A stretch of DNA of 63,667 nucleotides, counting the filler, from Reticulomyxa filosa (taxonomy: Eukaryota; Protista; Foraminifera), in NCBI GenBank assembly GCA_000512085.1. It is 25 parts of 25 records of this genome, joined end to end, with 100 filler letters (N's around TTAATTAATTAA, not from the genome) between each part and the next. Parts side by side here need not be neighbours in the genome. Positions count along the whole stretch, not along the records: positions 32,995 to 37,262 come from ASPP01026367.1; 24 more parts are not named here. One strand, written 5' to 3'. The number at the start of each line of letters is the position of its first letter. The first letter of the stretch is position 1. Shown here piece by piece: positions 1 through 63,667 of this stretch. A program made the position numbers and the translations under genes. Below the pieces are notes generated by a model. It worked only from the letters and a program-made list of their open reading frames with translations, was not told the origin of the DNA and made no database searches.

Positions 1-23
1 TTTGATTTGGACATATTTGGCAG

Positions 24-1914
24 GTGGACACTGTGATTCGTCTGCTTGATCTGGCCGCCGAGGGAATAAGCTTTTTAGTCTCCTATACAAATATGAGCGT
101 TTTTTTTTTTAGCCTAAAAAAAATTTACGTCATATTAAAAAAAAACGAAATGGGAATACAGAACTATCAATGTATCATCAACCTCTTGTCGACAGACAGT
201 ATGATAATACTGTCTCCCAAGTTTGTTCTGTTTTGCATTCACAGTTGGAAAAACAACAGTCTACTAACCGACAACAACAATAATAATAATAAATGATGAA
301 CTGAAAACAAAAAGGATTTACGCGATAGAACACAGCAACAGGATGGGAGATACACCAGAAAGAAATTATTGGTACAATATTATGGCACACAATTCGGATG
401 AATTTGAAAACAGATTTGTTACAAACCCGTCCTATTCCACAAGATTTAGTCATGGAAAAAGACCTGCAGTTCTAACAAACATACACATAACAATAATAAT
501 AAGTATGCATATTTATTTATTATTATTGTTGTTACAATTGATTTAATTTAATTTAAACAAAAACAAATGAATGAAAGGCAAAAAGCATGAGTTGTTATTC
601 GTCCATATGCCAAGAATGTAAGGCGTACAAGGTTTGAATGAGTCTATTTTTCTCAGAAATCCATGTTGGACGATGGAATGGATACCATTCATACAAGTTA
701 TACTACTCTTTTCTGTGCTATTTTTTAAAAAAATAATAGTAATAAAAATGGCGAGTTACAAACATAATATAATGCAAGCAGACCGAGTGCTACAAGTCGC
801 TTTCGGAGCAATTGGATGAACATGCCCGCAAGCAACGTGAATTTTCGCAGGAGTACATCGAGTTGAAGAAAAGGTGTCAACAAGATCATGTCGAAATATG
901 TTGATTGCAGTTTTTTTAACTTTCTTATTTTGTATTTACAAAAGTATATCTTTCTTTTCTTAGCATTGTGTCACAGTATACAACAAACAAAGCTTTATAT
1001 ACGTATACATATGTATATAAGTATAACGTGCAAACAAAACTGAAATAGTTTGCAAGGCAAAAAGAAGGCTGAACAACCAAATGCAAACTCGGAAATGCCA
1101 ACGGAAAGCAACAACAAGAAAAGTGAAGAAAAGCAGCAATGCTCAGGGGAATACAACATGTCAAAGACATGTTTGATAAATGCGACGATGAACACATTCA
1201 ACATTGCGTCGACAAATATCAAATCTATGACAAGTCATACATTCTTCAGCAACCCAAGTTCTGGATCTGCCTTTTTCTCTGGGCCCGCTTCCAACTCGGT
1301 CAGCACGTCCCCCCTCCGCAACCCTTGTCGGCGTTGCCTCTGCCAATTATCCGACACAAACATTCCATACTAATCTGCCGAGCATTTCCCCAAAGGTGTT
1401 GTCAATGTCGCAGTCTCCTGGGCTTAATATGTCGATGCAACCCATGACGGGACATTCCACAACGCCAGTAGCTCAGCAAGCTACCGTTCGAGAGAACCTG
1501 AATCATGCGAGTTTTGTATATATGTTTATGTTATGTGCGCTATTTCTTGTTTTGAATTGTTGTTGAAATGACACAGTGCCGAGCATTAACTTGTCTAAAC
1601 TCTCCAATGTCCCAATGCAATTCATTGGAATAAGATATCCCAACAGCATGGGCTTGAATGCGAATCGAGTGACAAGTCCTTCTCCCTACCAACAGTGTTG
1701 GCAATACCATGTCTGGCTATCCGAGAATGTCTCTCAATCCTACGCCAATCACACCTACATTCACCCCATATTCATGACGGGAGTTCAGCCCCACGTCCCT
1801 ATTTCCACTTTTCATTCCAATTCTCTTTCATCGATGCTAACAATTTTCATGTATGAATGTGTATGTATCTTTCTTTATTCTCCGGCATTCATCACTTTCA
1901 CATTACATAACTAA
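24..1914 (+). CDS. Multi-exon hypothetical protein with Ser/Pro/Asn-rich C-terminal part (5'-truncated)
   Basis: Higher-GC coding-like blocks (about 24-65, 160-220, 293-455, 1050-1510, 1576-1840) separated by AT-rich GT..AG intron-like blocks. No confident family motif. Confidence 0.4.
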
Positions 1915-2606
1915 TTTTTTTTGTTCATTTGAATTTATTTTTTTTTATTGGAAAGCTGACAAATCAAATTATATATATATGTTTCAATATCATCCGGGAG
2001 TTGATTTAAGACAAAGACAAGTATTTTTTTGTTTGAAGGCGGAGGGAGGAAGCATAAAAGATAGAAATAAAATTCTATGGGTATCAAACATTTATTTGTT
2101 TGATGCGATAAGTCGTTTAAGTAACTGTGAAATGAATTGTGGGCAATAATACTTATGACATTACACAAATAGGATGGCATACATAAGTGTTTGCCTGCAT
2201 CGAGTGTATTGGAAAACACAATGATGACAAAACAAAGCGTTTTTTTTTTATTCCACAACCATAAAATAAGCAAAGTATGAATTGCTCAAAACATCAAGTT
2301 AACTCTCAAAAACCTTGTGTACTTTGTCTAAAGAAAATGCGCACTCTGTCGAGTGTAATTTTAGTCAATGTTTGTATTATGTTTTTGTGCAAAACATTGA
2401 CTGTTTAGAATAATTCCAGTTTCTGGATTATTACGAATGGTTTTAGATAGAAAGCATTGAACAAGAAATCAATTTGGAATCTTGTTTCTATGTTCTCATT
2501 AGACAATTTTGCCAACATAAGACATGTCAAACTGCATTGCATGAACGGCATCAAAATACTCGAAACAGGAAAATGTTAAAGTGATAACAGGATGTATTAT
2601 CAAGAA

Positions 2607-2706
2607 NNNNNNNNNNNNNNNNNNNNNNNNNNNNNNNNNNNNNNNNNNNNTTAATTAATTAANNNNNNNNNNNNNNNNNNNNNNNNNNNNNNNNNNNNNN
2701 NNNNNN
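2607..2706. other. Artificial contig linker (44 N + TTAATTAATTAA + 44 N), first of 24 identical copies
   Basis: The same 100-nt spacer with stops in all six frames starts at 2607, 4569, 6442, 7645, 11089, 15998, 17277, 18453, 19770, 22378, 25877, 30021, 31311, 32895, 37263, 39110, 40475, 41897, 43930, 54236, 55844, 57196, 58981 and 61681. Confidence 0.99.
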
Positions 2707-3269
2707 TTTTTTTTTTAGGTAAAATAATGGACACTATTATTGTGGTGTCATGATTTGCACCAACTGTCATCACAGTGAAACCTTTGAAAAAAAAAAAAGT
2801 TGAATACATTTTCTCTTACATTAATTGTGCTTGCAATCCAAGTTCTTTTCTTTTCTTTCTTGCCATTTCTTTATCATATTCTTGTTCCTTTCTGTTTTTC
2901 TGTTATACGTATTCTTTCTTGTCATCTACTCATACTCGAGATTTTTTTGCCAGGAATAGTGGTAAAATCAATTACTTTATAAAGAAGTTAACAACTTCTA
3001 CATAATGTCAAAGTTTGCAGATTTAAATGCTTTTGATCTTACTTTAAAAGTTATTTGCATAAGGTAGTTGCTAATGATGAATGACTTTTTTATAGTTATA
3101 TGTAGTTTTTATTGAACAGTTAATCTTGTTGATGATGTTTTCACGAAATGTAAAAAATTTATTTAAAAAAATAACAAATGCACTCAATAAAAAATACTGA
3201 GTGAGCAGCACGAACAACAAGAATCTTTTTTGCAAGTCAAAAAAAAAGGGGCCATCAAACATTTTCTCA

Positions 3270-4160
3270 TTTTACTTTCACGTCCGCACGCTTTTTTCGC
3301 TGTTCAAGTTTCTCAATTTCTAGTCTTTGGCATTTAATACATTATCGAAATGTTCTTGCAGTTTCACAAACTCATTATCGTGAATTTCCTTTCGACATTC
3401 ACTTGCACTTGAACTGTCAATTCTTTTTATGGTTTTCCAGTGATGACTGTGCACAGCGCATAATTGCTCAGATTGATAAAGGGCATTGTTCACCAAGCTA
3501 GCATAATTTCCATCTTGAAGCGAGTTAATCTTGTTTCAGCTGCTGTAAACTTTGCAAAAGGCTTGAGTTCAAAGCCGATGTGAAGATGTGGGTTTGTTTT
3601 CGTAATCTTTTCCTTCTTTTTACTCCTCGGCTATTCTTTGTCGCAATTATTTCTTCTCTTTGCTAAATTTTTCGATTTGTCCATTGCTGTTGGCGATCAA
3701 TCTAGAGCGATTGCCCAACTAATTTCAAAGTTTTTTCTTGTGCTCTTGCACCACTATATTCATCATGCAATTTTCTTTGGTCCTTCATCCTTTCATGCGT
3801 CGTTGGCTCATTTCTTGCGCTGTGATGTTATGCCGTGTCAATAAATCAGTTAATATTGACGAAAACGTACACCTTTCTCTTTCGCCCAATACCATCGTGT
3901 GTACATGTTGAATAGCCTCGCCTGCCCCCGCTCCAAAGGAATCATTGATGTTTGTGATTATTCCTCTTTCAACCAGTGAAGTAATATCTAGTCTTTCTGA
4001 TAATCTTCGATCCAATATCTCACTGGTTCGCGAACGGTGCAGTTGTCTTTCGTTTATTTGGCTTTGCATATCTGCAGGACCTCCACAAAATATTCTTGTC
4101 CATTAAATCGGTAATCGAAGGTCTTAGACCAAATGCTTTGCATAAGGTTGGATTTTTTGC
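3270..4160 (-). pseudogene. RPEL-repeat (G-actin-binding) and coiled-coil protein, frameshifted
   Basis: Two RPEL-like motifs, FGLRPSITDLMDKNIL and LDRRLSERLDITSLVERGII, in different frames. The downstream coiled-coil-like text (EFVKLQEHFDNVLNAKD*) carries stops and frameshifts. Confidence 0.6.
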
Positions 4161-5082
4161 TGTTACACACCAAACAAAAGTAACCAATAAAATATTGCCA
4201 CTATAAAAAAAGACATACATTTTTTTCTTTAAAAAAAAATATATATATGGACATATATATGTGTACGTACATATGACCATCGACCAGGTCTCTTGATCAT
4301 TACCCATCAAATTGTATTGTCTGAAATCATAAAATGTTTATATGACAAACATATTGTACATTTTTGTGTGTGTTATTGCCATCAAATAAAATAAAATCGT
4401 TCAAAAAAGGTTATTAACATTCGATCGACCAATAATGACGAACGATCGATTGACATTTCCAAGGTATTTCTTTCTGTCTTTTTTTTTTTGCCAGATATGA
4501 ATTATAGAGAAAAGCAACACAAATATAATAATAATAATAAAATGAAATGAAATTCAAGAAAAAGAAGGNNNNNNNNNNNNNNNNNNNNNNNNNNNNNNNN
4601 NNNNNNNNNNNNTTAATTAATTAANNNNNNNNNNNNNNNNNNNNNNNNNNNNNNNNNNNNNNNNNNNNTTTAAATTCGCTATGTGGGGTGGAAAACACCA
4701 TTAATAGACAATCAATCTAAATCTGTTGGAAATTAAAGCACATATTTGTTAACATTCATAATTGAAGGAATACATTGACAAATTTATTTATTCTTAATTG
4801 TGAGAGATTTAAGAAAGTAGAAATTGTTGGAAAAGAAATTTGTCTTTTCACAAAAAGAATTCGTTAACTTCCCGATTTTTGCGGAACTTTTGCTGTTCTA
4901 AAGAAAAAATCATTTATCAAAAAAAGTATTTGTTGGATCTGGATCATTATTGTACATGTGCTCCAGTAATTGAGATAATTTGAAAAAGTTTTGGGTTGAT
5001 GTTATCAAAACGTAAATGAATAAATTTTTAAGATCACATTAATACAAAGTACACCAAAGAATAATTATCAAAATCAATCGTT

Positions 5083-6137
5083 TTATTGTTGTGCATTTCC
5101 TTTATTTTTTTTGCCTTTCTTCTTGCCACCTTGTGCATTTTGGTTAGGTTTTTGATTATTTTGGCCTTTGATTATTTTGGCCTTGATTTTTTTGCGCTGG
5201 TTTGGCATCTTTTTTTGGTGCTACTGGTTTAGCTTCTCCGCTTGCAATTTTTTGTTTTTTGGCTGGCAAAGGTGCACTCTTTTCCTCTTCTCCAGTGGCT
5301 TCAGGTGCGTTTCGTTTTTTCCCAGGCTTTTCTTGTCTGTTGATCACAAATTCATTTTTTATTCTTAGATGTTTTCTACGTATGAATCTAGTTGTAAAAA
5401 ATTGGGGTAACAAAAATTCTAAAATTTTTTTTTATTACTTTGAAGCTTTTAATTTTTTCAATTCCTCTTCAATTGCTTCTTCGTCTGCCTCCTCAGCATC
5501 TGCAAAGTCCTCATCATCAATGTCCAAAGAGTCATCCCCAATGTATTGTTCTGCTGGTGACAAATAGCCAACCAAATGGATAGGTGACAGATTTTCACCC
5601 TTCAAAGTAAGTTGAACATCATCTGAAGGGAAGGGGAAGGGATTGTATTTGTTTTGTTTTGTTTTAATTTTTTGTGACAAAAAGACTAATTTTTCTTACT
5701 TTCGGAAATGCGGGTATGTGGAAAACAAAAAAAATTTTCGCTCTTTAAAAGTACTTATAGTCCACTTCCGGTAACACAGAACAAAAAACAACTTTACCTG
5801 TGACAAGCAAATCAAGAGGATGGGTTTCATAACCGTTTTTTAGCGTGCATATAATTCCTCTATTGATTACAAACAAATTCGTACTTGCTACAAACACATA
5901 CAATGTTGCTTAAACTAACGCACAAAAAAAAACTAACGGGGATTCGTTGTCATCATCGCCGGCTTGAACAATTTGTAAAAAAGTGCGGGTGTTCTTTTGT
6001 GCATCAGGGCCAAGAGAGGCATTCGTGATACGCACAAAGTAATTTTCCACACGGGATACAACTAAACCCTCTTCTGTTACTGTAGCTTTCCAAAATAAGT
6101 CTATTGAAGGCAGTTGTTCAGACGCTGTATCAGACAT
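5083..6137 (-). CDS. Nucleoplasmin-like (NPL) domain nucleolar histone chaperone with acidic tract and Lys-rich tail
   Basis: Exons encode FWKATV..VRITNASLG..RTFLQI, GIICTLKNGYETHPLDL and VQLTLKG..PIHLVGY, then a DDEDFADAEEADEE acidic tract and a basic tail. The tail continues to a stop at 5083-5085 if one extra A near 5165 is removed. Confidence 0.8.
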
Positions 6138-6619
6138 TGCTTTGTTTTGTTTATGATGTTCTGAAGCAGAAAAGTTATATTAAAGAAGTTTGGGCCACTA
6201 GAACTTTTAACAACAATCAGTTCTTAATTTTTTAATTTGAAAAATTTAATTAGCTGTATCAATACATAATAACCAATAAGATGCAAATGTCCTATTTAAA
6301 CTAACTTTCAAGCAATAGTAGAATAAATTTTTTAATTATTCTTATTTTAGACGCCGTCAAAATGATTCAATGCTTGTTTTGTAAGTGATATTTAATGCTA
6401 CAGTAAGTTGCAAAGAAAACTGAACGCATAAAACATATCTTNNNNNNNNNNNNNNNNNNNNNNNNNNNNNNNNNNNNNNNNNNNNTTAATTAATTAANNN
6501 NNNNNNNNNNNNNNNNNNNNNNNNNNNNNNNNNNNNNNNNNTTTTTTTTTTTTTTTTTTTTGTGACAGCAACAACAAAAAGACAATTTTTATAAAAATAA
6601 AATAATAATAAACATAAGG

Positions 6620-7470
6620 AAACATCCTCCTACTTGTATTTCCACGTGTCTGGGTTGCTCGATAAACTTTTCAACAAACAATCGACCATCTCCGAATGAC
6701 GATATTGCCTCATTGGTTGCCAATCGGAAGGCAATTTCGCAATCGTGATCGTTCCTATTCAGCACGTATACTTATTCAGTGAAGTGGGAGAGTATTTGAT
6801 GCAAAGCGAAGGTACGAGATATAAAAGAAGAGCAAGAGGGGGAAGGGGGTAGGAAAAAAATTTTTAAGAAGAGAAGAAAAAAAAAAATTTTAAGAAGAGG
6901 AGAAAGAAAAAAAAAATTCCCTTCAAATGAACTTTTTTATTATTATCTCTTTGCCTGTCCTCTCTTTCTTTCTCGCCTTTTTTTTTTCCTTATCCCCTCT
7001 TTCGCTTTTTACTTCCCCTAACCCTGCTCCCACTTTTTTTTTTTTAATTCGTCTCCCTTTTTCCTCTCAAACCAATCATTTCTCTTGTGGGAGAGATACA
7101 GTATTATAATCACATCACAAAAAAAAATTGTGACATGTGCCCACCGTTACACTTCGCTCTTTTTTTTTTTTTTAAAAAAAAAAGGGATATGTGTATTGTA
7201 TTAGAAAAAAAAAAAAATACCATGCAATCCTCATTCCTTTGCCACCACCACCAGCAGTTGCTTTAACCATCACAGGATAGCCCAGCGTGCGAGCGACCAT
7301 CTTGCATTCTTCCGCGTCTTTGATGATGCGGCTGTCTCCTGGAATGACGCTCACCCCAGCTTTTCTAGCTGCATTCTTCGAGCTGATTTTATCTCCCATG
7401 ATGGAGATTGAGTGGGAGCGAGGTCCAATAAACACAATCTTTTCATTCTCTAACGCTGCAGCGAAGTTCT
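6620..7470 (-). CDS. PCCA: Biotin carboxylase domain, propionyl-CoA carboxylase alpha-like (internal exons only)
   Basis: [44 protein letters not shown] spliced to [45 protein letters not shown]1 cannot be fully excluded. Confidence 0.85.
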
Positions 7471-7755
7471 TTTTTTTTTCCCCCCCCGTCATAACAATCA
7501 ATGACAAAAAAAAAAAAAATTTGAATCAAACATTTGAAAGAAGGGGAGGACATAGAGGGAATGAAATTTTGTTTTTTTTTTATTTTAAGTGATGAAAGGG
7601 GATCTCAAGTTTTTTTTTAATAATAAAAAAAAACTCAACGTTATNNNNNNNNNNNNNNNNNNNNNNNNNNNNNNNNNNNNNNNNNNNNTTAATTAATTAA
7701 NNNNNNNNNNNNNNNNNNNNNNNNNNNNNNNNNNNNNNNNNNNNTTTTTTTTTTT

Positions 7756-7787
<32 letters not shown>

Positions 7788-7789
<2 letters not shown>

Positions 7790-9812
7790 TAAAGGATTAT
7801 TGCATTTGCACAAAGCCAAAATAATTCATCGAGATATTGCAGCACGCAACATCTTGCTAAACTTTATCCCGGTTAATGACAACAAAAGCTCACGCGTTCG
7901 TGTGGTGGTATGCGATTTCGGATTGAGCCGAATCGTGGAAGGGACAACGGACAAAGCGAATGTAACAGAGAGCAAAGTGGGGCCATTGAAATGGATGAGT
8001 CCCGAGTCCATCCATTTGAATGTGTACAACACAAAGACGGATGCGTATAGTTTCGGCATTTTGCTATGGGAAGTGTTTGCAGGATCAGAGCCTTATCCAG
8101 ACTTGCCTAAAATCTCTGCGGCTGCCAATGTGCTGCGCAACCAGTATCGTCCTCACGTTCCACACACATGGCCGACACCTTTGGCATATTTGATACAACG
8201 ATGTTGGCAGACGCGACCAGAGTATCGACCCAGTTTCAGCTCCATTGTTGCTCAATTGTCCCACTTGAGCGAAATTATGGATACCACTAATGCTTTGAAT
8301 GCGCCACTTTATCCCGTTGACCAGCCGCACGACAGCCCGCCAGGACAGCAGGTGATCACGGCGAACATTACGCGCGATCTGTCTCAGCTCAAGTACGTAC
8401 AAAACTTCAAGCTGCCGATGAAATTGCATTCTCCTGTCAACAGCGTGTTGATCGATTTGCCGGATTTGATCCAACAGTTTCACCCTGATCCCAATGAATT
8501 CAAAGATATGTTTGCGGACCATCCGCAGCTAAAAACGCTCTTTCATCCCTCCTCTTCCGTCGCTATCAGTTCCAATGCCAATCAACCTGTTCCCGATGTA
8601 TCCTCCAACCATGCAAAGCAACATGCTCCTGACAATATGTCTGCAAGTTTTGACATTAAATCAAACCTAAGCAAAAAAAATTTTTACTTTTTTTTTTTTT
8701 TTCTTCCCCCCCCCCCTTCCTCAATGTACGGCATCATGATACAATTTCAATCTCTCAGACTACTCAAAAAAAAAAAAAAAGAAACTATAGTTGAAGAGAA
8801 AAAACAAATGGGAGAAGAGGATATTGATGAGGATGGCATGGTCGTGCTAGAAGATTATGATCACAACCCTGGCGTCACAAGTAGCGAGTTTCGACATGCG
8901 CTGGATGATAGCACGCCGAGCATGCTGAATGGCAGTGGCACGCAGCATCTCGTAATGCTACGTGCGGAACGCGCAAGCGGTGTGCAAAAAAAACCAACAA
9001 TGATCACCCCTAGCCAGGTGGCATTATCGCAAACAGTGACTAAAGAGATCACAATATACAAACCAAATGACAACGAAAATGAAAACGAAAACGAAAATGA
9101 AAATGAAAATGAAAATGAAAACGACAATGTGAATAAACATGAAGGTGAAAATGGAAACAATAACAAAGGCAAGGATAACAATGGTACAAAACGCGACTCG
9201 AAAAATGTAGGCAATCGATTGAATCTTGTCGTTGTGATTGATATGCAAAACCAGCAACGTGACTCTGTGCTATTGGATTATACTCCATCTCCAGTCAATC
9301 CCGATGTCGGCGGTGTAACAGATAGTCCCGACGTAATGAACAATGAGGAGAAGGTTGCCTTTGATATAAATGCAAAGAGGAATGAAAAAAAGGATATTGA
9401 TTTCTTGCAATTGTCACACGTGGATCAAGTGTCCATTTTAGTTCGGGACAAATTTGCTGAAAAAGAAAACCAAAATCCATCTCCGTTACAGAACATAGAC
9501 GAGGGTAACATTAGTGACGAAGGAAGTCGTACACATACTCGCAGTAGTCATGAACGTCCTTTCAATCTCTCTCGTCAGTCCACTAACAATAATTATCTTC
9601 CCCATTCCAAAAAAATCGAAGAATTGGTCCCCGACATCCATGAACCATCCGTCTCCTTCTCTCAGAAAACACCCATTGACATACATTTAACCGATCATCA
9701 CTCCCATCGCATTGACATCTCCAACAATGCCGCGTCTAACCATCTATTGCGTCTTCCATTCGCGGATGCATCTGCTGACGAGCGGTCCAGAACTGTTGAT
9801 GATTTTGTCTAA
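7788..9812 (+). CDS. Tyrosine-type/TKL protein kinase C-lobe with a long disordered C-terminal tail (5'-truncated)
   Basis: IHRDIAARNILL, DFGLSR, VGPLKWMSPE, DAYSFGILLWE and CWQTRPEYRPSF. A poly-T/poly-A block at about 8648-8781 is probably an intron read through in frame. Confidence 0.9.
9073..9123 (+). repeat. (GAAAAY)n hexanucleotide repeat encoding (EN)n
   Basis: Visible tandem gaaaat/gaaaac units inside the kinase tail. Confidence 0.9.
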
Positions 9813-11307
9813 TTAAAAATTATTCCATAACCAATTGACTTGTTTCATAAAACGATTTTTGTATTTTTTTTTTTTTTTTTTACAAAGTTTTTTTGATTTG
9901 TTTTTTCCTGTACATCAACAAACACCCAATACATTTTTATAAGGTTACAAAAAATTATTGTGATTGTACTTTTTGATTTTGGTTGCATACTCTTTTATCT
10001 TTTTTTCCCCTCCCTTTTTTTTCCCCTCCCCTTTTTTTTCCCTATCTAGCGGACTGCTTTCCTCTATTTTTTTGTATAGCGTCTTGCAAAAGATGAAAAT
10101 AGTGTTGTATTGTTCACTTTTGTGTTGGGTTACAAAAAACAAGGAGAAAACATGTTTAGTTCATGTAGTTAGTTTTGCATTGGAAGATGTCACTTCCCAA
10201 ACTAAATAGTGTGCATAACTCTCTTTTGAAATTTTCTGAACAGAGAAATGGATGCAAATTTTTCTCAATTTGAAATTTCACACGTTTTTTCACTCTCAAA
10301 AAACAATATTTGCAATATAACCCCTTCTATTTTCATCAACTGGATTGTTCTCTTGGAAAAACTACAAAACTTGCTAAAAGAAAAATTAAATTGTTTGATA
10401 TCAAAATTGTGAATGAATTCACACTTGGTCAATGATCTGTGATCATAGAGTAAACTGTTGTTGTGAAACGAGCTATTTCTTGGACAGATAATGCTGCAGT
10501 TCATCATGTAAAAAGACCTTTGGTGGGACTGGATTGTAATGAAGAACAACAGACCCACTACCAGAATAAACATGGTAAAAATGATGGACTATCGTTAACA
10601 GCAATTCCATTTGTTAAATTTGAATAGAATGAAGAACGTGGTTTTATAAAAAAAAAAAAGTATGTTAAATAATTGTGGACTAGATACTTGTAATGAAATT
10701 AAGTATTATTTAACGCTTGTCCAGTGCGGCTTACGTAATATTTTAATGGTCCTGGCGGCTATTGGGGCGTGTACTTGTGGAGTTAAAAGACAACCTACTT
10801 CGAGTAAAAAGAGAAAAATCTTTTTCAAGTTTGTAGTCGACAATAACAAAAAATACAGCGTTTTCGTTTAGAATAATAATGTTAGTTTTTGTTTTTAAAA
10901 AGTGTGATTAAAAAACAAAAGCAAAGTGTTAATGACTTCATTTAACATGAACATTTTGTCATGTGTTTAGAGTAAAGAAATTCTTGTATTCGTATACAAC
11001 TCAAAAACTTTGGGGACAACTTAAAAAGAAGAAGAAGATTTTTGAAAGCTATATTGGTCTTGCAAAAGCAGTTACAAAATTTGGAACANNNNNNNNNNNN
11101 NNNNNNNNNNNNNNNNNNNNNNNNNNNNNNNNTTAATTAATTAANNNNNNNNNNNNNNNNNNNNNNNNNNNNNNNNNNNNNNNNNNNNTTAAATTTCTTT
11201 GTTTTGTTTAACAAAAAAAAAAAAAAAAAAAATAATAATAATAATTTAACCAAGTGTGTATTCACATGCATATACATATATGTATACGTGTTCATATTGG
11301 ATTGAAA

Positions 11308-11835
11308 GGTATGGTAGTGGTCGTGTTGAATATGGTGCTGGCTTACTGTTACATTCGACGTTTATATATATTGTTATTTGAAATGGAAAATACTGAAGAG
11401 AAAGGCTCTTCTGCGGGTTCGAATTCGACCGTGTTGCAACGAAAGGGAAGTATCAATGAACAAAATATTTCACAAAGTAGGGCCATGAAAATGTATCGTG
11501 CTTGCATAATTGCCAGCAGTGGGACATTAAGCTTGGCGTCGTTGTGCTTGTTTGTCGCCATTTTCCAAGATCTCGCGTACACAGTTGTTCCCATTGTGTT
11601 TCTATTCAATTCTTTGTTAATGATGTCCGCGTTCCAGTTTGGCAATTTTATCTTCAATGCTATTTTTGGTTGCTGCATACGCTCCAAAACTTGTCAGCGG
11701 GTATTGTGCTCTCGAAATACGGCGTGGAAACCCAGAGAATCTCAATTGACTCAAATGGTCTGGCTCACGTCGGATCAGCACAGGTCTTCTCAAATGCCAC
11801 CGAGTCCAATTCTTTCGAGCAGCAGACCAACATAA
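11308..11835 (+). CDS. Last exon of a multi-pass membrane protein, possibly 7TM/GPCR-like TM5-TM7
   Basis: Three hydrophobic helices with a polar loop after the first, then a GCC motif and Ser-rich cytoplasmic tail. Preceded by a (TA)-rich intron. Confidence 0.5.
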   Translation, partial: GMVVVVLNMVLAYCYIRRLYILLFEMENTEEKGSSAGSNSTVLQRKGSINEQNISQSRAMKMYRACIIASSGTLSLASLCLFVAIFQDLAYTVVPIVFLFNSLLMMSAFQFGNFIFNAIFGCCIRSKTCQRVLCSRNTAWKPRESQLTQMVWLTSDQHRSSQMPPSPILSSSRPT

Positions 11836-13004
11836 TCTTTTATTGTTTTTCTCGTCAGTCGCTTGTTTTGTTACTTTGTACAACTTTTTCTTTTTCTTTG
11901 TCATTACAAAAGCTTTGATGGTGCCTATTGTTGGACTTCATTCGTTTTCAATGAAAATTTCAAAAAGATCGACGAATTATTTGTTCGCTTTTTTTATGAT
12001 GCAGAATTCTCCTTCTTTTTGTCTTTGTGTGACTAACATCGCTTTATCATTGCAACGCTGAACACACGTTTTTTTTTAAAAAAGCTGCAATGATATTGGA
12101 TTTGTTAACTTTTGTATTTGAGCACTTTGCGGTCAATGACTAGCATTTAGAACGATTTTGAGATAAATACAAAATCGATTGGTCATAAGCCAAAACTACA
12201 TAAAAATGTATCGTAATAAATAATGTTATTGACAAGTGTAATATGCTATTTTTCTCATGTATCAAGTATGAATTCACACAACTTGCCCTATCTTTATTTT
12301 AAGATATTTTTAAATGCAATTTACAAGTGTTTCTGAAAAAGAGGTACTTAGGAATTTCCAAGTTTTGTTTATACTGCATACTTTTTTGGTGCGATGATTA
12401 AAAATTAAATAAACAAATAACACTAAAGTCTCCAAAAAAAAACCTTTGCAAGTAAAAAAAATGTAACATGCGTACTCACTCTAATCTGTTGACAAAGGAA
12501 TTATCCTTTTTGCAAAAATCGAATTACTGAACTAAACCATTTTTTTTTGTAGAGAAATTCGCGAAATTGACATTTAACAAAAATATTGGTAGCAGGACAA
12601 ACGTAAAGACAATCCATACCGGCTCAAAAACAGTCTTTTTTTTTCTTTTTCTTTCGTTTCCCTTTTCGCCTCTTAAACTTTTTCAACTGTTGTTTTTCCT
12701 GAGAACTACACGAACACAAAATGTTATTACCTTGGTTGCTTGTTATAATCGCAATCATTAGTATATATCACAACTAGGTCGTCAGTTTTTGGCGTGCAAA
12801 AACAAAACTACATAAAAACGATAATAACACAAGGATGTTACTAAACGAATGATCGTAGTTTTTGAAGGCATGTTTACATAGAAAGTTAAGTGGACAATAT
12901 TTGAAGTATTGGTTCCAATCGAAAAAAAACTGTACTTACATATACATTTATGTAAATATTATTATTATTTTTCAAATTGATTTTTTTAAATAAATATATA
13001 AATG

Positions 13005-13150
13005 CAGTATATTGCAAAAAAAACTGACATACCTAAATGGCATTATATGAAAAAAATCGATTTTCTCAATGAAAATAAATATTTAAACCTAATTTTTTTA
13101 AAAAATATCTACTAATCTTGTAGTTTTTAAATATGAAATTGGTTTTATAA
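13005..13150 (+). mobile_element. Solo, more diverged left TIR of the same Tc1 family
   Basis: CAGTATATTGCAAA..GATTTTCTCAATGAAAA..AAAAAATATCTACTAATCTTGTAGTTTTTAAATAT aligns with 13750-13890. Confidence 0.75.
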
Positions 13151-13749
13151 TAAGTTCTTTCTAGGTTGATCAGAACAAAAGTAGTGTTAATAGCCAGACT
13201 TTTTTATCAGCTTTTCTTGATTGAGCACCTTTTTAAACTTTTAAGCATACCAGTAAACTCGCAACAAAGACTTAAATCCAAAAAAACATGTAAAAAATGT
13301 TGGTTTATTTTGTTTAATCTTTTAAAAAAATCAATACGCTTTATGATCATTAGAAAATAGTGATAAACTGATGTTGAAAACCAGATCTTACCTTTGACGA
13401 ATTATCATTCTTTTTTCAAAAAATAAATTATAAATGATTTATTGTGTTTTATTATTGTAGTGTATAAATACTTGCAGTAACTCGGCAAAAGAAATACGAG
13501 ATAATGTTTATAATTCAGTACAATCCAACGATGTGATGTTATTCAAAATGGTGCAAAAATATAATTGGCGATAAGCATACTCTTATATTTGGTTGCTTTG
13601 CAAGAGTTTTTATTAATTCAAGTACAAATTATGTTGTTTTTTTTCAAAGTTTGTTTAATTCATGTTTAAGATATATACATATATGTTTATACCTTTATTG
13701 GAGGACGTGAGTGTATACGTACGACAATGCTTTATGATAAATTCTTTTA

Positions 13750-15156
13750 CAATATAATGCAAAGTAAAGTTAACACATTATAGAGATTATTGATTTTCTT
13801 CATGAAAAAACAACATTCAGACCTAATTTTTTTATAAAAAATATCTACAAATCTTGTAGTTTTTAAATATAATTTTGGTTTTTTATTAAATCGTTCATAA
13901 TTATTTCAATATTTTAACTTTGTTTATTTTTTCTTTTTTTAGCTAAATGTAGTTCGATATTTTAGTCTTTTAATTATTTTTTTTGAAAATTGATAAAGGA
14001 TTGAGAATTTTAACAAAAGACGTGCTATTGATCTGTTTTGCCAGTGCTGGAGTTTGCGCAAAGTTGTAAAAAAATTTAGTGTAAGCCAGTAATGTTTATG
14101 CAAATTGAAGCTGACGTTCAATCATAAAAACAAAAAAGTATGTGGAAGCATAATAATGTGTTCTTGAGTTGGAGTGTTATGACTTGGTTATGAATGTAAC
14201 ATTGATGACATATGTGTCAATACATAAATTTACAAAGAAATTTTAAGTAATGAAATGCTCAAAAAGCATTAATGGTGTTTAGAAGATAATGAAGATTGTA
14301 TATTTCGGCAAGATAATGCCACTAGCCACAAAGAAATTACAACAAAAGAATAGTTTGAACAAAATTTTATAAAGTATTGTATTTCCATTAAAATTCTCCA
14401 GACCTGAACCAAATCGAAAATCTATTGTATATAGTGAAAACAAAAATATTCAAAAATGGACCATTCAGATCAAAAGAAGAACTCTTTAAACAATTTGAAA
14501 AAATTGACAAAGAAACATACACAAACTTAACAAAATCAATGCCAGAACGAATACAAGCAGTATACAATGCAAAAGGTGATTTAACTAAATAGTAATTTTC
14601 ACTAAAAACAATCTTAGTACAAAAAAAAATTTTAGTTTGAATTAGTTTAACTTGTTTGTCATTAGACAAAAAAAAAGCAAAAAAACCAATAATAAGTAAA
14701 TACAAAGCAAAAAGTACTAAAAAACAATAATATCTTCACAATGTACAAACTTTGAAAATAGCATTAAATTCTGCAAAAAATAATTTTTTGGTTAACAAAA
14801 ATTGAGTTTTCTCAAAAACTACGCAACGTAGAATACTAATCTTTTTTTTACAAATATCTACTCATTGAAGGATTTCTGAAAATGATTAAAAAAGTTGGCA
14901 AATTTCATGGTTACGACACAATCACGATTGCAACTTTTTCTCGAAAATTTTCAAAAATCAATAAAATATTCAAATTTTTTAAACAATTAGTAAAGATTTA
15001 ATAAAAAACTAAAATGATATTTAAAAACTACACGACTTGTAGATATTTTTTTTAAATAAAAAAAAATTAGGTTTGAATATTGTTTTTTTCATGAAGAAAA
15101 TCAGTCGTCTCTATAAGGTGCCGGTTTAGGTGTCAACTTTACTTTGCATTCTACTG
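13750..15156 (+). mobile_element. Tc1-family (DD34E) DNA transposon relic, about 1.4 kb, with about 150-bp TIRs and TA flanks
   Basis: The left end TA|CAATATAATGCAAAGTAAAGTT is the inverted copy of the right end AACTTTACTTTGCATTCTACTG|TA. Internal remnants: QDNATSH (14309), NSPDLNQIENL (about 14392-14424) and SMPERIQAVYNAKGDLTK*. The D-to-E distance is 104 nt, i.e. DD34E minus 1 nt. Confidence 0.92.
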
Positions 15157-15367
15157 TATTACTATCAAAAAATCAATTAAGCAATTATTGATAGTTTTGT
15201 AAATATATATCATCTAAGCGAAGTTATTTTTGAGAACTCTTAATTTCCAGGGGAAAAGAGGTGTTCCACTCCAAAAAGAAAAAAGTTTTTTTGTGCACAA
15301 TAATTTGCGCAATAATCCATCCATCTGTCACGAAATATAATATAATATATACCTAAGCGAGAAAAAG

Positions 15368-15980
15368 ATGAAGAGTGTCGAAGGTCTATCTTTGTCAAAA
15401 TCGAACAGTGTGACACTTAATAAAGCGGGAAAGGCAGGAGTTGGGAGTGCAGCTAAGGCCAAAGTAAAAAGAATTCAATTAGAAAACATATTAAAAGACG
15501 GAAGATCGGACACATCAAAAAGCAAGCTATTGGGAAGTGGTGGTAGTACAAGTCAGTTGGCAGGCATGCCAACATTGGATTTGGAAGAACTGCGAAATAA
15601 CCCGTTTATTGACACAGCAGATCTGATGATGACATCGAAAGTGACAGCCCCTTTAGGAGGAGGTGGGCACACATGGAGCAACCCTAATGTTGCCGTGAGT
15701 GTCAACCCGAGCACCAGCGCTGTAAGCACGAATAATGTAACAAATGGCACTAGCAACGCGACAGATCAATTGAATCAGCAGCAGCTTATAACAAGCAACG
15801 ACGGCAATCTATCTCATGACACTTACTCTCACTCCGACGGAGGGAGTGGGAGTGTTGTCAGTGCAAATGCCAAACCGACAAAAGCAACCAATCAAGAGGT
15901 GATCAGTGCTGTTCCCAACGCAGTGACATCCAGAACAACCATTGCGTCAAGACCACTTCGAATTTTCAAGAATTTGACTG
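15368..15980 (+). CDS. First exon of a hypothetical Ser/Thr/Asn-rich protein (3'-truncated)
   Basis: ATG followed by about 200 open codons of higher GC, ending at a GT and T-rich intron at the segment end. Confidence 0.6.
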
Positions 15981-16561
15981 TTTGTTTTTTTTTTTTANNN
16001 NNNNNNNNNNNNNNNNNNNNNNNNNNNNNNNNNNNNNNNNNTTAATTAATTAANNNNNNNNNNNNNNNNNNNNNNNNNNNNNNNNNNNNNNNNNNNNCCA
16101 TTTTCCTTTTCGTTGACTTTGTTTTTCCTACAAAACCAACACTCTCTTTCTTTGAAACAGAAGACAATTCTGCGCAACTATCAATGATGTTCTTGAAATG
16201 GTTTTCAACGAATGAATTAGACTAGCCATTGGCTCGCTTTGATTGATATATTAATGTGCTGGGAAAAATATGAACTGGGATCCTTTTTAGTAAACACTGC
16301 CCTGAACACAATCTGAAACGATTTTGAAATGCAATGAATAAATCTCTTTGGCCTTTAAAAAATTGCACAAGAATATAAAACAATCAAAAGCAAGATGTCC
16401 ACAACAAAATGTAATGACAAAAAAATTAAACTCTAAAAGAATACAATAATTGTATTGGTTTAAAAGTAAGTGAGAGTACAGAGCTAAATTTACTGGTGTA
16501 CTACTTTGCTGAGAACCGTCCCACGTTTGCTACGGGAAAAAAAACAGGAACCTTGAATTAG

Positions 16562-17239
16562 GTGTTCCATACTGAAATGGACATCCAACCGGGTGCCAGT
16601 ATGGTACCAAAAGAAGACTATGACAATTTGCAAACCTCGTATGAGGAGTTGAGCAATTTGGTGTCACGACAGCAATCGACGATTGACAATCTGAATAGCG
16701 AGGTGAACGACCTGAAGGCAAAGAAGTTTGACCTGCAAAAAAAGATAATGAAATTGCAAGCGGACACAAAAAAAATTGCGTTTGCAGAGGTGGAAAGGAA
16801 GCCATTACCACCAAAGCCAGGACAGGGGATTCCATTGAGCCCGTCGCAGACGCCTCAATTACCCAGGCCGCCATCGGCGATGACACTGCCAGTGACGGCG
16901 AGCACTTTCTCGTTGGAGCCGTCCATGTCCCCGTCGACGCTCTCCCAACGAGAGAGAGGTCAATGGCAGGAGCCAGCGCCCAAGGTTTGTGAACGAAAGG
17001 GAGGAGGGAAGAAAGGGAAGAAAGAGAAGAAAAGGAAGGATAGGAAATATCAATAAGCAAACAAACAAATAAAACACAAACGAATAAACAAAACAAAACA
17101 AAATAAAAATAATATGTAAACATTTAAATTGACAAAAATAGCAAAACCAAACGAAGAAAAAAAAAGCAAACCTGAGTTGGAAAAATATGAAAAAATGAAA
17201 AAGATTGGCATGCCATTGCAGAGTATCATTAATAAAATG
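16562..17239 (+). CDS. Coiled-coil, Pro-rich protein with a CCDC53/WASHC3-C-terminal-like motif, formin-like actin regulator (fragment)
   Basis: Heptad coiled coil and RKPLPPKP..LPRPP. The next exon reads PELEKYEKMKKIGMPLQSIINKM, matching the KYxKMxxxGxPxxxxxxKM motif. Confidence 0.6.
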
Positions 17240-17591
17240 GTATTCCTTATATGCATATACATATATATATATATATNNNNNNNNNNNNNNNNNNNNNNNN
17301 NNNNNNNNNNNNNNNNNNNNTTAATTAATTAANNNNNNNNNNNNNNNNNNNNNNNNNNNNNNNNNNNNNNNNNNNNGAAGTAATTTACGTTTTTGATTAT
17401 ATTAAATCTACAACCTCTTATGTGAGCCTTCACAAATAAGGAGTTCGTATTGAGATTCTTTACATGGAGTGGGTAGCTCTTCAAAATTTGAAAGGTTTGA
17501 TTGGTCATCTCATTTAAACGCGAATGAACACACCCAATAAAAAAAAGACGATTAATTTTTTCAATTGATTAGAACTTTGTAATCAATAGAG

Positions 17592-18152
17592 TTATAGAAA
17601 AAAATGGAATAAAGGCCAGTGCGTTTTTTTTATTGTTTCTTTCTTTGCTTGGCGTTGTGTGTTTGCATACTCATGGAGTTGATCTATTCGACGAGTGATA
17701 TACTTGATCAAATCAGTTTTGAAAACATTCGTCTGTATTTGCTCAATCAAATTATCGCGATAATTTTTATGTTCTCCGCACATACTGACTTCGGCCATCG
17801 TTTGAATAACGTAATTGCCGTACTCGTTGCGTATGAGGTAAGAGATCAAAGCCGGTTTATTGGAGTCTCGTTTGTTGTATCCATACAATAAGGCATCGAA
17901 CATTTGCTTTTGATAAGCCTCACCGCATTTGCTTAAGCAGAACTCGCTCACATTAGACGCAAACTTTTCAGGACAGATATCCAAAAGCACGTACAATGCT
18001 TGCAACCAGGTTTCGAAGCGATGAACAGCGGTGGCCTCATAGAAATTCGAGCACATTTCAAAGTTGCTCATGTCGTAAGGCTTGCAATATTTGCCATAGT
18101 TGCGAGTGCGATGGCTGTCATTATCGTTGGTTCCCCTACAGCCAAATGTCAA
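17592..18152 (-). CDS. Pumilio/PUF RNA-binding protein, C-terminal repeats
   Basis: EKFASNVSEFCL and NEYGNYVIQTM match the last two PUF repeats. Confidence 0.8.
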   Translation of the reverse strand: MTFGCRGTNDNDSHRTRNYGKYCKPYDMSNFEMCSNFYEATAVHRFETWLQALYVLLDICPEKFASNVSEFCLSKCGEAYQKQMFDALLYGYNKRDSNKPALISYLIRNEYGNYVIQTMAEVSMCGEHKNYRDNLIEQIQTNVFKTDLIKYITRRIDQLHEYANTQRQAKKETIKKTHWPLFHFFL

Positions 18153-18662
18153 GCAAAATGTGGATTCGATATATGGTGGAGACTACTATTGCAATCGATG
18201 GGATCGTAAATAGAAAGTCGGCTACGATGATAAACAGTTCGAGTTCTTTCAATAGTTCTTTTTTTTGCTATTGTTGTAGTTGAGATATGTATTTATTTAA
18301 AAAAGATACATATATATATATGTACATTTATGCAAAATATTAACTCAATAAGACTGGAATTCATTGGTTTCTATGTTATTTGTATTATAATGCTTTGTAA
18401 TAAATTTATCAAAATTTGTGTTGTGACTCAACAGAAATATTTTTAATTGTTCNNNNNNNNNNNNNNNNNNNNNNNNNNNNNNNNNNNNNNNNNNNNTTAA
18501 TTAATTAANNNNNNNNNNNNNNNNNNNNNNNNNNNNNNNNNNNNNNNNNNNNTTCAAAAAAATAGTACATTATCTTTTTAGTTTTTGAAATTAAATCAAA
18601 ATTTTTCCTTTAGATTGCAAAAAAAAAGTGACAAAGATTCTTGAGCACGTTGGAAAACTAAT

Positions 18663-19769
18663 CTATCTATTTTTTCTTTTTTTATAAGAACCCAAGTTAA
18701 GAATTTTTTCTTCCACCGAATTTTTCATCATCAACGTATAAATATAGACATCTTTTTTTTGATCCAACGATATACTCGATTGATTGCTTGGCGAAATAGC
18801 GTGGGATTCAAATATGTGAGTTTGAAATTTGAAATGACTTTTTTGTAACTCTTCCATCAGCCAAACGGTGCAATCAGAGAACATGGTAAAGATTAAAATG
18901 TTGCCAGTGGGTTTTTCCTCTCCGCAATTGATGTAATTGTTCCATTAACATTTTGATTTGCACTTTAAACACGAATTGTGTTATTCTCATATTCTTGTTG
19001 TTGCACGATCACGAGGAAAAAGCACTGGATATGTCATCAACCGATAGTTCTTCCGCTTGTGCGGTCATGATTTCTTTTCTAAAAATCGTGTCGTCTCATT
19101 GAAGACGATAATTAAGCGGTGCATTTTTGTATTCTATTATTTCATTAATTTACATAACATATCCTATAATATATATAAATATAAATATGTATATATACAA
19201 ACAAGAGTGGATTGAAGGGATGCATGAGTAGGAGGATTGTAATGGAACAAAGACGAGCCATCCAAATATATGGATGGAAGAGACAGAGATTGAAGATTGT
19301 TGCAAAACTTGTCCTTGTCCAAATCGAATGATTGTGCTTACCAACAAATGATATCTTCCGCTTTGGTCTGTTTTTTGCTATCACTTGTCCATTCTTTTCC
19401 ATTGCCAGCGATGAACTTTCTACTCTCATTTCAAAAAAAAAAAAAAACATATTCAAATTTGAATTTAATATGATTTTATTACGTCCATTTTTTTTTCTTT
19501 TTTTTAAAAGATAAAGTAATCAATTGACCCAACACACTTACATGTAAATGCATCATACCAATGGTAATCCCACTCTTTTGTTTCTTTTCCTCTTGCTCCC
19601 CCCCTCCCTCCACTTCTTCTTCTTTCTTGGTTCTGAACTTCCCGTCCGTGGCATCAATATTTAGTGATGATAATGCCACTTTCGGCATTAAAGATGCTTG
19701 GCCAATCAAAAGGAAGTCGTTCACTGTTTCCGTCGCTGTGATAGATATACTTGATGAAATACAGCAAGA
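18663..19769 (-). pseudogene. SNF2-family (Rad5/16/SHPRH-like) helicase C-terminal remnant
   Basis: KILIFTMF (motif IV). LNPTLFRQAINRVYR (motif VI) is frameshifted into QKKDVYIYTLMMKNSVEEKIL. The motif V region is deleted and there are several frameshifts upstream. Confidence 0.7.
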
Positions 19770-20001
19770 NNNNNNNNNNNNNNNNNNNNNNNNNNNNNNN
19801 NNNNNNNNNNNNNTTAATTAATTAANNNNNNNNNNNNNNNNNNNNNNNNNNNNNNNNNNNNNNNNNNNNATCAATTTGTTTTGTTAAAGGATATCATATT
19901 TTATTCGAAATGATTCATTAAAATGAATTCCATTTTAATCAAAATATAAATGTTTTTCTTTCAAAAAAAAAATGGAGATTCCTCCAATAATAAACGCTAT
20001 C

Positions 20002-20039
20002 ATTAATTGGAGTGACTCCAAAAAAAGATGATTTTTATG
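20002..20039. repeat. Direct repeat copy 1 containing the palindrome TTGGAGT-G-ACTCCAA
   Basis: ATTAATTGGAGTGACTCCAAAAAAAG is identical at 20002 and 22331. Confidence 0.85.
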
Positions 20040-20820
20040 AAACAAACACGATAAAAAAGAACCAAAATCACATTAATTTTGAGCTTTGAAATTTTTTTTT
20101 TTGTTGTTGAAAAGTGATAAGATTATGCATTTATTTTATCCAAATGAATTTGGAAGAATCACGATAAAAAGAACAAAAAAAAAATACTGTTTTTGTAAGA
20201 TTATTATTTTGTGTGGATTGTTTCTCTTCTGCATTTCAATGCACTCAAGAAACGTTACATATTCATCTTTGAGAAATACGCATAAATAATATCTTCAATG
20301 AACAACAGAGTTGCGTCTATTGTCATTCATTGATTGAATTGTTGTATGAGCCATGTACTGACTCTCGTCTTGTTTGATAATAGTATGATGACAACGATAT
20401 TGAATGTCAGCGTAAACGAGAAAATAGGTAATTGATGAAACAAGTGTGTGGGAAACAAACTTTGAGCTACCACACTAAGTTCAAACACTTTCACGTCACT
20501 TTTCTCTTCTTAAAACAAAAAAACACGTCATCTCCAAAAACCTAGTCCAAAAAAAAACTAGGTAAACAATTGGAGTGTTTTTTTTCATTTTTTTTTTAAT
20601 GAAAAAAAATAATGACAAGAAATTCATTTGCATTTATAGTACTGTATGCTTGATTGTATATTCTTGTAACTATGGATTTTTTGAAAAAATGATTTCTCAA
20701 ATATGCAAGTTTTCTTGAGTTGTACCAGTTTTAAAAACAGCAAAAGGGATTTCGAAAAAAACTAAAGCTTTCTAAAATTTTGCATTCCTAATAACTGCTA
20801 CCCACTAACTAAACAAAAGA

Positions 20821-21891
20821 ATGTCTTTTAAAGCTTTTATTTGTTTGAAAAAAAGATGCATGAAGTAGAACTTGTTTCCATGGACTTCAAAAGTTTGGAA
20901 GAGAAGGTCTCGAAGCTAATCAAAGCGAGCAATAAAGACAATCTCCATTTTAAAATTTTTGACAATAATGGTCAAGAAATTATCAATGATCAACAATTAA
21001 AACGTGCACTTGAAATTCAACCTATTTTCTTTTTCATTCACAGTTTTGTTTATTATTGTTATTATTATTTTCATTTATTTATTTTAAAGTTTAAAATTGA
21101 ATCAAAAAAATAGATGATGATAATGATGAAAAGAAAATTCCAAAAAGAAGAATGTCATAAAATTATAAATCCATTGGTATTATTAACAGGAGATGCGAAA
21201 TATAAAAACAAAGATTCTTTATTAAGAGTAAAAATTGATTTAATGATGTTTCAAAATTTATTTGAAAAAAATATGGATATAAAGTATATTGCACTTATGA
21301 TCCAAATAAATCTGAGACTGAATTATTAACATTAAATCAATTAGATGTATTTTTAATGAAACATTGTCTCAGTTTAAGTAAAACGAATAATATTGATGGT
21401 AATGATTCATTAATATTTGTAGGTGTGGTCATGGAAGTACAAACAATGGAGAAGATATTTTAATTACTTCCGATGATAAATCTCAAATTTTCAAAAGTAT
21501 TCAAGATTTATTTACTCATAAAACTAAAGTATTTTTAAATAAACCGAAAATATTTATTAAAAATGCATGTCGAGGAAATGAACCACCAGAACCTGTTAAA
21601 AGAGGAACTCAATGGTATAATAAAGAATCAGATACATTAATAATATTTCCAACTACAATTGGTAAACAAATTTATGATTCAATGGGACCTGAAAAAGGCA
21701 GTTATTTTACAAATTATTTTTGTGATGTTATGATACAAAATATTTCATCACCAAAATCATTAGAAGATAATTTGAAAATAATTTCAAAATTGATTTTAAA
21801 AAATGTAAATACTGAACAGCTTATTGAATATGTTTCAACACTTGATCAACAAGTATTCTTTTACAATAAAAATATATCCAAAAATAAATAA
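20821..21891 (+). pseudogene. PB1-like domain plus caspase-like (peptidase C14) protease; three frameshifts (pseudogene or sequencing errors)
   Basis: N-terminal FKIFDNNGQEIINDQQL (OPCA-like). Catalytic His motif DSLIFV/CGHG (21424-21435) and Cys motif KPKIFIKNACRG (21541-21576). Small-subunit motifs DTLIIFPTT and GSYFTNYFC. Confidence 0.8.
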
Positions 21892-22330
21892 TTGAATTGG
21901 ATGAAAATAATCAATGAAATGAAGCTAATAAAAAAGCACATGAAATAATTAATGCAATGGTTCATAACAAACAACGAGGAATTATTGTTGTTGCAGCAAA
22001 TATTGATCAATTTGCAAAGTCCAATAATAAATGGTTTTGGCAAGATATCCCATTTACAATAAAAATAAAAAATCTTTTGCTCAAATTAAAATAAATTACC
22101 AGAAGTGCCAAATATATTGTTAAAGAGATGTTTTAACAAAGTAGTTTTTATTTCAAAAAGGGTGAGATAATACTATGATTGGAAGAGTCTAGAAGCAATA
22201 GCTTTTAAAAAAAGGTAGGAATAATGCAGTATGTTTCAACTGTAAAATAAAAATCAAAATAATTATATGTAAGTATACAATCTAAGTGTATTTCTTTAAC
22301 AAAAAGAAAAAATGGATGACCACGTATATA

Positions 22331-22370
22331 ATTAATTGGAGTGACTCCAAAAAAAGGTAGTTTTTTTATG
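22331..22370. repeat. Direct repeat copy 2 containing the palindrome TTGGAGT-G-ACTCCAA
   Basis: Matches 20002-20039, 2329 nt downstream. Confidence 0.85.
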
Positions 22371-22477
22371 CAAAAAANNNNNNNNNNNNNNNNNNNNNNN
22401 NNNNNNNNNNNNNNNNNNNNNTTAATTAATTAANNNNNNNNNNNNNNNNNNNNNNNNNNNNNNNNNNNNNNNNNNNN

Positions 22478-23330
22478 TTGGTGGATTGACAGTTTCTTAT
22501 CAGATCGACTTGGAAGAGTAGCATTGAATGTAACAAATTCAGCATGGATGGAATTCAATATTGATGTTACTCAAGGATATGTTTTATCCCCAATATTGTT
22601 ACTATTATATATTAATGATTTACCATTGTCCTATTCATTGCGGCATGTTCGCAGATGATGGGGTATTGTGAAAATCAATATTCACAAGTGATGTTAATTA
22701 GATAGTATTCAATTACAACTGTTGCAACAAAGCCTGGATGAAGCATACATTTGGTCTAATACATGGAAGATGTTACTTGCAGCTTATAAGAAGCAATGTA
22801 TCACATTCAGGCACCAGAACAAAAAGAAATTTACTAGATAAAATTGATATTGCAGAAATTAAATTTGAAGGAATGTTATTATGTAAAGTATCTTGGATTG
22901 TTCCTTGATTCTCACATGACTTATTCCAGACATGTAAACTACGTATATGACAAAGCAGCGAGGAAACTTGGATATTTGACATACTTATGCTCATACAAAG
23001 GAGTTGGACCAAGTTTATCTATGTATAGTTTATTATATAAGACCATCATTCGCCCGATTCTCGAGTATGAATCAGTATTTTGGAATGTTGCAGACACTCA
23101 TAAGAGGAGATCGGAAAGGATACAAAGGATTTCAATGTGTCGAATTCTTGGTGTAATGAACCAGACTGCTTATGATACTATCAATTTAATCTACCAACTT
23201 CTTCCTCTCGAATGGCGACAAAACGATGAGAAGTGAAGCTATGCAACAAGTGTATCAGATGGTCAGGTCATAACATTGTGTTGGCGTACAAGATTTTGAA
23301 TGAATCGAGACCAAGGACATATTAATGTTT
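22478..23330 (+). mobile_element. Non-LTR retrotransposon (LINE) reverse transcriptase remnant
   Basis: WIDSFLSDR, VTQGYVLSPILLLLYINDL, MFADD, VKYLGLFLD and LYKTIIRPILEY, interrupted by stops and frameshifts. Confidence 0.92.
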
Positions 23331-23559
23331 CTTTCTTGAATTATGGAATATTAACGTATATTTTGATCAGACCGGTGATATCACAAAGCCTCCAGATCTT
23401 ACTGTCTAGCTCGTAATGAACATAAAGATACTGTAAATTATAATCAATATTCTTCTTTTTGATCTGAATCCTTCTTGCAATAAATAGATATGGTGCTGCT
23501 TCTGATGCAAGTTTTGTTCTAATGTTTGGCCTTGGAATAAAATATGTTTATATTATTCT

Positions 23560-24950
23560 GGAATACCAATAGGCTACTGATCATAGATAAGCTTGCATAT
23601 TACAATGTTAATTTCACTTTTGATCGATTCCAATCCACGTCTGCACCGACGTCAGGTTAATTGATTGCAATAAGGGTTTTAATTGCTGTAGTGCTGATTT
23701 AATATCTGCCAATTCACGTCTTAGCGGTAAGACTTCATCAGTATCAGATTTCTTATTCTGTTGCCTTTGATCGTCGTTAGTCTTTCTTTTATTCTTCTTT
23801 ATATTAATACTATTCTTTGATTTTCGATTTACATTATTATTTTCTTTTCAATTTATTCTCATACTGATGCTGTCAAAGGAAAAAGATTAATTCTTTGCTT
23901 ACTACTGCACATTTGATTTTATTGTAATGATTTGTGAGCTTTTTTCTCATGAATTCGTCTTCTTTACTTGCTTTGCTAATCGCTTCGCTTTTCTATGAAT
24001 TGCTTGGACTCTGCTTTCGACATAATACACATTTATGTTTGTTTGGTATTTTGATGATTCGTGATTTGCCAGTTTGCAATACTTACATACTTTGCGCTTC
24101 TTTGAAAATTCACTATCAATGTGGTGCAATCTGTAGTATTTCCTGCATTGCTTGGAATAAGTTTTTGTCCTGATTTGCCTTTGTCGAATGGCTGTACTTT
24201 CACCATTGAATATCCAATCTTAATATCATTGTCTTTCAATATCTTTAGTCTTGGATAGCAACACTTTAACAATTGACATATTATGTAATCATTTTGGTAT
24301 CCATAATCTTCCAATGTCTCCTTGATTTCACTATCGCTTTCGCGAGCTGATAATTCTCGAAGCATGACATATTTATTCACTTTATGATTAGCCATCAGCG
24401 AATGTCTTACGATAAATGTCAAATCTTAGCTTTCTTACAATTTTTTGTTTACAATCTTTATTTTCTTTTTGTTCAACTTTGTCCATTCTTGGCATCATTG
24501 AAGTTATGATCTAGTTGAAGTAGCTGCTCCTTAACATCGACTGCAAAATGAACAATAAAGTCCGAAAATTTACATAAAATGTATTAGATATACTTTTCTG
24601 GACAACGCATTTTTGTTTTTCAATCCAATTAGTTTAATCATCCATGTTGTTGATTTAAGTTCTTTGGACTTAATTGTAGTGACGGCGTCGACGTATCGTA
24701 CACACGAATTGTCGTCAAAATTGCATATTTTAATTCAACAAATTTCAAATGTGTTTCAGCAATCTTCTTTCTTCGTTTTGTTGAATACTTGAACTATGTA
24801 ATACAACTTGAAATGTTAAATATTGACTTTTTGCTTTCTTCGCAATGTTATCAGTTAATCCACTATCAGATTTCTTTCGTTTTGTAGCTGTTCGCTTTGT
24901 ACCACTTGTGTAACATGTATGACTGTTTATCATTAAATTTGATTCTTGAA
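23560..24950 (-). mobile_element. LINE ORF1 (gag-like, zinc-knuckle) remnant in the opposite orientation
   Basis: EIKETLEDYGY and IKIGYSMVKVQPF, then decayed CCHC knuckles QCRKYYRLHHIDSE and VCKYCKLANHESSK. Heavily frameshifted. Confidence 0.65.
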
Positions 24951-25976
24951 CCAATTAAATATGTTATTTTGTACCAGCATGTCTTGCAGTATATCTTATT
25001 ATGGTAAATACACTTTGCCTCGGCCGCTCTGATCTCCTTCACAAGCCTTGTTATCAGCTAGTATATTTCAGTTTTGCCAGATGTTCACTATAAGTTATCC
25101 AATCATTGTAGTTCTGCAAATTTCTCAAATGCGTCAAATACTCTTAAAGCAATCAATGTTTGATCTTTTCCAACAAGCTGCTCGTTTCCAGTAAAATGGT
25201 TACTATCCCATTTAACAGTAGTTTGTACATCTTTACTCTAAAGCAACTTTGCTCAAGATATCATGTAAGTTTTAAAAGCACTTCCGCCTATCAGTCACAC
25301 TACGCAGTTGCTGGACATATTACGACAGACACCGAAAATGAATTGCAACAAAATGCGTTGCCAAAAACAGTAACAAAGTGAATAAGCAAACAATCATATT
25401 ATAAAATCTTAATGTAAAAAACTTTATATCACTAAAAAAATTTTTACTGATGAACTTTCTTGGACGAAACGACGTTGAAGGCATTTTGGAAAATATATTT
25501 TAATTTAATTTTTTAGTTTAGAATACTTGTTTTTGAACAAACAATCTTAACTGATCTTTTTAGGCAAAATGCGAAAAGCTAAGATTTCAAGTCATAAAAC
25601 ATAATTATTCTATCGATTACCGTGTAAGTAAACATATTCTTCTTAATTTAATTTAATTTTATTGTACAGATTTTAATCGAAGGAGAATAACAAACGAAGC
25701 ACAAGAAAATAGATTAGTTGAAATAAGTTTCGAAAAAGTATTGAAAATTTGTTTAGTATTCACTTAAAATATTGTAATTTGTTAGTATATGATTGCATTA
25801 AAATACTATTGTAGGGCAAGCCCTTATCACATATGGCTGAACGCTTATGGAACTGAGGAGCTCCCTTTGGGTTAAANNNNNNNNNNNNNNNNNNNNNNNN
25901 NNNNNNNNNNNNNNNNNNNNTTAATTAATTAANNNNNNNNNNNNNNNNNNNNNNNNNNNNNNNNNNNNNNNNNNNN

Positions 25977-27661
25977 AATAACAATGATAATAATAATAAC
26001 AATGATAATAATAATAACAAAGGCAATGATGATAATGATAATAGTAACAATGAAACTAGTGATAGTGATAACAACAACGATAACGAGGAGAAGAAGGAGA
26101 AGGAGGAAAAAGAGAAAGAGAAAGAAAAAGAGAGAGAAAAAGAGAAAGAAAAAGAAAAAGAAAAAGAAAAAGAGAAAGAGGAGGAGAAGGTGAAAGTAGA
26201 AGTGGAGGAAAAAAAAAGGAAGAAATATAGCAACACTCAAAGCACCGACGAAAATGCTGACGAGGATAAAAAGTCCAAAGTAAAAAAAAAACGTCCGAAA
26301 AAAAGTGTCGAAGACAAAACAACAGATTCGGCAGTGAAGGAGAAAAAAAAAATGAAGGCAAAGAGAAGGCATGAAAGAAAACATGTCGACGTGGATGTAA
26401 GTAAAAAGATGTATGAACACGAAGAGCGACAATATAAAATGGAGTTGTGGGATAAGGATACGTCCTTGCACGCAAACAAGCACCACCACGTTTCTCGCAA
26501 ACATGACAACGTCGCAACGATGGATTGTCATCATAGGACCGAACCTTTGCTGCCTGATTTTGACAATTTGAGCATTCGCGAGTTAAAAAGCACTTTGTTA
26601 TACCTGTATCACGACAACGTTTCCTTGCAGTCGCATAACCAATGGCTACTTGCCGAAAACGAACATTTGCGAATGCAACTGAGCTCATATCATTCTTTTT
26701 ATGAAGGTACAATACAGTGCAAAAAAAAAAAAAAGTCAAATGATACAAGTTTCGTCTCATTGGCTTTCTTTTCTTTTTACTTTTTATTATCTTTTTTTTT
26801 TTAATTGTGTTGTTATTAGCAGAAGCAGACAACAGTTTTATGGAGCAAAATCCTTTTGAACACTGCCACGGTTGGAGAGGAGGTGATCGTCGACCGCAAC
26901 ATCAACAGCCTCATCATTATCAACGTCTATATCCATCTGTACCTTTTGCGAACTCAAACAATATCAAAAAAAATTACAGAACGTACTTTGATGAACACAG
27001 ACGTCCTCCAAGGCCAAAGTACAGCCACGACCCCAATGCGAATGGGTATCAGTGGAGCATGTCTGCTCAACGATTCAAATTTAGTTGTGCAGAGGACTTG
27101 GAAACATATAATCATCTTTGCGCCTGGTGTGTAAATTGGACTGATTACTTATGCGAGTTTGAAGGCTTATATTATTGCCATTGGCGTGTGTTAAGTTTGG
27201 AAGGAAAAAGCTTTGAACAAGTCAAAAATCGTTGGTTTTCGTACATCGGAGGAAGAAAGTACTTATTGCACCCACTTTGGAACAAGTTTGACTTGTTCAG
27301 AGCATTTCCTGTTGATAAGACTGGAAACAACAAAAAACTAGACCATCCTTTTGCTGACACTGAAACATATAAAGTATATAAAGAAACTACCGTAGAAGGT
27401 TACTTATTGAAAAATCGAAAATTTGTTACAAAAGACCAATGGAAAGGTGAAGACATCCAATGTGAATGTATTCAAGTTAGCGTTGATACTGTAAAAGATC
27501 TCCGTAAAAATCAACGAATAAAAAGCAAATATGATCACAATACATTTGATATTAACAAGAAAAAGTCATTCACAAACTTAGCACGCGCAAAGAAGGAGCA
27601 ACAAGATCAGCCGACCGATGGAACGCTTTCCAATGAAGAAACAGATCAATTAGCACGATAG
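25977..27661 (+). CDS. Hypothetical protein: Asn/Asp- and Glu/Lys-rich N-terminus, coiled coil, aromatic-rich globular C-terminal domain (5'-truncated)
   Basis: Open frames 26190-26706 and 26821-27661 joined by a GT..AG intron. Low-complexity (N/D)n and (EK)n start. Confidence 0.7.
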
Positions 27662-28098
27662 TTTAATTGTTTATTGTGATGGTATTAGCATATTGTGTTT
27701 TTTCTTATTCAAAACGTGACTATATCAGTTTTAAGATTGTTGTGCGATTATTTACTCAAGAAATAAGTTATTTGATTTTTTACTAATAAACATGTCAAAC
27801 ATTGCGTGATTGAAAGGCTCACAATCGAAATAAAGCAACATTTTCGATTAAGAAAAATTTTAAATGGTTCGTGAAAAATTTGATTATTTCTAAAACAATA
27901 CTACTATTTCATAACCTGGAAATTGCAAAAAATTGGAAATCATGAATTTGCCCACTGACAGTGATGCTAGTGATACTGTGTTTCTGAATTATTTTTGAAA
28001 TCCCTCTGAATTATCATTTTGATTTTGAAAAACCAAAGTGTCTGCAGTGCTTGCAAAATCCCTTTTCAAAATCAACACTGTGAAAATCATTTTCGTAT

Positions 28099-30020
28099 TC
28101 ACAACTTGGGTATATCATAGGGAAAAGGATTGTACCCACACTCTTTTCTAAAGCTCAATATTTTGTCCCGTTCCACCAAATGGATTTTACTTTTCTTGGC
28201 TTCTTCGTTTGTGACCGTAGGAATGGTATTGCTCTTGCTAAAGCATTGTACACTCAATTTCGAAAGAGTATTTTTTGATCCAAGTATGAACTCGTCATAG
28301 AAAGATAATATATTTTCCAATGACAACCTAGCGATCACGTTTGCAACTAGCGAGCGTCGATCAAACTGATAACGGCCATTACTGTAAAAAGACAATAAAA
28401 AACATGCAAGCAATATTTTATTGCAGTTGAGTAATTATAAATAACAACAAGTACAAAAGTAGGAGCAAATTTATAACTCCAAATTCATTCCAATAATGGG
28501 CCAATTGCTGACTAATTCCTTTGGTTTTTTCCAACAAATCATTGATGACACCTTCTTTGTTGGACTCAAGAGTTTCAGTTGTTGTTGCCGCCAATTCTTT
28601 TCGGAAGTCTTGCAAAAACTGTTCAATTCTTTCATCTAATTTTATTGGATGCGCAACTGTTGATTGTATTACAACTCGGAACGACATTGTTCCACGTACA
28701 TTGTCAGGAAAAGACCACACCAAATATCCCAATTGCTCTTTGGTTCGTAATTGATCAAAACATGGAACGGACGCCATATGCGACATCAACCGCAGCACCG
28801 CCCATTCTTTCTATTGGTGTATGTACAGGTATATATATATATATTTTTTTTTTTTTCCTCCCTCTTTTCTTTTTTATTCAACTGAATTTCAAATCTCAGA
28901 TTCGGCATATATAAATTCGTACACATATGAAACATCACAAATGTATTTTAGTTTGGTTAACTGGGGTATCAGCAGTGTAAAAGTAATTATTTCCAATTGC
29001 ACTGTTGTTATCGTTGGAGTTGAAGTTTTCAAATCTCAGTGTGTGAGTTAAGCCATTTGCAGGGATTTTCAAGGCACCTTTGCGTGAGACAAGATAGTCT
29101 TTGAGTGGATACACTTTCGATTTTCCATCCTTCAAGATATACTTTTGAATGAGTTTTGCATAGATTTGCTTGATTTGATCAGGCTCTGCATTTCCATAAA
29201 TCAATCCTTCCACAAATATTTCTTCAAACAAGTTCTGGTAATGTTTCAGTAATCCTTTGTAAGTAACCTTTTCCACTTCTTGTTCCATATCTTCCAATGA
29301 ATACGCTCGGTCATTACTATATTCAATTACACAATCAACTCTTTATTGTCACAACAATATCAAACAAACAAAAAATGGAGTGGACATACAGAATGTAATT
29401 TTCAAACAAAGCCACTTGTTGATGTCCTTTTGTTTTTCGAATGCTTTGAATCTGGCGCTTATATCGTTCCAAATTCACCTCGAATTGGTCCTATTTGCCA
29501 CATGCATATATGTATATATGTATATATACGTATGTATTGTGCACGTGTATATACTTTCGTGTGACCAAAGCCTTACTTTTACACCAAGAAGCGTGCAAGC
29601 AAATGAAGACGGAAAGACATAGTTCATAGTTTTACACCCAACAAAAGTCACTCAACTTCACTGAGCTCAAAATTGCCCAATTTGGACAACACAGTTTCCA
29701 CCAAAGCAGGGAGTTTTTGGTTGTAACCAAAGAAGTCCACATTTATCCCGCTGACATTGTCGAAAGCCGCATACGAAGACAAGCTAGCTTCAGTGAACGT
29801 GTATGTCAATTCACTCATGACATCTTGAAAGCATAAGAACAACAAAGTGGTCAGCATCTATTTCATTTTTTTTTTTTTGGTAATACTCTCTTCCTCTTAT
29901 AATAAATGCATATTTCAAAAATACCACTCGAAAAAACGAAAGAAAACAAAACTTGATTGGCACAGCTATTTGCAGCGTGTGGACCGAAAGGGTTTGAATT
30001 CCGGGTTTTTAAAAACCCGG
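28099..30020 (-). CDS. IDE: Insulysin / insulin-degrading enzyme (M16A metallopeptidase), C-terminal half
   Basis: FGYNQKLPALVE, FVEGLIYGN, NDNNSAIGNNY, PCFDQLRTKEQLGYLVWS, FRVVIQS, LDERIEQFL, YQFDR and KLSVQ, spread over several exons. Confidence 0.9.
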
Positions 30021-30120
30021 NNNNNNNNNNNNNNNNNNNNNNNNNNNNNNNNNNNNNNNNNNNNTTAATTAATTAANNNNNNNNNNNNNNNNNNNNNNNN
30101 NNNNNNNNNNNNNNNNNNNN

Positions 30121-30491
30121 GCTACGTGGAAGCGCAAGCCGGCCTGTCGCCTGTGGTACAGCTGGCACGCTATTTCGAACTCACCGACAACTATTACGAC
30201 AAGCAGCAGATTTGCCCCAGCGGCATCCTGTCTGCCGAGCTGCACACGCTGCCGCCGGAGATGCAGCAGTGCACCGCGCAGTTTGTGGAAGAAATGCGCG
30301 CCTGGGCGGTGGACATCGTGCGCCGTGGCCAGCAAGCCGGCGCCATGCAGTTTGCCGGTACGCCGGAAGGCATGGGCACCATCGTGTTTGCCGCCATGCA
30401 GGGCAGCCTGCAGCTGGCACGGCTGGACGGTGGCGCGCTGGACGAAGTGAAGCAGCAGATCCGTCTGATGCTGGGGATTATCGCATCCTGA
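30121..30491 (+). CDS. Bacterial TetR-family transcriptional regulator, C-terminal domain (5'-truncated)
   Basis: ICPSGILSAELHTLPPEMQ..WAVDIVRRGQQAG..FAAMQGSLQLAR. High-GC3 bacterial codon usage. Confidence 0.8.
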
Positions 30492-30577
30492 CCCGGCAAG
30501 GGGCTGCTTGCGGCCAACCTTGCCAATCAACCATAAGGCTGCCCAAGCAGCCAGCAACGACACGAGAAGGGCAATTC

Positions 30578-31072
30578 ATGACCACACCGAAAAACAGCAT
30601 GTGCCGCATGGTGGACAAGACCGCCAGCCTGCCGACCGGCCTGCGCTCCTGGGTAATTACCCGCATGTTCGGCAAGTTCGTCCCGTTCCTGGGTACGGCC
30701 GGCCTGGTGTTCGAGGAAGTCAGCCGCGAACGCATGGTGGTCAGCGTCAAGAACCGCAAGAAGGTGCAGAACCACATCAAGGGCCTGCACGCCGCCGCCA
30801 TGGCGCTGCTGGCCGAAACCGCCACCGGTTTCGTAGTGGGCATGAACGTGCCGGACGACAAGCTGATGCTGCTCAAGTCGATGAAGGTCAGCTACTACAA
30901 GCGGGCGCAGGGCAATATGCGTGCGGTGGCCACGTTGCCGGCGGCGCAGGTGCAACGCATGTTCACCGAAGACAAGGGCGACGTGCTGGTGGACGTGGTG
31001 GTGACCGACGAATCGGGCGAATCGCCGATCGTGTGCGAAATGGTCTGGGCCTGGGTGCCCAAGAAGCGCTAG
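30578..31072 (+). CDS. Bacterial DUF4442/PaaI-like hotdog-fold thioesterase
   Basis: VPFLGTAG..VQNHIKGLHAAAMALLAETATG..YYKRAQG. The ATG at 30578 follows a purine-rich GAGAAGGG RBS; the 286-aa ORF call is over-extended. Confidence 0.85.
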   Translation: MTTPKNSMCRMVDKTASLPTGLRSWVITRMFGKFVPFLGTAGLVFEEVSRERMVVSVKNRKKVQNHIKGLHAAAMALLAETATGFVVGMNVPDDKLMLLKSMKVSYYKRAQGNMRAVATLPAAQVQRMFTEDKGDVLVDVVVTDESGESPIVCEMVWAWVPKKR

Positions 31073-31081
31073 GAGGCAGCG

Positions 31082-31310
31082 ATGAGCAGCTATACCACCC
31101 TGCAATTGACGCTGCACGGCGCCGTGGCGCACGTAGCGCTGAACCGCCCGGACAAGGCCAACTCGCTCAATGAGGCGATGTGGCAGGAACTGCAGCAAGC
31201 CATGGAATGGTGCGACGCCGAGCCCGGCGTACGCGCCGTGGTGCTGTCCGGCAACGGCAAGCATTTCTGTGCCGGCATCGACTTATCGATGCTGATGAAC
31301 ATGCAAAAGG
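31082..31310 (+). CDS. Bacterial enoyl-CoA hydratase/isomerase (crotonase) N-terminus (3'-truncated)
   Basis: VAHVALNRPDKANSL..VRAVVLSGNGKHFCAGIDL. An AGGAGG RBS overlaps the upstream stop codon. Confidence 0.93.
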
Positions 31311-32057
31311 NNNNNNNNNNNNNNNNNNNNNNNNNNNNNNNNNNNNNNNNNNNNTTAATTAATTAANNNNNNNNNNNNNNNNNNNNNNNNNNNNNNNNNN
31401 NNNNNNNNNNAACAAAATTGGCATTGGTAACTGTGGAATTTTACTTTCTTACACTTTTTATCCCTTTTGATTTCTTGCCTCCACCTTTTTAATCCCTTTT
31501 TTGTTCATCCTGAAATCACGGGATTTTGCAGTAACTGTTGACCCCCTTGACAAAATGACTTTTTTATTATTCTTTTTAGTTTTTTGTCTTCATTTTTGTT
31601 TGTTCGTTTTTTACGAAGACTGAATTTTATGTTTTGTCAGGCATGAAATGAAAAAAAACCAAAGCTTAATAAAGGAAAGTGTTTGCTTAAAAATTGGATC
31701 CATCAAACAAGAAAAAATTTATTAGGTTTTTATTTTAAATCTCAAAAAATCTTTTTATTTTCTTTTTGTGGCTTATTTCGTTCTGCAACGTGTATCAATT
31801 GCAGGACAAACATTTAATTTTATCTATTGAAAACCTTCACGACGTTTCAATGAACTAAACATGAGATTTAAGTATCCAACAACTTTATTAAGAGGACATT
31901 TAAACTTGGATTATTTTTCGGAACAACAAAAAATTTATCTTAGTCACACAAAAAATATCGACTGTATTTGTTTAAAACAAAGCCGACGTGTGTAAGAATT
32001 TTTTGGACAAGGAGGGAGAAAGTAATTTTTAAATTTTCTTTAATTGATTTGTGGATA

Positions 32058-32775
32058 ATGTCAACAGTAACGAACAATTGGTTGCCAAAACCAACCGGAA
32101 TTAATGCAGTATGTGAATTATTGGAATTATCTGCATCGTGTGACAATGAAAAACAAAAAGAAGCATACGGGAGACAAAAGATGATGGAAAAAAGCGAGGA
32201 ATTTGCAGGGTACTGTGCGGCAGTGTTTGTAGAAACTCAAACAAAAGTGGAGGTCCGTCAAAGAGCAGGACTGCTGATGAAAACATGTTTCCAAAACAGT
32301 TACGATTTTATTTCAGAATCAATCAAGCATTGGTGTCAAGGAAAGATATTGCAGTGTATTGTTGATCCGGATGATTGCATCCGCAAGACTGCGAGTAGTG
32401 TTGAGTACATAACATGCCAACAAAAAAAAAAAAATAAATAAATAAAATAGAATAAATAAATAACTAAATAAATAAAACAATCAACAAAACAAAAAAAAAA
32501 TAAAACTATAAAAAACAAAAACAAAATAAAAATGAAACAATAATTATTGAAAGCAAAGAAATAAAGAAAGAAAAAAAAACAAAAAAAACAACAAAAAAAA
32601 ACTTTGATAACAACTGGCAATGACTAGACAATTGCAACAATAGTGCGGGAACAAGGGCTGCGAGGATGGCCAAACTTGCTTGAAGATTTGCTGGAGCAAT
32701 TGAGAAGATATAGTAGCAATGATAGTGTTATTCCTCGATTGAGTATTTTGTTCACCTTAGAATTATTGCTTGAAG
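32058..32775 (+). CDS. TNPO1: Transportin-1 (importin beta-2) N-terminal exons
   Basis: WLPKPTGINAVCELL..VRQRAGLLMK..DPDDCIRKTASS (exon to 32399) spliced to TIATIV..GWPNLL (32628-32775). Confidence 0.8.
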
Positions 32776-32804
32776 GTTAAGTATCAACACTTTCTCTGGA
32801 CATT

Positions 32805-32827
32805 CATTATTTTATTATTATTTATTA

Positions 32828-32893
<66 letters not shown>

Positions 32894-32894
32894 G
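32805..32894. repeat. Intronic (TTA)n microsatellite at the segment end
   Basis: Visible tandem array. Confidence 0.95.
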
Positions 32895-33085
32895 NNNNNN
32901 NNNNNNNNNNNNNNNNNNNNNNNNNNNNNNNNNNNNNNTTAATTAATTAANNNNNNNNNNNNNNNNNNNNNNNNNNNNNNNNNNNNNNNNNNNNTTTTTT
33001 AAAAAAAAAAGGGGGGGGGACAGATGAGAAGATATAAATCGCAAAAAAAAAAAAAAAAAAAAATGTTAATAATAATAAAAAAAAG

Positions 33086-35809
33086 AATCCTTACGCAGCT
33101 TGTGGTCCGAAAACGGGCAATTCGTACTGTTCAGCGAAGGGAGGTTGTATTGAAACGTCGTACTCTTGCTCCGACAACTTTGCGTCGGATCGTTATGCTT
33201 GTGAGGTGGGTGATTGGAGTGGTAAGTACGGCACTTTGTTTTTGAACAGTACTAACATATTGTCGGCCGTGGTCAGTTCGTTTGGAGATATCACCGGCGA
33301 TCAATTAGCTGCCAAGTCAGTCGTCTTCCATTGCGCCAACAACGGGGCCGCTGCTTTCTGTGCCCCTTTTCTTCCCGCATCGGGTAGTGTTTCGTCTGTC
33401 ACTTCTCGTCGCCAACCAAGTTATTATTATTTTTTTTTTTTAAAAAAAAAAAAAAAAAAGACAAAATACATTTTTGAAAAAAAAATGTATAAATAAATGA
33501 AAAAGACGGATACTCTTTGAAAGCTGACTTTTCAAGTGCACCTGGCATGACCCCTAAAAAGAATGCGTACATATCATTTGAGTTTTGTAACATATATACA
33601 TATACATAATACACGCATATACGTATACAAATGTATATTTATGTATACGTATTTTATGATTACATATATACACGAACAATGAACGTATATGATATATGAT
33701 ATATCAGTTACACTGGACGAGTGAACTACCAATTCCAATCAAACGCACTGCAAGGAACAAGTCCATGCGCGAGCGGACTGGCGGAGGTATGGATCGGCGA
33801 CGCGTGGACGAAAGGTACGAGCGTGGCGGAGTCGGGACTGTGCACATCATCATTGTACGGAACATTCTACGACCCGACAAAGCAATGTTACGCGAGTAAG
33901 AACACAACGGACTGTGCGTCGTGCACGGCAGGGAAGCTGTGCGATGACAGCGGATACACGTACAGTTGCGACTACGCGAGCAACCCATTTTCGTGTTCGC
34001 CGATGGATTTCACAGGGAGATACGGCTATGTGAATCTGACGCGCATATCACGCAAAGGACAGAGTTCAACAGTGTATGACCGATACTTGGGCGACTTAGA
34101 TTTGCTAGTGCATAAATCAGTGGTGTTAATATGCTCGGATTCGAAGCAGCCATTGCTTTGCGCGAAAATCCAAAACGTCGGCATTGGCGTTGCCACGGCG
34201 TCATTTTCGGCATCGAATAGTGGTGCGTCGGGACAAGTGATGGTTCGAGACGGCCAGGTGGACGTGCAGATGGTGTTTGCCGTGGCCAAGGCAATCTATG
34301 CCAATGGCTCGGTATTGCCGACCAATTGCTTTGATCAAGGCTTGAAAGTGCACATTCACGAGAAGTGGACATACGACGACACCACAGATCGCGTAGGCGC
34401 CAGCGCGTGTGATAAAGCGCACACGGGAGGACATTGGGACCCTTGGATCGCATGCAGCTCCACCACCGGAAATACGGCCGTATGCAAATTGTCGTCCGCA
34501 CCCACTTCCAGTCCCACATCTGCTTGTGTCAGTCTCGGCGGCAGTGCTGGCAATGGCAAGTACGTGTGCAACTCCACAGACTATCTTCTCGATCCCTTTG
34601 CATGCGAGGTCGGCGATTGGAGTGGCAAGTATGGAGTGTACCCCGTCGAGGGCAACAGCTCGCAAGTCAGACGCACCGATCAGTCGTATTTGGAAGTTGA
34701 CGCCACCGAGTTGGTCGGACGCTCCGTCGTCTTTCATTGCGCGACCGACAACTCCAGAGCATTTTGCGCTCCTTTCGTCCTCCAGGATGGACTCACCGAT
34801 GGAGACGACACCGAACCCACCTGGTCTTTGAATAATCAGGCCGGAAATCTCATTCATAATGCCACCGTCAGCGCTTCGTGGGGTACCGTTGCTTTGTATA
34901 GCACTGGGCTTTACTATGTCAATATCAATGACAGCACTTCTACTTGTTCTTCCGATGATACTATTGCTTATGGAGTCTTTCAAGGTTTTCTTTTATATAT
35001 ATGTATATATAATAGATATATGTATATATACATACATATATCTATTTATATACATACATATATCTATTATATACATACATATATTATTAGATTCATCCTG
35101 CACGAAAATGTATGATCCTACAATTCAATGCGTCCCCAAAAGTGAATACAACGACGGTTGGTGCACTGGTGATATGACGTGCGATGTTGCCAGCGCCTAT
35201 GACTGCCAATTCAGCTCCTCGCCCTACTCGTGCTCACCGTCGGACTTGTCTGGAAAGTATGGGTCCACTGGCACTGACAAAACAATTGCCGTGAAGGGAT
35301 GGGATGACTTGATGGTTCCTTTGGCACATTTGCGAACAAGATACTTTGGTACGTATTGCTCCAGCTCATTGACTACCACACATTGCCAGTCTTGGGACGT
35401 CTCCGTGCAACCCACACCAAGTCCAACCACCAGTCCAACCAAAAGACCCACTTCGCATCCGAGCACTCCACCAACCAAAAGACCAACCAAACATCCAACT
35501 AAACATCCAAGCAAATTACCAAGCTTCCCACCAACACTGGCGCCATCTCTGTCACCTACAACTCCAGGTCCAACTGGAAATCCTTCGCAATTCCCAAGTC
35601 CTCAACCAACAGTGTATCCCAGTGTTCCAACAACTCCTCCTTCTTTGCGTCCTTCTCTTGCTCCATCGATCCCTCCCACTCAAAGTCCAAGTGTGCCCCC
35701 TTCTCGGCATCCTACCCCTATTCCAACTTCTCCCCAAGCAAGCTCGGCTCAAACAATCACTACTCTTATTTGTGGTTTATTTGCACTGATCTCGTTGTTG
35801 TGGATTTAA
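33086..35809 (+). CDS. Cell-surface protein with at least four tandem Cu-only SOD-like domains, a Pro/Thr/Ser stalk and a GPI-like hydrophobic C-terminus (5'-truncated)
   Basis: Domain 3 has VHIHE, TGGHWDP, CEVGDWSGKYG, LVGRSVVFHC and SRAFCA. Homologous CEVGDWSGKYG, CSPMDFTGRYG and CSPSDLSGKYG blocks mark three more repeats. The protein ends TLICGLFALISLLWI*. Introns at about 33421-33505, 33580-33707 and 34985-35090. Confidence 0.85.
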
Positions 35810-37024
35810 ATACAAAAAAAAAGATATTTGTTATTAAAACAAAAGTGTACACAGAGGCATTTCATTATTCTCTTGCTTCATTCACAAATGCGTTTTTCCC
35901 AACTTTTTTTGTTTAAATAAAAAAAAATGATAGGGCTGTGTATAGTGTACAACACCACAAAAAAAAAATATTTGGCCCAATGTTGTTTATTCAAAGATCA
36001 CTAGCAACAGATCGGCAAATCAAATATGTTTTTAAACTTAACGAAACCACATTCCAAAAGCAAAAAATATTTTTGTAAGAAAAAACATCGTTAAAATGTC
36101 TAGCAATTGCTTTTTTTATCACCAAAAAAAAATAATCTTGGAAAGAAAAAAAATATCATATGATTGTCTAGCTATCAGCAGGTTGATTGGGCATTTAGAC
36201 AGGATAATAACAGAGAATTAAATGACCTTACCGCCTTTGAGGCAGTCCTGCTCCCTTACCCTATACAAAATTTCATGCACACTTTTTTTTTGTGCCACAA
36301 AATCAGTTAGAAAATGTTACGTAAGGAGAAGTTTTGCTTGTGTTTATGCATTGAGTATGTGCGGTTATGCCAATAAATTTGTTTTTTTTTTTTGTGTAAT
36401 TGCGTCAACAGATCTTTTATTGAATACTGACCAAAAAAATTGTGTATAACTCATTTAAACAAAGTCCTAAACGAAGAAAAAAACAAAAGATCCGCCAGGC
36501 TTCTCATTAGTTTACCATTGTCAAAAACTTAGAAACCCACTATTTCATAAGCAATAGCAAACACAAAATTCGATTGAGCATTTTTTCTAGTAATTAGCCG
36601 AGGTTTTTTGTGAATTGGAACAATAACAAATTAGTTGTCTGGAGCAGTACTCGCGGGCAATGTCGTCGGCTGCGGACGTTTGTATCCTTTTGAGTTGATC
36701 TACTACAAGTGGATTTGACTTGGATTTAAAAAAACTCAAACTTTAAACTACGTTTCAATGTTGCTTCCAAGGCTCACACTTGTTCGCAATTTTTATAATT
36801 TTATTTTATTTTCATACATGTTACTGTAACATAAATAATCAATTGATAATTCTTTTCCATTCCGTAGTTATTTTGCTAACATAAAAATTCCTTCTGAAAT
36901 GCACTAAAAAAGTTTGTTTTTGACAAGTATAAAATAATGAAACCCTTAGTTGCACCAACAAGCAAGAAAGTTGACATGACTAACTTGGACAAGATATAAT
37001 TTTGTTACAAAAAAAATAAATAAA

Positions 37025-37165
37025 TTATTTGTGATAGTAATAAGTGGTGCTAACACCAGCCAAATGTTCCCAACTTCCAGGGATATTAAAAGCAAATGAA
37101 ATTCTGGTGTCTGTGCCATATACAGGTTGAACATGATGGCGCATATACCCAGGAAACAATAGCTT
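37025..37165 (-). CDS. 2OG-Fe(II) oxygenase (TIGR02466-like) last exon
   Basis: LLFPGYMRHHVQPVYGTDTRISFAFN carries the distal His and the R-x-S 2OG-binding motif. Confidence 0.75.
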   Translation of the reverse strand, partial: KLLFPGYMRHHVQPVYGTDTRISFAFNIPGSWEHLAGVSTTYYYHK

Positions 37166-37362
37166 TTTCAAACACAATGTTAACAAGGAAAGAGCAACAC
37201 ACATATATGTACACAGCAGTATAAGTGTGTCCTTGCACACGTGTGATTGAAAAAAAAAAAAANNNNNNNNNNNNNNNNNNNNNNNNNNNNNNNNNNNNNN
37301 NNNNNNTTAATTAATTAANNNNNNNNNNNNNNNNNNNNNNNNNNNNNNNNNNNNNNNNNNNN

Positions 37363-39109
37363 CATTGTGATGGCGATCATCGCCAGCAAAGACATTGGCT
37401 TCCTCGGCATTGCTCAAGGAAGATGGCAGAGAGTGGTTTCGATCGAGTGAGATCACATCCGTCCTTTCCTCCGAGCGTGCCAATGGCAGTGCAGACTGTT
37501 GACTTCCACAGATGGAACGCACGATCGGCACATTGGTCCAAAGGGCCGTGTTGTTCACCACATTTGCATCACAAATAACGTCTTGCGCAGATGGTGGGCC
37601 ATTCGCCATTGCAATTTCGGCGTGGCTGTCGTCCGATGGCAGTCCATGCTTGTTGGCCGTCGTGAGAGACGAAGAGGAGGATTTATCACGCATGAGGCCT
37701 CCTTCTTGCTGACCTTGAAAAGGATTATTGTAGCTATGCTGTCCCTGTTCTTGTTCTTGTTCCTGTTCTTGTTCCTGTTCCTGTTCCTGTTCCTGTCCAT
37801 GTTCTTGTTTTTGTTTTTGTTTTTGTTCTTGTGAATGTACACCATGGGGAAGAGAACTTGAGTCATGTTCTGCAGAGTGATTGACTTTTCGTTGTCGCGA
37901 ATCACATTTTTCAAATGGAAGTAATTCCAATAACTGATTGCAACTCCATCTTCAAACCTCGTCTTTGATTTCATTCGAACAAACTCCATTGCTTCTTTCG
38001 CTTTCTCAAAACTTATCATCGCGCATTTTCCGAGCTTTTTTAAAAAATAATTTTTTTTTAATTTTATTCACGCATCTTTTTTTTTTTTTTTTTAAAAAAA
38101 AAAGAATAAGTTAACTTCCAACGGGGTCAGCTCATTATTCCTGTCGTTGTCCTCCTATATGGGATGCACATACAACAAGCACATGCTAAAGAAAAAAAAA
38201 AAAAGCAAAGCAACATACCAGTAGCGATCCAAGCAAAGCGAGACGAATAATCTTTTGATGCAACGCATCATTAGGAAGCGGGTGGATATCCGCAATTATC
38301 CCACACTGTTGCGTCATATGGCGAACGGCCACTGGCGTTCCAAATGCAAACACTTTTTTGCACTCGTGTCGTGTTGGGACATCGCCGTCGTATGTGTTGC
38401 CATATTTGCGCAAATGCTCGATTACAAACGGTAACTAATATATACAAATATATATATATATATATATATACATATATGTATATGTATTTGTATATAAATA
38501 TACATATATGTATATGTGTATGCAAGTCGTTACACAAAACATCATCGACATAAGGCAGCTGCGTTTGCAACACTTTCAAAAACTCGGAAGCGTTAAGTAG
38601 TTTGGTCAGTTCGACAAAGTGACGAACGGTGACTTTTTCAAACAATGGGGATAACACGGCACGAACCACTTCACGATCTAAAAAAGATGGTTGGACATTG
38701 CTTTTGTCAAAGTCATTGCTCTTGATATTCTTATTTGCATTTGTATTTTCAATATCATTGCCATTGTTATTGTCATTGCCATTGTTATTGTCATTGCCAT
38801 TGTTATTGTCATTGCCATTGTTATTGCTATTGCTATTATGATGGTAGTGATTGTGATTGTAATTGTCTTCATATCTATTCAAACCCCAATTCTGCTGATG
38901 TGGATATAGATATGGATAAGGATACGAATGTATAAGCGGTGCCACTATATTATGGCTGTAATACATATGTTTTTGTGCTTTCCGCTTTGTCGGCATTCTT
39001 TCATTGTGGAGACGATATTTCCAACCATCTTCATTGTAATTGTCATTGTAATTGTCATTGTAATTGTCATTATTATTGTTATTGTCATTGTCATTGTCAT
39101 TGTCATTGT
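37363..39109 (-). CDS. Low-complexity multi-exon hypothetical protein (fragment), possibly upstream exons of the 2OG oxygenase
   Basis: Poly-N/D and (QE)n exons, and an exon KKVFAFGTPVAV..LHQKIIRLAL. Same strand as the oxygenase exon across the linker. Confidence 0.4.
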
Positions 39110-40621
39110 NNNNNNNNNNNNNNNNNNNNNNNNNNNNNNNNNNNNNNNNNNNNTTAATTAATTAANNNNNNNNNNNNNNNNNNNNNNNNNNNNNNNNNNN
39201 NNNNNNNNNTCAAAACAAGAAAATGTTATTAAGGACAATATCTCCTCCTGAGTTAAAATATAGACAATCCGTAATTCAAAAAATTGCAATGATTAAATAT
39301 CTCAGGGATAGTTTATGTTTAGATAATTCAATGAATTGTATTTATAAAAAGAATAGATTTTGGATTCATTTAATCATTGACGTTTCAAATTTAATTAATA
39401 ATTAATATTTATTTGATATATTTGATTATTTTTTGATTACCCTGATCGATGTAATTTATTATTTGTTCAAAACTATTTATAAACAGACGTGTTGATTTCC
39501 TCAAATATTAAGTTAAAATGTTATTTTAAGACGAAGAAACTAAAAACAGGATTTCTGAAAAAGAAGTGACAATTACCGTACTTTATCTACATTAACAAAG
39601 AAATTGATAAAATGTATACAAATTGCAATGACAATAGAATATAATTACAATTCAAAAAACATTGTAGAATGGAATTTTATTCACTTTATTCTATGCCATT
39701 TTTTAAATTAAATAAATATTGAGAGAAAAAAGCTCACATTAATGACATATCACCTTAAGAAACTTAAAAAAAAATTACCAACAATCAAATTATCTTTGAA
39801 TTCAATTCACTTTTATGTTAAAAAATTGTAATATTTAAATTCAGTAATAAAAAATATTTTGATTTAAATAAGTTATCAAATACAAGATTGAATCATATTC
39901 TTTTGCAAAAATTACATACATTCAGATTATGTTGATTATTTGAATTACAATTGATACAAAACACAAGTGCAAATAAATATAAACAAAAATATGTGATTAA
40001 CCATTTGATCAACTACACACAAGAACATCAAATTGCGGGTTCAAATGATTCATTTGAGACTTTTGTTGTTTTTTTATTTAAGGTTTCAAATATTTTTGCA
40101 AAATTCAAAAATGCTCTATCCTTTCATGAGCAATCGAATAATAATTTTTGTTTGATTTGCTAAATCAAAAATAGAATTAATAATGTATGTAATTCACTTA
40201 CATATCCATCTGATTGCAATCAAAAATCTGCATATCCTTGCTTAAGAACATTTATAGAAATTAACATTTATTGTATCTTCTTGTTTTTTTTATTTTTCAA
40301 TATCAAATGTATTTCTTAAAATATTTAAATAAAATTACATAAATAACTTTTCCTTTGGATTGAATTTACAAAGTTGATCATAAAAGACAGATGCCTATTT
40401 TTAATCAAATATAAAAAAATAAATTGAAACTGCTAACATTAAAGGAATAATTATAAATATGAACGTTTATTTCTNNNNNNNNNNNNNNNNNNNNNNNNNN
40501 NNNNNNNNNNNNNNNNNNTTAATTAATTAANNNNNNNNNNNNNNNNNNNNNNNNNNNNNNNNNNNNNNNNNNNNGGTGGAAAATAAAAAAAGCAAAATGC
40601 AGATGCAACATTTTAGAGATC

Positions 40622-41853
40622 TCATACGGCACCTGGACTTCCTTGGTTCATCAAGTCAGCCCGCTGTTGAGAGGTGAGTTTCACGGTACTCTCGTCGACT
40701 AGAGATTTCGGGACGAGGCGCTTTCCGGCCAATATCAACACGCAGCAAAACAGGAGCCCGGACACGATTCCAATGACCGCTTTCTCTCCGGTGTCTATAC
40801 TTGTTTTGTGTCGGATCTGTTTCGTTACGTGGTAAGATACTATAGCTACACTCTGCGCGCATAGGCACATCAAAACTGAGGGTGGACGAGTTGACTCTTT
40901 GTTGCTGTCCGAGGGGATCCACGTTGCCATTGGAGGGCGTGGAAGGAGTGGGCGATGCGGTAGGAAGGGCTGTGGGCTGTGTCGAAGGAGACGTGCTTGG
41001 TGTGTCGCCGGGAGAGCGCGTTGGAAAAACAGAGGGACCTTGTGTCGGAGATATCGTAATCAGCGAGCTACTCGGAGAGCGGGTCGGCTGGTGGCTTAGA
41101 GCAAGGCTGGGCGCAAGGACGGGTGCAAGACTGGGTGCACGGACAGGTGAAAGACTAGGTGCAAGGACAGGTGCAAGGCTGGGCGCACGGACGGGTGCAA
41201 GACTAGGTGCAAGGACTGGTGGAAGGCCGGGTTCGCGGACGGGTGCAAGACTGGGTGCAGGTGAGGATTGCTGCACAGAGGGATTGTGAAAAATGGTTGG
41301 AATGGCACTGGGTACTTGAGTGGGTGCGGTGGGGATAGTGGTGGGCGAATGGCTGGGATTTGGAGAGGTGCAGCCACTTTGGCCATTTTGACAAATTGAC
41401 AGGTGTCCGACACTGATATCAAATGACGAGCTCCCTTGCGTCTTCCATACCACGCTCGTCGACAATGAAAAGTTTTGCCCTAATCCCATCCCCGTCGACT
41501 TCCTCATTCCCTTGCTTATCACCAACCAGTCTGTTGTTTCACATACCGACAACGCTATCACCGCTTGATATTGTTGGAATGAGTACATTTCAAACAGATA
41601 ATACGTTATTGATGGCGAATACTTGTATTCGTACATCCATGTACCTAAACATATATATACATATATATATATATATATACATAATTATATATATATTTAC
41701 TTTTTATTACTCACCATTCCAGTAACACGCCAATGCACTCGTACAGTTCATTATTCCACAATTGTCATTTTTATATATACCCAATGCTTCGTTCTTCACG
41801 TAATACCCGTTCAAATATTGCGCATTTGCATTGGTAAAGACCACTTTGTTATC

Positions 41854-41870
<17 letters not shown>
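40622..41870 (-). CDS. Type I membrane protein with a Pro/Thr/Ser mucin-like stalk (5'-truncated; one frameshift near 40805)
   Basis: Globular Cys/aromatic region, then PT-rich stalk, TM helix AVIGIVSGLLFCCVLILAG and a short cytoplasmic tail. Confidence 0.7.
41098..41262 (-). repeat. 24-bp coding minisatellite encoding (APSLAPV[RL])n
   Basis: About six to seven imperfect GCACCCAGTCTTGCACCCGTCCGT-type units. Confidence 0.9.
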
Positions 41871-41888
<18 letters not shown>

Positions 41889-44029
41889 TTTTTTTTNNNN
41901 NNNNNNNNNNNNNNNNNNNNNNNNNNNNNNNNNNNNNNNNTTAATTAATTAANNNNNNNNNNNNNNNNNNNNNNNNNNNNNNNNNNNNNNNNNNNNAATA
42001 TGTACACATAAAAAAAAACCTTTTCAAGTAATGGACCCAATCACGAATTATAGTATCAGGAAAGAGACAGGCACACAAATTACCAATAAAATACTTTGAG
42101 ATCTTGTATTGGAATGTGTGCGTTGATTTCAATGGTAATGCTTCCATCAAGTATGAACAATTGAACTGACTTGAAGGAAGATATTATCACTAAAATACTC
42201 TTCCCCTAGAGCTACCATTTCTTTGAGTGCGGTCTTGTCAATGGCCGATCATTCCACTTTTTGAATTCGAGTGGTTCGGTTTTTGATAACCGAACAATTC
42301 GCTCATATCCACAGCGACGGCATCTTTGAGATGAGAGAGGTGAGATGATAGAGTGGAGGACTCGACTGCTGACATAAAATATTGCGCTCATCAGGGGCCC
42401 AGCGCCACTAATATATTGCAAATATCCAAGCTTTGTTTTGCTTGGTAAATAAAGGAGCGACTTTTGAATCGTCAATCCATTATCGATTGGCACAACTTGT
42501 TGCTTTTTGTGATAAATGGTGCAACAACATTACCTCTCTTCCGCTACACCAACAGTAGTGAGCCGAATATTGGCACACACAACACCAATCCAATATCTTG
42601 AAGTAATTAACAAATGATTGAAGTGACATGGACTGCGTTATCGTTGTCGTTATTATCATTGGACTGCGCTTGACGTTATCACAAACCTTCCAGTAGCTTC
42701 TATTGAGGGGCGTACTATGTGAAATTAGTTCATGTTAAGATGCGCAAAGTCGCTACTGTGGATGCGAAAAACCATTCCTAACCAAAGTAAAGTTGACAGA
42801 CTGTCTTTAAAAAAAAAATTAAACAAGACAAATCTAACAACTGTATGGCCTTGAATCATCTTTTTCTAATCTTCTTCCCTTCGTATTTGATAATGATCTT
42901 GACTTGAGTATCGCAAAACTACTCCACCAAATTGGAGTCATAACATCAAAAGATGGTTCCACGTGAGATGGCTTACTCGACACCATATGTGATTGTTTTC
43001 TATAACGCGCATCCTCTTTTTCTTTGTCTTCCATTTCTTCAATCCATCCAGTCGTGATGTCGATATCGTTTTTATTTTTTTGCGCCGCGTCTTTCTTTCT
43101 GAATCTTGATGCTACCCGACTACGAAAGCAAGCTTACCAAAAAGAAATATTGTCCGCAATTGAACTGGACAATTTTTTTTTAACTATTCCATACATCATA
43201 TGATGGATAATTTCTAAATGCGACGTTCGTCGCCCTTATGATGAGGAACACAAATTTGCTTTGGATAAGGTATTTCTTAGAAATTTCTGCATCCATTCGA
43301 TAATATTTAGATTGGCAATCCAATGGGGGAGGATATCATTCGTATTTCCTCTTTCATGATTGGACTATTCGTTCTTGATGCCATGGTTCAGCGATTTTTG
43401 AGTACGCCAAAGTCACTATGCGATTCACAATTTAAAACCACGTCGACTCGAATCCACTCAAATTGGAACATTGCGCTTCATTGTCCTCCAGGTACTGGGA
43501 TAATGCAACCAATACAAAGTATTGCATCGCATCCAACACGCCGTCTTTAGTTCATAGTCGATCCCAGAGACCATCACTACAAGAGTCAAGTGCCTCAGTT
43601 TCAGCATGCGTAGTTAGCATCATTTTTATAACAGCAGAGCTTCTCTTGTTCGTTGGAATCTGTAAATCGCAGTTCGATGTCCTTTTTGAGGATAATTGTT
43701 GGCGTGACACAGCGCCAGAGACTTGTGTTCACATATGTAGATGGCTACGTTCTTTCCAACTGTTCGGTTTATCACTGTAAGACATTTCCACAATTTATGC
43801 ATTATCTTTGATTGGCGCATTCTATATGAAGTTAGTGTAAGTCTGGAAACATAAATTCTTCACTCGTGGGCGTGAAGAGCCATACATAACCACACTACGT
43901 AAATCTGGCAGACGAATTTGTTTGTTTGTNNNNNNNNNNNNNNNNNNNNNNNNNNNNNNNNNNNNNNNNNNNNTTAATTAATTAANNNNNNNNNNNNNNN
44001 NNNNNNNNNNNNNNNNNNNNNNNNNNNNN

Positions 44030-45583
44030 CTGAGGCTGGGATTGGGACTGATGCTGAGGTTGAGATTGGGTTTGAGTTTGTGTCTGATGTTGGGATTGAT
44101 CTTGTTTAAATATTGTACTCAAGCAAGGAACAGAGGCCTGGGACTGGTATTGTGCAACTAATGTTTGTGCGCTTGTTTCGAGTTTTTTTTTGTGTTGTAC
44201 TTTTTTGTCTTTAATTGCTGACAGTATTTTTTGCATTTTCAGTTGTCTCTGCTTCATTTTCTGGGTTAAAAATTTTTGTGTGGACGCGTCACAAGTATAT
44301 TGCTTCCATTTTTTGAAAAAGTAACAATACTGCTTCAAAGCTTGGTGTCTGTCCGCGATATGAAGCAATCTTATTAGTCGGCTGTTTTCTTCAGCTTGTT
44401 TGGTTTTTAGATTTTGTTTTCGTTTTTTATCATTATATTCGACTTTCCAGTGTGAATACGCATGTTTTACCAGTCTCATGCAAAAGTAACTTTCAATCTT
44501 TTTTTTTTGTTAGCAAAATAAGTAGTTTCATCAGAGGGAGAAAAATGTACCAAAAAACTTTTTAAAAAAGATATTTTTTTACCTGTGTTAATTTGTGTTT
44601 AGTCCGGATTGACAAATATTTCCATTGCTTGCAAGTTTGTGTCAACGACCATTTATCGTGTAAGTACTGCATTTGAGTGATTTTTTTTTCGATATGCTGA
44701 CGTAACGCCTCTTTTTTTTGAACTTGTACAACTTCGTCGGTTTGATGTTTTTCTATTTCGGAGGTAACTGAGACTACGTCAGATGAATTTGTTGAATTAT
44801 CAATGGAATTACTTTCTTTGTGCTGCTTTGTACTAATTTTTTTTGTTTAAAGAGGATTCAAATTTGCCAATCTTTTCTTCTTTATACGTATACGTACCTC
44901 TTTTCATTTGGTGATGCATGGCATGCTTCAAATTTATGAAGCAATTGTTGTGCATCCTTTTCCACTTTTTCAAACTTCGGGTCTTTTGACCGTCGCAGTG
45001 CCTCCATTTTCATTCGTTGAAGTTTCATATTGAAGAGATGTGACGAAGTTTCATTGCTACTGGGGCGATGCTCTTGATGTAGAGTCTTTTTGTTTGTATG
45101 ATCATAGGTAACCTTTCTTAAGTTACTCATGGAATTACTTTTGATCGGTCGACGATGTAATTGTGCTAACCAAACAAGTTGGTGCTGATTCATGAGCGAG
45201 GTTTCATGTTCTATTTCAACCCATGTTTGAATAAGCTGTTTTGCTTCCCTCAGCTCCTAATGCAAATCATCAATATACAGGTACTGCTTTATTTAAAATT
45301 TTGCTCATTTTTATGTACATAACAAATGAACCAAATGGGTAAATTAACTGGAGATTTGGATGTTGTCGGAAGTTGACACCAATTTATATTTTTCGGTCGA
45401 AATAGATCGGCAGAAGTTCTAGGCCTAATGGCCAAATCATGCAGACTATTGTATTTTTCTTTTTTTTAGTGCATTTTGTTAAATTATCATAACAGTCATA
45501 TCAAAAAAATAACCAAATTCAAAACCTTGTTTCTCATCTCCTTCAAATTTGTAATGAACCTCATCAACCCAGCTCGAATTCAT
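44030..45583 (-). CDS. Multi-exon coiled-coil protein with Sfi1-like (..F/YxxW) repeats (3'-truncated)
   Basis: ATG at 45583 and at least five exons. Periodic TCKQWK, AYSHWK and YFFKKWK motifs in helical Lys/Gln-rich sequence. Confidence 0.5.
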
Positions 45584-45969
45584 TATATCATCAAAAAACA
45601 TTTTCAATTTTTCACAGAGATAGACTTTTCCGATCCAAAAACCTAACTAATTATTGATGTTAGGATTTATCGAAAAATATGAAAAATCGAATTATACTTC
45701 GATGATGTCAAAAAGGAAGTGTCGAGTTTTATTCCAAAGAAATTTTTTCCTTAAAAAACTGTCAGAAATCACTTGCATATCTAAACTAGGCACAAAATAT
45801 GCCATCCAAAACGTTTAAAAATTTTTTTATGTTTTGATATTTTTCGAACAAGTTTCAGAATCATTTACAGAGGAGAAAAAGTGCAGGCAAAATTGTTTGG
45901 AACTGACAACTTTTGTCGCTTTCAGATAAACCAAATCGTTGTAGAATACCGATAACAGTGGGGACAGAC

Positions 45970-47455
45970 ATTCAAAAAGAAGAGAATATTATCAACAAAA
46001 AATTGTTTTTTTTCTTGCAGTTCACTTGAAGAAAAAAGGCAATCAGCTTATCTTCTGTAACGTCTTTCTCCGAGCCTTCCTCTGGTATTACTTTTGTCTT
46101 TTTTTGTCCTTGTGCCTAGTCTTCCGCCTCTATTTCTATTCTGTCTTCTCTCACATCCTCGATTTGCAATCTGTTCTCTGGGGATGTCTGAACGTGTCCT
46201 CCATTTCTGCCATATCCCTCCATGATAATCGACATTGTCCCAAGAAAAAGGGTTGAAATTATGAGTTGGATGACGTTGATTGGAAACAGTAAATCCGTTT
46301 GATACACTGACGACTTGATTTCTATCCTGTCCATGGATATGAACCGTAGCAGTCTCATTACCATCAGCAACTTCACCAACAAAACTTGAAGGAGTTTCAG
46401 AAGGGGATGTAAAAATCTAAACACCATTATTTACCATTTACTTTGTTCGAAAGAGTAGAGTTATGAGATGAAAGTGGTGTGAAACATTTCACAATGCACC
46501 TTCATCAAAAAAGCAAGATTGCCATACACAAAAACGTTTCTCATTTTTCGTTTTACACTTAAGATTTGTTCTTGCTCTTGTTGAAGGAGTTCAAACTTTG
46601 CTTCAGCAGCTTTGACAAACTTTAATGAATCTGATAAACGGTTTTTATAAACTTCAACCTCTTTCTCGTCCTCTTTCACACATACGTAATTCACAAACAT
46701 CTTGGCTTTATTTTGCAAACTTTCGTCGATACTGGCATACACAAAACATTCGTATGCCAAGCTTGTTCGACAATGAGGGCAAGTATCACGATACGAAAGC
46801 CATTGCAAAATACATTGTTGGCACCAAGATTGTTTGCAGCAAGGTGCTGCTATTGGACGGACAAATATGTCGCAGCATATCATACAGCACAGATCCTCCT
46901 CCCATCCGGCAAATACATCTAACTCAGCAAAAAATTTGTCCTCAGCTGGATCCAACAAACATGGTCCGTTATCCTTTTCTATTTGAGTTTTTTTTATTGC
47001 ACAATCTCTCCTATTTAAAAAAAAAAATTATGGAAAAGAGTTTGCCATTGTGACATCCATCTGTGTTACTTGTCTGGTGCAAGGTATTTTTTTCATTGGT
47101 AGACAAGCATTCAGTAGCTGATGAAGTCACCGTTTGGTGTTCATTGTTGTATCTGTTGTGAAAAAGGCATTTACTGAAACACAGCATTTCGCTTCTTTAT
47201 GAAAGTTATACTCAACAATTTCGTGCAATAAGGGTTTTCTTTTCTTTTCCTTGAGTTTTTTAGCCTTTGCAAAGCTGCTACTCTTTTTTGCTCGATTATG
47301 GCCCGTTGCTCCTGTGTTACAGCCGTCCCTTCGTTGCCTGGCAAAGCTATGCTTGTATCTTCCTTTTTTTCAAGCAATAGGCGACGTTTTGATAATTTCT
47401 TCAGCGCACATAATCGTTTTTTACGGATTCTTTCTTTTTGTTCGTCTGTGAGCAT
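45970..47455 (-). CDS. RING-finger E3 ligase with two N-terminal RPA32-binding-like helices
   Basis: LTDEQKERIRKKRLCALKKL and VTQEQRAIIEQKRVAALQRL, then RING CMICCDIFVRPIAAPCCKQSWCQQCILQWLSYRDTCPHCR. The last exon is open from about 46416. Confidence 0.75.
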
Positions 47456-49567
47456 TGTGAGGTAAGGAAAAAACAAAAAAGTTCGTAGTAGATAAAACGT
47501 AAACTTTTATTGAAATATAAGTTATTTATGTCTTTCATTCTATGTATTGCTTTTGTACGAAATTATTGAATAGCAATAAGACTAGAGTTCAAAATTGGTT
47601 TTAAGTTATCTGCGATTGTTCGTATTTCATTGCAAATAAAAACAAGAATCGATTTTGAAGTAAATGCTAAATTTGGCCTTATTTAGTACAAAAGTGTAAT
47701 TTAAAAGATAAATAGGCAACAGATAAAACATGTGTTTTTTGGACCAAAAACTCGTGTTTAAACAAAAAGGGACTAATGACATTTTTTGTGTTGTTCCTTT
47801 CTTAGTTGTGTTTTAGTTTTTCTTGTAATGTATTGTTGGCATGCTGTTTTGGTTACTATCTTCGTACGTGGTCTGATTGTAGAATACAGATCAAAAAAAC
47901 GTACTTTGAAAGGTTGGACTCTTTTTGGAAAGGTTGCAACGCACAAGACAAAAAAGGGACAAAAAAAAGATTTTGCATTAATCATGTTTGTTTCATTACG
48001 CATACTTTTTTTAATCTTTGAATTTCCTTTCTCTAAACATGTTATTCGATTCTCTTTTTTTTCCTGTCCTTTACACACAATTAACAACGTGGACGCATCT
48101 CAACGGAATATCCGACACAACACTCAGTCAAGTGACACCGACTCAACAGCGGGTTGTTTGTATTGTCTTTTGAGCCACTTTACCAAAGTTGTCCAAACAA
48201 CAGTCTGGCACTAAGTATTTTATCGAAAAGACTTGGACTAAGTTGAGCTCTGTGCCGCTAAACCGAAGTTTAAATATTGCGAGCCTCTTCTCTAATTAAA
48301 TATATCTTGGCGTGCCGCACTGGACATCCAATCCGAACATAGTTTGTACATTTTGTAAATCACGAAGGGACTCTGATCCAAAGCTCAAGTCGTTCGCGAC
48401 ATTGATCGTCAACAAGTTGATTTCAGGTGATTCCAATTCTTGAACATGTGTCGAACGTTCGATTGTTGTGTTGATGTAATGTAAATGACTTGAGTATATG
48501 TCCGACTATTGTTTATACTAGCGGCAAATGATGCTTAGCCAGATATGTTTGGCTGAAACTTAGTTCAAATAACTTACACTTGGCCAAAGAGCACGTAAGA
48601 TCTGATATTTCCATTGATGAAGCAATCCATTTCAAAAAAGACTATGTCTTATATGCAACAATCTGATCATCGTGATTGAGTGTTACATTGAATACTATAT
48701 TGGAAAAGCTTTCCACAAACTGTCAACTCGATTGTTGGACGATTTCCATACTGAATAACAAATTTAGTGACACTGACCTAGTCTCGATACATTCGTTTGT
48801 CGAATTGTCAAGCGCAAAGCACACCCTTCGATCAACGACATGTGTATGACTAAATCATTGTTGCTAGTATTATACCAGCAAAGCACATGTGCAATATGTT
48901 TGCAGTGGGAATACTACCTCAGGGAACTGCCTATATAACGTTGTTGTTGCATCGTAAAGAATTAGAGTGAGAGTTGACAATACTTCCATCGTCTACTTCT
49001 AATTTTCGAGCTCAAACACTATTGATATAATAATGCTGCGAGTATTTAATTACAAGATTATAACAATATACTATGTATATGATGACAATGAAAGTTTAAA
49101 TAGAATGATACTCCAGCATTCGAAGCACGAAGCAACAGTAACAACAAAGAATGAAGAAATATTGTATCAGTTTTTGTTGAAATTCTCAACTAATTGTTGT
49201 TCGTTCGCTTCGTGTAGCAAATTGATGAAAAAATGAAAATATGTGATTTGAAATTTCTTTTCACTTGCTGGATATAATATGAAACTTGTAATATAAGTTT
49301 TACCTAAATCCAAAATAACTGCATCGCAATAAAAATTGATACAATGTTTTCACACACTAATTTGCTCCTAAAATTTTTCTCTTTACACAGCAGGGAAAAA
49401 ATCGTATAACAAAATGCTGGTCTTTTCTATGCAACAAGTTCTTGATAGATAACAGTGTCCCTAAGTTTGTGTTGTTTTTTCAAAACAGTTTTTGAAGTTG
49501 TTCGCGACTTACAAACAAAATAGAAGCTTGACAATACCAAAATCAGGAAGTACGCTGCTATTCAAGT

Positions 49568-50236
49568 ATGTCCAATCCAGTCTCAGCATCTTCAGCATCT
49601 ATCGGGCCGCTAGGATGGTGCCCTCCTCCTCGACAAAACGGTTGCTTTTGGGGATTCTTCATTGAAATGAAGCAACTCGAGCCGCATAAACGTAACTTTT
49701 TGATTTTGGTACTTATGGTATGGCTTCTGATATCTCCATTGTGGAACAAATGGATAAGCATGGTATTGAGTTCTTTCTTCACAGCAATAGAACATTGCTT
49801 TACGCATTACGTCGACAAAGGATTGTATGCAGGCTCAACTCCTGAGCAGTGGATTGTCAATGTCTTATTTTTACCCGTGATGTTACCACATTACTGGAAT
49901 GTAGTGGCTCCATACCACCAAGTTGTCCGATGGCTTACCGGACCATTATTTGTGTGGGCGTTGGAGATTGTAGAAGGCTATTTTTTGATTTTTATATTCA
50001 AATACAATCGTGCCTGGCAGTATTTTGGAACAGGCAGAGTCTTTTTTCATGGTAATATCAAACTGGAATTTTGGAAATATTGGCTGCTATTAGGCGCTGC
50101 TTTGCATATATTCGCTGATCCATATATTCAAAAAATGGAAGTCATCACGTGGGACAAGTTGTCTGGATGTTTTCCACCTGAGTTTTTGACTGCAATCTTT
50201 TTAAATATACGATCAGTATCCCCGGCCCTTGAATAG
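49568..50236 (+). CDS. TMEM229/DUF1113-like multi-pass membrane protein, single exon
   Basis: WALEIVEGYFL..RAWQY..FFHGNIKLEFWKYWLLLG family pattern with several TM helices. Confidence 0.7.
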   Translation: MSNPVSASSASIGPLGWCPPPRQNGCFWGFFIEMKQLEPHKRNFLILVLMVWLLISPLWNKWISMVLSSFFTAIEHCFTHYVDKGLYAGSTPEQWIVNVLFLPVMLPHYWNVVAPYHQVVRWLTGPLFVWALEIVEGYFLIFIFKYNRAWQYFGTGRVFFHGNIKLEFWKYWLLLGAALHIFADPYIQKMEVITWDKLSGCFPPEFLTAIFLNIRSVSPALE

Positions 50237-50715
50237 CAGTTGTGGCTTATTTTTAGTGTTTGGTGATTTGTTTCTTTTTTTTGTCTTGGCAGTTGAAAGT
50301 GACTTATTTTTTTTCTGATTCAAGCTGTCCACAATTTCGACAATCTTTTTTTTCAATTTTTTTCTTGAAGAGAATTTAACTATTAAATGATAGAAATTTC
50401 TTTCTTTTAAATGGACGTGGGCAAAAATATACAGCTTGTGGAACCTTTTGCACTCGATTTTTTTTTTGTCTTAGTAATTCTGCCAGATTATACATCAAAC
50501 GCTCTTAGAAATGGTGCATGCGCCCTTCAATCCCTATTTCTAAAAAATTCTGCAATACAAGCCTGCCGGGCTAACATTTTAGTTTATAATATTATTAGGA
50601 GAGAAGAAAGGTTCGAATATTTTAAAGTTTGTTTTGCTTTTTTAAAGCTTCTTACGGTAGATAAGAATGAATTTTGTTACGAAAGAACAAGGGGCAGTAA
50701 ATGATAACAAAAAAT

Positions 50716-52440
50716 TTATCGTGTTAAGTAAAGTTTAGCAAAATGATGATGTAAATCCTGCATATATTTGCGATTACTGTAGATGAAAGCAAGGACATCA
50801 TTCATTTGTATTTCTTGTCTATTGTCTTTGTCTGTTCGGCTGGAGCCATCCAATTTGTCTAGACTCATTTTTTCATGGCCACTTTCATTAGCTTTTTGAT
50901 TTGCTTTCCTTTTTTTAGAAAAATCGAACACAAAATCTCCACCCAAGGCATCCAATGACGCGCTTTCCATTTGAGAATGTTTGTTTCGTGCCATGGAAGA
51001 TTGACTAGCTTGGATTTTTTCAGAGTCAGTTTTCATTTGTTTCAACATTTGATCTAATTGTGCACGGCGCAACTCTTGTTCGGGAGTCAGAAATCCAGTC
51101 ACTCTTTGTTCTTCCAGTAGTGCCCTTTCATTCATCAAGGCTTCTTCACTCTCATCTTTGCTTTCTTTCTCTTCTCGTGCTCGATATTCTTCATTGATTT
51201 TGTTAATTCGCAGCTGAGGTCGATTGGTGATGGTACAGCTTTATCACAAATGAAATAAATACGCTTCCAAGTTTTATGTGTGTGGCATGCACATCATACA
51301 AACAAATGCAATGTGAGTGTCAATGCAATACTACTAAACAAGGGATGATAAGTAGAAACATGGGTACGATATTCCGTCCATTTTGCAATATCTTGCAGCA
51401 TATTTTTGATGTAGTGTTCCAAAGCCAAAGCCAGCATATATCCACTCCTTGGATCGGTCGTCACGCCATATCGACTGCATTGCTCAGTGATCAAACCACT
51501 TATCATATGCATATTTACGTGTTTTGTCTGTTCTAACTCGATTTTTTCATAGGACATATTTAATGCCTCATCAGCTAAAGTCCATTCAATAGTGTTTTGT
51601 CCAGTCTTTTTTTAGTCCCCCCCCCCCACACACATTATATAAAAAATCATTATTACAATACGTATGTACGAAAAAATTTTCATTTCAGTTTGGTTAAAAT
51701 CAAAGACAAAGACGTAAGTTCAAAAAAAAATAATAACTGTTTCCTCAGTTTCCAAGTCAATATTTGACAATGTCACAGGATCCATCAAATCTTGGGCCAA
51801 AGGAATTTCACTTATTTCTTCAATTTCTTGTAATTCCGGTACATCTTTCTTTAAGTATATGTCAAATAGTCAAAGCATGTGTTGGCATTACATAAGACTA
51901 TTTCATTTACAACTCCTTACTCCAGAAACGGATTTTGTGTATGTTTATGCAAGATATGTGAAGGAAGAGCGTTTGGAAAATATTCGAAACATATTGCGAT
52001 TGCAAAGGTTTTTTCTTCTTTCGTTTTATTTGCTTCGTTTCCTCGGCTCGTTTGTCATCCTCGTCTGACATCATCGAAGGCATCAACTCGTCCAGTTTTT
52101 CATCTCCTGTAGTGCCTTGACCTTTGCAAGTTTGTTTGTTTGTTTGTTGTTGTTGATTATTGGTCATTATTATTTTTATCAAAAAAACTCATATCATTCT
52201 CTCCCCCTTTTTTTCTACTTTTCTTTCATTTCAAAAAAAAAAAAAATCACCTTGGTTGAGACGTCGTCGTTTTGAAGGTGGGTTATTCAATTCCATTTCA
52301 ATTTCTGTTCCCATATCCATTTCACTTTGTTTTCTTTTGCGCAAATGCGGATCATTGATGTCCTCGTTTACTAATTCTTGCTTTCGTTTTGTTTCGATCG
52401 CCGAAAAAAAACGTGAAAACATCCCCTCTTTGTTTTCCAT
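50716..52440 (-). CDS. TAF4: TFIID subunit TAF4 (histone fold plus conserved C-terminal domain)
   Basis: DLMDPVTLSNIDLETEE, histone fold LALALEHYIKNMLQDIAKWTEYR, ASLDALGG and RQEIQMNDVLAFI. Confidence 0.75.
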
Positions 52441-53097
52441 TCCTAACTCATTGCCGACCCTAAGTTTTTTTTTCCCCCATCATCAAATTATTCACTAGGT
52501 CATATGTTTTTTAAATCTTCTTATTTTCTCTACAAGACAATAACTCCACTCGAGGGAATCAAGGGAATACAATGGCAGCAATTCACTGTAAAGGTCTTCT
52601 GTGAAGTATTTTCGTTCCCATTCCATGTCATTTTTAATATCTTATTTTTTTATTTTTTATTTTTCCAGTTCCTATTTGGTCAAAAGAAGCATACCTTTGA
52701 ATTCATCAAACACATGAGCAGACAGAATATGCTTGGAAGCAGAAACCGTCGGCTGAATTTGCCATTTGCTCTCAAATTGCCGTCTCAACGTACCACAATA
52801 TTCAAATAGATTATCTTGATACCCCTCTTTTTGCTTTTTCAATTTCTTTTGGGTCATTTTTCAATATGACTCAATTTTCAAAATTTTTAGGGTATCCCCG
52901 TCTTATGCTTTGATTATTTTCTTATCGGCTTCACCTCTTTTCATGATCCCTTTATTTTCATACTCAGCCGTTTTCGTTTTTCCATACCGCACATTGCAAA
53001 CATTGAAAGTGGCTGCTGAAGGCGGTCAGCAAGTTTTTTTTTTAGAAATTATTTATCATAATCATTTTAATACACAACTTGGAAATTGGTTGAGCAT

Positions 53098-54235
53098 ATG
53101 CTTCCATCACCACCTCCCCCATCGATCCTATCAAAGCCCTCTCGTGTCCGCAAGTCGAGATGGAGCTCCAAGCCCTTACCTACGTCGCAATCAACAACGG
53201 ACAATTTGATAGCTAACCCCCTTCTCAGGTGTGTGAACCCCCATGAACAAGACTGTGATAGGAGAGAAAAAAAGGAAATGCAAAAAGGACTGATTGCAAA
53301 AAAAAAAGACCTAAAAATCAGCGATTGGCACTATATCATTAATTTTTTTTTTGTGCTTGTTTAAATGGACATCTTTAAAAAACCTTTGTATTTTTTTTTT
53401 TTTTTGCATATCCGTGGTCGAAAAAATGGACAACAATCCAAAAAAAAACAACAAAAAACAAAAGCTTGACAATTGGGTTGTTAAATTTCAATGCGTCCAA
53501 TTCCACACATGATCCATCATATCAATCTCATAGCTCCTCCACAAATCAACCCAATGCCAAAACAAAAACAAAGACAAACACAAGCACAAGTACAAGTGGA
53601 AACTCCAAGCACAAAATGGAAGCATCGGAGAGCAATTCAACGTCTCAAATGTCATCAGATAACAATAACAGTTCTAACAAAGGCGTGCAAAAAACAAAAC
53701 CAAAAAAAACAAAACAAAATAAAAGTGCGGTGATTCGCAATATCTCTTCATTCCGTCAAACCAATAAATGAAAGTATATATGTGTGATGTCCCTTTTTTT
53801 TTTTATATAAGGAATGAAGCGTCGTCAATCGCCTTCTCAGAAAACAATTGTCAATAGTGAAAGCAGAGAAACAGAAGATGGTTGGAAGAAGGACAAAGCC
53901 CGTCGCAGACGTAGCACAAGCAAATCGAGTCGACACTATCGACATCGAAGCGATCGGAGAAGTCGTCGAAAACGACAACTATCAAAATCACCCTCACAGC
54001 AAGACGGTTCGAGACGGAGGAGGAGTAAAAATAGAACCAGGAGTAAAAGTAAAACCAAAAGCAGAAGCAGGAGTAGGAGTAGAAACAAAAGTGAAAGTAG
54101 GAGTGGCAGTGGAAGTAGACACTACAGTCGCAGTCGTGGACATAACAAGAACAATGACAACAGCAACCATAATGATAATTACAGTAATGATAATGACAAC
54201 GATAACAATAATAATAATAATAATAATAATAATAA
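53098..54235 (+). CDS. RS-rich (SR-related) nuclear protein N-terminus (3'-truncated)
   Basis: RVRKSRW motif in exon 1, a Ser/Thr-rich exon, then an RSRSRSR tract and poly-Asn. Confidence 0.5.
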
Positions 54236-54371
54236 NNNNNNNNNNNNNNNNNNNNNNNNNNNNNNNNNNNNNNNNNNNNTTAATTAATTAANNNNNNNNN
54301 NNNNNNNNNNNNNNNNNNNNNNNNNNNNNNNNNNNAATTTAGTTATTGCACTATTTCAATCAGCTGTCTTC

Positions 54372-55194
54372 CTTTTTTTAAGATAATAATTGTTTAATTA
54401 TGCAAGAAGATGAACATAAATAGATCGTGCAAAGAAAATCATCTGTAAAAACGATATTTGTTATTCTTTCAAATCAAAAGAAACTTTATCCATTGTGCAA
54501 AATATTTGTTGATGTCCGAATACTTTATTTTAAAAAACGGCAACGACATCATTAAATAGCAAATAAAGTTTTTGCAAAGCTAGAAAAAAAATCCTTTATG
54601 ACGTATACTTTTTTGTATTGTCAGCCTTTTTGTGCTGACATGACATTATTTGTATCTGTTTCCACTATTCTGTAATTAAAGCTAAAAAAAAATACTTCAA
54701 AAATCTTCAAAATATTATCCAATTGCTTTGTTTAATTTCTTTAAGAGATATTCAATAGATTGTGAATAAAATTTAGAGTTTGTTTCATTGTTATCTTTGA
54801 GTCTATTGATCAAATATGAAAAGGGAGTATTGATTTACGTTTCATTCAATCCATTGCAATTTCTCCAATTAAATAGTTAGATGTACAACAAGTCGAACAC
54901 TTTTGAAGTATTTTTGTTTAGCCTTTAATAACAAAATAACAAAAATTTATTATGCTTGCAGAAAAACGCTGACAAAGCAATGAATATACGTAATAAAGGA
55001 TTTTTCTATCTTTGCGAAACATTATCGAAATAAAAGTATTTGGATATCAGTAAATTTTTTGTATATTAGACAAAGTAAACAACTCACTTCTTTTATTTGA
55101 AAGAATAACAAATATTCTTTTTTCTACAGATGATTTTATTGTATGATCCGTTTGTATTCATCTTCTTGCATGAATAAACATTATCTCAAAAAAG
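54372..55194. mobile_element. Long imperfect inverted repeat (foldback/MITE-like), arms about 330 and 295 bp with a 200-bp spacer
   Basis: 54372-54702 aligns to the reverse complement of 54901-55194, e.g. ATGCAAGAAGATGAA, AAAATCATCTGTA, ATATTTGTTATTCTTTCAAAT and AAAAATACTTCAAAA. Confidence 0.85.
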
Positions 55195-57383
55195 AGAAAA
55201 ATTTATTTTAGAAAAATCTGTAATGTGATTAGAATTAATAAAATGTTTGATAATTACACAAGCAATTTTACTGAGCTAGTAGTCAATTGATTCTGAACGA
55301 TTTTACATCCACTTATTTGTCTTTCATTGTTTGCCGCAAATTCATAATGAATATAAGTTTTCTTATTATTTCAATACTTAAATTTATTTAAATTAGGTAA
55401 AAATTATCATTATTTAAATATGTAGTACTCTCGAAAATAAGCACATGAATAGCACGTTTTTAAAATTCTTTTATTCAGCAGTTTTTATTTTTTCTTTTGT
55501 TTTAAACAGAATTTTTTTATTATGTGTAAGATATCTGTATATATAAAACAAATCGAAACAATCTTTATTTGTGTCATTCCAACAATTACTGCTAATATTA
55601 AATAAAAAATCATCCAAATAAACTTATTTTTTTTCCTTTAATGAAATAGTTCAAATGCAAATCTGATATTATCAAACTTGCATTTTCATCAACATTAATA
55701 ATCTATTTATTCCAAATAAATAAGCATATGTTCAAAAAGACGCACATTCAAGACACACTTCTTAAGAACCATACATTTTTTTTAATTCAACTAATTTAAA
55801 AAAACCAAGTTTTAAAAGAGACTGCGAAATTTGTTATAAAAACNNNNNNNNNNNNNNNNNNNNNNNNNNNNNNNNNNNNNNNNNNNNTTAATTAATTAAN
55901 NNNNNNNNNNNNNNNNNNNNNNNNNNNNNNNNNNNNNNNNNNNTTTTTTTTTTGTGATTATCATGTTTTTTTCTTTTTGGAGTGGGCACTACCACACTTT
56001 TTACATAATGCGTGTGTACGTTAACTCGTTAAGGTATAATAGTCTTAATGATCAAGTGTTCTTTGACATTAAGAATTTTGTATTTTGAATTTTTTTAATA
56101 ATAAATGAATCGATTCAAAATTTATTTTATTTCACAAAGAATTTTTTACTTAATACCAAAAACATTCAGCATAACAACTTGAAAAAAACTTAAAACACAG
56201 TTGTGTTTTTTTCTGTTATAAATTGAACAGTATTTCAAGGTGAATGATGTTGACAACAACATCTGAAGAAAAGTATCTATTGATTAATGTAATTACAAAA
56301 AGTATTTTATTTTAATATTTTAAATTTGAAAAAAAATCGTAATTGTGAAATTTTTTAAAAATATCAAACAATTGGAAGAACTAATAAACTGTTTAAAAAA
56401 CGCAAAAAAGGGAGAAGTATTTTCACTCTAAATCAAGTTTTTTAATATAAAAGTTCATCAACATGATTGATTCGATTCATCTCCAAAAATGTTTCGTTGA
56501 TTCAAATGAGCAGCTTTAGTCTCCAACTTATAGTTGAACAGGATCTCAAATTGATTGCCGTTGCACACGTAGTCCCAACAGAACTGCTTCAGATAGTGAT
56601 AATCCATTTCACATCGAATTTCCCTCACATGTCAAGCAGTATAACCTTTCTTTGAGTTCTTCCTGTGCACATAGAATTTCTTTTCCACTCTTGGACAATG
56701 TATTGATATTTTCTAATACTTGCTGGCCGTGTTTCTACTGGTACACGTAAGCTTTTGCTTTTTGCAATCAATCAATATGCGTGTCAATGATATCTTAAAC
56801 AATCAGGCCTCTTTCACTGTAATAACTCGACACGAAGCTCTGATTGTCTTTCTGCATTGTTATTTGTGACTATATTTGGACTTGCTTGGAGGAGTGCGTT
56901 TCACTTCTGCTTGTAGACTCAGTTTCTGTGTTAACATCTGCAGAAACTTTGAATATTTCAATGTCTATATTTTCAACAAATTTCTTTTTTTTGTTATCAA
57001 ATCATGAATGGTTGAGCTCCACTTTGTCGGATGGGTTGTTTCCACAGTATTAGTTTTTTTCCATTTTGATAGAATGTATTTGTGTCGGCACTTTTGCTGA
57101 TCTTCTTCATTGTGGTCCTATACTTGTGCTCTATTTGTTGTAGCTTTAGAGAAAAACAAATTTGATAAAAAAAAAGACAATAATACTTTAAGCAANNNNN
57201 NNNNNNNNNNNNNNNNNNNNNNNNNNNNNNNNNNNNNNNTTAATTAATTAANNNNNNNNNNNNNNNNNNNNNNNNNNNNNNNNNNNNNNNNNNNNCCCCC
57301 CCTATCTTTTGAGCTGTTTAATTCTGTAATAGCTGTGTCTGTATTGTGTTCATATTTGTATGGTTTTGTAATGCAATAAATAG

Positions 57384-57757
57384 AGGAAGTTCATAAGGTC
57401 TACGTGCTGGGACATCACGTATTTTCGACAGTGAATGAATCAATTCCACCTGCCACCAACACAGAAGCACCTGTCTATGTTCTGTCCAGAGATTTAAGTA
57501 AAAATTTGTGCAAAGATCAAAGCAGTAGCAATGGGCTTGGCGAATTGTATCAACAATTGTCTCAACACTTACGCAAACTATTCGACTTCAATTGCTTTGG
57601 CTACGATTTGATCGTGGACGAAAAAGATTCATCCAAAGGATACATTTTGGATATCAATTATCTTCCTTCATACAAATCGGTTGATAACTTTACATCGCTT
57701 TTTTGGGGATTTGCCTTGGAGCAATACTACGAATTTTTAAACCAGAAAAGTAGTTGA
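57384..57757 (+). CDS. ITPK1: Inositol-tetrakisphosphate 1-kinase (ATP-grasp) last exon
   Basis: KVYVLG..SIP..LRKLFDFNCFGYDLIV..YILDINYLPSY. Confidence 0.85.
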
Positions 57758-58685
57758 TAGCGTAACACGCCAACCATTTCAATACACCCCCCCCACAATG
57801 CTGCAAATACAAATGTTGCAAATGGGACTACCCAAAATCCAAATAGAATAACTCCTTTTCACTACTTTCATTTGTAATGCAACATTTGGGTGCATTTTTT
57901 GTGTTGATTTGACTTTTCATACCCCCTTTTTTATTTTTTGTTGTTTGAAGGTCCTTTTGAGGGTGTGCAATGACTGTTGTGTGAAGCGGGTTTTTGTTAG
58001 TATTAAACCCCTTTAATTTTTTTTGTAATCATTTCATTAACTTTGTGTTTGTGTGTATAAGGCGTGTGACCTCTCAATTAAAAACTGTGCAAAGAGTCAA
58101 TACATACATTTCTTTTTCTTATTTTTATTTTTTGCTTCTGTGTACGTTTTATGGAGAGCTCTATTCTGTTTCCTTCCTTTTGAATCATTTGCTATTTTTA
58201 GATTTCTTGTGCATTTTTTGTGTGACCAACAAAACTTTCTTAATCAAAATCTTTCGGTTCATTAGATGTGCAATCTAAATTTTGGAAAAACCTGGACATA
58301 AAAAAGTTTTCTTTTTTAAATATAATTTAAACTGTTTAATTGTGCTCAAATAAGTGTAATTTTTGGTGATTTACAATTGTTTGGATACTTAAAATAGAAA
58401 TAACAATCAAATAATATGCTCTGTAACAATAATCTTTTCAGTAATTTTTAAAGCACCTTTTCATAGAAAAAATTCAAAATCTCTTTTTTTAAACATTTTT
58501 TGGGCAAAATAACAACATGTTTAATTTTTTTTGCTTTAAAAAAAGACCAAAAAAAGTTCAGTGAGGTGTGTGAGTTGTTTTTTTCTTTGTTTCAAAACAG
58601 TATTTTTCATTTTCCAAAGTTTTTGGTGTTGGGTGAATCATTGTTGTGGAGAATTATCTTTTTTTGTAGTTGACTCAAAACAACA

Positions 58686-58870
58686 ATGTATTCTCTGCTG
58701 CTGTTTTTGCTCGTGACAACGAGCGTTAGAGGGACAGGCTGGGACATGCGGCCACCTTATTACGATACATGTTGTGTCCGTTACCAATGGAATGCTTTGA
58801 AAAGTGGCGGTCAAGTTTTGTAAATCCGTTTTTGCAGAAAGGACATGGCGCAGCGCCTACATATACATAG
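58686..58870 (+). CDS. Possible 5' end of a secreted protein
   Basis: MYSLLLFLLVTTSVRG signal-peptide-like start in a GC-richer block. The frame closes at about 58824 unless there is an intron or indel. Confidence 0.3.
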
Positions 58871-59165
58871 ATACATAAATGAATTTTTTTGGTGCAAGCT
58901 GTTGCACCATTTTTTTCAAAAAAAAAAAAAAAGTGTTTTTGGTCTTCACAATACAAAGTGGAGAGGTACAATTACAAACCNNNNNNNNNNNNNNNNNNNN
59001 NNNNNNNNNNNNNNNNNNNNNNNNTTAATTAATTAANNNNNNNNNNNNNNNNNNNNNNNNNNNNNNNNNNNNNNNNNNNNAAAAAAAAAAAAAAAACTAC
59101 GTATACATATATGTATTATATATATATTGTATATTGTATGTAATGTTTTTTTTTTTTTTCAAAAC

Positions 59166-59459
59166 ATGTTAAATCTAAGTTGAAGTCATGTTCCTCGTCA
59201 ATAAATCTTCTTTTCTTACGACTGACAGCTTTTCGAATTTTCTCGGCAAACCAATTGTTGGCCTTTTTTTCCAAAATGGCATCCAAGCCGGCCTTGTCTT
59301 GTTTGCTCGTTTTTTGTCCTTTGTACAAAAAATTGTTTGATTTCCTGTTTTTGCTTTTCGTGGTACTTTTTCGTTTCCTGTCATTTTCCTTCTTCTCTTG
59401 TGACAGGTCTTGTTTTTCCTCTTGTTGCTGCGCTTTGTCGTCATTTTCATTCGTATTAA

Positions 59460-59538
<79 letters not shown>

Positions 59539-60912
59539 GTCATTGTCATTGTCATTGTCGTCATTATCATCGTCGTCGTTTTCATCATCTTCGGACAGTT
59601 CCTCGGGCAGTCCTCCAATAGCCATGATAATCTGTTGGTCTTCTTTGGGAATATTCGACATCCTTTTCTTCATTTCTTTTTCTTCTTTGGTTAGTTTTTT
59701 CGGACGTCGAAGTTCTTCCGCCTCCGCGATTTCGTCCACGCCCTCCGTTTCGTCTTTGACATCTGAGTCCATCCGCTTCTTCTTTTTCTTCTTGGCCGAA
59801 GGAACGGGGTGGTTGGGGTCGTACACTCCAAACAGATTGTCCACGCTCTCTGTTTGCGTCTGAGTGAGCATTTGGAATCGAGCATTGTCCGATGCTGTTT
59901 CATTTGATGTGATTGGTGTTGCATTACACAGTGGTGTGTATGTATGTGTCATCAACAAAACAAAATAAATAAACACTTGGTGATGCAGGCTCTTGGACTG
60001 GGCTTTGTACATTGTCAGATGGGAGTTGATTCAGGACAAACTCTTCTTCCCACTCTTTGAAGTCGTGCATTGGATGATCCATGTCTTTGTCCAGTTTCTT
60101 TTCTCTGGGCGAATCCGTGAGTCTGGTCGCCACTTGTTGCAGCACAAATGGGGGCTGGTGTTCTCGACGACGTATTTGATTCCACTGAATGCCACCCTCG
60201 CGAAAGAACGCATGGTCCATTACCTCCATTGCCCCCTTTGCTCCGAGGCGTTTGCTGCAATCGCGTTCGAGCAGTTGAAGAATCAGATCTTGCATTAATG
60301 GATGCACTTGAGCCGATTCATTGAGCAGTGAGCCAAAAAGCAGTTGTTTGATATCATCTATATATGTACGTATGTATGTATGTATGTATATGTACGTATG
60401 TATGTATATACTTATATACATACATATACATACATATACATATATATATATATGTATATATGTATATATGATTAATTGTCGTTCCGACTGTAGAGTGATG
60501 AAAAATGATATGTACGTAGATAAGTACACACCGCAGCAAATGGCTTGGCACACTTGCTCCCTGTCTCCGGTGAACGGGGGAATGCCCGTCAGGATGTGAT
60601 AAATCAGTATGCCAAGTCTCCACCAATCCGAGACGCGATCGTCTGTGCCAAACAGCAAAAACTCGGGCGGCGCATAGCACAAAGGGCCCGTTCGATAGAT
60701 GATCTTTTCGTTGCGTTGCGAATCAAAGGTGGGAAGCGCAAATGCAAAGTCCGTTAAAATTATATGGGATTTGTGAGATATGTATATTGTCTCTGGCGAC
60801 AGATTGGGAAATGTTAGATCATGTTTGTGTAAATATTCTGTCAAACAAGTGCATTTATTTTGTTTATTGGATCTCTTGGTTTTTTATTTTTTTTTTTTTT
60901 ATATCATATACA

Positions 60913-60944
<32 letters not shown>

Positions 60945-61179
60945 CATGTATACGTATATGTATAATATATGGCATACCAATGGCACACACTATTTCCGCA
61001 ATAAGTACTCGGAGAGATGTCGCAGACACACTTCGATAAAGATGCAAACAATTTGTTAACGATCCATTGGCTGGACAATTGTACGAAGCCCACGCGCTTT
61101 TTCCGGTATCGCCACGACGAAGTTGTGTGATCAGATAAGGATTGATCAGCTTCGACATTTTATTCATCGATTCGTACGC

Positions 61180-61221
<42 letters not shown>

Positions 61222-61680
61222 TGTATATATGTGTATATTATATATACATATATATATATATATATGTATAGTCCATCCAACATACAAAAGTTGGCAAGAC
61301 AAAAAAAGAATATCCAATAGCGACATACCAAATGAAAGTTGGGATCATGCTTCGCAGCAACCTGCAAAAGATAAGGCACGTCACTGAGTTCGGTGGTGAC
61401 AATGGCCACCTTGCCATAGGGTGGGACGTCCTCCTCTTCGGGTCGATAGTTGAGTGTCAGACGTCTTTTGGTGCGATGAGAGATTGGTTGACACCATCGT
61501 CGAGCGAGCACGACGCCACCATAGGTGAAAACTCCTCTTGCACTTGATATCCAGAGATATGTTCAGGCAGCACATTTTCCATAATGGATAATCTGGTGAT
61601 ATCAGCAAAATGATGAGCGGGTTCTTTTTCCTCTTGTTCTTCTTCTTCTTCTTCTTTTTCTTTTTCTTTTTCTTTTTCTT
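59166..61680 (-). CDS. AGC-family pseudokinase fused via a low-complexity linker to a PTEN-like phosphatase N-terminus (both ends truncated)
   Basis: Kinase subdomains YGKVAIV, IAEIVCAI/EYLH, LTDFAF, GPLCYAPPE, DWWRLGILIY..TGIPPF, KRLGAKGAMEVMDHAFF and W..I...PPF. The final visible exon ends EKIRKAVSRKKRRFIDEEHDFNLDLT. Confidence 0.8.
59462..59582 (-). repeat. Coding (GAC/AAT)n repeat encoding poly-Asp/Asn
   Basis: About 25 consecutive AAT codons in the kinase-PTEN linker. Confidence 0.9.
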
Positions 61681-61865
61681 NNNNNNNNNNNNNNNNNNNN
61701 NNNNNNNNNNNNNNNNNNNNNNNNTTAATTAATTAANNNNNNNNNNNNNNNNNNNNNNNNNNNNNNNNNNNNNNNNNNNNATATATATATATATATATAT
61801 GTATATGTATATGTATATATTGTAAATATGTGACAGATCGTATACTCCACGAAACACTTACTCAA

Positions 61866-62490
61866 CCACACTAAAATTATAATTTCTCATTTGTGCGTCT
61901 TTATAGAGCAACGTTTGTGTACAGTTTGTCATCGGCGAGAAATAACAGTTATACGACTTGTACTGACCATTATCTAGACTTGGATCGCAATACTTGCTGT
62001 CTTTGGGCGCCCATTGCCACGTCGAGTCATCCGTCCAAATAAACGTTCGGTTCAAATACAACGCCAACATAAATCCTCGTAACCACATCGCGCGGACATG
62101 CGACATTATCCCCCACGAACAACGGAATATGTATTTCACATATTTCTGCGTCGGTGAAAACTCACACTTGGCAGGGTATTGCAATCGGATTATCTCTTTA
62201 AACAATCGATCATACTTCTTTCGCTGCGGCACTGGTATTGGACAAAACATATTCGTATCCATGAATTCTTCCACTTCGCTTTTTGCTTGCTCTGCTAATT
62301 TCTCATTGTCTTTGTTTACTTCCTTCCATGTTTTATTTGCCACTTGCTGCTGCAAAGCTGAGATTATCCAAGGTCTTCTGTCGTCTGGAGAGTAGGTATC
62401 AAAATGTGCCCACAGCACCAAATATGCAAATAAACCAGTTACAAACAGAAGAAAGGCATATCTCAAACTAAGTATTGACAAAGACGCCAT
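61866..62490 (-). CDS. Alpha-1,6-fucosyltransferase (GT23, FUT8-like) first exon
   Basis: Type II TM anchor and stem, then IRLQYPAKC..WGIMSH..FMLALYLNRTFI..YFSPMTNC, matching the FUT8 LQNPxDC..GYGCQLH..RTLI..FRPVSETC pattern. Confidence 0.75.
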
Positions 62491-63354
62491 ATTGTTATGA
62501 GCGAGATGCCCACATTCCGTTCCCTCTAGCTTTTTTTAAAATTTTTTTCAACGTTTTTCGTTAAAAAAACTAATATGTTTCAATAGTGTAAATCATTACA
62601 CTTGCAAAGGAAAACGTCTAAAATAAGCACTGTACTCGTTAAAATATAGCCAATACACACTTAATCAATATTCAATAACATTATAAGAAACAATCATTTT
62701 TTTTAAAAAAAAGAATGATAAAAAAAACATTAAAAAGCGTGCAGTTCCATGTGGATACTAGCAAATTCGTGACATTCTTCCCACTAAAAAAAAGTAAATG
62801 ATTAATATATTTCAAAAGGTGTAAGTCTACAGAACAGAAAAGTTTGTTGTTTGCTTGTGAACGATTTGTCAAGGAAATCACCAGATCAAGCAAAAAAGCT
62901 TGCATGTTATAAATGAATCGAGATCGTTTGGTAGAGTATTTCATCACGGTGGGATTAGAAGAGAACTCTATTGTGTCAATTGCAGATGATTGTTAGTAAC
63001 ATTTGTTTTGTCTCTCCAATAAATGAACTCTAACAGCACGCGTACTTTAAGTTTCCTCAAAAAACCCTATCGCAAATAAACATTTTAAAAAACAAAATGA
63101 CACACCATGCATACAAAAGTATGTGCAAATCCAATACGAGAACTGCGCATTATCTCAGAGAAAGAAGCACTCCCGGATGGATTTGTGTGCATGAATGCTA
63201 CAGTGACAGGAAAAGATGCTCACTTGATAAAGTTGACAACTGTTTGAAACTCCTCCCAAATATAAGTTTGTAAAGGGGCAACTCAAAAAAAAAAAAAAAA
63301 AGAAAAGGACTCGTAAACTCAGAGAAATATTATTTATGCTATTCACGTGAAAAC

Positions 63355-63613
63355 ATGCCGAATGCAAGTAACACGAATCTAACGTACATAGGACTTTTAC
63401 CGTTGAAAAAAGTGGATGAAAATGAGTGGACAAAAGTGGAGGGCATAATATCGATAAAGCAAACCGACTACTGTTTGGTGGTCAAACACGACCCAACCAG
63501 GACACCCATTGCCGACCTCTGTCTCATTTCCGCCGAGGCTCAGGAAAAATGTCCCGAGAAATTTTCTGCATTTCCGTTCACTATTAATGGCCTCACTCTT
63601 TGTTGTCGACAAG
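63355..63613 (+). CDS. MABP (MVB12-associated beta-prism)-like domain protein, first exon
   Basis: TPIADLCLISAEAQEKCPEKF..INGLTLCCR resembles the MABP PITDIxVI..ExCPxGF..LCY repeat. A GT donor follows. Confidence 0.5.
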
Positions 63614-63667
63614 GTTGATTTTTGTATTGCACGTGTTTTTGTGGGGTGTCCATTGTGTGTGTGTGTG

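What the first reader, a model, noticed from the sequence alone, without database searches (positions are those of the whole stretch)
33086..35809. Surface protein with tandem Cu-only SOD domains alternating ligand-bearing and ligand-less copies
Seen: at least four SOD-fold repeats, a Pro/Thr stalk and a hydrophobic C-terminus. Repeat 3 has all four Cu-ligand His (HIH 34351-34359, GGH 34432, VFH 34735), the CEVGD Glu/Asp pair and the catalytic-position Arg (34756), and lacks the two Zn-only His. Repeat 1 keeps CEVGD and VFH but has Ala at the Arg position (its HxH region lies outside the segment). Repeats 2 and 4 lack the His ligands (VWIGD, YGVFQ, VVLIC) but keep the Cys scaffold. Known: single-domain Cu-only SODs (fungal SOD5 type) and animal four-domain Cu-only SOD repeat proteins exist. 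Inference: an (active + pseudo) pair duplicated in a protist, forming an extracellular superoxide- or copper-handling system with built-in pseudo-heterodimers, possibly of independent origin.
Basis: partly seen in the sequence, partly recalled or inferred. Interest (0 to 1): 0.85.

Follow-up and report, generated by a model that had tools for sequence, protein, structure and literature searches.

The report
Foraminiferal paired copper-only SOD surface protein
This foraminiferan gene encodes a cell-surface protein of four superoxide-dismutase-like domains in which copper-site copies alternate with metal-free copies, a pairing found in dozens of related proteins and in a lineage where copper-only dismutases had not been reported in the papers I could search.

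Summary
Real. A3 has the full SOD5-type set (four His, Glu/Asp, Arg, short loop VII, no Zn His). A1 lacks the Arg, as in R. filosa. B2/B4 lack all His, Glu and Arg. The A-B pair is an old unit: 57 homologues end in it, 100/118 A domains keep the catalytic set, 73/77 B domains keep no His. A profile of A hits only C. albicans SOD5 in the PDB (E 1.7e-12); an A-B homologue models as two packed SOD barrels (pLDDT 94.5, pTM 0.90), not with SOD1-dimer geometry. The domain is the Cys-rich type also found in oomycetes, ichthyosporeans and Paulinella, so it is not an independent invention, and it does not nest in animal CSRPs in the best tree. Cu-less repeats are already known in CSRPs; the fixed alternating pair and the rhizarian host are new. 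Pfam misses it. Activity is inferred, not shown.

The parts
33086..33419 (+). Exon a: C-terminal half of domain A1 (Cys-rich loop, CEVGD, VFH; Ala at the catalytic Arg place) and A-B linker. 5' exons with signal peptide, HxH and GGH lie outside the piece.
   Evidence: 73% identical to R. filosa A1
33506..33581 (+).
   Evidence: same exon in R. filosa contigs L001/L002
33708..34984 (+). Exon c: rest of B2, all of A3, first half of B4
33709..34176 (+). Domain B2 (main part): SOD fold, no Cu His, no Glu, no Arg; Cys scaffold and Asp kept
   Evidence: B-HMM 95 bits vs A-HMM 59
34183..34782 (+). Domain A3: complete Cu-only SOD site (His 34351, 34357, 34432, 34735; Glu 34606, Asp 34615; Arg 34756), 6-residue loop VII, Cys-rich insert
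   Evidence: A-HMM 204 bits
34840..34984 (+). Domain B4, N-terminal part (His-less YGVF strand)
   Evidence: 56% identical to intronless orthologue P0148
35091..35398 (+). Exon d start: domain B4, C-terminal part, with a shortened disulfide loop
   Evidence: B-HMM 72 bits; P0148 reads through the same junction
35408..35734 (+). Pro/Thr/Ser mucin-like stalk, 109 aa
   Evidence: (PF04886 below cut-off)
35735..35809 (+). GPI-signal-like end (small residues, spacer, hydrophobic tail, stop)
   Evidence: pattern only, no GPI predictor run; 35 of 57 homologues end the same way

Best explanation
A GPI-anchored extracellular Cu-only superoxide dismutase of a Reticulomyxa-like foraminiferan, made of two A-B modules on a mucin-like stalk. 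Shown: gene structure, residues, homology, predicted fold. Inferred from SOD5: the protein is exported without metal, A3 picks up Cu outside the cell through its open site and turns superoxide into H2O2 and O2 at the cell or reticulopod surface. Inferred: each B domain is a metal-free, disulfide-braced partner packed against its A domain, serving folding, stability or binding rather than catalysis. Inferred: A1 still binds Cu (four His and Glu/Asp in the R. filosa orthologue) but, without the Arg, is a poor dismutase, so the protein has one strong catalytic site, one Cu-holding site and two scaffolds.
For: A profile hits only SOD5 in the PDB, E 1.7e-12; model of homologue P0061 matches SOD5 at Z 14.7, B half a SOD-like fold at Z 9.3; 100 of 118 A domains keep His-His-His-Glu-Asp-His-Arg, loop VII 4-8 residues; 73 of 77 B domains have no His at any Cu site while ten Cys and the Asp are 90-100% conserved; A and B are homologous, 99.9% but form separate clades even without ligand columns; one clade for this gene's repeats is rejected, p 1e-4; pTM 0.90 for the pair; 49 of 57 A-B proteins have a GPI-like or TM end. 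SOD5-type enzymes and an oyster CSRP are active SODs (PMC13017621, PMC12217663).
Against: No activity or Cu binding measured; I found no assay of any Cys-rich member. The 40-55 residue Cys-rich loop could cover the site. The confident model is of a homologue (41% identical), not of the window protein (single-sequence model failed, pLDDT 33). No reads could be laid, so expression of this gene is unshown. The signal peptide is seen only in the orthologue. The role of B is a guess from conservation and predicted packing.
Confidence: 0.7

Rival explanations
1. A surface copper sink or copper-supply protein: A domains hold Cu taken from sediment water, dismutation is secondary.
For: A1 keeps the Cu ligands but lost the Arg in two species, and six or so other homologues show the same His-intact, Arg-less state. 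Cu-only SODs load Cu outside the cell (PMC13017621).
Against: Arg is kept in 107 of 118 A domains, which points to selection on superoxide chemistry; B domains carry no alternative metal ligands.
Confidence: 0.13
2. A binding or adhesion scaffold (like oyster dominin or Cu-less arthropod CSRPs): B domains recognise prey, matrix or test material and the A site is accessory.
For: B is conserved as its own clade with specific invariant surface-type residues; mucin-like stalk; some members have TM and cytosolic tails; precedent in PMC13017621.
Against: B was not found without a preceding A in any protein that looks complete at its start; the catalytic set of A is under strong conservation.
Confidence: 0.1
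3. B is a built-in CCS-like partner that docks on A through the SOD1 dimer face and helps Cu loading or disulfide formation.
For: B is a His-less SOD fold tied to an intact one and predicted to pack on it; CCS domain II is the known precedent.
Against: The model does not superpose on a linked SOD1 dimer: 6dtk aligns at rmsd about 19 A over both halves and by one domain only in VIA. B has no Atx1 domain or CxC. SOD5-type enzymes need no chaperone (PMC13017621).
Confidence: 0.07

Closest known systems
Candida albicans SOD5 (fungal Cu-only SOD; PDB 4n3t)
   Same: Fold (Z 14.7), four Cu His, E110/D113 pair, no Zn His, short loop VII, Arg, canonical disulfide, GPI-type anchor.
   Different: Single domain; lacks the Cys-rich loop and the extra Cys (A domains have a median of 9 Cys); no His-less partner.
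Oomycete Cu-only SODs (e.g. Phytophthora sojae PHYSODRAFT_508297) and ichthyosporean relatives
   Same: Same Cys-rich loop between bridging His and Glu/Asp motif; profile E about 1e-30; nearest Atlas model.
   Different: One domain or A-A tandems with all sites intact; no B domain found in them; Lys for Val in the Glu/Asp motif in oomycetes.
Animal and Capsaspora CSRP (Cu-only SOD repeat proteins)
   Same: Tandem Cu-only SOD domains, GPI or secreted, mix of intact and Cu-less repeats.
   Different: 4-12 repeats with the Cu-less ones N-terminal (PMC13017621), no Cys-rich loop, separate from the foraminiferal domains in the best tree; here strict A-B alternation with a dedicated B clade.
SOD1-CCS heterodimer / CCS domain II
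   Same: Catalytically dead SOD fold paired with a live one.
   Different: Intracellular, two chains, Zn site kept, canonical dimer face; not matched by the A-B model.

Membership tests
Eukaryotic Cu-only SOD domain (SOD5 type) | Greek-key SOD beta-barrel | tested here: met
   Model of homologue P0061: A half SOD5 Z 14.7, B half 1s4i Z 9.3; window repeats tied to it by HMM
Eukaryotic Cu-only SOD domain (SOD5 type) | Four Cu-ligand His | tested here: met
   Repeat 3; repeat 1 only in the R. filosa orthologue; absent in repeats 2 and 4
Eukaryotic Cu-only SOD domain (SOD5 type) | E110/D113 pair and loss of the two Zn-only His | tested here: met
   CEVGD aligns to SOD5 HEVGD; no His in the Zn loop of repeat 3 or of 81/118 A domains
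Eukaryotic Cu-only SOD domain (SOD5 type) | Short electrostatic loop VII with catalytic Arg | tested here: met
   6 residues His-to-Arg in repeat 3, 4-8 in the family; Arg missing in repeat 1
Eukaryotic Cu-only SOD domain (SOD5 type) | Extracellular, GPI-anchored or secreted | tested here: inconclusive
   GPI-like tail by pattern; signal peptide only in orthologue and homologues; no predictor available
Eukaryotic Cu-only SOD domain (SOD5 type) | Cu-dependent, Zn-independent SOD activity | not testable with these tools
   needs assay
Fungal/oomycete single-domain Cu-only SOD proteins | One domain of about 25 kDa | tested here: not met
   four domains
CSRP | 4-12 tandem Cu-only SOD-like domains | tested here: met
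   four
CSRP | Descent from the animal/Capsaspora CSRP lineage | tested here: inconclusive
   Best trees keep them apart (89/85; SH-aLRT 94); window repeats alone with CSRP rejected, p 1e-7; all foraminiferal domains as sister to CSRP not rejected, p 0.11
CSRP | Cu-less repeats at the N-terminus, 5-9 residue linkers, no Cys-rich loop | tested here: not met
   Cu-less repeats are 2 and 4; A-to-B linker clearly longer than the B-to-A one; Cys-rich loop present
SOD1/CCS-type heterodimer | Canonical SOD1 dimer interface | tested here: not met
   Predicted pair does not superpose on linked SOD1 dimer 6dtk; a model, not a structure

The most novel reading that the evidence does not exclude
Foraminifera evolved, separately from animal CSRPs, an obligate two-domain enzyme in which a dedicated metal-free SOD fold packs on a Cu-only SOD through a new interface and controls or stabilises it; and the Cys-rich Cu-only SOD behind it is an old, eukaryote-wide extracellular enzyme class (Rhizaria, stramenopiles, Holozoa, perhaps Amoebozoa) that Pfam misses, which would overturn the view that Cu-only SODs arose in opisthokonts.
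Probability: 0.45. Interest if true: 0.72.

Novelty: new variant of a known kind. Interest (0 to 1): 0.58.

Why it matters
A February 2026 review by the group that defined these enzymes (PMC13017621) calls Cu-only SODs and CSRPs opisthokont-specific, with oomycetes as the only exception. Here a large, unannotated family sits in foraminifera, with relatives in Paulinella and ichthyosporeans, and only 6 of 118 domains get any Sod_Cu match. It gives a candidate enzyme for handling superoxide at the surface of sediment protists that live among peroxide and metal redox chemistry (Nonionella and Bolivina carry members; high SOD expression is reported in PMC11736642), and a minimal two-domain system for asking what Cu-less repeats do, a question left open for the much larger CSRPs.

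Tried and rejected
Pfam on the three large exons: no SOD match. Single-sequence fold of repeat 3: failed, pLDDT 33. The spliced model was searched exon by exon; the joined protein was not searched or folded. Peterson 2016, Robinett 2018 and Gleason 2014 were not held, so their surveys could not be checked for protist members. The 101-row mixture-model tree did not finish its careful search; a 60-row LG+G4 tree was used for tests. Rejected: separate genes or chimeric assembly (same exons in R. filosa; intronless A-B-A-B homologues; orthologue across intron 3); pseudogene decay of B (conserved Cys, own clade); Cu/Zn SOD or mycobacterial-type Cu-only SOD (no Zn His, short loop VII); thrombospondin hit (E 0.14, Cys/Trp bias); window being R. 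filosa itself (67-74% DNA identity to its gene).

Full report
Gene and host. The piece has GC-rich coding blocks between AT-rich introns. The best homologue is Reticulomyxa filosa RFI_29532 (53% identity over the whole large exon, E 2e-143). Its contig overlaps the contig of RFI_02775 at 96.8% over 442 nt, so these are one split gene, and it has the same introns as the window. The window model is exon a 33086-33419, b 33506-33581, c 33708-34984, d 35091-35809; all introns are GT..AG and the frame closes, 801 codons plus stop. DNA identity to R. filosa is 67-74%, so the host is a related foraminiferan (inference). In R. filosa an intron falls right after the GGHY motif of repeat 1; the window starts inside that intron, so signal peptide, HxH and GGH are outside the piece. 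The R. filosa gene begins with a signal-like peptide directly before repeat 1, which suggests exactly four domains. An intronless contig of an orthologue, P0148, reads through the intron 3 junction as predicted and ends in the same stalk and tail. Two intronless contigs encode full A-B-A-B proteins of 765 and 803 aa.

Residues. Repeat 3 has four His, Glu/Asp, the Arg six residues after the last His, and no His in the Zn loop. Repeat 1 has Ala at the Arg place, and its R. filosa orthologue has all four His, Glu and Asp but Pro there. Repeats 2 and 4 lack all four His, the Glu and the Arg, and keep the Asp.

Family. Searches gave 57 proteins ending in an A-B pair (a few are near-identical or partial). 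Named ones come from R. filosa, MMETSP0190, Nonionella stella and Bolivina argentea; most are environmental, and I call them foraminiferal because they cluster with these. Of 118 A domains 100 keep the whole catalytic set; of 77 B domains 73 have no His at any Cu site, while ten Cys and the Asp are nearly invariant. No B was seen at the start of a complete-looking protein. A Ser-x-x-Glu motif marks A domains followed by B (Glu in 46 of 48) and not A-A tandems (0 of 22), but this is confounded with ancestry. 35 of 57 end in a GPI-like tail, 14 in a TM helix with tail.

Fold. Pfam finds no SOD in the window and only 6 of 118 A domains match Sod_Cu at E up to 0.1. The A profile hits only C. albicans SOD5 in the PDB (E 1.7e-12); the B profile's best hit is also SOD5, weakly; A and B align at 99.9%; the Atlas feature search puts both repeats with Sod_Cu clusters. 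An A-B homologue, P0061 (41% identical to the window's A3 plus start of B4), models at pLDDT 94.5 and pTM 0.90 with the same strand pattern in both halves. Its A half matches SOD5 (Z 14.7, rmsd 2.9 over 134) and its B half a Bacillus SOD-like protein (Z 9.3). The high pTM implies a defined packing, but it does not match a linked SOD1 dimer. I could not inspect coordinates.

Origin. The A profile finds many single-domain oomycete proteins at E about 1e-30 and ichthyosporean ones (Sphaeroforma, Creolimax; Amoebidium), a two-domain Paulinella protein and a Stereomyxa protein (a culture transcriptome, contamination not excluded). These share the Cys-rich loop that fungal SOD5 and CSRPs lack. In trees the foraminiferal A domains (with repeats 1 and 3) and B domains (with 2 and 4) form separate groups, also with ligand columns removed (94/93 and 96/82). 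One clade for this gene's repeats is rejected (p 1e-4), so the A/B split is older than the gene; nesting them alone with CSRP is rejected (p 1e-7); all foraminiferal domains as sister to CSRP is not rejected (p 0.11). Sisterhood of 1+3, 2+4, and A+B is unresolved. The root was set on fungi plus CSRP, not inferred.

Mechanism. By analogy with SOD5 as reviewed in PMC13017621, A3 is probably exported apo, loads Cu outside and dismutates superoxide at the surface. From my own knowledge of SOD1 Arg143 mutants, loss of this Arg cuts activity about tenfold or more, so A1 is probably a Cu-binding, weakly active domain. B is probably a structural partner. None of this was assayed.

Novelty. PMC13017621 restricts Cu-only SODs to fungi and oomycetes and CSRPs to animals and Capsaspora, and already notes Cu-less repeats in CSRPs. 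Searches for foraminiferal or rhizarian Cu-only SODs found no report, but the library is partial and three key papers were not held. Verdict: a real, undescribed variant of a known enzyme class; interest 0.58.

Limits. The joined spliced protein was left out of all searches.

Noticed in passing
window 37025-37190, minus strand: 3' end of a convergent gene: last exon of a putative 2OG-Fe(II) oxygenase (PF13759, E 5.7e-6, 27.1 bits); the rest lies beyond the piece.
   Followed up: partly
L001 (R. filosa ASPP01025645) and L002 (ASPP01002674): RFI_29532 and RFI_02775 are two mis-annotated pieces of one gene; L001 also has a frame break in B2 near 900-950 that the annotation skips, probably an assembly error.
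   Followed up: partly
P0214, P0216, P0228, P0246 (Phytophthora): Cys-rich Cu-only SOD proteins named 'ATP-dependent DNA helicase Q4' in NCBI; a mis-annotation.
   Followed up: no
P0111 (Logan, 1109 aa), P0103 (JGI, 711 aa): Repeat proteins with seven and four SOD-like domains without the Cys-rich loop, of unknown host; CSRP-like, possibly non-animal.
   Followed up: no
P0058 (Periconia digitata): A fungal protein with two tandem intact Cu-only SOD domains and a GPI-like end, although fungal Cu-only SODs are described as single-domain.
   Followed up: no
P0072, P0074, P0078, P0083, P0018: A-type domains that have lost His ligands separately from the B clade, so ligand loss recurs in the family.
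   Followed up: no
P0065, P0073, P0090, P0067, P0131: Longer relatives (three A domains, or A-B fused to several hundred further residues) whose extra parts were not examined.
   Followed up: no
window 35091-35120 and P0059 B4: The last B domain has a shortened disulfide loop in both the window gene and the distantly related A-B-A-B protein P0059.
   Followed up: partly

Follow-up and report, generated by a model that had tools for sequence, protein, structure and literature searches.

A stretch of about 2.6 kb from the foraminiferan Reticulomyxa filosa very probably represents, as judged from sequence comparison, the internal part of one gene in which a linker of about 270 low-complexity residues separates an AGC pseudokinase from a complete PTEN, the phosphatase and C2 exons of which would lie past the contig end. 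The window, i.e., the whole stretch of DNA analyzed, comprises 63,667 nucleotides (filler included) from assembly GCA_000512085.1; the gene is encoded in several exons on the minus strand of positions 59081-61680 (ASPP01013622.1). Four related loci carry the AGC pseudokinase-PTEN combination, and no further case came up in the libraries and papers searched. Comparison with the relatives suggests that PH / AGC-pseudokinase / PTEN / C2 is a real domain architecture, found nowhere else in this analysis. An earlier note on this DNA had proposed that PTEN is fused to a degenerate AGC kinase; this proposal gains support from an uninterrupted open reading frame in the relative L004, from introns shared with that locus and from the start-less PTEN half of the relatives L002 and L005.

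The gene opens with exon 0 (61495-61680), which is open to the 5′ edge of the piece and encodes a K/E-rich linker, the motif RLSIMENVLP and, as the start of the kinase N-lobe, YQVQEEF..SLDD; the corresponding RLSIM(E/D)xVLP and YKVEEEF are kept in L002 and L005. Beyond a break in the reading frame (61436-61494), exon 1 (61329-61435) contains EDVPPYGKVAIV, read from 61433 downward, with a remnant of the Gly-rich loop (PPYGKVAIV) and, in alignment with active AGC kinases, a β3 strand YLLQV carrying Gln for the VAIK Lys. Intron 1 (61180-61328; 149 nt, GTATGT..AAAAAG, phase 0, 18% GC, with a TA-microsatellite) is followed by exon 2 (60978-61179), which covers the αC region (Glu replaced), β4-5, the hinge and αE and is 68% identical to P0001. 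Intron 2 (60838-60977; 140 nt, GTATGC..TGACAG, phase 1, 21% GC) leads to exon 3 (60532-60837), which encodes FPNLSPET in place of YRDLKPEN, DFA in place of DFG, the activation segment, APPE and αF; this exon matches Pfam Pkinase with an E-value of 3.1e-11 and is 76% identical to P0001. Intron 3 (60358-60531; 174 nt, GTGTGT..ATATAG, phase 1, 25% GC) is itself in frame and stop-free. Exon 4 (59977-60357) holds the end of the kinase C-lobe, the AGC C-terminal tail and the family motif ATRxTDSPRE..HPMHxFxxW, and is separated by the joining intron, intron 4 (59895-59976; 82 nt, GTGTTT..AAACAG), from exon 5 (59166-59894). Exon 5 encodes a linker with the conserved motif SVDNLFGxYxPNHP, a K-rich stretch and poly-Asn from an (AAT)n repeat; its final codons give the PTEN N-terminal basic motif ..RKAVSRKKRRFIDEEHDFNLDLT, after which comes a single base, the first of a Tyr codon. 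Only the start of intron 5 (59081-59165; GTTTTG.., 13% GC) is present, and it ends at the contig edge. The contig is short, with low-complexity repeats at its end.

The kinase domain scored 55.8 bits with Pfam Pkinase (cut-off 31.7; E 5.7e-15). The best solved match was S6K1 (E 2.7e-22), and the best 60 PDB matches listed were all AGC kinases. LTFPNLSPET and ILTDFAFALP of exon 3 align to IIYRDLKPEN and LTDFGL of S6K1. The degenerate motifs reported previously (EEDVPPYGKV, LTFPNLSPET without the HRD Asp, and DFA) are all present on the minus strand. Relative to active AGC kinases, the β3 Lys is replaced by Gln, the αC Glu by Ser or Val, the HRD Asp by Asn, the catalytic-loop Lys by Ser and the catalytic-loop Asn by Thr, and the third Gly alone remains of the GxGxxG loop. 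With its catalytic residues lost, the domain is on this comparison a pseudokinase, and we infer that it cannot phosphorylate. That it is nonetheless an active atypical kinase, which would make the protein a bifunctional kinase/phosphatase, is very improbable: it retains the Asp of DFG, its fold and substrate-binding C-lobe show good conservation, and WNK and CASK are kinases that are active without the canonical residues, but here five catalytic positions were lost together and the glycine loop has a single Gly left.

An AGC-type tail, claimed before, does follow the kinase core: HAFF..WNQIRRREHQPPFV aligns to HPFF.. of S6K1, and HAFFREGGIQWNQIRRREHQPPFV likewise aligns to the S6K1 tail. The Pfam Pkinase_C model gave no score on this tail. 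The hydrophobic motif FxxF(S/T)(Y/F) is absent at the aligned place in every family member when compared with active AGC kinases; the conserved HPMHxFxxW sits earlier in the tail. FPNLSPET is invariant across the window copy, P0001, P0002 and P0006, and this invariant pocket, together with the conserved tail, points to a retained non-catalytic role of the domain. The description 'Akt/S6K-like' was borne out for the AGC group and not for any single subfamily: the orthologue P0006 scored 1e-21 to 1e-15 against GRK5, PDK1, S6K1, MSK1, SGK1 and PKA, and, since these scores are alike and only a few orders of magnitude apart, the sequence would place the domain only at AGC-group level.

Read unspliced, the kinase frame stops at TAA 59926-59924, within the joining intron, as the earlier note had it (stop at 59924). 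That note had also proposed a phase-1 GT..AG intron joining the kinase in frame to the linker; the intron, its phase and the in-frame join were recovered, with borders at 59976-59895 instead of 59974-59896. The intron is phase 1 on both sides, T-rich, and has 33% GC compared with 49% and 38% in the flanking exons. Twelve GT..AG pairs in this interval connect both frames without a stop, so an in-frame join carries little weight by itself and the borders given here are provisional. An alternative is that two adjacent genes are present, an AGC pseudokinase ending at the TAA and a separate PTEN gene starting at the ATG of ..FQMLTQTQ.. (~59872), with the intron a coincidence. The real stop of the unspliced frame, an ATG just 8 codons past the proposed acceptor and the ease with which in-frame GT..AG pairs are found would all suit such an arrangement, but the gap of about 50 nt between stop and ATG is too small for a 3′ end and a promoter in a genome with introns of 82-174 nt, and the interval is intron-like, T-rich and of lower GC. 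Together with the evidence from the relatives given below, this makes the two-gene arrangement highly unlikely.

Exon 5 itself is open in one frame, with no stops in about 242-243 codons, whereas the other two frames contain 4 and 40. It ends in ..KIRKAVSRKKRRFIDEEHDFNLDLT; one base (T) further on stands a GT, a phase-1 donor that splits the expected Tyr codon. The PTEN N-terminal basic motif and the ..(F)DLDLTY boundary are thus represented by ..SRKKRRFIDEEHDFNLDLT plus the T of that codon, and the same stretch runs on in L002 and L004 as ..YITKRIIAMGFPAEG. The solved-structure alignment of the relatives' PTEN half to human PTEN starts at MGFPAE; the window motif was compared with that of the relatives. 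Over its last 43 residues, exon 5 shares about 75% identity with the ends of P0100 and L002, both of which continue into PTEN. The piece contains about the first 25 PTEN residues, and the catalytic domain is predicted to lie beyond the contig end at 59081. Among public sequencing runs, none contained more than 6% of the sampled words of the piece, and the four best runs matched only 30-nt low-complexity repeats.

Support for a single chain comes from a metagenome contig, L004, in which positions 318-2090 (P0100) form a single open reading frame of 590 codons running from the kinase C-lobe to ..KKKRRFIDKNHDFNLDLT. This frame has no internal stops, compared with 15-114 in the other five frames, and the chance that its linker of about 390 codons would stay open is about 1e-15. 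A single frame spanning the region homologous to the joining interval counts against two genes; had the ancestral genes been separate, in-frame fusion must have occurred twice independently, in the window copy and in L004. L004 and the window copy have two intron positions and phases in common, intron 3 and the intron after the PTEN motif; the latter is 75 nt long in L004 and interrupts the same codon in the same phase as at the end of window exon 5. No intron is present in L004 at the kinase-tail position of the joining intron.

Downstream of its 75-nt intron, L004 encodes PTEN in full, including the HCKAGKGRTG loop and the C2 domain. The HCxxGxxR signature and C2 domain, proposed as a check on the downstream exons, were thus found when looked for in the relatives. 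The PTEN half of L004 matches human PTEN with an E-value of 3.5e-54, with HCKAGKGRTG and KGVTIPSQRRYV identical, and auxilin far more weakly (2.4e-14). In both L002 and L004 the P-loop, TI loop and Asp loop are identical or nearly so to those of human PTEN (HCKAGKGRTG, TIPSQRRY and DHN(A/C)P). PTEN_C2 scored 28.9 and 35.2 bits in L002, above the cut-off, and is also recorded for L004; no Pfam match to DnaJ (J domain) was obtained in L004 or L002. The L004 PTEN half ends in TTFV, which resembles the C-terminal TKV of PTEN. The first 186 nt of the L004 contig are an inverted kinase fragment, a sign of some assembly trouble.

The loci L001, L002 and L005 carry a calmodulin-like gene between the kinase and PTEN halves, on the opposite strand in L002 and L005, and this intervening gene is a further point in favor of two separate genes. 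In all three, the kinase tail ends at a phase-1 donor. In L002 and L005 this donor, AATG|GTATGT, and an acceptor AG|GA, likewise phase 1, flank the calmodulin-like gene, which would sit in an intron of roughly 620-720 nt. Between the acceptor AG and the first ATG, 23 codons can be compared between L002 and L005, of which 16 are identical, 6 differ synonymously and 1 differs non-synonymously, whereas just 35/77 of the nucleotides upstream of the AG are identical and an in-frame stop lies closely upstream. Since coding conservation begins at the AG, 23 codons before the first ATG, the PTEN half of these loci appears to have no start of its own, which again argues against separate genes. The idea that a mini first exon follows the calmodulin-like gene, ahead of the acceptor of the PTEN half, was considered and rejected: L002 has no ATG before a GT there, and in L005 the sole ATG..GT would give a 28-nt intron in the wrong phase. 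In L001, L002 and L005 themselves, the two halves may conceivably be transcribed separately. L002 is a contig of 1.7x coverage with compensating frameshifts and an in-frame stop.

The 5′ end of the protein is seen in L005, where a PH domain (136-405; 25.7 bits, cut-off 25.1; E 1.7e-5) begins at the first ATG. The PH exon is linked through an 87-nt phase-0 intron to the kinase ORF, whose beginning specifies the last PH helix; about 280 low-complexity residues separate the two domains. A PH-kinase combination also occurs in P0009 and P0026, which are more distant kin, and the PH-pseudokinases P0009 and P0025 (FTNLGPEQ, DFL) may mark the origin of the present pseudokinase. By analogy with L005, a PH domain probably lies upstream of 61680, where the piece is cut within the linker that precedes the kinase.

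In the window copy, YQVQEEF..SLDD and EDVPPYGKV lie in different frames, a break that had not been noticed before. Either a 59-nt phase-1 GT..AG intron (61494-61436) or a 1-nt indel is needed to account for it. With the 59 nt spliced out, the sequence reads ..SLDD-E-EDVPPYGKV, resembling ..IDDEYIPPFGKV of L002; their GC content of about 49% is atypical beside the 18-33% of the other introns, so that this copy could be damaged. The fused family would then be real and the window copy decaying or mis-assembled, encoding no functional protein. The frame break between 61495 and 61435, the reduction of DFG to DFA, a linker much shorter than in the relatives, a short contig ending in repeats and the existence of damaged copies in the family (L007-L009, P0085 and L002) are in keeping with decay. 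On the other side, all five exons are open elsewhere, with proper GT..AG borders; exons 2 and 3 retain their 68% and 76% identity to P0001 with the invariant family motifs intact; and the 59-nt intron both removes the break and restores the DDE..PPYGKV match to L002. DFA, moreover, also occurs in the independent relative P0002, with DFG kept in P0001 and P0006. Decay or mis-assembly of this copy is therefore regarded as very unlikely. The copies L007-L009 and P0085 contain several frameshifts, common to three samples.

Further examples were sought in several libraries. A word search with the window kinase ORF returned fragments only, and word searches with P0100 and with the tail of window exon 5 revealed no further bridging ORFs. 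A scan of JGI metagenomes with a two-sequence profile gave no matches; a second scan yielded nothing beyond fragments of the N-lobe (L007-L009) and one GC-rich kinase that is unrelated (L006). PTEN domains were absent from eight of the long kinase matches that were checked, all of them RSK-like double kinases or PH-kinases, and in feature searches of the ESM Atlas no cluster carried Pkinase together with PTEN families. In the literature searched, no description of an AGC pseudokinase-PTEN protein was found.

Human PTEN (PDB 1D5R, 7JVX) shares with the window copy the basic PIP2-binding-type motif and the ..DLDLTY boundary, and with L004 and L002 the phosphatase and C2 domains. Unlike in PTEN, the module here is internal, following 600 to more than 1000 residues that include the pseudokinase (and in L005 the PH domain), so that the 'N-terminal' motif of PTEN is not at an N-terminus. 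GAK/auxilin also has a kinase domain N-terminal to a PTEN-like phosphatase and C2 on one chain. The kinase of GAK is an active NAK-family member, its PTEN-like domain is catalytically dead, and the protein ends in clathrin-binding and J domains. In the present family the situation appears reversed, with an AGC-type, dead kinase and a PTEN active site that is intact in the relatives; the distinction from GAK/auxilin drawn earlier thus holds for both halves, the kinase matching AGC and not NAK. Voltage-sensing phosphatases (Ci-VSP, TPTE/TPIP) resemble the family in joining an N-terminal sensor module through a basic linker motif to a PTEN-type phosphatase with C2, and Ci-VSP/TPTE-type phosphatases were the second-best solved matches of the relatives' PTEN half (1e-33 to 1e-29); their sensor is a transmembrane voltage sensor, in contrast to the soluble PH and pseudokinase module found here. 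Akt/PKB resembles L005 in having a PH domain at the N-terminus and, after it, an AGC-type kinase fold and AGC tail, but the present family has lost the catalytic residues, shows no canonical FxxF(S/T)Y in the alignment, and has its kinase fold fused to the antagonist of the pathway.

PTEN and Akt are the opposing arms of PI3K signaling. The pseudokinase may serve, together with the PH domain, as a regulatory or docking module. The PH-pseudokinase part could gate or position the attached PIP3 3-phosphatase at membranes, comparable to the Akt PH/kinase pair, which switches when PIP3 is bound; a PIP3 sensor and a PIP3 eraser on one chain would provide negative feedback. A more specific version, which we put forward only tentatively and consider rather doubtful, is a self-contained feedback device of the PI3K pathway: an Akt-derived PH domain and pseudokinase would sense PIP3 or PI(3,4)P2, perhaps dock PDK1/TORC2-type regulators via the conserved tail, and keep PTEN auto-inhibited until PIP3 rises, whereupon PTEN would be released to destroy PIP3. 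If this were true, the sensor half of the main effector of the pathway would have been recruited to switch on its antagonist.

A comparable pairing is known from the kinatases of kinetoplastids, proposed regulatory scaffolds that combine an apparently active Cys-based phosphatase with one or more pseudokinase domains in which the HRD Asp is missing (PMC2175518). As in the present family, a pseudokinase lacking the HRD Asp and a phosphatase share one chain; the kinatases differ in having an atypical DSP instead of PTEN, LRRs, and two pseudokinase domains nearest to CaMKK and not AGC (PMC2175518). The fusion described here would be a new example of a pseudokinase as a regulatory module and would extend the multi-domain PTEN proteins, known from GAK and the voltage-sensing phosphatases, by a new class. 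How PTEN is recruited to and switched at membranes is a standing question, for which the fusion would offer a ready-made experiment on allosteric PTEN control. The joining intron, which appears to hold a nested opposite-strand gene in some species, is short in the window copy and is absent from L004, also provides a case of intron and gene-structure evolution.

Positions 59081-61680 of the joined stretch, read on the minus strand, hold a single multi-exon gene that is truncated at both ends by low-complexity sequence. Its predicted exons, all on the minus strand, are exon 0 (61680-61495, running off the 5' edge), exon 1 (61435-61329), exon 2 (61179-60978), exon 3 (60837-60532), exon 4 (60357-59977) and exon 5 (59894-59166); exons 1 to 5 are separated by putative introns 1 (61328-61180; 149 nt, starting with GTATGT), 2 (60977-60838; 140 nt, GTATGC), 3 (60531-60358; 174 nt, GTGTGT) and 4 (59976-59895; 82 nt, GTGTTT). 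All four introns end in AG, and their GC content is 18-33% versus 38-53% in the exons. Exon 5 is followed by GTTTTG and then by sequence of 13% GC up to the contig end. We infer this splicing from the sequence, and the exons were searched one by one. None of the public sequencing runs searched contained DNA of this gene, and the contigs alignable to it matched repeats only; this result and the assembly break are probably due to the repeats and low-complexity contig ends. Homopolymer or low-complexity runs occupy both contig ends, introns 1-3 are full of TA/TACA microsatellites, and the linker contains a poly-Asn tract encoded by a long (AAT)n repeat at 59448-59592.

Exon 3 alone matched the Pfam Pkinase model with an E-value of 3.1e-11, which improved to 5.7e-15 when exons 3 and 4 were read through, no stop intervening. 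In a search of solved structures, AGC kinases made up all 60 of the best matches listed, with S6K1 first (E 2.7e-22), followed by N-terminal MSK/RSK domains and then SGK1, PKG and PKA. The catalytic loop reads LTFPNLSPET where S6K1 has IIYRDLKPEN, LTDFAF aligns to LTDFGL of S6K1, and HAFFREGGIQWNQIRRREHQPPFV aligns to its tail. The alignment with ten kinases from the exhaustive search described below (eight with canonical catalytic motifs) showed Gln in place of the beta3 Lys (YLLQV) and Ser in place of the alphaC Glu (Val in P0006, a full-length orthologue); the Gly-rich loop keeps just its final Gly (PPYGKV). With five or six catalytic positions lost, the domain qualifies as a pseudokinase under standard criteria and is very probably catalytically inactive. 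The degenerate fold with an AGC-type tail described in the earlier note was thus borne out. Its Akt/S6K-like assignment held at the level of the AGC group: GRK5, PDK1, S6K1, MSK1, SGK1 and PKA all matched P0006 at 1e-21 to 1e-15.

Near the 5' end, the N-lobe reading frame shifts between ..YQVQEEF..SLDD and EDVPPYGKV. Removal of 61494-61436 (59 nt, GT..AG, phase 1) gives ..LDD-E-EDVPPYGKV, close to ..IDDEYIPPFGKV in L002, a contig carrying a relative. The break may reflect this 59-nt intron, but the interval has a GC content of about 49%, unlike all other introns of the gene; the alternative is an indel of 1 nt, either genuine or introduced by the assembly. A motif (R)RLSIM(E/D)xVLP is kept just before the kinase (61570-61600; about 560-590 in L002 and about 1470-1500 in the TARA metagenome contig L005), and its basic-x-x-Ser pattern in L002 and L005 resembles an AGC/PKA-type phosphorylation site.

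A word search yielded the related proteins P0001 (420 aa, 73% identical), P0002 and P0003. An exhaustive search of 1.84 billion representatives with P0001 found only seven family proteins (P0006, P0002, P0003, P0010, P0013, P0085 and P0100), all of them assembly fragments. Every family protein covering the catalytic loop contains (N/T)FPNL(S/T)P, and every one covering the tail contains ATRx(T/P)(D/E)S and HPM(H/Y)xF; this makes the dead active site a conserved feature, not a decaying one. Three contigs from as many JGI samples (L007, L008, L009) and P0085 represent family members of 38-40% GC with the N-terminal half only. The same frameshifts near PFGKVAIV and the catalytic loop (NLTP / ETIYISHKSHV) recur across samples and no C-lobe follows; they may represent a pseudogene or an unusual gene structure.

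Exon 5 has 242 open codons, with 4 and 40 stops in the other two frames, and ends in ..KAGLDAILEKKANNWFAEKIRKAVSRKKRRFIDEEHDFNLDLT, then T, then GT, where the piece stops. Within the gene itself the putative PTEN assignment comes solely from this end motif, and relatives settle its continuation. On the ENA contig L004 (5061 nt, 32% GC), P0100 is one ORF (L004:318-2090) that first encodes the C-lobe and AGC tail of the kinase (DVKDFILRLLIRDRDQRLG .. HPFF .. APILRHLATRE .. HPMYDFNVNDW), continues through a linker of about 390 codons, in which DDLFGNYVP and SDQIAAAAHLREPI are common to the R. filosa gene, L002 and L005, and ends in ..KFRKAVSKKKRRFIDKNHDFNLDLT. The ORF has no internal stops, versus 15-114 in the other five frames, and the chance of 390 open linker codons, given the linker base composition, is about 1e-15. 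Next, a 75-nt intron (T|GTATGT..TTTAG|AT) interrupts a Tyr codon exactly at the point where exon 5 ends. A further intron, after ..AICQ / ..AICC, has the same position and phase in L004 and the R. filosa gene. The ORF beyond the 75-nt intron (L004:2154-3929) encodes a complete PTEN that matches human PTEN with E 3.5e-54 (7JVX, 1D5R), with HCKAGKGRTG and KGVTIPSQRRYV identical and DHNPP replaced by DHNAP; TPTE2 (1e-33), Ci-VSP (1e-31) and auxilin (2.4e-14) matched less strongly. Pfam PTEN_C2 was also recorded, so that HCxxGxxR and a C2 domain, which the earlier note proposed to look for, were found in L004. Exons 4 and 5 correspond to one exon in L004. In L004:1-186 the kinase segment that precedes this ORF (LSPETVYISHKAHIILTDFGFA..YRTGPLCYAPPEF) is encoded on the minus strand, opposite to the remaining gene, probably through misassembly near the end of the contig.

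Twelve GT..AG pairs within 60060-59850 could join the kinase and PTEN-linker frames. The pair 59976/59895 is preferred because GC drops across the interval, its start is T-rich, phase 1 agrees with L001 (the closest relative), L002 and L005, and SDNARFQ directly after the acceptor resembles the corresponding ANDPFAQ of L002 and L005.

On L002 (7149 nt, 29% GC) and L005 (4536 nt, 28% GC) the order is kinase (plus strand), a four-EF-hand calmodulin-like gene (minus strand; L002:2733-3200, L005:3487-3954), then linker and PTEN (plus strand); on L001 the kinase tail is followed by the same convergent four-EF-hand gene (1459-1950, minus strand) and the contig end. These genes match Pfam EF-hand with E-values of about 1e-38 to 1e-42 and are absent from the R. 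filosa gene and L004. On its face, a gene on the opposite strand between the halves speaks for kinase and PTEN being two separate genes. However, the kinase ORF of L002 and L005 ends at AATG|GTATGT, a consensus phase-1 donor, past which the residues differ (M-stop versus MYIYYLFCN-stop), and 3' of the calmodulin-like gene a phase-1 acceptor AG|GA restores Gly (G + GA) and continues the frame as LNIL(N/T)ENQANDPFAQYV... Of the 23 codons from the AG to the first ATG, 16 are identical between L002 and L005, 6 synonymous and 1 non-synonymous, whereas identity over the preceding 77 nt is only 35/77, with a stop in frame just upstream of the AG; coding sequence of the PTEN half therefore precedes its first ATG and is entered via a splice acceptor. 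Between the calmodulin-like gene and the acceptor no ATG with a usable donor after it was found, and separate ancestral genes would need two independent in-frame fusions. The simplest reading is that a 620-720-nt intron hosts the opposite-strand gene in L002 and L005, that the R. filosa gene would have the intron in a shorter form lacking the guest, and that L004 would have lost it.

L002 (coverage 1.7x) has two compensating frameshifts bracketing the catalytic-loop segment LSPETVYISHKSHI (990-1050), frame changes in the kinase tail (2204) and at the phosphatase/C2 boundary (about 4800), and an in-frame TGA in the linker (3912-3914), which could be sequencing errors or decay. The palindrome TGACGTCAA is kept in otherwise unalignable sequence (L002:3305-3313, L005 about 4034-4042), 20-45 nt upstream of the PTEN-half acceptor and about 100 nt from the calmodulin-like gene start. 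A branch-site region is one candidate role; another is a CRE-like promoter element, perhaps of a PTEN-only transcript that starts internally.

The L005 exon opening at the first ATG (L005:136-483) encodes a PH domain (25.7 bits, E 1.7e-5). An 87-nt phase-0 intron (GTTAAT..ATATAG) links it to the P0006 ORF, whose extension on the upstream side encodes ..ASEWIHMLRSSI.., a typical last PH helix; an Akt-like PH and AGC layout therefore stands ahead of PTEN. The predicted architecture of the family is PH, low-complexity region, AGC pseudokinase, linker, PTEN, C2 and tail; the R. filosa gene is cut upstream of the kinase, and its predicted PH region would lie outside the piece. In more distant pseudokinases, P0009 and P0025 (L010), the catalytic loop reads FTNLGPEQ, DFG is replaced by DFL and the beta3 Lys by Gln. 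After its PH domain P0009 continues with GKFWKIDKK, similar to DKFWKIDAT in P0006, and P0025 is a stand-alone ORF of 339 aa; the two hint at an older PH-pseudokinase lineage.

In GAK/auxilin the NAK kinase is active and the PTEN-like domain dead, and a J domain is also present. It shares the kinase-PTEN-C2 chain but with the roles reversed, and the AGC matches of the kinase and the stronger match of the L004 PTEN to human PTEN than to auxilin support the distinction made in the earlier note. Kinetoplastid kinatases are pseudokinases joined to a DSP with LRRs (PMC2175518). An AGC pseudokinase joined to PTEN was found neither in the literature searched, nor in the ESM Atlas, nor among eight long kinase hits of the exhaustive search scanned with Pfam. 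The family thus adds to known kinds, multi-domain PTEN proteins and pseudokinase-phosphatase fusions, and is so far confined to an AT-rich eukaryotic lineage.

A single chain is quite likely for the R. filosa gene. The kinase fold lacks catalytic residues and keeps an invariant pseudo-active site and tail; among the relatives, the PTEN active site is the same as in the PIP3 3-phosphatase, and both a C2 domain and a PH domain at the N-terminus occur. The PTEN module is likely to be active and would dephosphorylate PIP3, while the PH-pseudokinase module may target or gate it; this proposal is modelled on Akt, in which PIP3 releases the PH/kinase interaction, and on the sensor-plus-PTEN logic of voltage-sensing phosphatases. 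The specific model of a PIP3-gated feedback is doubtful. In L004 the PTEN half terminates with ..TTFV-stop (L004:3900-3926), which looks like a class-I PDZ-binding ending and resembles the TKV ending of human PTEN.
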